This document shows, in pieces, positions 1 through 64,000 of a stretch of DNA of 64,000 bases. This stretch comes from an uncultured Candidatus Altimarinota bacterium (GTDB lineage Bacteria; Patescibacteriota; Gracilibacteria; BD1-5; UBA2023). The position numbers were made by a program, and so were the translations under genes. The notes below the pieces were generated by a model. It did not search any database. It had not been told where the DNA came from and saw only the letters and a program-made list of their open reading frames with translations. Positions within the stretch are counted from its first letter, which is position 1. Each line of letters opens with the position of its first letter. The stretch covers positions 4,685-68,684 of the forward strand of contig CAVXMT010000005.1 in the NCBI GenBank assembly GCA_963763105.1, given 5' to 3'.

Positions 1-135
1 TGATACGATTGGGTGAAACGGTGGAAATATTTCGGTATCATTCAAATTGTCCAGATGATCCGAATAATTCTCGAAGATATCATAAGGAAAATCAAGTAAA
101 AGATAATCATCTTCCAGAATTAAAGCGAGCAGCAT
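1..135 (-). CDS. hypothetical protein, 5' fragment running off the window edge
   Basis: ATG at 135-133, 3 nt after the rarA stop. 45 sense codons to nt 1 without TAA/TAG. No motif recognised. Confidence 0.3.
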   Translation of the reverse strand, partial: MLLALILEDDYLLLDFPYDIFENYSDHLDNLNDTEIFPPFHPIVS

Positions 136-138
136 AGA

Positions 139-1527
139 CTATTTCCTATACTTTCTCCCCTTGAGTTCCTCTGGAAAATGTTCCTGTTCACTTTTCTTCG
201 ATTCAAGATTATGAGCATACTCGTATCCTTTTCCGTATCCAGCTTCTTTCATGAGACTTGTTGGAGCATTCCGAAGATGAAGAGGGACTCATAGATTTCA
301 GAATTCTCGAATATCACTGTGCATGGCTTGCATCGCTATGTATACGGAGTTGTCTCGTGGGGCTCATGCAAGATGGTAGGCAAGCTTGCAGAGTGGAAGT
401 TCACATTCTGGCATTCCCATTTTTTCACATATATCATAGACAGAATTAGCCATGATCATTGCGAGAGGATCAGCGAGTCCGACGTCCTCGGAAGCAAAGT
501 TGATCATTCGTCTGGCGATAAATCGAGGATCTTCACCACCAGCAAGCATGCGTCCTATCCAATATATTCCTGCATCGCCATCAGAATCACGGAGAGATTT
601 ATGCATGGCAGAGATGAGATTGTAGTGTTCTTCACCATCTTGATCATAGTTCAGAGATTTACTTCCAGCTTCAAGGATATTTTCTCGAGTGAGAGCTCAT
701 GTTCATTGGAGAATGCAAGCAGTTTCAAGAAGATTCAGAGTGTTACGAAGATCGCCTCATCAGAGCTTGGCAATAAGTCTGAGTACCTGTCATTCCTGCG
801 AAGGCAGGAATCCAGTATTTTTCTCTATACTTTTGTGACCAAAAGTATCAAAAGTCTCGGTGGAAGAAAAACTCGTTCGCTGTCGCTCATTATTTTCCTG
901 TTCTCATCTAACTCAGACAGTTTCTTCCCCCGAACCCTGCTGATTTCACTGTTCTCATGGCTTTACTGAAAAAATAATTTTCGGGTAGCGTGATTGAATT
1001 TCTGAGATATTCTTCTCGAGAAAAGCAATAATATCCTCTTCTTTTATCGGTTCGAGAATATATGTCCGACAGCGTGATAGGAGTGCATTGATCACCGTAA
1101 AACTCGGATTTTCTGTCGTTGCGCCAATGAGGGTGATGATGCCTTTTTCTACCCATGGAAGGAGTACGTCTTGTTGCGACTTGCTCCAGCGATGGATCTC
1201 ATCGAGAAAAAGGATAGTCTGTCTCCCTTCCTTGAAGTTTTTTTGGGCCTTTGCAATGATCTTTACGACATCTTCCTTTTTCGATAGGACTCCAGAGAGA
1301 TGGAAAAATTCTCCATCGAGTGAATTCGAGATGACACGAGCAAGTGATGTCTTTCCACATCATGGTGGTCACCAGAGAAGAATCGAAGGAAGTCTGCCTG
1401 CTTCGATAAATTTTCTGATCGATTTTCCTGGTCCAATAAGATGGGATTGTCCTACGAGATCATCGAGAGATTCAGGGCGGAGAAGCGAAGCGAGGGGAGT
1501 AATATTTTTTTCGAAGAGAGAATTCAT
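139..1527 (-). CDS. rarA: replication-associated recombination protein A (AAA+ ATPase RarA/MgsA) carrying a ~56-codon in-frame insertion
   Basis: Table-25 translation. Walker A is W-G-PP-G-CGKTS with both Gly encoded by TGA (1369-1371, 1360-1362). Also [31 protein letters not shown] and the C-terminal MgsA region [24 protein letters not shown] stop at 139-141. Confidence 0.9.
788..957. repeat. repeat-derived in-frame insertion inside rarA with two perfect hairpins (REP-like family, copy 1)
   Basis: Hairpin 1: ATTCCTGC-GAAG-GCAGGAAT (792-811). Hairpin 2: ATACTTTTG-TGAC-CAAAAGTAT (827-848). The GTCATTCCTGCG...CAGGAATCCAGT core recurs at 32146 and, as a variant, at 38235. Confidence 0.7.
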
Positions 1528-1616
1528 GGAAGGAATTATAGGTATTTTTGTGAATATGTAAAAAAACACTTGAAAATTAAGAGAATTCAGTATATTGACT
1601 ATTATAAATAATATTT

Positions 1617-2477
1617 ATGAATCCATTATCTGACTTTCCTCTCTTACATTCTCAAGATTTCAAGCTTTCGGCACCGCTTACCGATGAGCAATTCCAAGAT
1701 ATTTGTACTCAAATTAAGACAAGAGTTGTAAAACTGGTACAGAAAAAACCACAAGTTTCAATTGTTTTTCCTGCGTTTAATGAAGAGATGTATCTTCCAC
1801 TTATGCTCTGGACGCTCTCTAAGCTTGCTACTTCTACACCAATTGAAATTATAGGAGTGAATAATTCGAGTACAGATAGAACAGGGGAGATAATGCAAGA
1901 ATGTTGAATTATCAAGATAGACGAGAAGAGAAAGTGAGTTTCATATGCTCGTCAAGCAGGACTCGAAGCAGCACAAGGAGAATATATTGCTACTACAGAT
2001 GCTGATACTCAAGTGCCACGAGATTGGATAGATGTAAATTTGGATTATTTCAGAAATGACAAGAATTTAGTCTGTTTTTCCTCATGATCTCGAATGGAAA
2101 ATATTCATCCTTCCCACCGATACATCCAGAAAATTCCTCAATTTATTAGGGCTATATTATGAAAATCACATCCAGAAGGATTACAAATTTTTCCTGGACA
2201 TAATATGTTCTTCAAAAAAGAAAATGCTTTAAGTATTTGATGATATGCTCCATGATTTGATCTTGGTGAAGATAATATGCTTGCACAAAAACTGAAAAGT
2301 ACATGAAATATTTATACTGCCAGTAATTCGTCATCCCAAATTGTAGTAAGTTCAAGACGTTTAGATTCCTTTGTTAAGCTTATGACAATGTATTATCAGA
2401 GAGTTTTTTCTATTCAATGGCTTGATTACAGAGACTCTATCAGCAATGAGCCACAATCATTTCCAGATATCAGATAA
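1617..2477 (+). CDS. glycosyltransferase family 2
   Basis: VSIVFPAFNEE...IIGVNNSSTDRT...TTDADT (DxD) pattern. Nine in-frame TGA codons read as Gly. TAA stop at 2475. Confidence 0.8.
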
Positions 2478-2551
2478 AAACTTGCTTTTCCCTATTTTTC
2501 GCTATAATCCACTCATGATAACGGTGCCAAACACATATGTCGTCATACGAT

Positions 2552-2585
2552 AAAAAGAGGTCTTTCTTGACCTCTTTTTTCTTTT
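2552..2585 (+). terminator. intrinsic terminator-like hairpin
   Basis: AAAAGAGGTC-tttctt-GACCTCTTTTTT. Confidence 0.5.
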
Positions 2586-2627
2586 TAAGCGGCGCTTCTC
2601 ATTTCTATTCTTCGTTTTAATCTCAAT

Positions 2628-4268
2628 ATGAAAATAATTTTTGTCACATGAGGTGTTCTCTCTGGTATTGGGAAAGGTATTTCTGCCGCCTCGATCGGAG
2701 CTATCCTCAAGGGTATGGGAAAGAATGTCTATTGTCAAAAGATTGACTGATATCTCAATGTTGATCCAGGAACCATGTCGCCATTCCAGCATGGAGAGGT
2801 TTTTGTCACAGAGGATTGAGCCGAGACAGATCTCGATATTGGTCACTACGAGCGATTCCTCGATACCGACATGAATCGATTTTCCTCATTTACTTCTGGA
2901 AAACTCTATGAAGAAATCATTACCAAAGAGCGTCGTGGAGATTATCTTGGTGGTACTGTCCAGATCGTACCACATTTGACGGATCTTGTGAAAGAAAAAA
3001 TACGATCAGGATTTGATCTCGCAGGTGCTGATATTTCGATCGTCGAAATCGGAGGAACAGTCGGAGATATGGAGAATGAATATATTCTCGAATCAGCCCG
3101 TCAACTTCAGCATGATCTTGGAAAAGAGAATGTAATTTTTGTTCATGTAGCACTTCTTCCATATCTTGCTGCAAGCAAAGAACTCAAGACAAAGCCAATC
3201 CAGCACTCTGTCCGAACACTCATGAGCTATGGAATCAATCCTGATTTTCTCATCATCCGTGCGGATGCCCCGATTCCAGAGGATGTGATAGAGAAGATTG
3301 CACATTCGACGGGAATTTCCAGTACACATGTGATTCCAGCGCCGACGCTTGATTCGATTTATCGAGTTCCACTTTCTTTTCATGCGGAGCATTTCTGAGA
3401 GAAGATTTTTGCTGATCTCGGACTTCCAGAAGTGAAAGCAGACATGAAAAAATGGGAAATTCTTCTTGCAAACATAGACGCTTCACACGATATTCTTCGT
3501 ATCGCTATGGTCGGGAAATATGTCGGACTTGAGGATGCATATTATTCACTCAATGAATGACTCAAAGCAGCAGGATTTGCTCATCAGAAAAAGGTAAAAC
3601 TTGAATTCATCGAAGCAGAAGATATAGAAAAGGAATTGAAAATTGAAAATTGAAAATTGAAAATTACGGATCAAGGAAAGATCTCAGAAATCAAAATCCT
3701 TCAATGATTCGATGGAATCTGCATTCCTGGAGGATTCGGGACGCGTGGAACAGAAGGGATGATCGAAGCTGCAAAGTATGCTCGAGAGAATAAAATTCCT
3801 TATCTCGGAATCTGTCTTGGCTCACAAATAATGGCAATCGAATTTGCACGCAATGTTCTCGGAATTGTGGATGCTTCGAGTGAAGAATTCAATGTTGAAT
3901 GAAAGAATAATATCATCCATATTATGGAACATCAAAAAGGCCTCACGACGAAGTGAGGAAATATGAGACTTGGATCCTATCCATGTATCATTCATGAAGG
4001 GACATTGGCTGGAAAAATTTATAATGAACTTACTGTCTCAGAACGTCATCGTCATCGATTTGAATTCAATCCTGCATATCGCGAACAGATGGAAGCAAAA
4101 GGATTTCTCGTCTCAGCGACGTCACCTGATGGGACACTTGCTGAAGTCGTAGAGATCAAAGATCATCCATATATGATCGCAACACAATCTCATCCTGAGC
4201 TTATTTCTCGTCCGACAAGACCTCATCCACTTTTCATGGGATTTGTGAAGGCAATGATCGGTTCGTAA
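2628..4268 (+). CDS. pyrG: CTP synthase
   Basis: MKIIFVT-G(TGA)-GVLSGIGKG N-terminus, GGTVQIVPH, GATase domain PGGFGTRG...LGICLGSQ...HRHRFEFN. Single frame from 2628 to the TAA at 4266. Confidence 0.95.
3634..3665. repeat. (AATTGAA)x4.5 heptamer tandem array inside pyrG
   Basis: aattgaa aattgaa aattgaa aattgaa aatt, translated in frame as ELKIEN-G(TGA)-KLKI in the inter-domain linker. Confidence 0.9.
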
Positions 4269-4308
4269 TTTGCTTTTTACCCCATTTTTTCTATACTTTT
4301 TCACGCCT

Positions 4309-4394
4309 GCCCAGGTGATGAAATGGTAGACATGTGCGTTTCAGATACGCATGAGAGCAATCTCGTGTGGGTTCAAATCCCATCCTGGGCACCA
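4309..4394 (+). tRNA. tRNA-Leu (anticodon CAG), type II with long variable arm, CCA encoded
   Basis: Acceptor stem GCCCAGG/CCTGGGC. Anticodon stem TGCGT/ACGCA with loop TTCAGAT. Variable arm TGAGAGCAATCTCGTG. T-loop GGTTCAAATCC. Discriminator A followed by CCA. Confidence 0.9.
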
Positions 4395-4453
4395 TTCTTT
4401 TTGCCATTTCTCAAAATATCTGCTACACTTATAGCAGATATTTTATATTCACT

Positions 4454-5005
4454 ATGGCACAAGAAATCGAACGACAATATGTCGTCAATGCGACACATCC
4501 AGATTGGGAGAAGCTCAGAGCTTCGCTCCCAGCAAAGAAATATGTCCAAGCAACGATTCATCGTGGTGAGTGAAATAAACTTCGAGTACGACTTATAGAA
4601 GATCTCTGAACAGGAAAGAAAACGGCTGCCTTTACTTTCAAAGTACAGAAGAAGTCAAAAAGATATGAACCAAATATTCGTGATGAGTATGAATGGGAAG
4701 TGCCGTACCGCGTTGCACTATTTATCATGATCGGACACAAGGATGTCCAGAAAATTCGCTACGAATATCGTCATATCGATGGGAAAATATGGGAACTTGA
4801 TGAATATATTGCTGATAATGAATGAATTGTTCTCGCTGATATAGAGCTCTCCACGCTCGATGAAAAATTCGAGATTCCTTCGTGGGTCTGACAAGAGACA
4901 ACAAAGCTCAAGAAGATTACCAATAATTCATTCTCGCTTCATCCATACAAGAGCTGGTCAGGAGAAGAAAAGAAGTGGTATGAGACACTCAAAACAAAAA
5001 AATAA
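4454..5005 (+). CDS. CYTH-domain protein (triphosphate tunnel metalloenzyme family)
   Basis: MAQEIERQYVV start (EIERKF-like motif) and ...EIPSWV-G-QETT tail. Four TGA-Gly codons. TAA stop at 5003. Confidence 0.7.
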
Positions 5006-5009
5006 TTTT

Positions 5010-5169
5010 TTGACAAACACCCATATATCTCTATCATCAGCTTATGAATTTCCAAGCTCGTCTTGCATACCTTGTCCAGCCTCCCCTTTCGACTCTCGGA
5101 AGGTAATTTCATATGAAATCTCAAATCCCTCCTCGAGAGTCTTAATTGACAAGAAGGGGGGATTTTTTA
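5010..5169 (+). ncRNA. candidate small structured RNA or elaborate terminator: promoter-like element followed by a long imperfect hairpin and T-tract
   Basis: TTGACA (5010-5015), 16-nt spacer, TATCAT (5032-5037). Nested pairings: CCTCCCCTT/AAGGGGGG, GACTCTCG/CGAGAGTC, ATTTCA/TGAAAT (5080-5163), then TTTTTT. Confidence 0.3.
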
Positions 5170-5473
5170 TTTATATTTCTTTCTCTATGATATCTTCAGC
5201 TATTTACAGACTTAATACTGTCGGCTCAGAGCTCTATTCAGAAGTCTGTGTAGATCGATGACGGACAGTCTATGATTTTCATGTGACATCAGAGCAGGTA
5301 GGAATGATACTCTCTATACAAGATCGAATATCAAGAACAGAATATAATCGATGGAAAATTTCTGGAAAAAAACGACAATGATGACATCTTAATCTCGAAA
5401 AATTCAGAAACACGTTTTTTGATAGCGAAAAATAGATTTCTTTCTATAATATCAACCATTAACTTTAACTCTT

Positions 5474-7165
5474 ATGCTTAAGCTTTCCACGTTCCCATTC
5501 AAGACACTCAAGACCCTTCCAAAAGTGAGTGATAATAAGTCTACTTCTATCCTTCTTCAGGGATGATATATTCGCCAATGCATGGCAGGCGCGTATGAAT
5601 TTCTCCCGATAGGATATAGAGTACTTCGTAATATCGAAAATATTGTCCGTGAAGAAATGGATAATGCTGGCTATCATGAGATGCTTATGACTATACTCAC
5701 TCCTCGTGAGCTCTGGGATACGACCAATCGATGGGATATTCCAGAATATTTCAAGGTGCCTGGATGGGGAACGAGCGAGTTTCGTATTGCACCGACGAAT
5801 GAAGAAAATGTCACCAGTATTTTCCGAGAATTTATCCAGTCGTACAAGGATCTTCCGACGTGCGTCTATCATATTCAGAAAAAGTTTCGAAATGAGAAAC
5901 GAGCAAAATCAGGACTTCTTCGTGGTCGAGAATTTATCATGAAGGATGCCTATTCTTTCCATGCAAATATAGAGGATTTCGAAGCTTTCTATGAGAATAT
6001 CAAGTGAGTCTATATGCGAGTTTTTGAGCGACTTGGAATTGGTGCTGATACAGTCATTGCTGATGCTGATGGTGGCGCTATTTCTGACAAGAATTCTCAT
6101 GAATTTCAGACATTTATCGAAATTGGTGAAGATACTATTGTGCAGGATAGCTCAGGATATTCATACAATCTTGAGCTTGCTTCAGGAATTGCCGATACAA
6201 AAAATCCTGATGAGAAAATACAGTCTCTTGAGTATATCGATACCATCGATGAGATCGTCACTATGGAAAAGATGACGAAATATTTCAATGCTCCAGCTTG
6301 GCAGATGCTCAAGACAGTTGTCTATAAGACAAAAAGTGGAAAATTTTTCTCTATTGTCATTCGATGAGATCTTGATGTGAATGAGATCAAGGTTCGTAAA
6401 TTTGTCGCAAAAAAATATGGTGAAGAATTTACTCAAGCAACAGAGGATGACTTGATTTCTCTCGGTACTGTTCGTGGATTTATTACACCAATACGAGCTT
6501 CAAAACTCAAGATGGAAAACTTTGGTGATGAATCTCTTATGAGTGCGAAGAATTATTTTGGTGGCGCGAATACACTCGCAAAATCGACAAAAAATGTAAA
6601 TATTGCTGATCTTGATATTGCTGAATTCCTTGATTTCAATGAACCAATCGAATGATTTACTTCTCGAAATGTATCTGGCGAAAAGCTCACATTTCGTAAA
6701 GCATGTGAAGTAGGGAATATTTTTCATCTGGGAGAGAAATATTCGAAACCATTCGGACTCGCATATTCTGATGAGAACAATAATACTGTAAATCGAGTAG
6801 AAATGGGATGTTATGGAATCGGAGTTTCGCGACTTATGGGCGTTCTCGCTGAGTATTTCATGACAGAAAGTGGAATTGCTTGGCCAGAATCTGTTGCCCC
6901 TGCTGATTATTATATTATTGTGCTCGGTGAAGAAAATATTGCTTGAGCAACTATCCTTGCAAAATCTCTCGAGAAAGAATGAAAGACAGTTATTCTTGAT
7001 GATCGAATGGGTGGAAAATTTGGATTTGGTCAGAAGGCAGCTGATTGCGATCTCTGGGGTATTCCGAATCGGATTGTTCTTTCACCGGGGACTCTTGGAG
7101 AAGGAGGATACGAAGTGAAGGGGCGAACACAAAGTGAAAGTGAAATAATTCCATATTCTTTTTAG
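5474..7165 (+). CDS. proS: prolyl-tRNA synthetase
   Basis: Class II aaRS motifs FRNEKRAKSGLLRGREFIMKDAYSF and EVGNIFHLGEKYS, GCYGIGVSRLMGV, plus a C-terminal anticodon-binding domain. Every codon from 6653 to 7165 checked in frame. Confidence 0.95.
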
Positions 7166-7175
7166 CTTAATTTTT

Positions 7176-7802
7176 GTGAAGAGATTTCTTCTTTTTTTCA
7201 TCTTTCTCGGAGTTCTTTCTCTTTTTCCATGGTTTCTGATCTCAGGGATGGTATCAGATTCACTCTATCGTGATGTGGACGCTATTCCAGAACGAGAAGT
7301 CGGACTTCTTCTTGGGACGACCCCAAGTGTAAATGGAATCAATAATGTTTTCTATTCGACTCGCATCGAAGCTGCGAAAATGCTCTATGAACGGGGGAAG
7401 ATCCACCATATTCTTGTCTCATGAGATAATAGCACTGCCGCATATAATGAGCCTGAAGCGATGAGAAAATCACTTGTAAAGTCATGAATTCCAGAATCAG
7501 CGATTACACTCGACTATGCTGGATTTCGAACACTTGATTCTGTAGTGCGTGCTGGAGAAGTATTTTCTCTTACATGATGATTCACAATTATTTCTCAGCC
7601 ATTTCATGTCGAGCGAGCCCTCTTTCTTGCTCGGGCTAATCATATCGATGCGATCTGATATGGCTCTGCAAATGTGAGTCTATCTCTTGGGCTTCGTACC
7701 TATATTCGAGAAATTGGAGCTCGGTGGTTGGCGCTCTATGATGCTATTTTCGGAACAAATCCTATAGTGCTTGGTGATGTAGAGTTGCTCAATGGGAAAT
7801 AA
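7176..7802 (+). CDS. SanA/YdcF-like DUF218 membrane protein
   Basis: GTG start, N-terminal TM helix, then EREVGLLLGT...ILVS-G-DNSTAAYNEPEAMRKSL...IISQPFHVERALFLA. Confidence 0.75.
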
Positions 7803-7858
7803 TTTGCTCTCAGGGAGAAAATCTATACAATCCGCGACATTGTAACTTGTAGATTTTT

Positions 7859-9301
7859 ATGCCAAAAAACCAGATACTTGAAAATATCACAATCGATAAA
7901 CTTATATTCTGAGGAAAATGACTCTGAGTCGCGCCTGATGGAAGGAAGATTATTATTACTGGTGGGTGTATACCACAGAGCATTGTGAATGTCCGAGTTC
8001 TCAAAGAACGAAAGTCTCACTATGAAGGACAAGAACTTCAAGTCGTAAAGAAATCTCCGCTTGAAATTCCTCTCCAGAAATGACATCAACTCTATGGTGG
8101 AGCAAAGTGGCTTACGATCGGATATGAGGACCAACTGAAAATCAAGGAATGACAGGTGAGAGAAGCATTTCATCATCTTCGCGATTACACAATAGATACA
8201 GTATGGTATCCAATCATTGCATCACCACAGATCTATGGATATCGAAATAAAGTCGAGTTTTCATGGGGAAAATACATAAGTGAGCGAGAATGAATTCATG
8301 ATGATTTCCGATTTGGATTCCATGCTCAATGACAATTTGATCGGATTATTGATTGCACCTACTGTGCTCTAGTAGATGAGGAGATTAACGATATATTTCA
8401 TACAATTGATACACTTTCCCGATCTTCGGGATTTCCGACATATGATCCAAAAACGTCAGAAGGTTTCTGGCGTCATCTTGTCATAAGAAAGGCACATAAA
8501 ACCGGAGAGATTATGCTTATTTTTTCAGTGAATGGAACATGGGAACCGACACATACAAAAACAGAAAACACAAAGGAATATTTCTTCGCAAAAATGGTTC
8601 AACAGTTGACCGAAAAATTTCCTCATATTGCATCCGTATTCTTTCTAGAAAATATTGGACGAGCAGATATTGTGCAATGAAATTCTATCATTCTCTTTGG
8701 TCAACCAGCGATTACTGAGACACTTCTCGGACTTACATTTGAGATTCAGCCGAAGAGCTTTTTCCAAGTCAATACTCTCGGAGCTGAAAAACTCTATACA
8801 CAAACGAGTGATTTTATTCGAAATAAATGAGGAATACTTCTTGATCTCTATGCAGGAACTGGGACTATTGGCATCCTTCTTGCGAAGAACTTTGAACAAG
8901 TCTATTCAGTGGAGATGATTGAGTCTGCAAGTGAAGATGGACAAAAAAATGCGGAGAGAAATAATGTCACTAATATAGAATTTATCTGTAAAAAAGTAGA
9001 AATATTTGCACAGGAATTCAAGGATGCAAGAAAAAAGGTAGATACGATTGTCATTGATCCACCTCGAGATGGGATGCATCCATCGACACTTCCGAGTCTT
9101 CTTTCTTTTGATGCTTGAGAGATTATTTATGTTTCCTGTAATCCAGCTACTCTTACACGTGATCTCGAAGTCCTTGTTGGGAAGGCTCGTGATGAGAAGC
9201 TCGAAAATAAAACAAAATACCGTATTACGGATGTTGCACCCGTCGATATGTTTCCACATACGCATCATATTGAGACAATAGTCAGACTCGAGAAGATATA
9301 A
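7859..9301 (+). CDS. TrmA/RumA-family RNA (uracil-5)-methyltransferase with N-terminal TRAM domain
   Basis: [10 protein letters not shown] (SAM motif I), [21 protein letters not shown]. 480 codons in one frame under table 25. Confidence 0.85.
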
Positions 9302-9338
9302 AAAATGGAAATGAATATTTATTCAGTTCCATTTTTTT
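9301..9338. terminator. bidirectional terminator hairpin between convergent genes
   Basis: AAAAATGGAA-N16-TTCCATTTTTTT. Confidence 0.6.
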
Positions 9339-9361
9339 AAGCTATAGTATTTTCAGAATTC

Positions 9362-9808
9362 TTATTTTGAGGCACATCCAGTAAGAGTCTCTGATCCTAC
9401 GAGAACAGTTGCCTTATAGGTATATTTTGTCTCACTCATACCATCACTACAAGCTCCTTTTACGAGATTGATAAAGAAATCACCTTTTACACCACTGATT
9501 GTTACAAGAGCTCATTTATCACTTTGTGTTGTAGAAAATGTCAATGTTTTTACTCCAGCATCTCCAGGACGGCTGAGTACAACACCCGTAGCAGATATAT
9601 CTGCTGACCAAAATGGCTCAGTTCCCTTTGCTTTATACGATTCACCCTTTGCGGGTATAGCTATAGGGGTAGTTGCCTCACCAGAGGCAGTTAGTGGTAC
9701 ACTCGGATATGTATTTACAGGAACAGGAGATTCGGCACTAGGAGTTCACCACCATGTACAAGAAGCGAGGAAAACGAGCGAAGAAATAGCAAAAATAGAA
9801 TATTTCAT
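9362..9808 (-). CDS. lipoprotein (EPFW-motif small periplasmic protein)
   Basis: Signal peptide with lipobox MKYSIFAISSLVFLAS-C, and GTEPFWSADIS. The 9468..9935 plus-strand ORF is its antisense shadow. Confidence 0.7.
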
Positions 9809-9865
9809 AGAAAAAGAATTAAAAAATAGATATTCGTATTTTATTCTTTTTATTGGAGAAGTAAA

Positions 9866-11062
9866 CTATTTTATCGAGAGAGTAAATACTGTCCCTTCAT
9901 TCACAATACTTTTCACAGATATTTTCCAGCCATAGAGCTTTACTATACGATCGACGACAGAGAGTCCAATGCCAGTTCCTTCATATTTTCCACTGCGATC
10001 TACACGAAAAAATCGGTCAAATATTTTTTTGGTATCTTCTTCATTCATTCCAATTCCCGTATCTCTGATGGAAAGGAGATTATTTTTCCATGAGATATGT
10101 ATTTTTCCACCTTCTTTATTGTAACGGATCGCGTTTTGTAGGAGATTGGAAAAAAGAATATGAAAATGATGAGGATTCACCGAAATTTTTGCATTTTTTG
10201 CTATATCAAGAGTGACACTAAGATTCTTTGATTCGATTTCTCTTTTTCGAGTTTCGATAATTTCTTCAATAGCTTTTCATATTTCTATATGTTCTGCTTT
10301 TCCTGATTTTTTAATATTTACAAGCTCGAGAAGGCCATCCAGGGAACTACTCATAGAAAGTATAGTAGCAATATTTTCTTCGATGAGATCTTTCTCAAAG
10401 TGTTTCGAATCTCTGAGTATCTGAAGATTGCCAGAAACAATTGCAAGTGGAGTCTTGAGCTCATGCCCAGCATCATGAACAAAGTGTGACATAGCATTCA
10501 TATTTGCTTCTACAGGAATGAGTGTCTCACGAATGAAATATCTTCCCATGAGATAAAATGGAATCAGAATAGCAAAATCCATAGCAAGAAATCGGAGAAT
10601 ATCACGAAAAATATCTTCGAGAGGATATCAAGATCTTCGGAAGAATATTGTAAATTGTTCCTGTCCAGAGCCACTTGATACTTTCCGTAGAAGAAGATCA
10701 TCATATTCTGTGGTGGTCTCAAGAGGAAGAGATTTGAATACTTCTTTTTTTACGAATTCATCATCACTTTCGATATTGAGATTTCCTTGATTCCTGATAA
10801 CATTTCCTTCAATATCCACAATCACCGTATTCATTCCGATAGCTGGAGCCCTTCTTCATTTTCAGACGGGAGGTTCGTGAGAATTCTGTCTTTCGAGAAC
10901 ACGAGTAATCTGACTTTCAAAATTTTGTTTTTGGAATTGGCTTTCCATCAGCAGTCTTCAAATTATGAAAAATCCTTCAAATAAAAGAAGAAAAATAAAG
11001 GCTCATCAGACAAAGAGTGTCACAAGCCGTCGTTCAGTAGATAGAAGTGAATGTTTTTCCAT
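9866..11062 (-). CDS. sensor histidine kinase
   Basis: H-box HDAGHELKTPLA, N-box LLQNAIRYN, G-boxes DTGIGM and GTGIGLS, N-terminal TM segments. TAG stop at 9866. Confidence 0.85.
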
Positions 11063-11073
11063 AAGAAGATGTT

Positions 11074-11739
11074 TTATTTTTCAGCGAGGAGATATCCGAT
11101 TCATTTTCTAGTCTCAATGACGGTTGGATCGATTTTTTTTCGAAGATATCCGATATAAACTTCGACGACTTTTATTTCTCCCCATGCATCATATATTCAC
11201 CAAACCTTCTCAGCGAGTTCTATTTTCGTGATGATTTTACCAGTATTTTGTGCGAAATAGAGAAGGAGTTCATATTCTCGTTTTGAAAGATTCTTTGATT
11301 CACCTTTCCAAAACACAGTATGATTTTCTGCATTAATACTGAGATTTCCTACTTCGATTTCTTCAGTACTTTTTTGTGTATGATTTCTTCGTCCGAGAGC
11401 TTTGATTCGAGCAACCAATTCTCGATAATCACAGGGCTTCGAGAGATAGTCATCTGCACCATAATCAAGTCCAGCAATAATATCGCTTCGAGTACCACGA
11501 GAAGTGAGCATGATAATAGGAGTAGATTTTCCCTCCTTTCTGAGCCTTCGGCAGATTTCTATACCATCCATTCCAGGAAGCTCGATATCGAGAATTATGA
11601 CATCATAATTATTGTTCACAGCTTCCATATATCACTCTTGTCCATCAGTCCTGAGTGTACAAGAAATCTCCTCATTCGCGAGGTAGCGAGTGACGGTCTG
11701 TGCAAGTGCGATGTTGTCCTCGATAAGAAGGGTATACAT
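11074..11739 (-). CDS. OmpR-family response regulator
   Basis: Receiver domain MYTLLIEDN...DVIILDIELPGMDG...IIMLTS...DDYLSKP, plus a winged-helix output domain EYELLLYF...VEVYIGYLRKK. Confidence 0.9.
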
Positions 11740-11905
11740 AGTTTTCTAAGGGTAAAAATATTATATAGATGCTTCTTCTATTTCCAAATTTCGAGAATCG
11801 AGAGAAGAAAATATTTTTTATTCAATGTAACAAAATACCGTAAGAAGAAGGTAAGAGTAGCATGAAAGGATTTGCATTTACGAGAAATACTCTAAAATTA
11901 CTTTT

Positions 11906-12586
11906 ATGAAATTCTCCTGCATCATCCCTGCCTATAATGAGTGATCTCGCATTGCTAATGTCATCATGACAGCTCTTTCCTGCGATGAACTCGATGAGGT
12001 GGTCGTCGTGAATGATGGCTCTGGAGATAATACGTGGGAAATCATCAATTCCTTCACTCATCCGAAACTTAACAAAATAAATATTGAGAAGAATGGTGGG
12101 AAAGCAAAAGCAATACTCACATGAGTTCATGCTTCAAAATGAGAATATATTGTCATGATTGATTCGGACCTACTCAATCTCACCCCTGAACATATCGCAT
12201 CTCTCATAGATCCTATTCAAGGAAAAGAGGCAGATGTGACACTATCTGTGAGAAAAAATAGTCTCCCATTCTATAAGTGGATTGGTAGTGATTTTGTCTC
12301 CTGAGAGCGAATTGTTCCTCGTTCTCTCTTTGATGAATGAGAATATTACACATCTTGACCAGGATTCGGACTCGAAGTAAAGATGAACGAACGAATCGTA
12401 AAACGAAACTATAAAGTCAAAAATATTGTTTTTTCTGGGGTTATTACCCCGAGAAAGGCTGATAAACTCTGATATATAAAATGAACTCTTGCAGATTTTC
12501 TTATGGTATGGGAAATCCTCTCTGTTATGCCGATTCATCGGATTTGTCGTCAGCTTTGGTATTTTTCTCGGTTTTCTTCAAAATAA
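11906..12586 (+). CDS. glycosyltransferase family 2 (DPM1-like)
   Basis: FSCIIPAYNE-G-SRI...VVVVNDGSGDNT...IVMIDSDL. The 3' end overlaps the convergent DedA gene. Confidence 0.8.
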
Positions 12587-13220
12587 GCTCTTCTTTCTCC
12601 AACACCTTTGCTGTTTTTCTTCTCAGAAAAAAGAATGCACCAACTGCAATAAAAATCATTCAGAGTGCCCAGAAAAAATATTCTATAGATTCTGTTTGAG
12701 ACGATCCTTCTGCTCATAAATACTTTTGGGTGAGAGTGCTAATATATCCAAGATTGTACCCAATAAGTACAGATATAATAGGAATTGGTACACATAAAAT
12801 AGCTGAATAGAGAATATACTTTTTCATGGCTACATTCGTTTTTCCTATATAAGTCAGTCCTATTGGTGGTGCATATGGAGTGAACTTCACAATAAGGAGT
12901 GCGAGCATAAGATTCGTGCGAATCAGATGATCCAGATTCAAGAGGAAAGAGGATTTCTTTTGGCTATCAATAACCGTTTTTTTTGCAAAAAGAGACAACC
13001 CGAAATGTCCGATGGAATAATAGAGTGCATCTCCCGTGGTCTGTCCAATCCATCAGAGAAGAAGCACAATCCAAATGTCAAAGACACCAAAAGATGCAAG
13101 GAAAGCTCAGGCAATAATAGCCACCGGTCATTCAACTATAGCGAGTCCAAACAGGAGAAAATATCCTCCTGTCTGAAGCGTTGCAAGCGTTGCTGGATTG
13201 AGATATTGATTTAGGTCCAT
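12525..13220 (-). CDS. DedA/SNARE-associated family membrane protein with extra C-terminal TM helix and charged tail
   Basis: GGYFLLFGLAIVEGPVAIIAGAFLAS plus several hydrophobic helices. TAA stop at 12525. Confidence 0.65.
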
Positions 13221-14254
13221 ATTTTCTTGGGTATAGGAGATTGTGCTCTGAGAAATTTCTTGCTATAGTCACCCCAATTATAAGTATCTGCTTTTTTCCT
13301 ACAATCGTCTTTTCCTATTTTTTCTATCAGAGAAAGTCCAGATGAGAGTGGCTTCCCATAAGGAACGAGAATACCATCCTTGCCTTGAGTGATTATTGAA
13401 TTCGGTCACTCGACATCATACGCAAGGACAGGGAGTCCACAAGAAAGAGCTTCGATATTCACAAGTCAAAGAGTATCTGTGAGTGATGGAAATACAAATA
13501 TATCAGCGCTTCGATAAATTTCTCGAAGTTCTTCTTTTGTCTTGTATCCAAGAAAGTGTACATCTTCGAAGTTCTTCTCTAGAGATTCACGAAGTGGTCC
13601 ATCTCCGACGACGACTTTTGTTCACTGAGTTTCGATCGAAAGAAAGTCGCCAATATTTTTCTCGATGGCAACTCGTCCAACAAAAAGAAGAATTGGCTTT
13701 GGAAGATTCTGAAAAAGTGTTTTTTCTCCTGGAGAAAATAGAGAGTGATCGACTCAAAATGGAATGACTTCTATTTTTTCCCGAGAATAGCTATTTTTCT
13801 CGAGATACATTCTCATAGCTTCACTTGAGACAATGATACGTGATGCTGCATCGTGAATATACCGAAGAGCCTTGTGTACAATCTTTTCTTCTATAAAAGG
13901 CATTCTTATCGCTATATATTCAGGAAATTTTGTATGAAATGCTGAAGTATAGGGAATTCCGAGCTTCTGACATGCACGAGCAGCAGCAAATCCTATCGTT
14001 CATTCAGTCACTATGTGAATCATATCAGGCCTTTCTTTTTTTATGATCGATGAGATATGGCGAGGAGTTACCATAGCAAAACGAACTTCCGTATATGTCG
14101 GAAATGGAATCGTGAGAAAGTCATCTGCAGAAATAATAACAATTTCGATATTTTTCGAGCAATTTCGAGCAAGTTCTTCGAGCGTTACTTTTGCTCCATT
14201 GATCTGATGAGCATAGGTGTCAGTAAAGAGGAGAAGTTTCTTTTTCTTTGACAT
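13211..14254 (-). CDS. glycosyltransferase family 1/4
   Basis: KLLLFTDTYAHQINGA N-terminus. GT-B C-terminal signature ADIFVFPSLTDTL-G-LVNIEALSCGLPVLA. Overlaps the DedA start by 10 nt. Confidence 0.85.
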
Positions 14255-14255
14255 A

Positions 14256-15362
14256 TTATTCTTTCTTAGAAAGGGTGATAATGACGATCTCACTTTTTGA
14301 TCCAACTCGCATCGGAGGTCACCATGTTCCTACGCCACTTGATGTATAGAGAGAATAATCACCGATACGAGTGAGGCCATAATCTCTTCATCGAAAGATA
14401 AAATAGGTAATAATGCCAAATGGCCACATCTGACCTTTGTGTGTATGTCCACAGAGTTCCAGATCGACCCCAGTTTTTGCTATAGAATCTATTTGAAATG
14501 GTGTATGATAGAGAAGAATTGAAGGATTTTCTTTCTTGAATCAAGGAAGATTCGTAATAGTTTCTGCGAGATTTTTTTTCACTCATGGTTCTGGATAATC
14601 TATCCCGATAATATCAAGTCCATCAAGTGTCACGATCTCATCTCGAAGAATTTTTGTCTTCGTATGTCCGAGTGATTCGAAAGCCCGATCGACACCAAGA
14701 TAAGTCTCATGATTCCCATCGACATAGTAGATTCCATGAGGTGCTTCGAGCTCATTGAGTGGATCGACAAGATGTTCTAGTCGTCCATCCATCCCATCAA
14801 AAAGATCACCACTAATACATACCATTTCTACATTCTCAGCATTAATTTTTCGAACTATACGATGGACAAATCACGATCTCAAAATATGTCCGACATGAAC
14901 GTCAGAAATATGTGCGATTTTTCTTCCTTCCCATGATATAGGAAGATCTTTTATCTCGACATTTATACGGGTGATAGAAAGTATCCGAGCCTTTGATATT
15001 CCATAAAGCACAGTGATTCCGCTTATACCAAGTCCAATGATTCAGAGAAGATCGAGAGGAAATGAAAAACGTGTTCATTCCGTGAGGAAGGCGAGGCCCC
15101 AAATAAAAATAAATGAGAGAAAAAGATATTGAAGTATACCGAGCCAAATAGCAGAGAGATAATAGGCATATCGTGTTTTTCTATTGTCCCAATAGCTTGC
15201 ACAGACTGAACTTGTGAGGAATGTGAGAGAAAGAAATCCCAATATAGCCACAAGATAGAAGTTTTCTCGCTCACTAACATCAATAAATCGGGTCAAAGAG
15301 AAATAGACAAAATAATGAATCCATCCAAGGATAATGAGGAGAAATCATACGAAAAGACTCAT
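14256..15362 (-). CDS. membrane-anchored calcineurin-like metallophosphoesterase
   Basis: ISDVHVG, SGDLFDG, VDGNHE and CGHTHKGQ motifs after 3-4 TM helices. Every codon from 14256 to 14585 verified. Confidence 0.85.
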
Positions 15363-15522
15363 GAAAAAAGTACTCTGTGGGCGGTGCATGAATAGTGCCT
15401 TATGAAATAGAAATGATATTGGGCGTCATTATAGGGAAATACTCAAAATAGCGAAAAATTTTTAGAAAAATGCTCGCCTTCTCATGCGAGCATTTTCATA
15501 TTCTTTTCTTTCGGTAGCTTTT

Positions 15523-16074
15523 TTACTGAGCGACGGTTCCAGAGAGAGTAGATGTATTTCTACGTGGACCTTTTTTCTCTACTGATCCTTCATGCCCGCG
15601 TTTCCCATTCATCTTTGGCATACTATCGAGTAGCGCTTGTTCCTCTGCTGTGAGTGTAGTACCAGCTGCTTTCTTTGCTATAATTGTTGCCATCTGTGTA
15701 TGTTTTGCCTTCATATCCGCACGATCTTTGATAATTTCTTGTCGAATAGTCTCTTCGTCTGTTGTAAGTGCAGTTCCAGCAAGGAGCTTATCGATGACCA
15801 CTTCATGTGCATCACGTTTTGCCTTCATATCTGCGAGTTTCTTATCGAAGAAAGCCTTTTTTTCTGTATTGGTCATGGATGTGAGCGCTGTCTGTTCTGT
15901 AGGTGTGAGTGCTTCTCCCATCATTCCACATTCTCCATGCATTCCTTGAGCAAATGATCCCATTCATTCAGTAAATGAAGTCGATCTTGGAGAAGTAGCA
16001 GCAAATGTGCTGACTGCTGCAAGGAGTCCGATAGTTCCAGCAACTGCAGATGTAATAATCATTGATTTTTTCAT
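15523..16074 (-). CDS. secreted low-complexity protein with internal repeats
   Basis: Signal peptide MKKSMIITSAVAGTIGLLAAVSTFA. Repeated L(L/A)AGT(A/T)LT(T/A)(D/E)EE and ADMKAK(R/H) units. Confidence 0.6.
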
Positions 16075-16368
16075 ATAAATAGGGTTAAGAAATAAAATCA
16101 ATTTTGTAAATCTAAGGATATGAGACAAGAGTACTCTCGGGAAGTGATAGCAGTAAAGTATAGTGCCTTTCCGTCAGCGAGCATCTCATATGTGAGATTA
16201 CGAGGACAGTATATCAGGCTGAAGTAAGGAGTGAGTAAGACTCCATTATTCACTTCTCAGAGCATCTATCGGTTTCATTTTTGCGGCTTTAGAATCAAAG
16301 GCTGTAATCACAGGTGTTTTTAGTAAAAAGTTGCTTTTATTTTTCCCCATTCTCTGTATTATAGAGAT

Positions 16369-17580
16369 ATGATTGCACAGAAAAAGCGAAATATTCTCGG
16401 GGAAAACATTCCTCATCATTCGCTCTTTATTCTCATCGGAAAAGAAGAACAGATACGAAACGGTGATGTGATGTATCCATTCAGGCAGGATTCAGATATC
16501 CTTCTTTTTACTGAAGTGAGCTCTCCAGATATTATCCTCGTAGGAATAAAGAAACAAGAAAATATTGAGTGGATTCTCTATTCTGATCCGATTTCTGAGA
16601 GTGAAAAAATCTGGGGAACAAGTCGACAGAATTATGATGAGATTCGAGAAGCTTCATGAATTGAGAATATTCGTCCGCTGTATTCTCTCCAAAAGGATTT
16701 GAGAAAATGGACTATAGAATCTGAGAGAATTTATCTGAAGTGAGACCCCAATTTTCATAGAAATATTGGAAAATGAATACATATTCCGAAAGAAAAAATT
16801 CATTCTTGTGATTCATTCTTAAGGCCACTTCGTATGATCAAGATTCCGGAAGAAGTCGAACATATCAGGGAAGCAATTCGTGTGACGAAAATTGCTCACG
16901 ATCTCGTCAGGGATTCGATACGACCAGGAATGTATGAATATGAGATTGAGGCAATGATTGCTTCAGTGTTTCGCTCTCATTATCTCACAGAAGCATATCC
17001 GACTATTGTCGCAAGCGGTCCGAATGCATGCACACTCCACTATATCTGACATGATAGAAAAACAGAGACATGAGATATTGTTCTCATCGACGCGTGAGCA
17101 GAATATCGAGGATATGCGGCAGATATTACTCGTGTTTATTTTTGTTCTATATCCCACTTAACAACGGAGGACAGGGGGGATTTTTCTTCACGACAGAAAG
17201 AAGTCTATGAAAGCGTCCTTGCTGTGAAGAAATATGCTGAATCTCTTATTCGTCCAAGAATGAAGAAATTAGATTATGAGAAAAGAGTGAGAGAAAAAAT
17301 GAATGAAGAACTTATAAAGCTTGAACTTATTCCAAAGTGAGCTTCTTCAGAAATTGTGGAGAAGCTTTCTCGAAAATATTACCCTCACTCGGTTTCTCAC
17401 TTTCTCGGACTTGATGTTCACGATACCTGAGAGCGAGATGAGATATTTCACTCTGGAATGATCATTACCTGTGAACCAGGAATTTATATTTCCGAAGAGG
17501 GAATCGGCATTCGTCTCGAAGATGATATTCTTATAACAGAGAATGGATGCGAGAATCTCTCAAAAAATATAGCAATTTAG
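16369..17580 (+). CDS. pepP: Xaa-Pro aminopeptidase (M24B)
   Basis: YPTIVASGPNACTLHY, LIDA-G-AEYRGYAADITR, HSVSHFLGLDVHD, EPGIY, IRLEDD. Confidence 0.88.
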
Positions 17581-17588
17581 AAATTCCA

Positions 17589-17616
17589 TTGAAAATTTTC
17601 ATTTTTTGCATATAAT
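17589..17616 (+). promoter_or_regulatory. sigma70-like promoter for the 17641 / grpE unit
   Basis: TTGAAA, 16-nt spacer, TATAAT, located 25 nt upstream of the ATG. Confidence 0.5.
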
Positions 17617-17640
17617 CCGCTTATCTTAACCACTTTATAT

Positions 17641-18192
17641 ATGAGACTTATTACACTTCTTGCTGGGTATGCTGCCGGACTTGCTGTAGCGATGAAATAT
17701 CGTAAAGATGCTGGAGTATCCAAGATTGAGACTGATTCAAAAAAATCAAAAGTGGATGGTTTTATCGATGAGATTGTTGATATTCACAAGACCGCTTATG
17801 GTGAAGTAAAAGGGTTTGTATCGACGCATTTTGATGATGTGAATGATTTTGATGCTCTCAAGACAAAAGCATCCTCCTTGATTGATTCATTTACGACCGA
17901 AGCGGAGAATCTTATCACTTCCTTGAAAAATAAATGAACTTCTGAGTGAGAATCTGCTATTGCAAAGGTCGATGCTTTGTATCAAGAAAAGGCTGAGATT
18001 CTCGATAAGGCAAAAGAAAAAGGATCCACTTTCGTCGATGTGGCACATGACACACTCATGAGTTGGATTGATGAGGTGAAGTCTCGACTCACACAAGCTC
18101 ACACAAGTATCAAGTCCACACTTGATAATCCAGTCGTCGAAAAATCAACACCAAAAAAGAAGGCACCTACAAAAAAAACTCCCGTTGCGTAG
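17641..18192 (+). CDS. membrane-anchored coiled-coil protein (YtxH-like)
   Basis: N-terminal helix LLAGYAAGLAVAM, charged helical remainder and a K-rich tail. Two TGA-Gly codons. Confidence 0.5.
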
Positions 18193-18279
18193 AACTTTGA
18201 AATTTTATGATATTCTATTTGCTTACATGGAGTGAATGTTTTTCATATTTTTTCCCTTAAATTTTAATATCATACTTCT

Positions 18280-18795
18280 ATGACTCATAAAGGTACTACC
18301 AAGAAGACTGATGCTGAGATCCTCCCTGAAGAAATTGTCATTGAAGATGAGCTTCCAGTGCAAAAAGATCCAGTCGAAGAAATTAAGCGTCTTCAAGATT
18401 CACTTGCTCGTTCCCAGGCTGATTATCAGAATTTTGTCATGCGAACTGAGCGAGATAAAACTGATATGGTACATTTTCTCTCTGCAAAAATCCTCCTTCC
18501 ATTTCTTACTCAAGTAGATAATCTCGAACGTGCTGTAAAACTCAAAGAATGAATAGAGGGGGATACTTTTGTCGATGGAGTTCGGTCTGTCCTTGCAAGC
18601 ATGCAGAAATATCTAGAATCTCAATGAGTGAGTGCATTTGAATCTGTCGGGCATGAGGTCGATCCTGATCGTCATGATGTGATGACTGAAGCACCAGGTG
18701 AAGCTGGAAAGATCATTACAGAATTCGAAAAAGGATACTTGCTCAGAGATCGAGTTCTTCGTCACGCAAAAGTCGTAGTAGGTTCGTCAAATTAA
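18280..18795 (+). CDS. grpE: nucleotide exchange factor GrpE
   Basis: RSQADYQNFVMRTERD...LLPFLTQVDNLERA...FDPDRH-like...GYLLRDRVLRHAKVVV. Confidence 0.9.
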
Positions 18796-18804
18796 GTAGA
18801 CACT

Positions 18805-19416
18805 ATGAATCAAAATATTAAGGATATACTCGAGAAGATTGAATCACTCAATAATGATCTCAAAGAAGAATATAGCCGACTCTCTGAAAAGTATGGATTC
18901 TCTCTCGAAGAAAAAAGAGTTATATTTCTCGAAGAGATAAGAAAACGAAATAAAAGTCTTAAGCTTCCAAAATGGAGATTTCCAATTACATCGACTAATG
19001 TTCGACAAATTATTGCTATACCATTTATCCTTGGAATGATTGTTCCTGCTATTATTCTTGATTTTTGTATTACGATATATCATACAATAGCATTTTCTCT
19101 CTATCGAATACCAAAAGTAAAACGCTCTGAATATATTATATATGATCGGAAATTTCTCGACTACTTGAATATTATCCAACAACTCCAATGTCTCTATTGT
19201 AGCTATGTAAATGGACTTTTTGCATATTCAGTCGAGATTGCTGCCCGTACAGAGCGATATTGGTGTCCAGTCAAGGCTGCACACAAGCCAAGATTTTCTC
19301 ACGGATGGTATCAGGACTTTGCTGACTATGGAGATCCCAAAGAGTGGGAAGAGAAATACCGTCATGATGAGAAAGCCTTTGCGAATATAGAGAAAAATAC
19401 TCCTTCTACTAAATAA
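18805..19416 (+). CDS. hypothetical membrane protein with Cys-rich C-terminal domain
   Basis: Uninterrupted 203-codon ORF with no TGA. Two TM helices, then CLYCSYVNG...RTERYWCPVKAAH. Confidence 0.6.
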   Translation: MNQNIKDILEKIESLNNDLKEEYSRLSEKYGFSLEEKRVIFLEEIRKRNKSLKLPKWRFPITSTNVRQIIAIPFILGMIVPAIILDFCITIYHTIAFSLYRIPKVKRSEYIIYDRKFLDYLNIIQQLQCLYCSYVNGLFAYSVEIAARTERYWCPVKAAHKPRFSHGWYQDFADYGDPKEWEEKYRHDEKAFANIEKNTPSTK

Positions 19417-19426
19417 TTTCCTCACC

Positions 19427-20422
19427 TTGCTTCCAAAACTCCTCACATCTCGACTTCAGACAATTCTTTCGACTGATTATGATAGTGTCATAGAAGCATT
19501 TTCTCATGAGAGGAAGTGATCTTTTCGTATCAATACTCTGAAATGAGATGGTACGGAAGTATTCTCAGAATTCGAAAAGAAATGAATCAAAGTCGAGAAA
19601 TTCGACGGGATACCATGAGCGTATTTTTTTGATCGAAAAGATGACTATGCGATGAAGGGAACTGATGCTTTCTATTCTGGAAAAATCTATCTCCAGTCAA
19701 TATCAAGTATGTTTCCCGTTCGCGCACTTGATCCACAGGCAACAGATACTATTCTCGATGTCTGTGCGGCGCCTTGATCCAAGACGACACAGATAGCTAT
19801 GATGATGAAGAATGAAGGAAAGATTGTCGCTCTCGAACAAAATCAGATTCGCTATGATAAACTCATGCACAATGCTATTCTTCAGTGAGCGACTATTATT
19901 GAGTGAGTGAAGATGGATGCAAAAAAATGGCTAATTGACAATTGACAATTGATAATAAAACAACAAAAAAATTGTATCAATGATTATCCATTATCCATTA
20001 TCCATTGTCAATTTAATCGTGTCCTCCTCGATGCACCATGTAGTGCTGAGGGGCGTATCTCTCTCTCGAACGAGAAGACATACGGTTTCTGGTCCCGTGA
20101 TAACATTCAGCAAAAAGCAGAGCTTCAGTATGAACTCCTCTCTCTTGCTTTCTCTCGTCTCAGGGTAGGAGGAACTCTCGTCTATTCGACATGTACTCTT
20201 GCGCCAGAGGAGAATGAGTGAGTAATATCTCGTTTTCTCGTAGACTGTCCTGATGCACGTCTTGAATCTATAGATATATGACTTTCCCATGCGACATGGT
20301 GGAAAAATGGACTTACTTCTTTTGGTAAATCTGAATATGGAGAAGAAATGAAAAAGGCAGTTCGGGTATTGCCAAGTGATGAGACAGAAGGATTTTTTAT
20401 GGTAAAAATTATTAGACCATAA
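19427..20422 (+). CDS. RsmB/RsmF-like rRNA cytosine-C5 methyltransferase with repeat insertion
   Basis: TTG start (no ATG in the open frame). FRINTLK, DVCAAP-G-SKT, LLDAPCSAEG, LVYSTCTL. Confidence 0.8.
19933..20011. repeat. inverted pair of heptamer arrays inside the RsmB/F-like gene
   Basis: AATTGAC AATTGAC AATTGAT AAT (19933-19956), 27-nt A-rich spacer, then TTATCCA x3 TTGTCAA (19984-20011). TTGTCAATT is the reverse complement of AATTGACAA. Confidence 0.9.
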
Positions 20423-21302
20423 GGATTTTCTTCCAATCTTCTATTTTTATTGCTTCCGCTCGTATCTTCTCATCATATCAGAACTTGACGAGGATTGATC
20501 GTATATTTTCGAGATTATAGGTGCTTCATTTCAGATTCGAGAGAAGCGTCTTACGAGGATGAGTGAAAGCCACTTTCCAAATATTGAGAAGTTTTTTTTC
20601 TATCTCATGATTCCGAGATTTTTTTACAGAAAATTTGAGTACAATTGAGTCAACTTTCGGCGCCGGGTCAAATGATTCTCTTCCAACATATCGGATAATC
20701 TCAATATTGTCACAGGCTTGTTCCATGGCGAGTGAGAGAAATGAATGATGGATTTTTTTTCCTCTTCCAGCGAGGATTTTTTTCCCGACCTCTTCTTGCA
20801 TCATAATGACCATTTCTTGAGGTGGATTGAAACCCCCCTTATCAAGGGGGGTAGGGGGGATATTACCCCCTCCGACTCCCCCTGTTAGGGGGAGGGCCTT
20901 TGGATACAAAAAATGAAAAAGAATCGGACTCGTGATATAATAGGGAATATTTGCAATCACAGAATATTCTTCATAAGAAGGTATGAAGGTGAGAACATCC
21001 TGATGATGCAACGTTATTGGTGTCGTTTTTACGAGATGAGATTCATCTCAGAATATCTTCGGAGCTTCTTCGTCCCCCATGAATCGTGCATCGAGAAGAC
21101 TTACCATATCTGTATCGAGCTCGACAAGATCAAGAGAGAGAGGATGATGAGAGAGAATATACTCAGTGAGAGCACCATATCCGGGACCGATTTCTATGAT
21201 ACACTTCTCGGCGATAGTGATCGATCGTGCAATATCGGAGAGTGCCTCCTCATCGATAAGAAAGTTTTGTCCGAGGGATTTCTTCGGTTTTATAATGCGC
21301 AT
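20412..21302 (-). CDS. rsmA: 16S rRNA (adenine1518/1519-N6)-dimethyltransferase
   Basis: LGQNFL, EIGPGYGALT, ANIPYYITSPILF. Contains a G/C-palindrome insertion. TAA stop at 20412. Confidence 0.9.
20831..20895. repeat. G/C-run palindromic element, in frame in ksgA
   Basis: CCCCCCTTatcAAGGGGGG, GGGGGGAtattaCCCCC, CTCCCCCTgttAGGGGGAG. Encodes ...LPLTGGVGGGNIPPTPLDKGGFNPP. Confidence 0.85.
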
Positions 21303-21426
21303 GATGCATATTTTAGTGAAGCTTGCTGATTCTCCAAATCTCGTCTACATTTTTTGTTCGACTTTTATTTTTCTTGTTTGATTCTTCCTTTCCTCTTCTC
21401 ATATGACTTCTTTTTCGAAAAATATT

Positions 21427-21454
21427 TTGACATTCGTTTACTCTTTCATATAAT
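21427..21454 (+). promoter_or_regulatory. consensus sigma70 promoter of the ribosomal-protein operon, followed by a ~135-nt structured leader
   Basis: TTGACA, 16-nt spacer, TATAAT. The leader contains the hairpin GCTTCCTTCacccGAAGAAAGC. Confidence 0.6.
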
Positions 21455-21591
21455 CCCGTCACTTTTGTATATCTCTTCGCTTCCTTCACCCGAAGAAAGC
21501 CAGATCCACTCATAGTGACGTTGCCGGGTAACCATTCGATTCCGAATGCCTCCTGACAACCTCTCATTTTAATATCTATCTTTCCATTATC

Positions 21592-22146
21592 ATGGCTGGT
21601 ATTATCGGAAAAAAACTCGAAATGACTCGCGTCCTTCATAATGGCGCATTCACTCCTGTCACACTTATCAAAGTTCCCACTCTCACTGTTGCTCAAGTCA
21701 AGACTATAGAGAATGATGGCTATACTGCTATCGTTATCTCCATGCAAGATGGCAAGCAAGAGACACTTCGCGAAGTTCCTGCTACAGGTGCTTTCGCTTC
21801 ACTTGAGAAAGGTTCTGAGATTTCTCTCGATGTTCTCGAGGGAATAGAAACACTTGAGATTGCCTCCATCTCTAAAGGTAAAGGATTCCAAGGTGCGATG
21901 AAACGCTGGAACTTCCATGGAGGTCCTGCTGCTCACGGATCAAAATTCCACCGAGCACTTGGATCCATCGGTAATCGCAAACCTCGTCGTACAAAACTCG
22001 GAAAGAAAATGCATGGGCATATGGGACTTGATCGTATCACTCTCAAAGATGTCCCACTTATTCTTGTAAATAAAGAACTCAGAGTAATAGCTGTAAAGGG
22101 TCCAGTCGCTGGTGCTCGCAATTCACTTGTCACTCTTCTCTTCTAA
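21592..22146 (+). CDS. rplC: 50S ribosomal protein L3
   Basis: SKGKGFQGAMKRWNFHGGPAAHGS. Intact ORF. Confidence 0.95.
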   Translation: MAGIIGKKLEMTRVLHNGAFTPVTLIKVPTLTVAQVKTIENDGYTAIVISMQDGKQETLREVPATGAFASLEKGSEISLDVLEGIETLEIASISKGKGFQGAMKRWNFHGGPAAHGSKFHRALGSIGNRKPRRTKLGKKMHGHMGLDRITLKDVPLILVNKELRVIAVKGPVAGARNSLVTLLF

Positions 22147-22196
22147 TAACGTATAGGTATTCCCCTTTTTGACTCTCAAAATCTAAAATTTCATTT

Positions 22197-22820
22197 ATGA
22201 AAGCTCCTCTCTTCGACACTCACGGAAAAAATAAAGGTACTATCGACCTTGCAGATTCTCACTTTGGAGTCACTCCAAATCTTGGACTTATGCATCGTCT
22301 CCTTGTCCTCCAGCAGGCCAATGGGCGTATCTCAATAGCACACACAAAACATCGCGGTGAAGTCGCTGGATCGACACGAAAACTCTTCAAGCAAAAAGGA
22401 ACAGGAAATGCTCGTATGGGTGATAAGCGTTCTCCAATGCGTCGTGGTGGAGGTGTTGTATTTGGTCCTCGAAGTGAGAGAAATTTTTCTCTCTGTATGA
22501 ATGCTCAAGAGCGTCGACTTGCTCTTCTTTCTCTTCTCTCGACAAAGGCAACAGCAGAAAATGTAAAAGTCGTCGAATCATTTGGAAAAGATGTCGCAAA
22601 GACAAAAGGAATGATGGTTTTTCTCTCTACTATGGAAGCAAAAAAACCTCTCATTGCTATCACTCGAGAAGAAAAAGACCAGATTGCAGGAGCATGGAAT
22701 ATTCCAGAACTTAAGGTGGTGAATGTCGAATATCTCAATCCGCACTCACTTCTCAAATACAAAGATCTCGTCTTTACAGAAGCTTCTCTCAAGCATCTCT
22801 ACGAACACTTTACAAAATAA
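22197..22820 (+). CDS. rplD: 50S ribosomal protein L4
   Basis: KQKGTGNARMGDKRSPMRRGGGVVFGPR. Confidence 0.95.
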   Translation: MKAPLFDTHGKNKGTIDLADSHFGVTPNLGLMHRLLVLQQANGRISIAHTKHRGEVAGSTRKLFKQKGTGNARMGDKRSPMRRGGGVVFGPRSERNFSLCMNAQERRLALLSLLSTKATAENVKVVESFGKDVAKTKGMMVFLSTMEAKKPLIAITREEKDQIAGAWNIPELKVVNVEYLNPHSLLKYKDLVFTEASLKHLYEHFTK

Positions 22821-22891
22821 TAGATTCGAGATGACAAATTCCAGGAATGAAATCTCTTCATCTAAAACTAAAACCCTCTAAATCTCTTCTT

Positions 22892-23185
22892 ATGAACTCT
22901 CTCTACTCAGTTATCAAACGATTCATCGTCACCAACAAGTCTACCGATGGTGAGGTACGTGGTGTATACACATGTTTTGTAGATCCAAGTGCGACAAAGA
23001 TTGATATAAAAAATGCATTTAAAACTCTCTATTGAGTTGGAGTCAGCAAAGTGAATATTCTTATGACTCGTGAGAAATTCCATAATACAAAGGCTTGAGT
23101 TACTCAAAAGAGACACTCAGAAAAGAAGGCTATGGTAACACTCAATGATGGACAGAAGATAGTAAATTTTGACGCTATAAAATAA
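22892..23185 (+). CDS. rplW: 50S ribosomal protein L23
   Basis: Position between L4 and L2. ...FVDPSATKIDIKNAFKTLY-G-VGVSKVNIL. Internal ATG chosen at 22892. Confidence 0.85.
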
Positions 23186-23204
23186 TTTCTCATTTTTCCC
23201 CACT

Positions 23205-24047
23205 ATGCCAATCAAGAAGTATAAGCCTACCACCCCATCTCGCCGTTTTATGACAGGGCTTACATATGAAGAACTCACTACCAATGAGCCGTATAAGCCA
23301 CTTACAACATATAAAAAAGATCAAGCAGGTCGCAATCATGCTGGGCGTATTTCAGTCCGTCATCAAGGTGGAGGGCATAAGAAACTCTATCGTATTGTAG
23401 ATTTTATTTTCGATAAGATTGATATTGCTGCTCGTGTGGAGACTGTCGAATATGATCCATACCGTTCTTCATTCATTGCTCTTGTTTGTTATAAGGATGG
23501 AGAAAGAAGATATGTTCTTGCTCATACAGAGACAAAAGTTGGTGATGAGATCATTACAGCACGACAGGCAAAACCAATCCCAGGGAATCGTATGGAAATC
23601 GGAAATGTCCCTACAGGTCTTTTCGTACATAATGTCGAGATGATTGTTGGACAAGGAGCAACCGCTATTCGATCGGCTGGATCGTCTGCACTTGTTCTCT
23701 CTCAAGAAGGCGAATACACACAACTCAAGATGTCAAGCGGAGAAATCAGACTTGTCCACAAGAATTGTTTCGCTACCATTGGAGTTGTCTCAAATGCTGA
23801 TTGGAATCAGATAACTATCGGTAAGGCAGGACGATCACGTTGGATGGGAAAAAGACCTACAGTTCTCGGTTCTTCTATGAATCCAGTCGATCATCCACAC
23901 GGATGAGGTGAAGGACACCAATCAGTCGGTCAGAGAAAGGGTCCAAAAACTCCATGGGGACAACTCGCTCGTGGTGTCAAGACTCGTTCTCGAAAATACA
24001 CAGACAGATGGGTTCTTCGTACTCGTGCTGGAAAACTTCAGGGCTAA
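23205..24047 (+). CDS. rplB: 50S ribosomal protein L2
   Basis: SSMNPVDHPHG-G(TGA, 23904-23906)-GEGH. This is the universally conserved HPHGGGEG motif. Confidence 0.97.
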
Positions 24048-24075
24048 TTCAATCTAAACTTTAATTTCTCTTATT

Positions 24076-24339
24076 ATGACTCGTAGTCTTAAAAAATGAC
24101 CATACATTGATCCTCGTGTCTCAAAAAAAATTGAGGTACTCAATGCAAGTGGAAGAAAAAATGTTATCAAGACATGGTCTCGAGCATGTATGATTGCTCC
24201 AGAATTTGTCGGACATACATTTGGAGTTCATAATGGAAAACAACATATTCCAGTCTTTGTCACAGAAGATATGGTATGACACAAGCTTGGAGAATTTTCT
24301 TTCACTCGACGATTCCAAGGACATTCTGGAAATAAATAA
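24076..24339 (+). CDS. rpsS: 30S ribosomal protein S19
   Basis: MTRSLKK-G-PYID...[29 protein letters not shown]. Confidence 0.95.
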
Positions 24340-24392
24340 TAGAAAATTCCAGAAATGGAAAAATTCAATCTAAACTCTAAAATCTTCATTTT

Positions 24393-24719
24393 ATGAAAGC
24401 TTCTGTACAAAATGTTCGCATCTCACCAAAAAAACTTAATGTGATTGCATTCATTATTCGAAATATGTCAGCAAAGGATGCACTTGATACACTCCGATTT
24501 ATGCCAAAAAAAGGAGCTGATATTATGCATAAGGTTGTCTCAAGTGCTGTAGCAAATGCAACACACAATGACAGTCAATCACTTTCTGAGCTTGTAATCG
24601 CATCCGTAAATGTGACACAAGGTCTTGTATATAAGCGTATCAACCCTATCTCTCGTGGACGCGCTCATCGCATTCTCAAGAGAACTTCCCATGTTTTTCT
24701 TACTCTTTCTGTAAAATAA
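24393..24719 (+). CDS. rplV: 50S ribosomal protein L22
   Basis: Synteny and RISPKKLNVIA...RGRAHRILKRTSH. Confidence 0.93.
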   Translation: MKASVQNVRISPKKLNVIAFIIRNMSAKDALDTLRFMPKKGADIMHKVVSSAVANATHNDSQSLSELVIASVNVTQGLVYKRINPISRGRAHRILKRTSHVFLTLSVK

Positions 24720-24737
24720 TTTTTCTTCTATTTTTCT

Positions 24738-25376
24738 ATGTGACACAAGGTCTCACCTCTTGCATTCCGAATCGGATATATCAAAACTTGGCGTACTACA
24801 GGATATTATAATCGTAGCGATTATGCTCTCCATACAGCGCAAGATGTTGCTATCCGTGCTCTCGTCATGAAGCACTTCAAGAATCTTCCACTTGCGAATG
24901 TATTCATGAATCATAACGGGAATAGCCTCCTTTCTATTACACTTTTCACGTCTCGACCAGCGATCATTCTCGGTACAAATGATGACAATGTAAATAACCT
25001 CAAGGATATTCTCGTGAAGAGATTTCCAGGGTATACATTTACTCTTGAGGTGAAGGAAGTCAAAAAACCTGAACTCTCAGCATCTATTGTCGCTGATTCT
25101 ATTGCTCGTCAGATCGAGAAAAAAATGCCATACCGTCGAGTAATCAAGAATGCTATTGCAAAAACTATGGAAAAAGGGGGACTCGGTATCAAGGTCAAGC
25201 TTGGTGGTCGTCTCAATGGTGCAGAAATTGCTCGTCGTGAAACCTTCAAGGATGGAAGTATTCCAAGCCAGACGATTCGTGCTGATGTAGAATTCGCTTA
25301 TGAAAGAGCAGAGACCCCATCAGGAACAATCGGACTCAAGGTTTGGATCTATAAGGGCGATGTTTTCAAAAAATAA
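24738..25376 (+). CDS. rpsC: 30S ribosomal protein S3
   Basis: M-G-HKVSPLAFRIGYIKTW..., KVKLGGRLNGAEIAR. Confidence 0.95.
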
Positions 25377-25421
25377 ACTTGCAATTCCCAGTTTTTATCT
25401 ATAATCTTAACGATTCTTCTC

Positions 25422-25838
25422 ATGCTACAACCGAGCAGAACAAAATATCGAAAGGCGCATCGTGGTGTTATCAAAGGTCTTGCCACTCGTGGTTCAGACG
25501 TATCATTTGGTGAATACGCGCTTAAGACAACCGAATCTGGTTACATTACATCTCGACAGATCGAGAGTGCCCGAAAGGCTATCGTCCGCTTTCTCAAGAA
25601 GTGAGGCCAACTCTGGATTCGCATATTCCCAGACAAACCATATACAACTCATGCTGCAGAAGCTCCAATGGGTGGTGGTAAGGGAAGTGTCGAAATGTAT
25701 CGTGCCCCTGTAAAACCTGGACGTATTCTCTTTGAAATGGGAGATATCTCTCCAGAAATTGCTAGGGAAGCATTTACGATTGCATCTCATAAGCTTCCTG
25801 TGAAGACAAAAATTCTCATGTCAAAACACGACCTCTAA
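25422..25838 (+). CDS. rplP: 50S ribosomal protein L16
   Basis: [15 protein letters not shown]...APMGGGKGS. Confidence 0.95.
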
Positions 25839-25872
25839 GATTTCTCTGATCCACACTTAAATTCTCTCTCTT

Positions 25873-26082
25873 ATGGTAAAGGCAAAAAAAACATCAAAAG
25901 TTACGAAAGATTTCAAATCTCTCGATACAGTAGAACTTTCAAAAGAACTTACAACAGCAAGAAAAGAACTCTTTTCACTCCGTATGAAGCACTCTGTCGG
26001 TGAACTCAAGCAGCCTCACCTCGTTCGTGTCGCTCGCCGAAGCATTGCTCAGATTTCTACAGCCCTTCATTCGTCTATCTAA
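25873..26082 (+). CDS. rpmC: 50S ribosomal protein L29
   Basis: Synteny and [19 protein letters not shown]. Confidence 0.9.
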
Positions 26083-26102
26083 TTCCCTTACTTCAATTTC
26101 CT

Positions 26103-26351
26103 ATGCGTACTAAGACCGGTGTCGTCACAAGCACTAAGATGCAAAAAACTATCGTCGTCACTGTCGATACTTATAAGACGCATCCAAAGTATCAAAAGCG
26201 CTATAAATCTTCTGTAAAATTTTATGCTCATGATGAAAAAGGACTTGCGAAACTTGGTGACACTGTCACTGTTTCTGAGACTCGTCCCCTCTCTCGTCTT
26301 AAGCGTTGGGCTCTTGTAGAAGATTCTATCGTTTCTATCTCTAGTAAATAA
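26103..26351 (+). CDS. rpsQ: 30S ribosomal protein S17
   Basis: [14 protein letters not shown]...HPKYQKRYK...YAHDE. Confidence 0.93.
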
Positions 26352-26362
26352 TTTTCTTTTCT

Positions 26363-26731
26363 ATGATTCAGGCAGAAAGCAGACTTGTCGTCGTGGATAA
26401 TACGGGTGCTAAAGAAGTACTCTGTATCAAAGTTCTCAAAGGATCAAAGCGTCGCTATGCGAGCGTCGGTGATATCATCGTCGTCTCTGTGAAGCGCGCC
26501 CTTCCAAATGGAAATATCAAAAAGAAAACTGTCTGTAAGGCAGTCGTTGTTCGTACTTCAAAAGAGGTAGGACGTGATGATGGAACCTATGTACGTTCTG
26601 ATGATAATGCATGTGTTATTATTGATGATAAGCTCGAACCAAAAGGAACTCGTATTTTTGGTCCTGTATTCCGAGAACTGAAAGCGAGAGGATATCAGAA
26701 AATTATCTCTCTTGCCCCAGATGTTATCTAG
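26363..26731 (+). CDS. rplN: 50S ribosomal protein L14
   Basis: [18 protein letters not shown]...[12 protein letters not shown]. Confidence 0.96.
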
Positions 26732-26799
26732 GCCCTCGTTCTCGTCACAGAAAAATACAATTCATTCTTCCAAAACTCTAAAATCTCTCTATTCACTCT

Positions 26800-27102
26800 A
26801 TGAAAATTCACAAAGATGATCAAGTCATCGTCATTTCCTGAAAAGATAAAGGAAAAAAAGCAAAGGTTCTCCGTGCAATACCTGGAGATAATGCTATCGT
26901 GGTAGAAGGAGTTGGTATGGTTACTCGCCATATGAAGCGCCAAGGATCTACTCCTGGACAGAAAGTCACTTTTGAAAAACCAATCAATTCTTCCAATGTG
27001 ATGCTTCTCGATCCAAAATCAGGAGAGCCAACGCGTATCGGATACAAAATCGAAAATGGGAAAAAAGTTCGGTTCGCAAAGAAATCTGGAAATATTCTCT
27101 AA
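26800..27102 (+). CDS. rplX: 50S ribosomal protein L24
   Basis: MKIHKDDQVIVIS-G-KDKGKKAKV (KOW motif). Confidence 0.92.
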
Positions 27103-27151
27103 AAAATCTCATCGTATTATTTACTCTATAATACGCCCTTAATTCTCTTCT

Positions 27152-27691
27152 ATGACTTTCAAAGAACAATACATCAAAAAAATTCTTCCAGCACTTGCGA
27201 AGGAGCTCGGTATAGATAACACTATGGAGGTTCCTCATATCGAAAAGATAGTCCTCAACATGGGTATTGGTACATATGTTGCCTCTGGAAATAAAGATTT
27301 TTCAAGTCTCAAGAATGATCTTGCCCTTATTTCTGGACAGCTTCCAAGAATCAATCATGCACGTATAGCTATTTCGAACTTCAAGCTCCGTGAAGGTATG
27401 CCTGTCGGTATGACAGTAACTCTCCGAGGAGATCGTATGTATAATTTTCTCGAAAAACTTATTGCCATTGTTCTTCCTCGAGTTCGTGACTTTCGTGGTA
27501 TTTCTGCTCGTGGATTCGACCAAGAAGGGAACTTCAACTTCGGTATCAGAGAGCACACTATATTCCCAGAAGTTCCTCAGCTTGATGTCGTCAAGTCACA
27601 TGGACTTCAGGTCACAATCAAGATGAAGTCAGGTACTCCTACTTATTCCAAGGCTCTTCTCGAAAAACTCAGCTTTCCATTCAGTAAGTAA
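27152..27691 (+). CDS. rplE: 50S ribosomal protein L5
   Basis: [28 protein letters not shown]...DFRG. Confidence 0.95.
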
Positions 27692-27723
27692 TCCTACTCT
27701 CTCTAAAATCTAAATTTCTTTCT

Positions 27724-27948
27724 ATGGCTCGAACAGCTCTCGTCAATAAATGCAGAAATGCTCAAAATGCAGCATCTCGTGCTCATGAAAATGGCAAGGA
27801 TCCAAAATTTGCCACTCGACTCTATCATCGTTGTTCACACTGTGGACGTGCGTATGGATATATTGGAAAATTTGATCTCTGTCGAATCTGTGTCCGTGAG
27901 AAAGCAAATGCCTGAGAACTTATGGGCGTTCGAAAGTCAAGCTGGTAA
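27724..27948 (+). CDS. rpsN: 30S ribosomal protein S14 (Cys-containing form)
   Basis: [24 protein letters not shown]...[11 protein letters not shown]. TAA stop at 27946. Confidence 0.9.
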
Positions 27949-27990
27949 TAGTCCAAAAGAATAATTTTTACTTCCGTTTTTTCTCTTTTT

Positions 27991-28377
27991 ATGATCATCG
28001 ATCCTATCGCAGATCTCCTCACTCGCATCCGAAATGGCTACCTTGCTCGTCTTTCGACTATCGAGGCACCATATTCAAAACTTAAAGCAGAAATTCTCCG
28101 AATTCTCAAGAAGAATGGACATATTGTCAGCTTTACGCTTTCCGAAGAGACTCATACATTTACGATTACTCTTCAGGATGTTCGTAAGACAAAGTATGTT
28201 CCGTCTTTCCGACGTATTTCTCGTCCAGGACAACGTATTTATATTCGTTCTTCTGATATCAAGAAGTCACGAAATGGAGTTGGTATATTTATCCTCTCAA
28301 CTCCGAAAGGAATTGTCACAGGATATGAGGCACATACTCTTGGCGTTGGTGGTGAGCTTCTCTGTGAAATATTCTAA
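27991..28377 (+). CDS. rpsH: 30S ribosomal protein S8
   Basis: DPIADLLTRIRNG...GGELLCEIF. Confidence 0.95.
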   Translation: MIIDPIADLLTRIRNGYLARLSTIEAPYSKLKAEILRILKKNGHIVSFTLSEETHTFTITLQDVRKTKYVPSFRRISRPGQRIYIRSSDIKKSRNGVGIFILSTPKGIVTGYEAHTLGVGGELLCEIF

Positions 28378-28443
28378 ATATTATAAAGCTGGAAATGGTG
28401 GATACTTCCACTTTCCATAACTAATCTCTAAATTCTACTCATT

Positions 28444-28995
28444 ATGTCTCGAATCGGAAAACAACCCGTCAAGCTCCCTACAGGAGTTTCTGTGGAGATC
28501 ACCTCTACAGAGGTAAAGATAAAATGACCAAAAGGAAATCTTTCGTTCAATATTCTTGAATGAGTATCTGTAAAACAAGAAGGAGAAACACTTCTTGTAT
28601 CAGTAAAGAACCCTGAAGCAAAACAAGAACGTGCCTATTGGGGACTTACTCGTGCAATGCTTCAGAATATGACAGTTTGAGTCTCAGAAGGATATACAAA
28701 GAGTCTCGAGATTCTCTGAGTTGGATACAAATTTGATGTAAAATGACCACGAAAACTTGAGCTTGCTATCGGATTTTCTCACAAGGTTAATGTCGATGCT
28801 CCAGAAGGAATTACTATCGAAGTTGATAAAGAAGAGAAAAATAAGATTCATCTCCGTTCTCATGACAAACAACTTCTCGGATATTTTGCAGCGTATGTCA
28901 GATCTCTCAAGAAGCCTGAGCCATACAAAGGAAAGGGAATTAGATATGTCGGTGAATATGTCAGAAAAAAGGCTGGTAAAACAGCTGGAAAATAG
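28444..28995 (+). CDS. rplF: 50S ribosomal protein L6
   Basis: MSRIGKQPVKLP...KKPEPYKGKGIRY. Five TGA-Gly codons. Confidence 0.94.
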
Positions 28996-29033
28996 TCTCA
29001 ACTATAAATTGTCAATTATAAATTTTCTTATCT

Positions 29034-29375
29034 ATGCTTATCAAAGTAAAAAATCGTCTTCGTAGAGCCAATCGTGTCAGAGCTCGTATAGAGTGAACTG
29101 CCATGAAACCTCGTCTCTCTGTCTTTCGAAGCAATACTCATATCACGGTACAGGCAATCGATGACACTACAGGTGTCACCCTTTGTAGCGCACATGATAT
29201 TGCAGCAAAAAAAGGAACAAAGTCAGAACGAGCTCGAGAAGTCGGGGCAACTATAGCAAAGACTATGCTCGAAAAATGAATCACAGCATGTATTTTTGAT
29301 CGAGGTGGATACCTCTATCACGGTCGAGTCAAGGCTCTTGCTGAAGGAGCTCGTGAAGCTGGTCTTGCTTTCTAA
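29034..29375 (+). CDS. rplR: 50S ribosomal protein L18
   Basis: [18 protein letters not shown]...[24 protein letters not shown]. Confidence 0.94.
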
Positions 29376-29412
29376 TCACGATTTATTCCACTTTCTTAAT
29401 AACTCTTTTTCT

Positions 29413-30168
29413 ATGTCAGATATCCAGACTCAAACTCCTCCTGAAACTCTCGAAACTCCTCAAGAGCAATCTGGGGCGCCTTCACAAAGTCGTCCACCTC
29501 GAGATGGTGCTCGAAAGGAACATGGCGATCGTCCACGAGGACCACGCCGTGATGGTATGCGTGAAGAAGAAAAAGAATTCAAAGAAGAGCTTCTTGCTAT
29601 TGATCGAGTGACTCGTGTGACTGCCGGAGGTCGTCAGATTCGATTCCGTGCTTCTATCGTCATCGGTGATGGGAAGGGTCGTATCGGACTCGGTGTCGGA
29701 AAGGCTGGAGAAGTCCAAGTGGCTATCGAAAAGGCTATTCGTGATGCAAAAAAGAATCTTGTGACATTTCAGATCGTCAATGGAACAATTTCTCATGAAG
29801 TTTGTGTAGAATACAAGGCATCGTCTCTTCATATCCTTCCTGCTCATCCAGGTACAGGTATCATCGCCTGAGGTGCAGTACGAAAGATTTTCGCAGTATC
29901 TGGAGTCAAAGACGTCATCGCAAAACAACATGGAGCCCCAAATAAAATCACGAATGCTCGTGTCACACTCAAGGCACTCAGCGCACTCAAGCCTACGGCA
30001 CTCATCATAAAATTCTGATCTCAGAAGGCAGTAGTAGAAGTCAAAGAAGCTCCAGCTCCAAAAGAAGTAAAGGCTTCAGATGCAAAAACAACACCAGAAG
30101 TAAAAGCTGAAAAAGTAGCAAAAGCTGCTCCAGCAAAGAAAGCTCCAGCAAAGAAAAAAGCAGAATAA
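29413..30168 (+). CDS. rpsE: 30S ribosomal protein S5 with P/R/E-rich N-terminal and K/A/P-rich C-terminal extensions
   Basis: AIDRVTRVTAGGRQIRFRASIVIGDGKGRIGLGVGKA core. 251 codons. Confidence 0.93.
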
Positions 30169-30257
30169 TTCACTCAGATACTAGATTTCTGATGACAAAT
30201 TCTAGAAATGGAACAGTCAAACTAAAATCTCATCGCTAAAATCTAATTTCCCAATTT

Positions 30258-30713
30258 ATGACAACTCTTACTACACTCAAGCCTACTCTCGGTTCTCAAA
30301 CACGTTGACGTCGCGTCGCTCGCGGTGTGAGCTCCGGTCTCGGAGGAACATGTGGACGCGGTATGAACGGACAGAACTGTCGTACAGGAAAAGGAAAACG
30401 TTATCCTACATTCGAAGGAGGACAGACTCGTCTTTTTATGCGTACTCCGAAAAAGAGAGGATTCACCGCTTATGCTCCAAAAGAATTTGTCACAATCAAT
30501 CTTGATCAGATCCAGAAGATCGCTGACTCAGGAGTCACGACTATTGACTACGCTGTTCTCTATGAACGTCGCATGATCAGAGAGAAAGGAAAACTTCTTA
30601 AGATTCTCGGTCGCGGTACTCTCACTTCAAAAATTGAACTCATGGCTGACTCAGTCTCTCTCGGTGCTCGCACTATGATTGAGAAAGTAGGAGGGAGTGT
30701 GAATGTTGCATAA
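30258..30713 (+). CDS. rplO: 50S ribosomal protein L15
   Basis: [36 protein letters not shown]. Confidence 0.94.
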
Positions 30714-30760
30714 TACAATCCTAGAAAATAATCTCTCATGAAAATGGGGGATTTTTTGTT
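30681..30760 (+). repeat. left copy of the direct repeat (rplO 3' end plus terminator) bracketing the AbiE cassette
   Basis: GAGAAAGTAGGAGGgAgtGTGAATgT...AATCTCTCATGAAAATGGGGGATTTTTTGTTT, repeated at 32111-32250. Confidence 0.85.
30731..30758 (+). terminator. rplO terminator hairpin
   Basis: ATCTCTCA-tgaaaa-TGGGGGAT followed by TTTTTT. Confidence 0.55.
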
Positions 30761-30763
30761 TTT

Positions 30764-30780
30764 TTGCAATAGTATTGCAA
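30764..30780. promoter_or_regulatory. perfect 8-1-8 palindrome, candidate AbiEi operator
   Basis: TTGCAATA-g-TATTGCAA, 52 nt upstream of the AbiEi ATG. TATACT lies at 30796-30801. Confidence 0.4.
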
Positions 30781-30831
30781 TATTTTTATTATTGGTATAC
30801 TATAACCATGATAAAATCTAATGTATAGTAT

Positions 30832-31425
30832 ATGAAAAATAAGTTTGTACAAATTGCCACTTCAGGAAGTACGGTTTTTTCGTATAGTGATCTTGCATAC
30901 TTTTTCGGAAATGATAAACAAAAATTAACAGCAAAGATTGCTTATTATGCCAAGAGAGGATACCTATATCAGATTAAAAGATGACTCTATTCTCTGGGGA
31001 AAGATTATGATATATTTGAGATGGCAACAAAGATACAGAAACCAAGCTATATCAGCCTGCAATCAGCACTTTGATTTTATGGGATGAATTTTCAGCATGA
31101 TGGAACTATCTATGTGGTAGGATACAAGACAGAAGAGATAGATGTTGATGGTAAGAAAATATCCTTCAAAGTACTGAAGAAAAAAATACGAGAAAACTTT
31201 TCTGGTATCATATCTGAAAAAGGGTACGCAATTGCATCAAGAGAACGAGCTGTCCTTGATACTCTCTATCTCTATAAACAGTACTTTTTTGATAATCTCG
31301 AAGGCATCAATTGGATCGCGGTAAAAGAACTTGTAAAAATCTATGATTCAAAAATCTTCGAAAGGAGAGTGAATATTTTATATGCTAACTATACCAAGAA
31401 TGGATACTATAGCGAGATTGGATAA
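30832..31425 (+). CDS. AbiEi-like antitoxin/transcriptional regulator (type IV TA)
   Basis: Paired with and overlapping an AbiEii gene. N-terminal wHTH-like ...AYYAKRGYLYQIKR-G-LYSL; C-terminal ...RERAVLDTLY. Identification is by family resemblance only. Confidence 0.65.
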
Positions 31426-32104
31426 GGAAAAGCACCGAAATATCATGCTGAATATACTCGTCGATATATATAGAGACTTTGATCTTGGAACTTCTTTGGT
31501 TTTCAAGTGAGGAACAGCTTGTTATTTTGTTTATGGACTTGATAGGTTCTCTACTGATTTGGATTTTGATCTCATTGGGGAAATAGATGAGTCTCTCATT
31601 CTTGAGAAGATCAATACAATTATCTGAAAATACGGAACAGTAAAAAATGTCTATAACAAGAGAAATACGCTCTTTTCTCTCCTCAGTTATGGTGATATAG
31701 ATCACAATATCAAGATAGAGATTTCGAAAAGATGAATCAGAGGATCCTATCACAAGGAGAATTGGCACTCTCTCAGTATGCTCGTCATGGATGAATCATC
31801 TATATTTACCAACAAGCTGTTTGCTCTGACGAACAGAGCATCTTTGGCGAATAGAGACATCTACGATATCTACTATTTCTTCAGAAAATGAGTGGATTTT
31901 GATCAAGATCTCCTCGAACAATTGACAACAAAAAACTATAAAGAATATTTTAGAGATATCATTCTCTTCTTGGATAATCTTCCGAAAAGTCATAGGATTC
32001 TTGAATGACTCGGAGAGGTTTTGGATGAGAAACAGAAGGCGTTTGTCAAAAATGATCTTGTACGAGAATTGCGGTGATTTTTGGAGATGAGGATAGGGTT
32101 TTAA
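31382..32104 (+). CDS. AbiEii-like nucleotidyltransferase toxin (DUF1814 family)
   Basis: LVFK-G(TGA, 31508-31510)-GTACYF...RFSTDLDFD nucleotidyltransferase motif. ...ANRDIYDIYYF. TAA stop at 32102. Confidence 0.75.
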
Positions 32105-32145
32105 TGAGGTGAGAAAGTAGGAGGTACGGTGAATATATAGTTTCC

Positions 32146-32207
32146 GTCATTCCTGCGTAGGTCTTCGATCAAATGGAGTGATACCCTTGCGGTACAGGAA
32201 TCTAGAA
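32146..32207 (+). repeat. REP-like element, copy 2 (long form)
   Basis: GTCATTCCTGCGtagg...N35...ggtaCAGGAATCtAGaAT. Compare GTCATTCCTGCGaaggCAGGAATCcAGtAT at 788. Confidence 0.7.
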
Positions 32208-32218
32208 TAGAAAATCAT

Positions 32219-32247
32219 AATCTCTCATGAAAATGAGGGATTTTTTG
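32219..32247 (+). terminator. duplicated terminator hairpin upstream of secY
   Basis: ATCTCTCA-tgaaaa-TGAGGGAT followed by TTTTTT. Confidence 0.55.
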
Positions 32248-32408
32248 TTTAGTTATTTCATGAAAGAAGAAGTAAAAAATCTTTTCAAAAAAATAATTTA
32301 TGATAAAAAGAAGTTTCTACTTTTCTTTGCTTTTTCCGTTTTTTTCCCTAGAATACGCTCGATTCATTGCTTTTGCATCCATATTTTGTCTTACTAATTC
32401 TTCTCTCT

Positions 32409-33734
32409 ATGATCGCTAATCTCCAAAAAGTCTGGGAAACAGAACATATCCGCAAAAAAATACTCTTCACGCTTGGGATTGTTGTTGTATATAAGCTCCT
32501 TGCGACTATACCAGTTCCAGGAGTGAATATTGCACTATTGGATGCCTTTACTGAGCAACTTCGTGCGAATACACAGCTTGCATTTTTTGGCTCTATTATG
32601 GGAGGTGGACTCGAGCAATTCTCGATTATCCTCATGGGTCTTGCACCATATATCAATGCGACGATCATTATACAGCTTCTTACTGTCATTATCCCTTCAC
32701 TTGAATCACTCAAAAAGGAAGGTGAACAAGGACAGAAGAAAATCAATAATTATACTCGATACCTCACAGTTCCTCTCGCTCTTGCTCAGAGCTACGGTAT
32801 GATCTATCTCTTGAATACTATTATCGGAACTCAGGCTGGTGGTGGTGGGGCAAGCATTATAGATACTACCAATTTTTGGTGAGTAGTCCTTCCTGCGATG
32901 CTTGCTATTACCGCAGGTACTATGGTTCTTCTCTGGCTTGGTGATCTCATCACAGAGTCTGGTATAGGAAATGGAAGCTCGATCATCATCTTTGCCTGAG
33001 TCCTTGCCTGAGTTCCTCAGCATATATTGAATTATGTGACAACGGAAAACTACGGGCTTCTTCTTATTCTTGCGCTTCTTACAGTAGTCGTCATCTATAT
33101 TATCGTGAAGTTCACAGAATGATATAGGAAAGTTCCTCTTATCTATACACGCACAGGCCGAGATGAGCGATCGTATTTTCCTATCAGAGTCAATCAAGCA
33201 GGAATGGTTCCTATTATCTTCGCCGTTTCTCTTATCACTTTCCCTTCTCTTATTGGACAGATTCTCCAGCGTCGTGGAACAGGGATGGGTGCAAATGTGG
33301 GAGAATGGCTCGCGACAAACCTTTCTATGCAAAATCCAGGATGGATATATATTCTTGCGTATGCTCTCTTGGTTCTTGGATTCTCATTTTTCTATGTATC
33401 TATTACCTTCAATACGACAGAAGTCGCAGAAAGTGTCCAGAAGCGTGGTGGATATATTCCAGGAGTTCGTCCAGGAAAAGAGACAGCGACATATCTTCAA
33501 AAAGTTTCTGATAGACTCAATCTTTTTGGTGGTGGATTTCTTGCGCTCATTGCTGTATTTCCATATCTTGCGACAAAAATAGTTCCTCTTCTTGGATTCT
33601 CATCAGCTGGTGCTACACAGATAGATTTTCTCATCTCTGGTTCTGGACTTATCATCGTCGTCGGAGTCATCCTTGATATTATTCGTCGAATTGATACCGA
33701 TATGAAGAGTTTTGATTATAAGAAATTCCATTAA
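32409..33734 (+). CDS. secY: preprotein translocase subunit SecY
   Basis: [18 protein letters not shown]..., [46 protein letters not shown]. Codons 32880-33204 verified in frame. Confidence 0.95.
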
Positions 33735-33736
33735 TT

Positions 33737-34336
33737 ATGAAAATCTGCGTCTGGGATACAGAGACAACGGGATTCGCCACGAGAGGAGGAGACCTTTCTC
33801 AACAGCCCTATATTATACAATTTGCTGCAATAGAGTGAGAAATTGAAGGAGGAATATATCGTGAGATCACGCGTCACAATATGCTTATCAAGCCATTTAT
33901 ATCAATTCCTTTTTGAGCCTCCCAGGTCAATGGAATCTATGATAAAGATGTCGCAGAATGTGAGCATATGAAGAGTCATATCGATGATATTCTCCGCGTT
34001 CTCAATAGATCTGATCTTGTCGCCTGACATAATATCGAGTATGATGAAGAGATTCTTTCTTATGAGCTTGCGAGACTTGGAAAGAAGGGGGAATATGCTC
34101 CACAGAAAACTGCATGTACGATGCGATCATCGACTGATTATTGTAAGCTTCAATGAAGAGGATTTGCCTATAAGCCTCCTAAACTTTCAGAACTCCATAA
34201 GCATCTTTTTGGTGAATTTTTCGAAGGTGCTCATGATGCTCTTGTCGATGTTGAAGCGACGATGCGATGCTTTGTTGAGCTTATTCGTCTTGGAGTCATA
34301 GTTCCTGAGACGTCGAATGTGATGAGATTATTCTAG
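33737..34336 (+). CDS. DEDDh 3'-5' exonuclease (DnaQ/epsilon-like)
   Basis: ExoI VWDTETTG, ExoII VA-G-HNIEYDEEIL, ExoIII GAHDALVDVEAT. Confidence 0.8.
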
Positions 34337-34344
34337 ATATTGTT

Positions 34345-35085
34345 CTATTCCTTCCGTGGTTCAGGATTATTGGAAATATGATGATGAATATTTCTCGAAA
34401 GAAATATCTCATTTCTATAGTTTTTCGACGGATCGTATTCGATAAGAGTATCAAGAGAGACAAAAGTATATCCAGTATTTTTGAGTCAAGAAAGTATCAT
34501 TGGAAGTGCTTTTACAGTATCTTCCTTGATATCATGAAGGAGGATAATGCTTCATGGTTTTGTCTGGGCAATGATTTTTTTCGCGAGAAGGACTGGATTT
34601 TTTGCCTTCCAGTCATAGGCATCGACATTCCATCCGATGATCGGCCCGGAATAGAAATTTCCGATTCGTTCATCGAGAAGCCCATAAGGGAATCGGAAAA
34701 AGTGTGGATACTTTTCAGTGACAGAATAGATTATTAGACTTGTCTCGAGAATCTCTTGTATATAAGAAAATACTGGAATCTGAGAAAGTCGCGCATGGTC
34801 ATAGCTATGATTTCCAATAGTATATCCATCGTCGCTTATTTTTCTCACAATACTTGGATATCTTCTGACTCTATTTCCTATGACAAAAAAAGTCGCAGGC
34901 ACTTTTTCTTTCTTGAGGATTTCGAGAATGGAAAGAGTATTCGTGGGGTGTGGCCCATCATCGAAGGTGATACTGATTTCTTTTTTCTCTGATATACACC
35001 AAGGAATTACTTTTTCTGATAGAGTAATCTCAGAAGAAGGGTGTGATCCGAAAAAGATGAGAATAAAAGAAACAAAAGAGAACAT
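34345..35085 (-). CDS. polysaccharide deacetylase (NodB homology domain)
   Basis: ISITFDDGPHP, GNHSYDH, RFPYG and LLHD motifs. N-terminal hydrophobic segment. Confidence 0.85.
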
Positions 35086-35129
35086 ATACTCCCGAGTGTA
35101 CTCGGAAGAAGGGCATTTGCAAGGATATA

Positions 35130-36293
35130 TTACACTATAATTCCACTTCCAAGTACGCGATCTTCGTCGTAGACAACACAGATTTGTCCAGGAGTTATCG
35201 CGCGTTGAACTACCTCGAATCTCACTGTCAACTGTCAACTGTCAACTATGAATTCTCCATTTTGATCCTCTTGTCGATAGCGAATCTTGACTCAGTATTT
35301 TTTTCACGCTTCAGGAATTTCCCCACTCCATTCCACGAGAATACATTCATTTTTATAGAGCGAGAGTTCATCTTCATTTCCTACGGTGATAGTATTTGCC
35401 CGTGTATCTTTTGCAATGACAAAAAGGGCTTGCCCTCCACCGACTTTGATACCTTTTCTCTGGCCAATCGTATAGGAAAAAGCTCACTCATGTTCTCCAA
35501 TGATTTTTCCATGAATATTCAGAATATTTCCTGGCTTTTTCGGAAGTCGACGTTCGAGAAATTCTTTCATGCTTACTTTTCCGATAAAGCAGAGTCACTG
35601 AGAATCTTTCCTTTCCGCATTGGGAAGTCCTACTTTTTTTGCAATCTCACGAACTTCTGACTTCATAAGGTGTCAGATCGGGAATATTGCCTTCTCAAGC
35701 TGAAATTCTGAGAGTCGAGAAAGAAAATATGACTGATCTTTATTTGGATCGACTCATTTTAATAGTTGATAGTTGATAGTTGATAGTTGATAATTCTTCT
35801 CGGCTCTTTCATTCTCAATTCTCAATTCTCAATTCTCAATTATTCGTGCATAATGCCCGGTTGCGATAGCGTCAAATCCAAGTGAAAGTGCCTCTTCGAG
35901 AAAGAGATCAAACTTCACAAGATTGTTGCAAAACACATCCGGATTGGGAGTGCGCCCTGCATCATATTCTCTATAGATATACTCTACGATACGTTTCTCG
36001 TATTCTTCTCGATAGTCGAATGTGTAGAAAGGAAGATTGAGAAATTCTGCTACTTTTCTTGCTTCTTCGAGGTCTATCCGAGTCGGACAATATCCCCCCT
36101 GTCCCCCCTTGACAAGGGGGGTGCCCAAAGGGCGGAGGGATTCGTCTTCGAGATAATTGATCATAAATCCACAGGATACGTCATAGCCTGCTTCTTTGAG
36201 AAGATATGCGGATACTGCAGAGTCGACTCATCATGAGAGTCCGACAAGAACTTTCGTTGGATTTTTTTGGGAATGATGATTTTTATCTTCCAT
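35130..36293 (-). CDS. mnmA: tRNA 2-thiouridine(34) synthase MnmA, carrying three repeat-derived in-frame insertions
   Basis: PP-loop VGLS-G-GVDSAVSA, NPDVFCN, ATGHYAR, DPNKDQSYFL, GQRKGI. Every codon from 35130 to 35831 verified. Confidence 0.93.
35226..35246. repeat. (TGTCAAC)x3 heptamer array in the mnmA C-terminal domain
   Basis: The coding strand reads GTTGACA x3, giving IVDS-G-QLTV. Confidence 0.9.
35764..35841. repeat. two heptamer arrays (AGTTGAT)x4 and (CTCAATT)x4 separated by 22 nt, inside mnmA
   Basis: 35764-35791 and 35814-35841. Encodes IEN-G-ELRIENERAEKNYQLSTINYQLLK-G between the ATGHYAR and DPNKDQSYFL motifs. Confidence 0.9.
36088..36140. repeat. G/C-run palindromic element (same family as 20831), in frame in mnmA
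   Basis: ATATCCCCCCtgtCCCCCCTTgacAAGGGGGGtg. Encodes LRPLGTPLVKGGQGGYCPT. Confidence 0.85.
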
Positions 36294-36927
36294 GAGGGAG
36301 GCTTTCTATTATTTCTTGCCAATCTTTCACACGGTACACGAGAGGATGATTGATGATATGATCACGATTCCATGGTTTTTCGAGGAGAATCGTCACTATA
36401 TTGTTGGCTGCGAGGTCACGAGCATTCTCTATATGATCATCGATCATGAGATCAATCCCAAGAGTCTTACATACAGCTGATTTCGGGAGTGCTTCAGTGC
36501 TATAGTGATTTACAAAATGAATATCGTTTTCAGGAATTTCTCAGAAATAATATCCTACCCAATCAAGAGTTCTTCTTTTTTTGATCTGATCACTCCCATT
36601 TCGTGCCGTAATGATGGAATATTTTTTTCCAGCACTTCTGAGCATTTCTACTCACTCTCTTGATCCATGTACGAGGGGAGTATCAGTCGGTCAGGTGATA
36701 TTCATACCATACTTATGCCAGAGTTCTACAGTCTCTTCTTTTGTAATTTTGAATCTCGGATTCTCGAACATATCATGAGTCGTGAAGTCTTCTATACTTG
36801 CACACATGAGAAGGAAATTCTTCGTATGGGCGTACTTGAGGAATTCTGAAAAAGTAGCAGCAAGTGTCTCATCGAGATCGAGTCCAATATGTGTATGTTT
36901 TTCCCAGTCAAGGTCGCGTATATTCAT
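36283..36927 (-). CDS. HAD-superfamily phosphatase (5'(3')-deoxyribonucleotidase-like)
   Basis: Motif I GLDLDETLA. ...IITARN...MIDDH. Overlaps the mnmA start by 11 nt. The start could instead be an upstream ATG. Confidence 0.65.
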
Positions 36928-37009
36928 TTTTGCATTGAGGTTGATGAAGAGTGAGTATAGAGAAATTAGCGAAAAAGTAAAAAGCATTATTTCCAAACAT
37001 TTTTTTGAT

Positions 37010-37032
37010 TTTTTGAGATTTATTCTCATAAT
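37010..37032. promoter_or_regulatory. Fur/PerR-type operator overlapping the regulator's own start
   Basis: ttTTGAGATT-T-ATTCTCATAAT. The right half is identical to the 38146 palindrome. Confidence 0.5.
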
Positions 37033-37038
37033 GTGCGC

Positions 37039-37377
37039 ATGCGAAAACACCAGTACCGTGAGATCATCTGCAATACCTGCGAATGTCGACATCTTTCAGC
37101 TGATGATATCTATGAGGAAGTGAGACGAAAAAGTCCAGAGATTGGTCGTGCGACTGTCTATCGAAATATCGAGGCAATGGCAGAAGAAGGTACGCTCAGA
37201 CGATTTCCTGGTATTCATGGAAAGACATATTATGAATGCAATCCCCATACGCATGCTCACTTGGTCGATGAGATCACTGGAATATTTTGTGATTTTCCGA
37301 TCGAGAACATTTCTGTTCGAGATATTCCTGTAGGCTATAAAGTCTCCGAAATCCGTATCCAAATCACTCGCGAATAA
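37039..37377 (+). CDS. Fur-family metalloregulator (PerR/Fur-like)
   Basis: HLSADDIYEEVRRKSPEIGRATVYRNIEAMAEEG (wHTH), H-x-H-x-H patch. GTG 37033 is an alternative start. Confidence 0.7.
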   Translation: MRKHQYREIICNTCECRHLSADDIYEEVRRKSPEIGRATVYRNIEAMAEEGTLRRFPGIHGKTYYECNPHTHAHLVDEITGIFCDFPIENISVRDIPVGYKVSEIRIQITRE

Positions 37378-37379
37378 AT

Positions 37380-38111
37380 ATGAAAAACGTTATCGAAATT
37401 CATCATCTTACAAAAAAAGTAGGAAAGGCAATACTTCTTCATGACATCCATTTTTCACTCACGAAAGGAGAAGTTTTCTGATTTCTCGGACCAAATGGCT
37501 CTGGAAAGACAACAACAATGAAGTGTATACTTGGTATTATGCGACCTACAGAATGAGATGTGAAGATTTTATGAGGATCTATAGATAATGCGAAAATTCG
37601 CAGTAAGATAGGATTCATGCCAGAGAATACCTATCTCTACAAGTATCTCACGTGAGATGAATTTCTTGATTTCAATGCGGAATTCTATGGACTCCGAGGT
37701 GAGATGAGAGAAAAAAGAAAAACCCTCATTCTCGAAAAAGTCGGACTGCTACCCGCTCGAAAAAAAAGACTTAATACTTATTCAAAGGGGATGCTTCAGA
37801 GAATTGGTCTCGCACAAGCAATTCTCCATGATCCAGAAGTTATCTTTCTCGATGAGCCAATGAGTGGACTCGACCCACTTGGTCGCAAGATGGTAAAAGA
37901 TCTCATTCTCGAGCTCAAATCCGAAGGGAAAACCATATTCTTCAATACCCATATTCTCTCTGATGTCGAAGCGCTCTGCGATCGATTTGCTATCATCTCC
38001 TGATGAGAAATCATTCTTGATATGCAGACAAAAGACCTCAAAGAACCACTCGAAGATCTTTTCATGAAAATGATTCTCGAACACAAAGGAACCGAATTCA
38101 CGGGAGAGTAA
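37380..38111 (+). CDS. ABC transporter ATP-binding protein (no adjacent permease)
   Basis: Walker A GPNGSGKTT, signature YSKGMLQR, Walker B VIFLDEPMSGLD, H-loop. Confidence 0.88.
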
Positions 38112-38145
38112 TCCTATTTCAAAAATATTTTTCCCCCATGTATAT

Positions 38146-38168
38146 ATTATGAGAATTATTCTCATAAT
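38146..38168. promoter_or_regulatory. perfect 11-1-11 palindrome, candidate PerR/Fur box upstream of the peroxiredoxin
   Basis: ATTATGAGAAT-T-ATTCTCATAAT. Confidence 0.55.
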
Positions 38169-38234
38169 TATTTGATTTCATAGAAAATATTTATATAATT
38201 CTGTCTGTTGTTCGATTATGGAGTATTTTCAGAA

Positions 38235-38266
38235 AAACTGGATTGCTTCGTACCTCGCAATGACGG
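38235..38266 (-). repeat. REP-like element, copy 3 (variant core, opposite orientation)
   Basis: The reverse complement reads cGTCATTGCGAGGTACGAAGCAATCCAGTTTTTCT. Confidence 0.6.
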
Positions 38267-38308
38267 GAAACCCCTACTTTTTACTATCTCTATTAACTAT
38301 TACTATTT

Positions 38309-38926
38309 ATGTCTTGTTGTGATAATGAATTTATGTTTGAACAGGTAAAAATCGATACCCCAGTTCCTTTCTTTGATCTTCCTGCCTACGATCCTATCAA
38401 GGATGACACTACTCAGATTTCTCTCGAAAGTATGCACGGAAAGTGGACAGTACTTTTCTACTATCCAGCTGATTTTACTTTTGTTTGTCCGACAGAACTT
38501 AAGGATATGGCAGAAGCAAAAACACAATTCGATGAGCTCGGAGTCGTGGTCCTCGCAGCAAGTACTGACACAGTATTTTCTCATCGCGCATGGGTGAAGC
38601 ATGAAGGTCTCATGAAGAATTTCCCTTATCTTATGCTCTCGGATCATGGACTCGATGTTGCTGCCGCATACAATCTTCTTGATGAGAAATCAGGAATCGC
38701 TGGTCGTGGTACATTTATCATTGATCCAGAGGGAATCTGCCGAGGTGTTGAAGTCACGAGTGGTCCGCTCGGACGCAACTCTGTCGAGCTCCTTCGAAAG
38801 ATCGAAGCACTCCAATATATGAGTGCCAATCCTGGAACAGCGTGTCCAGCACGATGGACTCCAGGAGCGAAGACCCTTACTCCATCTATCAAAATAGCTG
38901 GTGAAGTGGAAGCACAACTTCAGTAG
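38309..38926 (+). CDS. ahpC: typical 2-Cys peroxiredoxin (AhpC/Tsa family)
   Basis: KWTVLFYYPADFTFVCPTEL (peroxidatic Cys) and ...ACPARW (resolving Cys). No TGA codons. Confidence 0.85.
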   Translation: MSCCDNEFMFEQVKIDTPVPFFDLPAYDPIKDDTTQISLESMHGKWTVLFYYPADFTFVCPTELKDMAEAKTQFDELGVVVLAASTDTVFSHRAWVKHEGLMKNFPYLMLSDHGLDVAAAYNLLDEKSGIAGRGTFIIDPEGICRGVEVTSGPLGRNSVELLRKIEALQYMSANPGTACPARWTPGAKTLTPSIKIAGEVEAQLQ

Positions 38927-38941
38927 ACCATTATCTTACAC

Positions 38942-38978
38942 AAAAGACCCTCTAAAATTTGAGAGGGTCTTTTGATTT
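38942..38978 (+). terminator. intrinsic terminator after the peroxiredoxin
   Basis: AAAGACCCTCT-aaaatttg-AGAGGGTCTTTTGATTTT. Confidence 0.7.
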
Positions 38979-39005
38979 TGACAAAGCCCCTATTTTCTAT
39001 ATTAT
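38978..39005 (+). promoter_or_regulatory. promoter-like element upstream of infB, followed by a ~180-nt leader with hairpins
   Basis: TTGACA, 16-nt spacer, TATTAT. Leader palindromes: GAGTTCTacAGAACTC and TTCCTAttgtccgTAGGAA. Confidence 0.4.
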
Positions 39006-39187
39006 CTTCCTACATTTTCGTATGAGTTCTACAGAACTCTCGTATTTCCTATTGTCCGTAGGAATTTCCGAAAAACGGCGAATTTCTTTGTCAGCATCGA
39101 ATTTTTCTCAGTCATTTACTTACTTATGGTAAATTCCCTCCGAAAAATCCTTGCTTTCTCGAACTTCTTGTTTTTGGAAAATTCCTC

Positions 39188-41722
39188 ATGAAATACGAGA
39201 ATTTCTTCGTAAGAGGCCAAGAGAGTTATGACCTCGAAGCATTCATATATAACCCATTTTTCATGACTCCCACTGCCAATCAGGATGATTACTACGCTCA
39301 GGTAAAAGCTACAGGAACATCTGGTACCGATGATAAAAAACCACTCAAGCTCAAGCTGAAAGTAGTGGTAAAAAAACCGACAGAATCAGAAGAAGTCGTC
39401 CCGAGTAAAGAGGATGAAGGAGAAAAAATTTCTCAAGAAGTGATTTCTGAAAAACCGAAAGCTCGTCTTGTCGAACGTGAACACGCAAGCTCTGGACTTA
39501 TGCGGAGCGTGATGAGAGGAAATGAAGAGAAAGATAGATGAGGAACAAGAGAGAAGACAGGATTTCCAAAAATATCCTTTAATAAAGTAGAGAGCAAAGT
39601 AAAAGTCCTTGAGAATCGTCCTGTCATGAAGCTTCCTGATGAAGTTCCAAAGAGACGAACAGATGGATCATTCACTTCAGGGAATTCGACTGGGCCAAAG
39701 CGTCTTCGTGATGATGCGAAACCAATGTTTCAGCGCAATATAGGATTTGCAACTCCTTCGAAAGATGGAACAGCAAAGAAGGGTGGAAAAGGAAAATGAG
39801 GAAAAGACTACGTCGATGATGGAAAAAAACGAAGCGTGAAGACAGTCGGATGAGTGGCTGATGATGGATCATTTCGTCGTGGACACAAAGTCTCAAAGAA
39901 AAGAGAGAAGTCACTCGAAGATATGAATCAGATTCTCGTCGATCATACAGGCCAAGAGGTATCGGTCGGCGATGTCATCTCTGTGAAGGAATTTTCTGAT
40001 AAGATCGGTATTCCAGTAGCAAAGGTCATCGGAGAGCTCATGAAAAATGGTGTTCTCGTGAATCTCAATGCACCAATTGATTATGATACTTGCTTTCTTA
40101 TTGGTGAGGCATTTAATATTATCATCACAAAAGAGATTTCTGAAAATGCTTCCGTCTCTGATCTCATGGATGGAAATATCGATGATATGATCAAAGAGGA
40201 AGATAGCTCTCACCTCATTCCTCGTTCACCAATAATATCGGTGATGGGACATGTCGATCATGGAAAGACATCAATTCTCGACTATATCCGCAAGGCTTCC
40301 GTGGCATCTGGAGAAGCTGGAGGTATCACACAGAAAATTGGTGCATATCAGGTAGAAAAAAATGGAGGAAAGATTACTTTTCTCGATACTCCTGGACACG
40401 AAGCATTCACGATCATGCGAGCGCGAGGAGCGAAGCTCACAGACATTGCTGTCATTGTCGTCGCAGCTGATGAAGGGATGAAGCCTCAGACAATAGAATC
40501 CATCAACCATGCAAAAGCTGCCGAAGTTCCGATGATTATTGCTATCAATAAGATGGATAAGCCATGAGCAAATGTCGATCTCATCAAGGGACAACTTGCT
40601 GAGCAAGGACTTCAGCCAGAGGATTGGGGTGGTACAACGGTCGTCGTACCAGTATCTGCTCATACTGGACTTGGTATGGAAAATCTTCTCGAAATGATTC
40701 TTCTTCAGGCAGAACTTCTCGAACTTCGAGCTAATCCAGATCGAGGTGCGATCGCTACTGTCATCGAGGCACATCTCGATCAGAAGCTCGGATCAGTCGC
40801 GACTATTCTTATCAATACAGGAACAATTAGAAAGACTGATAATATTGTCTGTGCCTGAGCCTATGGAAAGGTCCGAACACTGAAAGATTATAAATGAAAA
40901 AATATTGAATCAGCAGGTCCAGGAGTTCCTGTCCAGATTACTGGACTCTCTGATGTGGTCCAAGGAGGTGATATTCTCCAGGTTCTCTCGACTCCAGAGC
41001 TTACTGCGACTCGAGCAAAGGAATTTTCTCTCGCAAAAAACAAGAAATCTATCCATGCCTTCGAATGAGCTTCTCTCGGAATGCTCATGAGTCGACTCAA
41101 ATCAGGAGCATTGAAGCAATTGAAGATTGTCCTCAAGACTGATACAGGAGGATCGCTCGAAGCTCTCAAGGCTTCTCTTACGAAGCTTTCTACACCTGAG
41201 ACGCAAGTTGTATTTATCCACTCGGCAGTCGGAGATATCAATCAATCTGACGTCATGATGGCTGGTACTTCCCAGGCACTTCTCATCGCCTACAATGTGG
41301 GAGTCAATCCTGCAGCAAAACAGGCACTCTCTGCTTCGAAGATAGAATTTATCGAAAAGAAAGTCATCTATCATATTATCGAAAAGGTCGAAGCTATCAT
41401 CACTGGAATGATCGATATTCGCTATGAGGAACTCGAGCTTGGAATATCCAAGGTGAAAGCAATATTCTTCACAGGAAAAAATAATTCTATGATGATTGTC
41501 GGTATGGGAGTGACTTCTGGAAAGATCGAGAATCGTGCTAAGGTTCGTGTCATCCGCGCTGAACACAAAGTCGGAAGTGGTGAAGTCGCCAATCTCAAGA
41601 TGTGACCACTCGATGTGAATGAAGTCGAAGAGGGGAATGATTGTGGTATCAACTTCAAGTGAGATGTACAGATCATGGAAGGTGATGTACTTGAGTTCTA
41701 CAAGATGGTACAGAGAAAATAA
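39188..41722 (+). CDS. infB: translation initiation factor IF-2
   Basis: [27 protein letters not shown], domains IV-VI. All TGA junctions (39539, 39797, 39851, 40565, 40856, 40895, 41066, 41603, 41660) verified in frame. No nusA upstream. Confidence 0.95.
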
Positions 41723-41791
41723 GGATAGAGTTATTAAAAAAGGCTTAATGGACAAAAGTTGGTGGTTTTTTCTCTCAATTTAATCTTTCCA

Positions 41792-41828
41792 AAGAAGACT
41801 CAGTGCTAAACTGAGTCTTCTTTCTTTT
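41792..41828 (+). terminator. hairpin plus T-tract inside the IS-B end, downstream of infB
   Basis: AAGAAGACTCAG-tgctaaa-CTGAGTCTTCTTTCTTTT. Confidence 0.5.
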
Positions 41829-41926
41829 GAGAGTCAACGATGTATTTTTACTTTGGGTTTCAGATGAGAAAATATTCACTCTATTCGATTACTCGTATTG
41901 ATAATTGGATTCTTGAGATTTGGATA

Positions 41927-42679
41927 GGGTCTTCCCCAGTTATCGGTTAGTTTTTCGGAGTAATTTTAAGATTTCTTTGTAGATATCTTTTCATTTTATA
42001 CGACAATTATATCTAAATTCAGATTCTTTCAAATAATAATAAAAGTAGGCTTTCTTAATTCCATTGAATCTTGAGAGTCTTCTTTTTGTGAAGCTCCAAA
42101 ATGATTCAATTCAGTTGATGTGTTGGTTTCATCTGGCAAATTCATTCGCTCCATGATGAACTCTATAATGCTTTTCATATCCAATATCCACAAGTCCATC
42201 ATATGCAGGCCATCCATCACTATTTATCTCTGTATCTTCTATCTTTACTTTTCATCTGATTATAGGTAATAGAGTCTTCTTTTTTACATCAGGAACTATC
42301 TCAGTATATACTTTTCAGTTTCTTTTCAGGAGTCCAAATACTATTGTTTTCATTCCAGCTCATCTTCATCGTTTTCCACGAACTCGAGTAGGTCAGAAGT
42401 AAGATTCATCTATCTCCATAGTTCCACTCCACACTTCTGCTTTCTCCTTTTCTTGATTCTCAAATATACATTTACGAATATAGAGATACCAATCATCTAT
42501 AGTTTTTGGATTTAAACCAATAATTTCATGTGTTTTTGAAGCGGGTAAATCCAGTGAAAAGAACTTGATAATTTCTCTTGTTTTCTTGTTTCAAATTCGG
42601 GATTTTTTTCGATACAGGTTTTTCTTCTCCATAGAGCCAGTATATTAGGTAAATAAATACCGTCAACTGGGGAAGACCC
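41927..42679 (-). mobile_element. IS element 'A' (IS1595/ISXO2-like) nested in IS-B
   Basis: Perfect 15-bp inverted repeats GGGTCTTCCCCAGTT / AACTGGGGAAGACCC. 7-bp direct repeat TTGGATA at 41920-41926 and 42680-42686. Confidence 0.85.
41940..42632 (-). CDS. IS1595-family (ISXO2-like) DDE transposase
   Basis: MEIDESYF-G-PTRVRGKR-G-R-G-AG, NSDGWPAYDGL, HINGIESFWSFTKRRL, FRYN. Several TGA-Gly codons. Confidence 0.85.
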
Positions 42680-43648
42680 TTGGATAATCTCGTTGTATGG
42701 TTTGGATAAAATCCAAACAAACAAAAAGTTGATCAATACTTCTCATCAATGAATTATATGCAAAATGAAGTCTTGGATGAACTGGCTTATCTCTCAGTGT
42801 TTTAGTATCCAGTTCTTGTTGTCTAAAGTCCGCCTCATACTTGTTCCTAAATCCCCTAAGTTGCCAAAGAAAAGTTGCCTTATCTGTATGTACTACTCAA
42901 TGAGTTATCTCCTTGAGTTTCTTGTATGATTCTATCCTTGGATATTTGAGAAGATATCTGTCTATGGTGGCTATTTTATGTGCTTGGCAGAGTTGTATAG
43001 GAATATTTGAATAGTATTTCCATATGGCAGTATCTACTCCATTTCTTCCATCAATCACAGCAAAGAAAGGAAGTGGATATCCCCCATGAGACAAATAGTG
43101 AAGTAATATTTCGTAATCTTCTTTGGTTTCTTGAAGAATGTGTTTAGATGCAAGAATATCTCCTGTAATGCCATCTATTGCCACCAAGAGTCACCATTGT
43201 GTATCTGAACCCTTTCGACCGAAGAATGTAGCATCGAGAATAAGGACAGATGAGGTATATTGAGAGAGATTTGGATTAAGACGGATATTATAATGAAGCT
43301 GAGACAACTCTATCTTTTCATAGAAGATAGAAGTCAGTTTCCTGTGTATTGTTTTGATGGACATTCAAGAATCATCTGCAAGTTCAGAAAGGGTTTGTTT
43401 ATGGAGAGAATAATCTTGAAATAATTGATCGTTCTGTTTCTGTGATGCTCTTCGAGAACTTCGGAAAACATACTTACAATTCATACACTTATATCTCTGT
43501 CTTCACCGTTCTTTACCATCTTTTCTGACAAGGTTATTCAAACATTTTGGACAGATTTTAATCATAAAAATAAAATAAAGCGGATAAACCGCTTTATTAT
43601 GCTGAGAACTCAGGAAAAAACCCACCAATAAATGTCCATTAAGCCATT

Positions 43649-43681
43649 AAAAATCCCCTACAAGAAAGTAGGGGATTTTTA
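43649..43681. terminator. bidirectional terminator hairpin
   Basis: AAAATCCCCTAC-aagaaa-GTAGGGGATTTTT. Confidence 0.65.
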
Positions 43682-43685
43682 GAAT

Positions 43686-45131
43686 CTATCTTTTAGGAGT
43701 AAATGCTCTTTTCCTTATTTCAGGAAAAGGAGGAAGTTCCAAATTTGCCAGGTCAACTTTTATATCTCTTCATCCAAGAAGTCTCAGTACGCCATCCTGA
43801 ACCTTCAATCATATCTTTTTTGGAGAATGATCATTAAAGCGATTTTCATCTCAAAGTATTATCGATCATCACTTCCTAACAACTGATTGTGCAAAGCGAA
43901 AGCTATTGTGGGCGAGAGTTCATCCATGTGCATCACCATGGAAAAATATTTGAAGATCTTTATGGTAGTCGGATGCACATAGATCATCACTATTTTTTGC
44001 TGGTCGAGCAGCAAAACTGGAACTATAGTCTTGATTCCGCACTCCTTCCCAGATATTCCATCTATAGTTGCCATCAATTATTGGAACATTGATTTCTTCT
44101 CACTCCGTGAGTCCAGTGATGATGCGAGTTACACTCGAACCATACATATTTCGAGGAAGCACCTTCTCATTTATGAGTGTGTCAGTATTGATAGGATTCT
44201 TTTTTGCGAATTCTTTTATCTGAAAAAGTATGAATTTCGAAGGCGTCTCTTCTATCCATCCGAATTCAAACTGATACGTCATATTCGGATCTAGCATACC
44301 TTCTACTTTCAATAGAGAGATAATTTGTGCTATATTCTTTCATTCTGGACTTGAATTCCTTTCATCGAATGCATTTTTTGCTTCATCCAATCTTCAAAAA
44401 GCCTCATCCATTTTACAAAACATGCGTGCGAGGTTTGCCTTGGGGCTCATATCGTTTGGGTCAATATCAGTCATAGGTTTTACTTCTTTCGTGGTGGATG
44501 TTTCGGTGTATTCAACACGTCTCATAATTCTGTCACCATCTTTATTACTATGAAGTGTATCGATAAAGAGCCTATCATCTCTATTTGGGTCTTCGGTGAC
44601 GGTTACGATTGGGAGAACAAGCGTTGGAACAACTCATATCTGAATATTTTCCGGATTCCAATAGACTCATTCATTTTGTGCATAGTGTCCAATTTCTTGA
44701 GTTTGATTCATTGCTCAATGACGTATCTTCTCAATTGCTCAAATGATAATATCTCTTGAAGGCATTCCTTGAATAATAGGAGTTCTCATAACATCCACCA
44801 GTCATTTCATATCTCATGGGCTTCATCCACGAATATGATATGTACCCCTTTTGATATAGTTGAGGAGTTCTTTTGGAAATCTTGAGATATTTCATTGAAG
44901 TCGTATGAAGAACTCATCATCGGGATCTTCATGAGAGAGAAGTATAGTGGGATTTGTACTTCATACAATTACTCAGAGCTTCTTAAGTTTTCCTACGAGC
45001 TCAGGATTCTTGGATATAATCTCCAGCATTCAGAATTTCCCACTTCGTTCTTTGATAGTGGAGAGAGTTCATTGAGAATAATTTCAAATTGCTACGAGAT
45101 TATCAGGAATCTCAGAGAGAGAGTGGTTCAT
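43686..45131 (-). CDS. hypothetical 481-aa protein (weak ATP-grasp / PEP-utilising-enzyme-like patches)
   Basis: Every codon hand-translated. Open from ATG 45131 to TAG 43686 with about 30 TGA-Gly codons. Patches: YQFEFGWIEETPSKFILFQIKEF and HG-G-TLAHNSFRFAQ. Confidence 0.7.
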
Positions 45132-45173
45132 ATAAGTTAAATAATTTTATAAGTTCTTAAAGAGTTCATCCTT

Positions 45174-45473
45174 TTAATGAGCTAATCTAAGAAGTTCCCG
45201 TAGAGTCTGTATGTTGCGTTCTTTCATAAAAGATTCTGCTGCAATTGCTAGAAAATCCCAAGGTTTCTCATGATTTTCTTTTCAAAAGAGGAGTCAAGTT
45301 AATCGCATGTTATATTTATCCATTGTTCTTCTTATTTCATTTGTCCAGACTGGAAGTGGTGCCTGTCAAAAGTTTTCAATCTTGCGTAATTCACGAATCA
45401 GTGCTGCGGCAGCATCTACATTTGGATGTGTTGAAATATGAACAGGATGAGGAGGATAGTCACTAAGTTGCAT
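45174..45473 (-). CDS. hypothetical 99-aa protein, upstream partner of 43686..45131
   Basis: ATG 45473 to TAA 45174 with three TGA-Gly codons. 42-nt gap to the next gene. No motif recognised. Confidence 0.5.
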
Positions 45474-45777
45474 AGGAAGATGAATGAATTATCAATACAC
45501 TTTAATTTAAAATAGTATATAGTCAAGTACATTTTTCATTAGACGTACTCTATCATCTATATTTATCTCGAGGAGTTTACTTATTTACTGGAATGAACAA
45601 TTTTCTCACTTTTCTTCTCGTGCACAATTTGTGAGCGCAGTATGCTCATCCAGAAGCGGAAATAACGGGAGTTCTTCAGAAATCAAGAAAAAGTTATAAA
45701 ATTATTTGCTTTTACCCCTCTTTTTTATATACTACACGAGCTTATTTTTGTAGTTTCCTCACCTTTTCAGCATCCTT

Positions 45778-46059
45778 ATGCCGAAAGACGATAAGATCGA
45801 AGTCGAAGGGAAAGTGCTCAAAGCCCTCCCATGAGCCATTTTTGAAGTCGAGCTTCCTGAAGCCTTCTCAAATATGGTGATTCGTGCGTATGTATGAGGA
45901 AAAATGCAAAAAAATAGGATTCGTCTTATTCCTGGAGATACTGTCACTGTCGAGCTCACTCCGTATGATCTTACCCGTGGTCGCATCACCTTCCGTAAGC
46001 CAAATGCAAATGCTCCAGTAAGAGTTCCAGGAACCAATACAAACAATCATCGTCGATAA
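45778..46059 (+). CDS. infA: translation initiation factor IF-1 with ~20-aa C-terminal extension
   Basis: [20 protein letters not shown]...[34 protein letters not shown]. Confidence 0.93.
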
Positions 46060-46080
46060 TTCTTTTCTCATTATATTCCT

Positions 46081-46194
46081 ATGAAAGTCCGTCCATCTGT
46101 CAAAAAAATCTGCGAAAAGTGTGTTGTCATTCGCCGAAAGGGTGTGGTACGAGTTATCTGTCAAGAACCAAAACATAAACAACGCCAAGGGTAA
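46081..46194 (+). CDS. rpmJ: 50S ribosomal protein L36
   Basis: [37 protein letters not shown]. Confidence 0.95.
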
Positions 46195-46230
46195 TCTATA
46201 ATTGTAAATGGTGAATGACAAATCCCCAAA

Positions 46231-46258
46231 CAATTAACAATTAACAATTAACAATTAT
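46231..46258. repeat. (CAATTAA)x3 plus CAATTAT heptamer array in the rpmJ-rpsM spacer
   Basis: caattaa caattaa caattaa caattat. Confidence 0.9.
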
Positions 46259-46264
46259 TTTTTT

Positions 46265-46630
46265 ATGGCCCGTATCGCCTGAGTTAATCTCCCTGATGGG
46301 AAACATGCTGAAATCTCTCTCATGTATATATATGGAGTAGGACGTCCTCTCGCTCAGACAATTCTCACGAAAGTAGGAATTGCATGGTCGAAGAAAATGG
46401 GAGAACTCACAGAATCTGAGCTTGATCTTATTCGTGAAGAACTCAAGAAATATATTATCGAAGGTGATCTTCGTCGAGAAGTCTCAAGCAACATCAAGCG
46501 TCTTCAGGATATTGGATGTTATCGCGGATCTCGTCACAAGAAGCGTCTCCCAGTTCGTGGACAGCGTACAAAGACAAACGCTCGTACTCGTAAGGGTAAA
46601 GTCGTCACTATCATGAACAAGAAGAAGTAA
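46265..46630 (+). CDS. rpsM: 30S ribosomal protein S13
   Basis: MARIA-G-VNLP...[29 protein letters not shown]. Confidence 0.95.
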
Positions 46631-46672
46631 TTTATTACTAAAACCTCACTCTAAACTCTAAAATCTAAACCT

Positions 46673-47065
46673 ATGGCAAAAGTCACACTCCGCCGCTCAA
46701 AAAAAACTCGAAAAGTTGTTCCTGAGGCTGTCATCAGCATCACAGCAACGCTCAATAATACTCATGTCGTCGTTTCTGACCTTGCAGGGCAAGTACTTAC
46801 TTGGTCTACTGGTGGTACGGCAGGATTCAAATGAGCTCGAGAAGCAACACCATATGCAGCTCAGATTACAAGTGAGCAAGCAGTCGGAAAGGCAAAGACA
46901 CTTCATAATGTTGAGAAGGCTCATGTCTATGTCAGAGGTATTGGTGCTGGTCGTGAACAGGCAATTCGTGGAATTATCAATTCATGAGTTGAACTTATTG
47001 GTATCTATGATATCACCCCGGTTCCTCACAATGGTTGCCGAAAACGAAAAGCACGAAAACTCTAA
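46673..47065 (+). CDS. rpsK: 30S ribosomal protein S11
   Basis: NNTHVVVSDLAGQVLTWSTGG...VRGIGAGREQAIRG...TPVPHNGCRKRKARK. Confidence 0.95.
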
Positions 47066-47111
47066 TATCAAAGATTCAATTCTAAAACACTAAATTCTAA
47101 TAACTCTCTCT

Positions 47112-47732
47112 ATGCGTTATACTGGGCCAAAAATGAAACTCTGCCGCCGTGAAGGATACAATCTCTTCGGTGTAGAAAAATACAATCTCGAGAACAATCA
47201 CCGCAAGGTAAGGCGTGCTGGAAAGCTTTCTGAATTTGGAGTACAGCTTCGAAAGAAGCAAGCTGCAAAGCGTCAATTTGCTCTCTCTGAAAAGCAATTT
47301 TCTCGATACTATTCTCGAGCAGCAAAATCAAATGAAATTACTGGTGATGCTATGCTTCGACTTCTTGAGACACGTTTTGATACTGTTGTTCTTAGGGCCA
47401 ACTTCGCTCGTACTATTATGCAAGCTCGACAATGTGTCGGACATGCTCACTTTCTCGTGAATGGAAAAAAGGTCAATATTCCTTCATATGAAATGAATAT
47501 TGGTGATGTCATTACACTCAAGGAGCGTATGAAAGAGTCGTCTCTTTACAAGTCTCTTATAGAAGAATTTCAAGCTTTTGCTACGAAGAATTCTGCAGCA
47601 CAAGTCTCAGCTTCTCGTTGGCTTACTGTCGATCCAAAGAAGCTTTCGATTACTGTCACAGCTCTTCCTGAAAAAGGTGATTTTGATCAAATGATTGATG
47701 TTCAGCGTATTGTGGAGTTTTACTCGAAATAA
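47112..47732 (+). CDS. rpsD: 30S ribosomal protein S4
   Basis: MRYTGPKMKLCRREG...RLLETRFDTVVLRANFARTIMQARQCVGHAHFLVNGKKVNIPSY. Confidence 0.95.
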   Translation: MRYTGPKMKLCRREGYNLFGVEKYNLENNHRKVRRAGKLSEFGVQLRKKQAAKRQFALSEKQFSRYYSRAAKSNEITGDAMLRLLETRFDTVVLRANFARTIMQARQCVGHAHFLVNGKKVNIPSYEMNIGDVITLKERMKESSLYKSLIEEFQAFATKNSAAQVSASRWLTVDPKKLSITVTALPEKGDFDQMIDVQRIVEFYSK

Positions 47733-47798
47733 TTTGATTATTTCTCTTCCCAAAGAGAAATACCTCGGTTTTTTTACTCCTTCATTCCCTTTCGAACT

Positions 47799-48776
47799 AT
47801 GCACATTATCCACAACACTATCGGAGTTCCAAAAATTCGTAGAGAAATCGTTTCCCCTACAGAAGAGCGCTTTATTATTGAGCCACTTCCAAATGGATAT
47901 GGAGTCACTCTCGGAAATTCCCTTCGTCGTGTTATGCTCTCATCGATTCCAGGTGCTCGTGTCACAGGTATCAAGATTGCTGGTGTATCACATGAATATA
48001 CAACACTTCCAGGAGTACGAGAGTCAATTCTCGATATTATGCTCAATATGAAGACATTGATCGTCTCCAAGGATTCTACAGATATTGAATGGCTTTCTGT
48101 TTCGAAGAAAAAAGGTGGAGTAATTACAGGAGCTGATGTGAAGTGTCCATCGGGAGTAGTCATACTGAATCCTGATTGTTATATCACGACAGTAGATGCT
48201 GGATTTGATTTTGCTATGCAAGTACGAGTCGAAAAGAATGTCGGATACGCTTCTATCGAAGATCTCAAAAAACGTGAAGATGATGTGGAAGTTCTTGTTC
48301 TTGACGCAAGCTTCTCTCCAGTACAAAATGTAAAATATGAAATAAAGACAACTCGATATGGTGAGATTACTTCACTTGATTCTCTCGAGATTACCGTTCG
48401 AACAAATGGTGTTATGTCTCCCTCAGATGTCATGAAGTTTTCATCAAAGATGCTTGAATCATATTTTTCTCTCTTCAATGAAGATCGTCTTCAGGTCGGA
48501 GGAGAATTCATCTCAGATATTCGTGAAGTGATCGAACGTGAGAAGCAGGAAGTGAAGTCAGAACTTGAGAAGGAGACATATACTCCGATCGAAATCATGG
48601 GACTTTCTCCACGTACACTCAATGCTCTCGTCAACGGAGATATCCTCTCTATAGAACAGCTCACAAAGTGTACTGAAGCAAAACTTTCTTCAATAAAAGG
48701 ATTTGGAAAAAAGGCGATGACTGAAGTACGTGATTGTCTCAAGACTCGCGGACTCAAGCTTCTCTGAGACGACTAA
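47799..48776 (+). CDS. rpoA: DNA-directed RNA polymerase subunit alpha
   Basis: IEPLPNGYGVTLGNSLRRVMLSSIPG, and C-terminal domain LSPRTLNALVNGDILSIEQL. Extended past the TGA at 48765 to the TAA at 48774. Confidence 0.95.
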
Positions 48777-48784
48777 ACCAACCG

Positions 48785-48805
48785 ATAATTCATAATTCAT
48801 AATTC
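48785..48805. repeat. (ATAATTC)x3 heptamer array in the rpoA-rplQ spacer
   Basis: ataattc ataattc ataattc. Confidence 0.9.
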
Positions 48806-48811
48806 AATACC

Positions 48812-49171
48812 ATGCGACACCGAGTCAAAAAACATCTCCACCTCAGTGGAAAGGATACAAATCACCGAAAGGCAGTAGTCCGCAATCTTCTTACAAGCCT
48901 TTTTACTCATAAGAGTATAGAGACAACTGAAAAAAAAGCTCTTGCAATGGAATGAAGTGCTCATAGACTTATTGAGATAGCAAAGTCCTCCCAGCCTGAA
49001 TACAATAAGATTCGAGCAATTAGCGCTCTTCTCTTTACAAAAGAGGCTGGAGTGTCACTTATGACACTTGCGCAGAACTATAAAGATAAGAGTGGAGGAT
49101 ACACTCGTATTACTCCGATCAAGTATCGTGATGGTGACTCTGCAAAGCTTGTCAAAATTGAGCTTGTCTAA
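48812..49171 (+). CDS. rplQ: 50S ribosomal protein L17
   Basis: MRHRVKKHLHLSGKDTNHRKAVVRNL...GGYTRI. Confidence 0.93.
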
Positions 49172-49205
49172 TCCACATAAATTCTAAAAATTTAAAAAAT
49201 TCCTT

Positions 49206-49637
49206 ATGAAAACTCTCGTTGCAAAACAACTTCTTGGACAAGAAAGAAAATGGCTCGTCATCGATGCTGCCGGAAAAAACCTTGGACGTATCGCTACCGG
49301 TATTGCTCGATTTCTCGCTGGTCGAGATCGAGTCGACTATACTCCACACATTGATAATGGTGCGTATGTCATTGTTCTCAATGCTGATAAGATTACCGTC
49401 ACTGGTACAAAAGAATCAGTAAAAATGTATCGATCTCATTCACAATATATGGGTGGACTCAAGGAGACAGTTTTTTCAAGAATGAAGGTGAAGAATCCAA
49501 CTCACATGCTTTCTCATGCGATCGAAGGAATGCTTCCAAAAAATAAACTTCGTTCTAATATGGTACAGAGACTTAAGCTTGTCATTGGTGACAAACATGA
49601 ATTTGAAGCTCAGAAGCCAGAAATGATATCCCTCTAA
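49206..49637 (+). CDS. rplM: 50S ribosomal protein L13
   Basis: RKWLVIDAAGKNLGRIAT...VIVLNADKITVTG. Confidence 0.95.
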   Translation: MKTLVAKQLLGQERKWLVIDAAGKNLGRIATGIARFLAGRDRVDYTPHIDNGAYVIVLNADKITVTGTKESVKMYRSHSQYMGGLKETVFSRMKVKNPTHMLSHAIEGMLPKNKLRSNMVQRLKLVIGDKHEFEAQKPEMISL

Positions 49638-49660
49638 TTTACTTTTAATACCTTCACTTT

Positions 49661-50056
49661 ATGTCAGAGATTAATTATATATACGCTGTCGGTCGTCGCA
49701 AGACGGCAGTTGCACAAGTCCGCCTCTATAAGGGGAAGGGAGTAAATACAGCAAATGGAATACCACTCGAGACCTATGTAAAACGAGCGGACCTTTTTGC
49801 AACTATCTATTCTCCACTCAAGACAGCGGGGGTGTATGAATGATTTTACTTTGATGTAAAGGTAGCTGGTTCATGAGAAGCTGCTCAGGCAGAAGCAATT
49901 CGTCATGCTATTACTCGAGCTCTTGTCGTCGATGACGAGAATCTCAGAAAGTCTCTCAAATGAGCTGGGTTCCTTACTCGTGACTCTCGTCAAGTAGAGC
50001 GAAAGAAACCAGGTCGTCCAAAAGCACGCAAGGGTCCATCTTGGTCAAAGCGTTAA
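49661..50056 (+). CDS. rpsI: 30S ribosomal protein S9
   Basis: YAVGRRKTAVAQVRL...LTRDSRQVERKKPG...KARKGPSWSKR. Confidence 0.95.
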
Positions 50057-50081
50057 AATCAATTATCAATTATTTCCTCCC

Positions 50082-50501
50082 ATGCCTACTATCAATCAGC
50101 TTGTTCGTCGAAAACGCAAAGATCCATCTCGAAAGAGTAAATCTCCAGCGCTTCAATTTACAAAAAATACACTCAAACAGAAGATTTCTCCACTCGCTTC
50201 TCCACAGAGACGATGAGTATGTCTTAAGGTATATACTTCTACTCCAAAGAAGCCAAATTCTGCCCTCCGAAAGGTAGCAAAAATTCGTCTTACAAATGGA
50301 TATGAAGTCATTTCCTATATTGGATGAGAAGGACACAATCTTCAAGAGCATTCAGTCGTCATGATTCGATGAGGACGTGTGAAGGATCTCCCAGGAGTTC
50401 GTTATCATATTCTTCGAGGTGTTCTCGATTGTCAGGGTGTCGATAAACGTGGACAGAGTCGATCTCTCTACGGAGCAAAGAAGCCAAAAGCAAAAAAATA
50501 A
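50082..50501 (+). CDS. rpsL: 30S ribosomal protein S12
   Basis: MPTINQL...[19 protein letters not shown]...[26 protein letters not shown]. Confidence 0.96.
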
Positions 50502-50606
50502 TATCTGTTATCTGAATCAGAATCAAGAAGCGTAAGGTGTGAGTATAACATAGCTGTCATAATCTTCCTTCAAATATCTTAATCTTTATTCTAAATCTCC
50601 CATTCT

Positions 50607-51062
50607 ATGAGTACTAAAGGAAGTGTTTCATTCACTACACAAAACGAAAGACTAAAAAAATTTGTAAATTATGTTATGAAAGAGGGTAAAAAAACTCTTG
50701 CACATAAAATAATAAATGCAACTTTTGATATTCTTCGAGAAAAAGGATATACCAATCCAGAAGAAGTATTCGATAAAGCACTTGATAATGTCATGCCAAA
50801 AATCGAATGTCGTCCAAAACGTGTTGGCGGATCTATCTACCAAGTTCCGACTGAGGTCCCTCCAGGACGTTCATTTGCTCTTGCTTCTCGTTGGATTCTT
50901 GCTGCTGCTCGTGGAAAGAGTGGAAAAGATTTTTCTCACTTCCTTGCTCAAGAGATTATTGATGCTGCGACTGAGACTGGAGTAGCTGTCAAGAAAAAAC
51001 TTGATGTCTATAAGATGGCAGAAGCGAATAAGGCATTTGCTCGTTACGCAAACAATAAATAA
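50607..51062 (+). CDS. rpsG: 30S ribosomal protein S7
   Basis: RVGGSIYQVPTEVPPGRSFALASRWIL...KMAEANKAFA. Confidence 0.95.
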   Translation: MSTKGSVSFTTQNERLKKFVNYVMKEGKKTLAHKIINATFDILREKGYTNPEEVFDKALDNVMPKIECRPKRVGGSIYQVPTEVPPGRSFALASRWILAAARGKSGKDFSHFLAQEIIDAATETGVAVKKKLDVYKMAEANKAFARYANNK

Positions 51063-51080
51063 AAAGAATTAACAAAACTT

Positions 51081-51101
51081 ATAATTAATAATTAACAATT
51101 C
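51081..51101. repeat. ATAATTA ATAATTA ACAATTC heptamer array in the rpsG-rpmA spacer
   Basis: Direct reading. Confidence 0.8.
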
Positions 51102-51106
51102 AGTGT

Positions 51107-51379
51107 ATGGCACATAAAAAAGCGATGTGATCGACCTCCAATGGTCGTGATAGTCAAGCAAAAAGACTTGGTGTAAAAATTTACGGAGGAACACCTGCAA
51201 CCTCTGGAAACATTATTATACGACAGAAGGGTAATACTTTCTGGCCTGGAAATGGTGTAGAACAAGGAAGTGACTTTACACTTTTTGCAGTTCGTGATGG
51301 AATCGTATCATTCCAAGAAAAACGTCGAGTCAGATTCGATGGACGCGTCTATCGTGATACTTATGTAAATGTAGTCTAA
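51107..51379 (+). CDS. rpmA: 50S ribosomal protein L27 (no rplU upstream)
   Basis: [28 protein letters not shown]...[16 protein letters not shown]. Confidence 0.94.
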
Positions 51380-51420
51380 TTCAGACTAAAATCTCAATCT
51401 AAAATCTAAAATTCCTTTCT

Positions 51421-51657
51421 ATGACTATCTCCCCTAAACAGCAACTCTCAAAAGTTCGCGGAAAAAAACGATATGCTGCATGGCTTCGTCTCAATGCAAA
51501 AAGACTCAAGGATCTTGTCTCTCTTCAGTATAATGAACAGGGAGAAGCTACTGCTCTTTCTCACTTTGCTTCCCCAGTCACTGGTGAATACAAGGGAAGA
51601 AAAATATTCTCTATCCGCAGCGGAAAGGGAGTAACTCCGACAAAGATTCGTGCGTAA
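51421..51657 (+). CDS. rpmF: 50S ribosomal protein L32 (Cys-less form, C-terminal extension)
   Basis: SPKQQLSKVRGKKRYAAWLRLNAKRL matches the L32 PKRKTSKSRRdKRRAhw pattern. ...SHFASPVTGEYKGRKI matches H-x-vC-x-G-Y-x-GR with the Cys residues lost. Confidence 0.65.
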   Translation: MTISPKQQLSKVRGKKRYAAWLRLNAKRLKDLVSLQYNEQGEATALSHFASPVTGEYKGRKIFSIRSGKGVTPTKIRA

Positions 51658-51703
51658 TTTATTCCCATTATCCTAAGTTTGTTTAAATTCCAATCTCATA
51701 CTT

Positions 51704-51731
51704 AAAAACTCGCCCAAACGGACGAGTTTTT
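51704..51731 (+). terminator. terminator ending the ribosomal-protein cluster
   Basis: AAAACTCG-cccaaacgga-CGAGTTTTT. Confidence 0.65.
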
Positions 51732-52115
51732 CTATTTTAAGTCTAGAATAGAGATTGCTCTTTCTTCTGCAACTTCTCGAAGAGGAATATTTTTAGTTTT
51801 CGCTTCTCAACTAAGACTTTCTATATAGTCATAAAATCTATCCCCAGTATGTCATGTAACCTTTTGAAAATCTTCAGAAGCTTTTACAGACTCTTGTCTA
51901 TGACGATCATCGTTATTAACACTTAACATTAAATACTGCTCATAATGACTTCGACGATGCCAGTATTGTTCAAATATCATTCAAGATCAAGATGGCATCT
52001 TTGTAGAATCAAACTTTAATTTTCCTCAAAACACAGGAAGATAAACCAACCAATTATTAAATTCTCTTATTTCTTCTTCTGTAAATGAAGACACTACTGG
52101 AATTGCTTCTGTCAT
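51732..52115 (-). CDS. hypothetical 127-aa protein
   Basis: ATG 52115 to TAG 51732 with six TGA-Gly codons. No motif recognised. Confidence 0.5.
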
Positions 52116-52211
52116 GAAAAGAGAATAACAGTTTATGTATCTCTTGTCAATTTTCTGCTCGCTTTTTTTTCACTTTTCCATACAATCCTTCAAATTTCTA
52201 AATAGATACTT

Positions 52212-52688
52212 ATGATTTCTCGTCGTCGTACTCGTGAATTTCTCCTTCAGTCCCTCTATTCTCGTCATGAGCTTCGAGAGGCATTTATTCGTGAGAATTT
52301 TATCGAATCATACTTCGATGATGAGAATGTCGCAGCCATTGATATGGCGTATGTCGATACTATGGAGATAGCAATTCTTTCACATGAGAAGGAGCTTATC
52401 TCGCTAGTGAGCATTCTCATACCAAAATTTGATCTTGCGACAATTCCCGTCATGCATATCATGATTCTCATGATTGCTCTCACGGAAATGCTCTATACAC
52501 CAATTCTCGAGACTCCAGAGGCAGTCAGTGTTAATGAAGCTATTGAGCTTGCGAAACGCTTCTCTGATGATCAATGAAGAATGCTGATCAACTGAGCATT
52601 ATCACATTTTCTTAAGGAAAAAGAAAAAGTAATGAGTGAGATACAAGATATTCCATTTCGTATTTTTGATATAGCTTCTAAAAATTAG
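52212..52688 (+). CDS. nusB: transcription antitermination factor NusB
   Basis: RRRTREFLLQSLY..., ...VSVNEAIELAKRFSDDQ-G-R. Confidence 0.85.
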
Positions 52689-52709
52689 TTTTATTTCCTA
52701 AAATAATGT

Positions 52710-53480
52710 ATGCCTCGCACATCTCTCCGCTACGATAGACCGGAGTTTGAAGAAAAGGTAGGAATACTCCTCGCTTCTCTTCAGATTCTTCCAAAAAAGA
52801 AAAATTTCTACATCCTCGCATGTATTCATAGAAGCGTGCTCAATGAAGCCCATATAGGGTATACTGAGTCCAATGAGCGTCTCGAATATCTTGGCGATGC
52901 TGTTCTCGAGCTTGCTGTCACTGAGCGTCTTTATCATGATTATGCTGAGAAATCAGAAGGAGAGCTTACTGATATTCGCTCTGCACTCGTTCGAGGTCGC
53001 AATCTTGCACTTGTTGCTAAGAAGCTCTGATTTGCTGATGTGATCCAGCTCTCTCGAGGTGAATCTATTGCGAGCGGGCATGATAATCCCTATATTCTAG
53101 CCAATACACTTGAAGCAATGATTGGCGCACTCTATGTTGATCATGGTTTTGTAGTTGCTCGAGACTTTATTCTCAAGTATATCTACACTACACTTCCACA
53201 GATTCTCGAAGAAGAGCTCTATGTCGATCCGAAGTCCTATCTTCAGGAATACACACAGGCTATCTGGGGAATTACACCGACCTATACTGTCGTGAGCGAA
53301 GAAGGTGCAGATCACAATAAGCTTTATATTATAGTAACCTCTCTTGGTGATCAGCTTCTCTGACAGGGAAAATGATCAAGCAAGAAGAAGTGAGAACAAG
53401 ATGCTGCAGAAAATGCTATCTCAAGAAAGAAAGAGTGGGAAGAAGAAGTAAATCTTCCAAAAAAAGTGATTGGAGTATAG
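52710..53480 (+). CDS. rnc: ribonuclease III
   Basis: NERLEYLGDAVLELAV signature, ...ANTLEAMIGALY, and a dsRBD (DPKSYLQEY...). The tail is rich in TGA-Gly. Confidence 0.92.
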
Positions 53481-53520
53481 AATTTTTGCCTTTTTCTCTT
53501 ATTCCTGATATACTTCTTTC

Positions 53521-54420
53521 ATGTTCCACCTCGAAAAAAACCAATATCCAAAGGATTTCTATTATCATCGTACAGCATCTGCTACCTATAGGGAGTACCT
53601 TCATACATGTAAGCTTGCAACTTTTGATATACAAAATCCACCACAATATGCATGGAAAAAACATATTTTCGGAAATTCTTTTGGAATCATAAAGTATGAA
53701 CGTATCGATGTCGAGCCCGATATCGAATATCTTAAGCAAGTGACAGGATTTCAGCATGCGTTTGTCGTATGGATACCTTATTCACGTGAGAATATCGATA
53801 GACCATGGAGATGACTCTGGCTCACAGATCACTTCGAAGAGACTGGATACGCTGAGTTAATTCATAATTGACAGTTGAGAAGTGACAGTTGAGAAGTGAC
53901 AGTTGATAATTTAGAAAAGATACCATATCTCTCTTCTTGGAATGATCGTGCGAAACGAGCACGAAAAAAATTTCTCGCTTCAGGGTGCACGATTCGTGAT
54001 GTGACTCCTGATGAATTCACGGAGGCATTCAGAACGACCAAAGTGAAACATTGGTATAAGTGAGCATACATAAGCTACTACAAGCGTATGGTTGGTATTG
54101 ATGCGACGAAGATTCGTCAATGGCTCGCATATGATCCTACTGGAAGGGTAATTGCCTGACTTGCTGTCCATGATTTCTGTGAAAATCATTCCGTCCATCT
54201 TGTGGCGTTTACTGATCAGAAATGATACCACTATCAACCTGGAACAGGGCTTATAGATCGGTGGTTTTCTGAGTCGTATGATCGTGGATACAAATATCTT
54301 TCATTCGATCAGCTTCGCAATAAAAATGGACCAAAAGACCAAAAAGGATATACGGAGTTCAAGGAAAACTTTCTCTCTGTATGACTCTCATTTAAGAAGG
54401 CATTCTTTCGATTCTTTTAG
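53521..54420 (+). CDS. hypothetical protein (possible FemAB/CelD-like acetyltransferase fold) with a 14-mer repeat insertion
   Basis: All 300 codons verified. ...HLVAFTDQK-G-YHYQPGTGLIDRWF...GPKDQKGYTEFKENF. The functional call is weak. Confidence 0.6.
53869..53910 (+). repeat. 14-mer x3 tandem array, in frame
   Basis: TGACAGTTGAGAAG, TGACAGTTGAGAAG, TGACAGTTGATAAT. Encodes -G-QLRSDS-G-EVTVDN. The last unit is identical to the tlyA repeat unit. Confidence 0.92.
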
Positions 54421-54422
54421 GA

Positions 54423-56774
54423 TTACATTCCATTGTTTTTTGGAACCTTATAATATTCGAGAAGATACTGAGCAATCTGAGAAAAAAGTGCGGATGATGT
54501 CGTCTCAGAGTAGATACCAGACCTAGGGCGATTGATCGAGACAATAAGAACAAATTTTGGATTATTTGCAGGAGCATATCCTCCATATGAAGTGATAGTA
54601 TGTCCAATATCTTGGCCGAGAATACGATTCTCATACCCTCATTTCATTGGGATTTGTGATGTTCCTGTCTTTCCAGCAATTGTATAGCCTGCAACTCATC
54701 ATTTTTTCGCAAAACCATTTCGTACACTATCGATAAGCATAGCGGTAACTTGTTTTGAAGTCCCTTCTTTTATTACTCTCCTTATTGGAGTTGGTATGGT
54801 ATCAATCTTTCTTCCATCAGGGTAGGTCAAAGATTCGACGATATACGGCTCCATATAGAGTCCACCATTTGCGAGAACAGAGTATGCGGCGGCCATTTGT
54901 AGAAGTGTGATATTGATTCCTTGGCCGAATGCCATAGTAAAAAATTGTGTGCGTGACCATTTCTCGTAGGGGCTGATCTGTGCATAATGTTCCCCATCAA
55001 GTGTGATATTTGTCTTTGTTCCGAGTCCAAAATCCCCAATATATTTATTGAAAAGAGAAGGCCCAACTTTTTGGATAATGTCGATCATTCCAACATTACA
55101 CGACCAATCTACAGCGTGTATATAAGTATGAAGACCACTACATTGCGATGCGAGATTTGATATTCTTCATTTTTGCCCTCCGCCATAATCAAGCTCCACA
55201 TAGCCTTTGTCATAGTATGTATCCGTTGGAGTGATCTCACCAGAATCTATACCAATAGCCACAGTGATAGCCTTGAATACTGATCCGGGCTCGTAGAGGG
55301 CGGTGATAATATCATTTGTATAGACTCATGCTCCATATTTGTTTTTATATTTATATTTTGGTATGGCGAATGTTGCAATCTCATCATCAGTTGCCTCTCG
55401 AAGCTTGAGTCGTTGGCCATCAATATTCGAAAAGAGTGTCCCACTCTGAGTGTCGACGACAAAAAGAGGAATACCAAAAAGATCAAAACTTGGATTCTCA
55501 TAGCGTGCATAATTTACCTTTTCCATATCATAGACATCAGTAAAACTATTTGGATCAAAATCAGGGTAATTGACCATAGAAATGATTGCCCCTGTCTTTG
55601 GGTCCATTACGATCACACTTCCTTTATTTCCTCGAAATTCTTCGATAGCTTTCGCGAGACGCGTTGATATTTCTTTCTGTATATTTCGATCAATTGTGAG
55701 AGTAATATTCACATTATTTTTTATACTCAATCAGTCCTTTCATGTGTAGAGTCCGATCGGTCTTCAGGCAGCATCTTTTACAACTCTTTGTGTGGGACTC
55801 TCAGTTTGGAGGGTATCTTCAAAGTATCACTCAATTCCATACTTTCCTTTTCCTTCATGATCGACAAATCCTGTGATTTGACCAGTAATATTCCTTTCAG
55901 GATAAAAACGAATAAGATTTTCACTGTTATCAATATCTTCCTGTTTGATAAAAGGGAGAATACTTTCTTCCAAAGTAATTTCCTTATTTTTTATGGCGTC
56001 TCTTTCCCTCGAGAGTCTTTTGAGTACAGCATCTCGCGTACTTACATTTATATTTTTGATAATATCAAGATGTGCTCTTTTTCGAAGAGATAAAGACTTC
56101 TGAACTTCTATAGCAGGAATACCCAGGGCGTCTGAAATTTTTACGCTAAGGGCATTTCTATCGATTATTTTTGTAGGATTGACCCAGAGATTATTCGCTA
56201 TAAAATAAAGCGATGGTTCCTGCCATGCCATAACTCGCTGTATATTCGCTTCATCTAAATTTTCTTTTATCAATACTTCATCCCGAGGTGAATCAATCTT
56301 TGACTGAAGGTATGTTTTTATTCTATTTTTGAGATCTGAGACCGTGATATTCTTTTCGAGACTAAGATCACTCCGGAGGTAGGTACTCATATTTTCGAGA
56401 CAGGGAGTTGTCGAATAGGTACAGAACTCCTCAAAAACTATATCAGAAAGAAAAGTAGTAAGCTTATCTCGAGATCCTGTCTGGGATGGGTCAATCGAGA
56501 GATTTCCAAGATTGGTTGATACGGCGAGAGCTCCCTTAAGGGAAGAATCGGAAGAATAAATACTTCCGCGTGAGACAGGATTCACAACGACTTTCGTTTG
56601 TTGTTCATAGGCTATTTTCTTATAAAAAGTACCGTTGATGACTGTATAACTAAATGTCGTAATAAGCAAAAAAATGACATAGAGTATTCCAAAATACCAT
56701 ATAATTCCAATGCGATCAAGCCGCTTGAAATGATTGTAAATGAGCGTGAGAATGTGTTCGAGAGAAAACTTCAT
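54423..56774 (-). CDS. penicillin-binding protein 2 / FtsI-family transpeptidase
   Basis: N-terminal TM segment. SxxK (GSVFKAIT), SxN (WSCNVG), KTGT (AGKTGTS). All inter-ORF junctions verified. TAA stop at 54423. Confidence 0.9.
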
Positions 56775-56780
56775 GGAAAG

Positions 56781-57677
56781 TTAGTTCAGTTTTTTTCTAA
56801 TGGGTATTATCTGAAAATCGCGGAAATTCGCAAAAAGTGAAAGTGTTGGCGAAGAAGAGATAATAGTAATATCAAATTTTTGAGATAGAGCTATATATCG
56901 AAGGATATCAAGGTTTTTTATTCGAGTTGGATATTGATAATATTCCATGCCAAATGCGTCTTCTATATATATGATATGTTTGTATTTTTCGAGATTATAG
57001 TAAAGAAGTCGCCGAGTTCAAACAATTATTTTATATTTCTTTTCATAGATATCGATCCATCCTTGAGATCTCCGCGTGGGAGTGGATTCTGCATAGAATT
57101 TCGAGTATGTGAGTGTTGTATTTTCTTGCCCCAATTTCTCTAGATTCGTATCGATAGCATCTTCAAATGAAGAGAGAAACATATCATCAGGGAAAATAAA
57201 AACAGCTCCTTCCTCAAGAAAATTCTCTATATTAGTAGATGGATTGAATATTGTATCGACAAAGTTCAAGATTCTTAGTTGAGGATTATTTGTATTTTCC
57301 TCGTTTGATGAGTGATTCTTAAGAAGATAATTCTTTTTATCGAGACGAGATTGGAGCGGAACAGGAAAAAACAGTGCAAGGGCCTTGTGAATGGGGAGAG
57401 AATATCGACCTGCTATCGAGAGTATAGCAGTGAGAATATAGGGAGGGAGAAGAGGGATAGAAGAAATAACAGATAGTATTGGCTTAATAGATTCTAGAGG
57501 AATATCATTGGGTGGGGCGAATCCTATAGATGCCACTATTCACCTCTCGATATAATGTCATATTGAAACTTCGACCATTCCTCCCATGACAATTTGCTCT
57601 GACCAAGTAGAAGTGACAAAATATGTATATGGACGCGGATGAAGTGATCGGGAAAGAGGAATGACAGCAATGTACAT
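56781..57677 (-). CDS. short, degenerate PriA-like protein (N-terminal DNA-binding region only; no Walker A, no Zn-finger or C-terminal half)
   Basis: MYIAVIPLSRSLH-PYTYFV...GGMVEVSI...GIVASIG and LLPPYILTAILSIAGRYSLPIHKALALFFP resemble the PriA N-terminus. VGTRRLL and IIYIEDAF sit where GTRSA and DEEHD are expected. Confidence 0.55.
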
Positions 57678-57715
57678 GTAAAAAGTATATGAAAAATCCT
57701 TGAGAAAGGAAAGAT

Positions 57716-57743
57716 AAATAAAAAACCACCCATGTTGGGTGGT
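57716..57743 (-). terminator. terminator after the 57762..58250 gene
   Basis: Minus strand: CCACCCA-aca-TGGGTGG followed by TTTTTTATTT. Confidence 0.55.
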
Positions 57744-57761
57744 GAATATAATTTTCATGTT

Positions 57762-58250
57762 TTAAAGTCAGAGACTTTTTTTCAGATCTTCCGCTTTCTG
57801 TGCATCAGCATTTGATGCGATTTGAGCTTTTATTTCCTCGATATAGATATCCTTGAGTTGTTCCCACTCATTTTGAGCTTTTCCTACAAGACCCTTGATA
57901 ATCTCACCTTCTGTTGGCATAAGCTTACGGAATTCGACACGTTCATCTTCGAAAACCTTTACGAGTTCATCGATCTGGAATTGAGAAAGCGTTGGAATTG
58001 CATCAATAACTCGTTTTTTCTCGAAAGTCGAGAGTGAAAGTGAATGTTCAAGAAGGTTCATGAAAGAACTCTCATCGAATGTCGTAAGTGGATGAACAAG
58101 AAATCTTTTTGCGATTTCCTCATTTGAGGTTTTTGGACGAGGTGGAGGTGGCGGAGGAAGTGGTGTACCGCCTTGATCACCTATTTGAGGAACTGGAGGA
58201 TTTTGTCCTGTACCAGGATTCTGGTCAGTTTGAGGTTCGGACATATACAT
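57762..58250 (-). CDS. hypothetical protein with Pro-rich N-terminus
   Basis: The track ORF is extended two codons past its TGA (57768) to the TAA at 57762. PLPPPPPPRP linker followed by a helical domain. Confidence 0.6.
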
Positions 58251-58306
58251 AAAATTAGATAATTTTATTATAGACTCATTTTCTTGTTTTTCAAAAGATT
58301 TTTCTT

Positions 58307-59077
58307 TTATGTACGGAATCGACTCATTTCGACCTTTTTTTGTGCCTCTTGCCAGAGAGAGTCAGATATGTCAGCATTGTTGTATACCATCTCTACATCC
58401 TCATCTTCTTCACATGCTTCGAGAAAACTATAAAGCTGAAGAATATGGCCTGAATCAGTCGTTTCAATATAGGTCTTTGGTCTATAGATAAGACTTGCTG
58501 TATCTATAGTGTATCATCCACCTTTTAGGGAATTTTTTACACTCATGAGTTTTTCACGAGAAGTGATGACGGAGATAACTTCTCATTCGATAGAATAGTC
58601 GAGAGCATCTGTCTCAAGGATACTATTCTCGAATGCTTCCATATCTTCAGGAAGTATAAGTCTAATCTCTCCAATATGATCAAAAATATAATTTGAAACT
58701 GATCCCGTTTCTCCAAGATTTCCTCATACGGATGAGAAAATATGACGAATACTTGGAGCTGTACGATTGCGATTATCAGTAAGTGCTTTTACGATCACAG
58801 CAATACCTCATGGAAGATAGCCTTCATAGAGAATTTCTTCGACTTTCTTTGTATCAGTATCAAGCCCTGCTCAGCGCTTGATAGCTCGATCAATGACATC
58901 AATATTGACTCAAGCTTTTTTTGCTGTCGTTATTGCATCAGCAAGGGCATTATTCTGTCATGGATCTGCTCCACGTTCTGCAGCGAGAGCAATAATCTTT
59001 GAATGAATAGCATACGTTTTTGATTTTGCTTTGGCACCAGCTTCTTTCTGAGCCGCAACTGTTGGTCAGCGTCACAT
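58307..59077 (-). CDS. yebC: YebC/PmpR-family transcriptional regulator
   Basis: M-G-R-G-PTVAAQK..., NALADAITTAKKA-G-VNIDVIDRAIKR-G-AG, YEGYLP-G-GIAVIV, NRNRTAPSIRHIF. Confidence 0.88.
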
Positions 59078-59082
59078 AGGTG

Positions 59083-59110
59083 TAGAGTTTAGATAATAGA
59101 GTTTAGGATA
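59083..59110. repeat. 14-mer x2 tandem in the yebC leader
   Basis: tagagtttagataa, tagagtttaggata. On the coding strand this reads ...TCCTAAACTCTATTATCTAAACTCTAcacctATG, the same CTAAAC/TCTAAA motif as the r-protein leaders. Confidence 0.8.
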
Positions 59111-59133
59111 TGAAAATACAAGAGAAAAACAAG

Positions 59134-59869
59134 TTACAATTTTTTTATCCAGTACATCCATTCCTCATTCCCTGCCTCTCCAATGACAGTTGATTTCTCT
59201 TTTTGCAAAATTTCGCAAGATGAAGACTCAAGAAGATCTTCCCATATTTTCATTTTTTCTTCGATGATTTTTTCTCATTTTGGAATGCCAGTCTTTCGAA
59301 GATTTTCAGCACCAACTTCGAATTGAGGCTTATAGAGAAGGAAAATATTTGTCGATATATTTGCGAATCTGAGTATGGCAGGAAGTATTATTGTTATAGA
59401 AATAAAAGAAACATCGCAGGTGATAATATCATATTGTTTTTTCTGATTTTGGAATGTACGAATATCCGTCTGCTCATATGAAGTCACTCGCGAATCAGCG
59501 CTGATTCTTGTATCAAGCTGGCCTGTACCGACATCGACAGCATCTACGTGAAGTGCTCATTTTTCGAGAAGTACCTGAGTGAATCCTCCTGTCGAAGCAC
59601 CAATATCGAGACAATCACTTCCTGTAATTATCAACTGTCAATTATCAACTGTCAATTGTTCTAAAAATCCATCAAGTTTTCCAGCACTCCGAGACACCCA
59701 ATGAAGTCGCTTATCTTCAACAAGGCTAACGGTATCAGTCCCAGTAATATCAAAAGAAACTTTTGTTATGATTTTTGAATTGACGAGAACAAGTCCAGGA
59801 TTCGATAAATTGTTTTGCTTTATTTCTCGTAAATCCATACTGGAGAGCAATGTGTTGATCAAGTCGCAT
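59134..59869 (-). CDS. tlyA: TlyA-family rRNA 2'-O-methyltransferase; needs a +1 frame change near 59797
   Basis: The S4-like N-terminus MRLDQHIALQYGFTRNKAKQFIES is in the frame of ATG 59869. The rest (GLVLVNSK...DIGASTGGFTQ...TCDVSFIS) is one nt out of frame: GAA TCC t GGA. Confidence 0.7.
59627..59658. repeat. 14-mer x2 tandem array inside tlyA
   Basis: ATTATCAACTGTCA x2 followed by ATTG. The coding strand reads TGACAGTTGATAAT x2, encoding LTVDN-G-QLII. Confidence 0.92.
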
Positions 59870-59871
59870 AA

Positions 59872-60406
59872 TTATTCTTTTATCCAATCTTCTATAAGTA
59901 TTTCGATAGTACCTGACACTTTATTTTTGAGCGCTTCTTTTTCTTCTTTTGTGAACTTTGAGAGTACCCAATCACTGACCTCAAATCTCGGATCACGTCC
60001 AATACCGACTTTTATCCGAGAAAATTCATCATTTCAGAATTTTGCTATGATATCTTTAAGTCCATTTTGTCCACCATGACTTCATTTCTCTCGCTTACGC
60101 ACCTTTCAGAATTCCATATCAATATCATCTGAGATGACCATAAGATCATTTTTTGGATCAAGCTTATAGAAATTCACTATACTTGATACCGCTTCGCCAG
60201 AGAGATTCATATACGTTGTCGGTCTGAAAAGAATAATATCACTTCCAGCCTTTCTTGAGAGAGTTCATTTATGTTTTGACTCTTCCCATTCACCAAAATC
60301 CCATGCTTTATCGGATATACTCAATCATGAGAAATCCGACATTATGTCGAGTATTTTCATATTCTTTTCAGGGATTCCCGAGTCATACGATAAGTTTCAT
60401 AGGCAT
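59872..60406 (-). CDS. pth: peptidyl-tRNA hydrolase; needs a +1 frame change near 60313-60319
   Basis: [30 protein letters not shown] runs into TAA at 60308-60310. The remainder (DKAWDF...[11 protein letters not shown]...[12 protein letters not shown]...RIKVGIGR) is in the +1 frame. Confidence 0.7.
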
Positions 60407-60571
60407 AAGTCTATTTTTTCTTACGAAAAAGTCAATCAGCCAAAAATCTTGTTTTTCATATATTTTTCCTTTTTGTCCAGACATTTTCCTTTTATAAATT
60501 CTCTCGGAATTGACAGAAGACAGAGAAATATGGTAGGATTTTTCTATATTCTCCTTCCTAAAAAATATTTT

Positions 60572-61626
60572 ATGGATATTGACCGATTTCTCTCACTTAT
60601 TGATGATATCATCAAAAATCATATATCAGATCTTCATTTTACGACGGGGGAGTTTCCTTATATTAGAAATAGTGTTGGAGATATGACTCCTGTACAGGCT
60701 TTCGGAAAGCTTACCGAAGCAGATATTGAGACTATTACAACACATTTGGTTGGTAGGACCCTTTCACTGATAGAACTATCGATATATCTTTTGAGCGACT
60801 TCCGACACGTTTTCGTGTAAATATTTCTCGTGTCATTCGCGGAACGACAATCGCTTTTCGTATGATTCCCTCACTTATCCCAGAGCCTGAGTCTATCAAT
60901 CTTCCCAATCATATTCTCGATCTTACACTTGCAGAAAAAGGAATTATTCTTGTCACTGGTCCAACAGGAAGTGGAAAATCGACGACTATGGCGGCTATGG
61001 TCGAGCACATCAATCGTAATTCCCAGCGACATATTATGACTCTTGAAGATCCAGTAGAATTTATCTATCAGAATAAAAAATCTCTTATTCATCAGCGAGA
61101 GCTTGGAAAACAATTTGATACTTTCCCGGATGGAATCCGCTCAATTCTCCGTGAGGATCCTGATGTCATTGTCGTCGGAGAAATGCGAGACCTTGCCACT
61201 ATCCAGACAGCTATCACACTTGCCGAGACAGGACATCTCGTCTTTTCGACACTCCATACCAATGATACTGTCCAGACGATTGATCGTATCATCCAGTCTT
61301 TCCCGCCAAATGAGCAAAATCAGATCCGTATGCAACTTGCTCTCGCTCTTACATGAGTCATTTCTCAGACACTTCTTCCGAGAGCCGATGGAAGTGGACG
61401 AATCGTCGCACGCGAAGTCATGCTTAATAATGATTCTATTCGAAATCTTATCGTCCGCTGAGAAACGCAACATATGTACTCAGTTCTTGAGATTTCAAGA
61501 CAGGAATGAATGGTGCTTATGGACGATTCGATTATTGACCTCTATAGACACAAGCACGTCTCTCGTTCAACAATAGAGAGATACATCCATGATCGGAGTA
61601 GAATCGCTATGTTTACTGATGAATAA
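60572..61626 (+). CDS. pilT: type IV pilus retraction ATPase PilT; frame change (-1) near 60757
   Basis: The N-terminal 62 codons (ISDLHFTTGEFPYIR) are in frame 2. From 60757, frame 1 reads DPFTDRTIDISFERLPTRFRVN, GPTGSGKST, DPDVIVVGEMRD, GHLVFSTLHT. Confidence 0.75.
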
Positions 61627-61631
61627 TCTCT

Positions 61632-62456
61632 ATGCTTAAAAACAGTCTCTTTACATCACTTCTTTCTCTTTGTGAGAAACATGAAGTAGAAACGCGATCT
61701 TTCAAAGGATGAGAAATTGTTCTTGATTATGAATCCAATCATAGTCTTTATATTTTTATATCTTGATGGTATAGTGTCTGGGCCATGAGCTCATTTTGAT
61801 GACTTCATGAAGTATGAGAAATCAATGCTCCAAGTACTCTTGGGGAAGGAATATTTTTTGGATCTTTTAAAAAACCAGTAAAAGTAATCGCAGAATCCGA
61901 GTGAGAAGTTTATATCCTGAGTGAGAAATTTATAGCGAAACTTGCCCGACTGTATCCATCATTTCATGAGCTTCTCATGAGGGCATGTCTTTCGACGACT
62001 AATGAGCGAATCAAAGAAGCGAATACAGAACGATCCATAGGGTATGCTCTTGTCGATGCTCTCGAGACAAATACATTTGGAAATATTCCGACACTTCTCT
62101 CGACACTCAAAAACACCTTTTCTCTTACGGATGTTCTTTGGATTGAGCGGCATGAAGTACTTTCTGATCTTTTCGCATTGAAATATAGAGAATCTCTCTG
62201 AAATATACCAGTCAATGAGCGCATAAAAAATCCAATTTCTGAAAAATCCTATGTCTGTATCAAAAATTTTGTAGATATTGAGTGATATTCTCATATTTTC
62301 CCACTTATTTCTCGGGAAATATGCTATGGATATCTTGTCTATATTCTTCCAATTGACCATATTCCTGGATATGTGCGACGCATCACTGATGATATGATTC
62401 CAAACTGTATTCGACTCATTGAATCTGAATGGAAGTGAGGACATTTGCTGAAATAA
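61632..62456 (+). CDS. cyclic-nucleotide-binding-domain protein with uncharacterised C-terminal domain
   Basis: -G-GEIVLDYESNHSLYIFIS-G-W...LGEGIFFGSF...VKVIAESE-G-EVYIL (cNMP-binding fold pattern). Frame verified from 61632 to 61990. Confidence 0.6.
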
Positions 62457-62552
62457 AGATATATTGAATATTTCTCTTATCTGTCAAATCAAAAACTCTC
62501 GTATTTATCGAGTTTTTTTGTTCTAGAAAAGGGATTGTGGCAGAATATATAC

Positions 62553-64000
62553 ATGCTTAGGCGTATTCTCGCATCTTGTATGGTTGCTATCGTTCTTTTT
62601 TCGAATTTTTGACAGGGAATTTTCGCGGTTGAGATTGAGCCAGTGAACTCACTTGATGTTCTTCCATTCAATACCGAAACAGAGGTAGATCGAGCAAATC
62701 TTCTCGAAACCATAGATTCTCTCGTAACTGATGCTCAAAAAAAGAATGAAGTCATATCTTCTTCTGCACTTCCTGAAGATACTCTCATTCTTCTCGGAGA
62801 AAAACGTTCATTTGATCTCACTCCTTCACTCACTCCTGGATTTATCATTGATCCATTTTCTCATGTTTTTTCTGGGGATACCTCTATCTTGACTAATTTC
62901 CTTGGAGGAAATTCTCCTACTATTTCTGATGATTTTTCGACAGGAACCATGTTCATATCTTGAGAAATTGGGAAGCGTATTCATGTACAAAATGAAATGA
63001 AAAGAAAGGAACATATTCCTTCCGTCACGGGAAATCTTTTTGTAGAAATTGCTACAGGAACGATCATAACAACACTCAGTGGTGATATAATTGATACATC
63101 AAAAATCGGAATCTTTCCTCTTGATTCCAGTAAGAAACTTCAGGCAAAAGCTCAATATGAAGGAAAAATGAAAAATAGAGGAAATAAGAAGAAAGGACTT
63201 GGGCAAGCTGCAGTTGAGGGATTTGAATTTGGGCTTTCGGGGACACATCTCATCTTCTCTTCACCAGTTTCACTTACGATCGAGACACCAAATATGGGCG
63301 AAGGAATGGCAGTTGATATTTTGACACTTCATGCGGGAGACACAAGTTTCCATACTGGATGACTTTCTGTCGATCCAAGTACAGCATGTCAAAATTGAGT
63401 TGCATCAATACCAGGTTCACAGGCGACAGTCAAAAATGGGAAAGTCACATTCTATACTTGTGGTGCTTCGAGCTTCACGATGAATCCCACTGGTGGTACG
63501 GCAGGATCAAATGATCTTAGGATTATCATTGGTGACTGTGCTCAGGCGCAAATATATTACAATAACCTTACGCAAATATATACAGGAAATCCTGCAGCAA
63601 CTGGATGTGGACTGCCAGGACTTTGGGCTGCACTTCGTATCGGTGCGACAACCTACGGAAATGGAGTCTATGGGGTCACAGCGACAGCATGGTCGACTCA
63701 GACAACAACAGGATCAACAAATGGGAATACCTATACAGCTACATCTACGATGACTCGAGTTGTTGGAGCTCTGACATATACACTCATAATTGATTGGGCT
63801 CATACAGCACCAAATAAATATTTTACTTGGTCATATCGTGTCATTGTACCCGCAGGAAATACTGCAAATGTCAGATTTTATTTTGCAAATGATAGTTTTG
63901 TTGCTGGGGCAGATGCAAATGATATTGGATATTTTACAAATACATGAGGACAGACGGTCGGAGTCTATGATAGTGTTGCGAATGTCCTCTCAGCATTTCG
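62553..64000 (+). CDS. large secreted/surface protein, 3' end beyond the window
   Basis: Signal peptide MLRRILASCMVAIVLFSNF-G-QGIFA. T/G/N-rich beta-like C-terminal region. Frames of ORFs 62643, 62997 and 63480 are identical. Confidence 0.65.

Follow-up and report, generated by a model that had tools for sequence, protein, structure and literature searches.

ARTTGAN heptanucleotide arrays inside genes, and heptad leader arrays ahead of ribosomal-protein genes, in a Gracilibacteria-type genome that uses TGA as a sense codon

The STRR are tandem heptamers dispersed through cyanobacterial genomes; one unit, CAACAGT, was reportedly given by Mazel et al. in 1990. The repeats are described as intergenic, and we know of no description of in-frame coding copies. 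RPE (Rickettsia palindromic elements) are short palindromic repeats in conserved families of about 100-150 bp that occur in frame in housekeeping genes, are translated and are tolerated at the protein surface. The omega repressor operators of inc18 plasmids are built from contiguous 7-bp units (WATCACW), some direct and some inverted; the core of the unit is conserved, its edge positions are degenerate, and to our knowledge no such operators occur within coding regions. Contingency loci carry non-triplet repeats in the open reading frames (ORFs) of surface or restriction genes and are phase-variable. TAACTGA heptamer direct repeats are found in marine Beggiatoaceae, Cyanobacteria and some Bacteroidetes (MacGregor 2015, PMC4679880). 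Their sets comprise 2-6 copies, often 'split' by related heptamers, and lie a few nucleotides upstream of start codons, including those of ribosomal-protein genes; forward copies have TGA in all three frames, reverse copies in ORFs encode (LSVISYQ)n, and indels between strains come in 7-nt steps (PMC4679880). For long simple sequence repeats (LSSR), with units of 5-11 nt and a heptanucleotide class, non-triplet units are rare in coding regions according to the account of Mrazek et al. 2007 given in PMC4679880. An earlier note on the DNA studied here knew of no described element of its kind; heptanucleotide repeats are already a recognised class (PMC4679880), so the element is not unprecedented, and both viral contigs and plasmids of cyanobacteria commonly carry arrays of the heptad concerned, ARTTGAN, with the same pairing of a forward and then an inverted array.

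The window is the whole stretch of DNA analysed (64,000 nt), and the sampling basis was this one 64-kb window plus fragments. It belongs to a Gracilibacteria-type genome with TGA as a sense codon. TGA must be sense because the ORFs are long only when it is read through and because the translated proteins align over their full length with the structures of PyrG, MnmA, TlyA and RsmB/F. Under code 11 or code 4, gene callers cut short or mistranslate the array-bearing genes. The intragenic arrays are as follows.

53859-53914, plus strand: array of 8 heptads in the hypothetical gene 53521-54420 (plus), AATTCAT AATTGAC AGTTGAG AAGTGAC AGTTGAG AAGTGAC AGTTGAT AATTTAG, with its core at 53869-53910; encodes ..HNGQLRSDSGEVTVDNLE..
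59622-59657, minus strand: array in tlyA (59134-59838, minus), AATTGAC AGTTGAT AATTGAC AGTTGAT AATT; encodes QLTVDNGQLII
3634-3665, plus strand: array in pyrG (2628-4268, plus), (AATTGAA) x4.6; encodes ELKIENGKLKI
19933-19956, plus strand: forward arm, sense, in the rsmB/F-like ORF 19391-20422 (plus), AATTGAC AATTGAC AATTGAT AAT
19983-20016, minus strand: inverted arm of the same pair, antisense; ATTATCC x3 and ATTGTCAATT on the plus strand, which is AATTGAC AATGGAT x3 on the minus strand
35811-35841, minus strand: forward arm, sense, in mnmA (35130-36293, minus), (AATTGAG) x4.4; encodes IIENGELRIEN
35762-35792, plus strand: inverted arm of the same pair, antisense to mnmA, (AGTTGAT) x4.4 on the plus strand; read as YQLSTINYQL
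35224-35247, minus strand: solo array, sense, in the C-terminal hairpin of mnmA, (AGTTGAC) x3.4; encodes VDSGQLTV

Read from the window sequence, positions 53869-53910 (plus strand) consist of TGACAGTTGAGAAG twice and then TGACAGTTGATAAT, and the coding strand of tlyA carries TGACAGTTGATAAT twice at 59627-59654 (minus strand), exactly as first described. The further arrays that had been noticed in pyrG, the RsmB/F-like gene and mnmA were all found, and the peptides named then (N-G-QL, DS-G-QL and DN-G-QL) do recur in the translations, as NGQL and DSGE in the hypothetical protein, DNGQL in tlyA and rsmB, DSGQL and ENGEL in mnmA and ENGKL in pyrG. Further peptides predicted to be encoded by arrays are IENGELR, DNGQLIITG and NGQLRSDSGEVTVDN.

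The 14-mer, with at most two mismatches, was matched 14 times in the window against 0.95 expected, and 14 or more matches were obtained in 0 of 100 shuffles. Exact tandem arrays of at least 2.5 copies numbered eight at period 7 and one at period 14, with none in the window at periods 6 and 8-13. The family consensus is the heptad ARTTGAN; arrays of at least three such units number eight in the window against none in 100 shuffles, are hosted at six sites by pyrG, the rsmB/F-like gene, mnmA, tlyA and the hypothetical gene, and have five to six of the seven heptad positions fixed across nine arrays at these sites. Most window arrays are perfect repeats, those in the hypothetical gene and tlyA being of mixed units, and all are head-to-tail units beyond chance within the 5-11 nt range of heptanucleotide LSSR. 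Period 7 was also in excess in relatives, where one count gave 27 arrays, compared with 12 of period 6 and 4 of period 8, and a second gave 26, compared with 1 and 1. With unrelated host genes and in-frame insertions at five of six sites, the ARTTGAN counts in the window support the proposal that the ARTTGAN arrays are one dispersed family.

The genes for L22, L18, S13, S11, L17, S12, L27 and L32 are each preceded by a leader array, eight in all, at a distance of 2-9 nt.

24367-24385, plus strand: rplV (L22) leader, AATCTAA ACTCTAA AATCT, 7 nt upstream
28997-29024, minus strand: rplR (L18) leader, CTCAACT ATAAATT GTCAATT ATAAATT on the mRNA strand, ARTTGAN-type on the minus strand, 9 nt upstream
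46229-46257, plus strand: rpsM (S13) leader, (AACAATT) x4.1, 7 nt upstream
46648-46670, plus strand: rpsK (S11) leader, ACTCTAA ACTCTAA AATCTAA AC, 2 nt upstream
48785-48806, plus strand: rplQ (L17) leader, (ATAATTC) x3.1, 5 nt upstream
50058-50073, plus strand: rpsL (S12) leader, (ATCAATT) x2.3, which is AATTGAT on the minus strand, 8 nt upstream
51081-51100, plus strand: rpmA (L27) leader, ATAATTA ATAATTA ACAATT, 6 nt upstream
51386-51412, plus strand: leader of the L32-like gene, (CTAAAAT)n, 8 nt upstream

The rpmA leader array is perfectly conserved in relatives 89% identical, and the L32-like leader array differs by one 7-nt unit among relatives (compared with L078 and L079).

The period of 7 nt is common to these arrays and the TAACTGA repeats, and AATTGAT is one base from the rotated unit AACTGAT. 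Both occur near starts, including those of ribosomal-protein genes, and reverse copies encode (LSVISYQ)n there and (LSTINYQ)n here. However, the heptad in the present family is ARTTGAN, its seventh base free, the window leader arrays are reverse-oriented (G-free on the mRNA) and use other units, and forward copies are located within essential genes and translated through, as would be impossible in standard-code organisms. One inverted repeat was reported for TAACTGA (PMC4679880), whereas convergent pairs are regular here. The LSSR likewise include tandem heptanucleotides far above chance, for which slippage is proposed in the account of Mrazek et al. 2007 in PMC4679880, but the present arrays are in frame in housekeeping genes and have a motif common across loci and phyla, which generic simple sequence repeats (SSRs) do not. 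Nothing relevant was returned by a literature search for the array strings and the STRR heptamers. The STRR unit CAACAGT is one base from AGTTGAC after rotation and reverse complementation, and cyanobacterial plasmids carry exact ARTTGAN modules. As with RPE, the repeats are in frame in unrelated conserved genes and missing from orthologues, palindromic pairs some 80 nt long occupy two of the six sites, and a relative (L001) has a palindromic insert at the same mnmA site; the arrays differ in their heptads, a structure that makes homology to RPE unlikely, and no stop-codon reassignment is involved in RPE. Omega operators resemble the viral ARTTGAN arrays described below in heptad architecture but differ in heptad sequence. 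As in contingency loci, the unit is not a multiple of 3 within an ORF and a one-unit change would shift the frame, but the hosts are housekeeping genes with 3-8 copies; no copy-number (frame-shifting) variant of an intragenic array was seen between strains, the counts in the window and in the ENA contig L076 being equal.

Sense orientation had been taken to hold in every coding case, with a frame constraint that places TGA as a codon. The arrays at 35762-35792 (mnmA) and 19983-20016 (rsmB-like) are antisense, each being the inverted arm of a convergent pair. Since 7 and 3 have no common factor, arrays of at least three units are read in all three phases, so that in-frame TGA is a matter of arithmetic, with purifying selection, and not of a constraint. 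Units that give TAA or TAG in sense (AGTTGAT, AATGGAT) are found only antisense; AGTTGAT, the unit of the mnmA inverted arm, would give TAG. All five solo intragenic arrays (four in the window and one in fmt of L001) are in sense, a hint that the peptide is under selection or that some strand-specific process operates. Hydrophilic residues and many NG turns characterise the sense peptides but not the antisense ones (FNFQFSI, VNCQLST). Antisense solo copies would also keep the ORF open, yet all five are sense. Codon use sets the arrays apart from their hosts: Leu is TTG in 8 of 12 cases inside arrays against 7 of 146 outside (p=3e-7), and Gly is TGA in 7 of 7 against 32 of 143 (p=5e-5). In the verified genes CTT/CTC make up 90% of Leu codons and TTG 5%, and TGA makes up 15% of Gly codons. 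This richness in rare codons marks the arrays as a DNA-level element and not as ordinary coding sequence.

Relative to homologues, the arrays are in-frame insertions at five of the six sites. In the hypothetical protein, for which a Pfam search gave no match, the array is a 19-aa insertion missing from 6 homologues, and TlyA has 5 extra residues compared with solved TlyA structures. PyrG has an insert of about 15 aa compared with solved homologues; in the closest relative (L461, 87% identical) the loop reads GAAAAA-AATGGAGCG-AAAATC, with neither insert nor AATTGAA seed, and different heptad inserts occupy the same loop in three further lineages. An AlphaFold2 model of PyrG kept the fold (mean pLDDT 85) with the insert in a lower-confidence stretch (pLDDT 66-86); the input (P0001) was the same PyrG with W at TGA positions, and the helix predicted over the insert should be read cautiously. 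The RsmB/F insert is about 20-26 aa compared with solved homologues, the arms being 26 nt apart and the entire insert about 84 nt. Hairpin 2 of MnmA carries an insert of about 16 aa compared with solved homologues, with a spacer of 18 nt between the arms; L001 has a different palindromic insert at this site (flanks about 90% identical in nucleotides), and the hairpin ranges from 22 to 173 aa across lineages, many of which have no insert. The sixth site, the C-terminal array of mnmA, adds no length. It is imperfect in L076 and L001 and perfect here at unchanged length, which indicates homogenisation. ARTTGAN-like sequence at the MnmA C-terminus is common to L001, L014 and L023, and together with the unchanged length this suggests that some arrays may have arisen or been kept in place. 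The MnmA- and S7-centred loci had no tlyA, rsmB or pyrG orthologues.

Arrays of four ARTTGAN units were found on cyanobacterial plasmids and in viral contigs, the latter with at least 120 matching stretches; two scrambled heptads used as controls gave 96 and 90 viral stretches, so that counts alone do not discriminate and the contrast rests on array architecture. Among the matches listed, 30% of the viral ARTTGAN arrays had identical units, 81% had exactly four units and the median contig GC was 0.52, compared with 79-89% identical-unit microsatellites and a contig GC of 0.30 for the controls. In the viral arrays ARTTGA is fixed while N and R vary, as in a conserved motif rather than a simple expanding microsatellite. 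The description of the family as an expanding microsatellite accordingly stands in part: the one-unit leader difference and the homogenised mnmA C-terminal array agree with it, and the viral arrays do not. An inverted partner lay downstream of 27 of the 148 listed viral arrays and upstream of none, and both window pairs (mnmA and rsmB/F-like) follow this forward-then-inverted rule. The variant ARTGGAN is used in the inverted arms of viral modules and of the rsmB/F-like pair. A plasmid of Annamia dubia carries AATTGAC x3 AATTGAT, a 13-nt spacer and then GTCAATT GTCCACT GTCAATT GTCAATT. In standard-code contigs, 102 of the 148 listed arrays are at or just past the end of a same-strand ORF and 55 provide its TGA stop; arrays lie between genes there because TGA is a stop, present in all three frames of the forward strand. 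The exclusion of forward copies from ORFs thus holds in the standard-code viral contigs and not in the window. The likeness of the window arrays to the viral and cyanobacterial ones could be convergent.

The explanation to which we incline, with slightly more confidence than doubt, is that a heptad family normally placed at gene boundaries entered coding sequence since TGA is Gly here, and was then shaped by slippage or homogenisation and by purifying selection. The element would be ARTTGAN, usually in about four units, alone or as a convergent pair of a forward array, a short spacer and an inverted array. Under the standard code, as in gut-phage contigs and on cyanobacterial plasmids, it would be limited to gene boundaries, and because UGA is read as glycine in this lineage it would be tolerated and translated inside coding sequence. 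Heptapeptides of the form (N/S)-G-x-L-x-(I/V)-(D/E) would come from the forward strand, and LSTINYQ-type peptides from the inverted one. A copy would survive only if its net length kept the frame, if it had no in-phase TAA or TAG, and if the protein tolerated the extra residues, as might be the case at the loops and tips of hairpins that carry them in PyrG, MnmA and TlyA and in the RsmB/F-like and hypothetical proteins. Once established, copies would evolve as heptanucleotide microsatellites, by 7-nt slippage and by homogenisation within the array. The TGA recoding is probably what admitted the arrays into genes, and they are probably passengers that are translated but serve no purpose themselves. 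Arrival was probably by insertion or templated copying and not by slippage from native sequence; we infer 'insertion' only from the empty sites and the shared architecture, since no target-site duplication was visible at the window sites or at the L183 copies and no mobilising enzyme was identified.

It is unlikely that the arrays are pure in-situ microsatellites, grown by slippage from local native sequence, with the shared motif and the cross-phylum likeness coincidental or due to a general slippage bias. Such an origin would account for the excess of period 7 in relatives, the one-unit leader difference between relatives, the homogenised mnmA C-terminal array and the perfectly homogeneous units of many window arrays, and heptanucleotides are the commonest long SSR class, with polymerase slippage proposed, in the account of Mrazek et al. 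2007 given in PMC4679880. It does not account for the empty PyrG site of the closest relative, where there is no AATTGAA seed, for arrays written in codons that their host genes seldom use, or for five to six of seven positions common to arrays at six sites. Viral arrays that keep ARTTGA while N and R vary are unlike the control microsatellites, and strict forward-then-inverted pairing (27 against 0 among the listed arrays) is no slippage product. A variant in which a native I-E-N-G-K-L beta turn, equal to 2.6 heptads when TGA is Gly, seeds the slippage was rejected because of the rare TTG and TGA codons and the seedless empty PyrG site.

Less probable again, and in our judgement improbable, is that the (N/S)G-x-L-x-(I/V)-(D/E) peptides are adaptive insertions that usefully extend hairpins and loops, the DNA periodicity being a mere means of generating them. 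The sense orientation of every solo intragenic array, the hydrophilic, NG-turn-bearing sense peptides (the antisense ones being neither) and the inserts at the same loops in many lineages are in its favour. Yet the inserts vary in sequence and length by lineage and many lineages have none, a pattern of tolerance and not of conserved function; moreover, the enzymes that carry the arrays are unrelated to one another, the arrays have rare codons, and AlphaFold2 gave the PyrG insert lower confidence.

The earlier note pointed to promoter hexamers, TTGACA and GATAAT, in the units, and internal promoters or regulator-binding heptads inside the genes are very improbable. In tlyA, TTGACA and GATAAT are 17 nt apart (11/12 matches, the best site in 9 kb), and the hypothetical gene has GTGACA-17-GATAAT (10/12); the conserved ARTTGA of the viral arrays, with its free seventh position, also resembles a protein-recognition motif. 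But the tlyA geometry follows from a 14-mer repeated twice, the region holds 30 promoter-like sites against 30.0 in shuffles, and the arrays of pyrG, mnmA and rsmB (TTGAAA, TTGAGA, TTGATA) have no -10 at the right spacing. A sigma-70 arrangement (-35 and -10 elements 16-18 nt apart) is thus confined to the tlyA and hypothetical-gene arrays and is not a property of the family. Misassembly of low-complexity sequence or random similarity has a negligible probability, as the observed counts were never reached in 100 shuffles, host ORFs are open and uninterrupted through all arrays, and the arrays are reproduced in independent assemblies (the mnmA pair is unchanged in the ENA contig L076, 99% identical, and the Logan contig L077 has 100% identity over three leader arrays).

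Strong DNA or RNA hairpins were also rejected: the pairs fold modestly better than shuffles (z -1.8 and -1.5) and solo arrays do not fold. One tRNA was the only known RNA family in the window. Transposases are nearby (IS1595 at 41940-42632 in the window and an IS200-like one in L076) with no demonstrated link to the arrays; for a link to IS200/IS605, ssDNA hairpin transposons of which one is polymorphic in this species, no supporting evidence was obtained. Convergent arrays could serve as the inverted repeats of a MITE-type element.

Returning to entry from gene boundaries, a tentative and so far doubtful extension is that one and the same cross-phylum element underlies the ARTTGAN modules of Gracilibacteria, of cyanobacteria and of phages from gut and rumen, and that a conserved nucleic-acid-binding protein recognises it or some mechanism mobilises it. 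The module would then be about four forward heptads, an optional hairpin or terminator and about four inverted heptads, always convergent. In the standard code it would mark gene boundaries, with stops in all three frames, and the change of UGA to glycine would have disarmed those stops and turned it into a generator of protein insertions. A change of genetic code would then have acted directly on how protein sequences evolve, and TAA-bearing leader arrays would have taken over at ribosomal-protein starts. The module, with its strict polarity, conserved core, position at gene ends beside terminators and presence in unrelated phyla and phages, seems to be undescribed and may genuinely be an element with a regulatory role or one that moves; it extends the question posed for the TAACTGA repeats in 2015.

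For the recoded lineage, entry from gene boundaries would mean that stop-codon reassignment changes which selfish or repetitive DNA genes can tolerate. Elsewhere, the TGA present in each of its frames makes such a repeat self-limiting; here it would become a source of peptide insertions in essential enzymes. This bears on the annotation of recoded genes and on the reason for the abundance of lineage-specific loops in the proteins of recoded candidate-phyla bacteria.

The tandem 14-mers that an earlier note had read in two genes were confirmed at both sites:

53869-53910, plus strand, hypothetical gene 53521-54420: TGACAGTTGAGAAG, TGACAGTTGAGAAG, TGACAGTTGATAAT
59627-59654, minus strand, tlyA: TGACAGTTGATAAT twice

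Allowing up to two mismatches, 14 copies of the 14-mer are present where 0.95 would be expected, and 0 of 100 shuffles scored as high. Counting exact tandem repeats of 2.5 copies or more, the window has eight arrays of period 7, one of period 14, and zero of periods 6 and 8-13. In a common register, the intragenic units all fit the heptad consensus ARTTGAN (AATTGAA, AATTGAC, AATTGAG, AATTGAT, AGTTGAC, AGTTGAG, and AGTTGAT, with the variant AATGGAT). Arrays of three or more such units number eight in the window and zero in 100 shuffles, which upholds the proposal of one dispersed family.

Long ORFs appear in the window only when TGA is read through, and translations of the host ORFs with TGA as glycine align end to end with solved structures. 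Most arrays are in-frame insertions.

Table. Host proteins, their match to solved structures, and extra residues at the array.
CTP synthase (PyrG): E = 1e-159; ~15 residues versus solved homologues
MnmA: E = 8e-83; ~16 residues in hairpin 2 versus solved homologues
TlyA: E = 1e-30; 5 residues versus solved homologues
RsmB/F-like protein: E = 1e-36 (RsmB/F-type methyltransferases); ~20-26 residues versus solved homologues
Hypothetical protein: 19 residues versus related loci, missing in 6/6 homologues

The array at the sixth site, the MnmA C-terminus, brings no added length. A Pfam search of the hypothetical protein returned no domain, and its homologues were found in six related loci. The closest MnmA relatives are encoded by 75 loci, nearly all of them Gracilibacteria MAGs. 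The PyrG orthologue recovered from a close relative (L461) is 87% identical and reads GAAAAA-AATGGAGCG-AAAATC at the site where the window reads GAAAAG-G(AATTGAA)x4.6-...-AAAATC; L461 thus lacks both an insert and an AATTGAA seed there. In the same loop, three other lineages have inserts that differ from the window's and are likewise built of heptads. An AlphaFold2 model of PyrG, made from P0001, the same protein with W where TGA stands, was confident overall (mean pLDDT 85, pTM 0.86), with lower confidence across the insert. A second PyrG loop, after 'LAEKVY' (~3990), has no insert in the window; in many relatives (P0005, P0007-P0010, P0014, P0017, P0022, P0030) it holds in-frame inserts that vary and measure 10-35 aa, several with 'RHSELAKNP...GSFVPQDD'-type peptides resembling translated palindromic repeat elements.

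The arrays consist of codons avoided by this genome. TTG accounted for 8/12 Leu codons inside arrays versus 7/146 outside in the same genes (p = 3e-7), and TGA for 7/7 versus 32/143 Gly codons (p = 5e-5). This composition speaks against the motif being a by-product of peptide selection, and it refutes native NG turns as array seeds.

The suggestion that the arrays are constrained to place TGA in frame proved to be arithmetic, because 7 is coprime to 3 and three or more units cover all three phases. The claim of sense orientation held for all solo intragenic arrays (in the window those of pyrG, the hypothetical gene, tlyA, and the mnmA C-terminus; in the relative L001 the (AGTTGAG)x5 array of fmt) and failed for two antisense arrays:

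35762-35792, antisense, downstream arm of a convergent pair
19983-20016, antisense, downstream arm of a convergent pair

In each pair a forward array comes first, then a spacer of 18 or 26 nt, then the inverted array. In the sense orientation the units AGTTGAT and AATGGAT would create a TAG or TAA, and exactly these occur in the two antisense arrays; purifying selection thus partly explains orientation. It does not explain the sense bias of the solo arrays, since antisense copies would also leave the ORFs open.

An internal promoter formed by the -35 and -10 hexamers of the arrays, an idea raised by the earlier note, was not supported by the sequence. The tlyA array does hold TTGACA-17 nt-GATAAT (11/12, the top site in a 9-kb scan) and the hypothetical gene GTGACA-17-GATAAT (10/12), but the tlyA geometry is simply what two copies of a 14-mer produce, the other arrays are without a -10 element, and promoter-like sites in the region numbered 30 against 30.0 in shuffles.

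MnmA hairpin 2 is an insertion hotspot across Gracilibacteria, with lengths in the clade between 22 and 173 residues (window 35762-35841; L001 10272-10368; and the related loci L010, L015, L017, L035, L061, and L066). At the exact position of the window's paired arrays, L001 carries a different GC-rich palindromic insert (CCTCACCCCCTAACCCC...GGGTTGGGGATGAGG) despite ~90% identical flanks. A 'QDFSxARNDR'-type peptide, typical of translated palindromic repeats, is common to several species in this hairpin, and L066 has an extra whole domain of ~150 aa. Residues 52-64 of the window's MnmA (36102-36140) form a 13-aa insert, SLRPLGTPLVKGG, that is not heptad-built and is absent in all 38 aligned relatives, L001 included; it resembles translated GC-rich palindromic elements (cf. 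'LLLKEKGLG' in L001).

At the C-terminal hairpin of MnmA, heptads other than the window's occur in several relatives (L016 4462-4531, L024 2642-2714, L002 7150-7179, L004 5850-5920, L005 10984-11017, L015 11046-11068). The units of these expansions in other Gracilibacteria were AATGGTG, GATGAGA, GGTGGAA, AATGAAG, AATTTAC, and TTTACAG, many in 4.3-4.9 copies; in no locus did an exact period-7 array reach 5 copies. Period 7 is over-represented in relatives too: one scan gave 27 such arrays versus 12 of period 6 and 4 of period 8, and a second scan gave 26 versus 1 and 1.

Table. The mnmA C-terminal array.
Window: perfect (ACTGTCA)x3.4
L076 (independent contig, 99% identical strain): ACTATCA ACTGACA ACTGTCA
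L001: ACTATCA ACTGTCA ACTATCA

The length of this array is equal in all three, which points to homogenisation. Over 1,987 bp, 23/26 differences between the window and L076 fall in a 160-bp stretch (35104-35262) covering the mnmA 3' end and the sequence just downstream, around the array, which suggests a recombination tract or local hypervariability.

Eight period-7 arrays also precede, by 2-9 nt, the start ATG of ribosomal-protein genes (L22, L18, S13, S11, L17, S12, L27, and an L32-like gene), at 24367-24385, 28997-29024, 46229-46257, 46648-46670, 48785-48806, 50058-50073, 51081-51100, and 51386-51412. Their mRNA strand has no G or almost none, no Shine-Dalgarno-like sequence was found between any of the eight and its start, and leader arrays of other A/T/C-rich heptads occur in ~20 related metagenome loci. 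One possibility is that these arrays serve as leaders for translation initiation in an organism that does without Shine-Dalgarno sequences. The L32-like leader differs by one 7-nt unit between the window and 89%-identical relatives, and the L27 leader is perfectly conserved.

Outside the lineage, a scan of IMG/VR for (ARTTGAN)x4 gave at least 120 stretches. Raw counts do not discriminate, since composition-matched scrambled heptads gave 96 and 90, mostly on giant-virus contigs; array architecture does separate them. Among the matches listed, 30% of ARTTGAN arrays had identical units and 81% had exactly 4 units, with a median contig GC of 0.52, against 79% and 89% identical-unit arrays, long tails to 14-19 units, and GC of 0.30 and 0.29 for the controls. 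The seventh base and R vary among the matches listed while ARTTGA is fixed, which is the signature of a conserved motif. An inverted partner lay within 200 nt downstream of 27/148 arrays among the matches listed and upstream of 0/148, often with a GC-rich hairpin and T-run between the arms; the ARTGGAN variant is frequent in the inverted arm, where the window's rsmB insert has it too. On these standard-code contigs, 102/148 arrays lay at or just past the end of a same-strand ORF and 55/148 provided its TGA stop, figures to be read with caution since high GC inflates spurious ORFs. Deposited records carrying the module were unannotated human-gut phages and cyanobacterial plasmids; on an Annamia dubia plasmid, AATTGAC x3 AATTGAT is followed, after a spacer of 13 nt, by GTCAATT GTCCACT GTCAATT GTCAATT. 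In Firmicutes-like phage contigs the module is a repeated ~130 bp cassette between genes (L183 495-650 and 1170-1300; L247; L230; L235), ordered as upstream gene stop inside the array, (AATTGAC)x4, GC hairpin and T-run, and (ATTGTCC)x4; the arrays of some copies stand on either side of a palindromic element of the 'GTCATCTTGAGCGAAGCGA...TCGCTCGAAATGAC' type.

The statement that no element of this kind had been described was wrong, because a single base separates ARTTGAN from a rotated TAACTGA, and LSTINYQ, the antisense peptide of the window, resembles the LSVISYQ encoded by reverse TAACTGA copies in ORFs. TAACTGA direct repeats were reported in Beggiatoaceae, cyanobacteria, and some Bacteroidetes, in sets of 2-6 copies that related heptamers often 'split'; most sets stand a few nt before a start codon, ribosomal-protein genes among them; forward copies give stops in all frames, strains differ in 7-nt steps, and no function or transfer mechanism was established (MacGregor 2015, PMC4679880). 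Heptanucleotides are the commonest long SSR class (Mrazek et al. 2007, as cited in PMC4679880). In the literature searched, three features appear undescribed: the read-through of forward copies in essential genes, ARTTGAN as a consensus, and an architecture of strictly convergent pairs that spans phyla.

The most likely account is that a heptad-repeat element usually found at gene boundaries, since its forward strand halts translation in every frame, became able to sit inside genes in a lineage reading UGA as glycine. Copies would remain in tolerant loops as inserted passengers that are translated; those breaking the frame or bringing in TAA/TAG would be lost, and slippage and homogenisation would reshape the rest. 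Candidates for the origin of copies at new sites are mobile insertion, templated copying, and slippage. Separately, L076 carries a 583-bp insertion (1986-2568) that has hairpin-forming ends and encodes a Y1 transposase of the IS200 type (Pfam Y1_Tnp, E = 6e-32); it follows ..ATTTCCA and ends ..ACTTCCA, and window 36987-36995 is its empty counterpart. An IS1595-family (ISXO2-like DDE) transposase gene (41940-42632, minus) adjoins an ORF with an N-terminal zinc ribbon (42645-43565, minus), and the two are probably a mobile element.

Public predictions of this clade's proteins (P0001-P0120; L076 gene calls) give TGA as Trp (code 4), so that the array peptides appear as 'ENWKL', or break genes at TGA into fragments (code 11). 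Such predictions are an annotation hazard in code-25 lineages.
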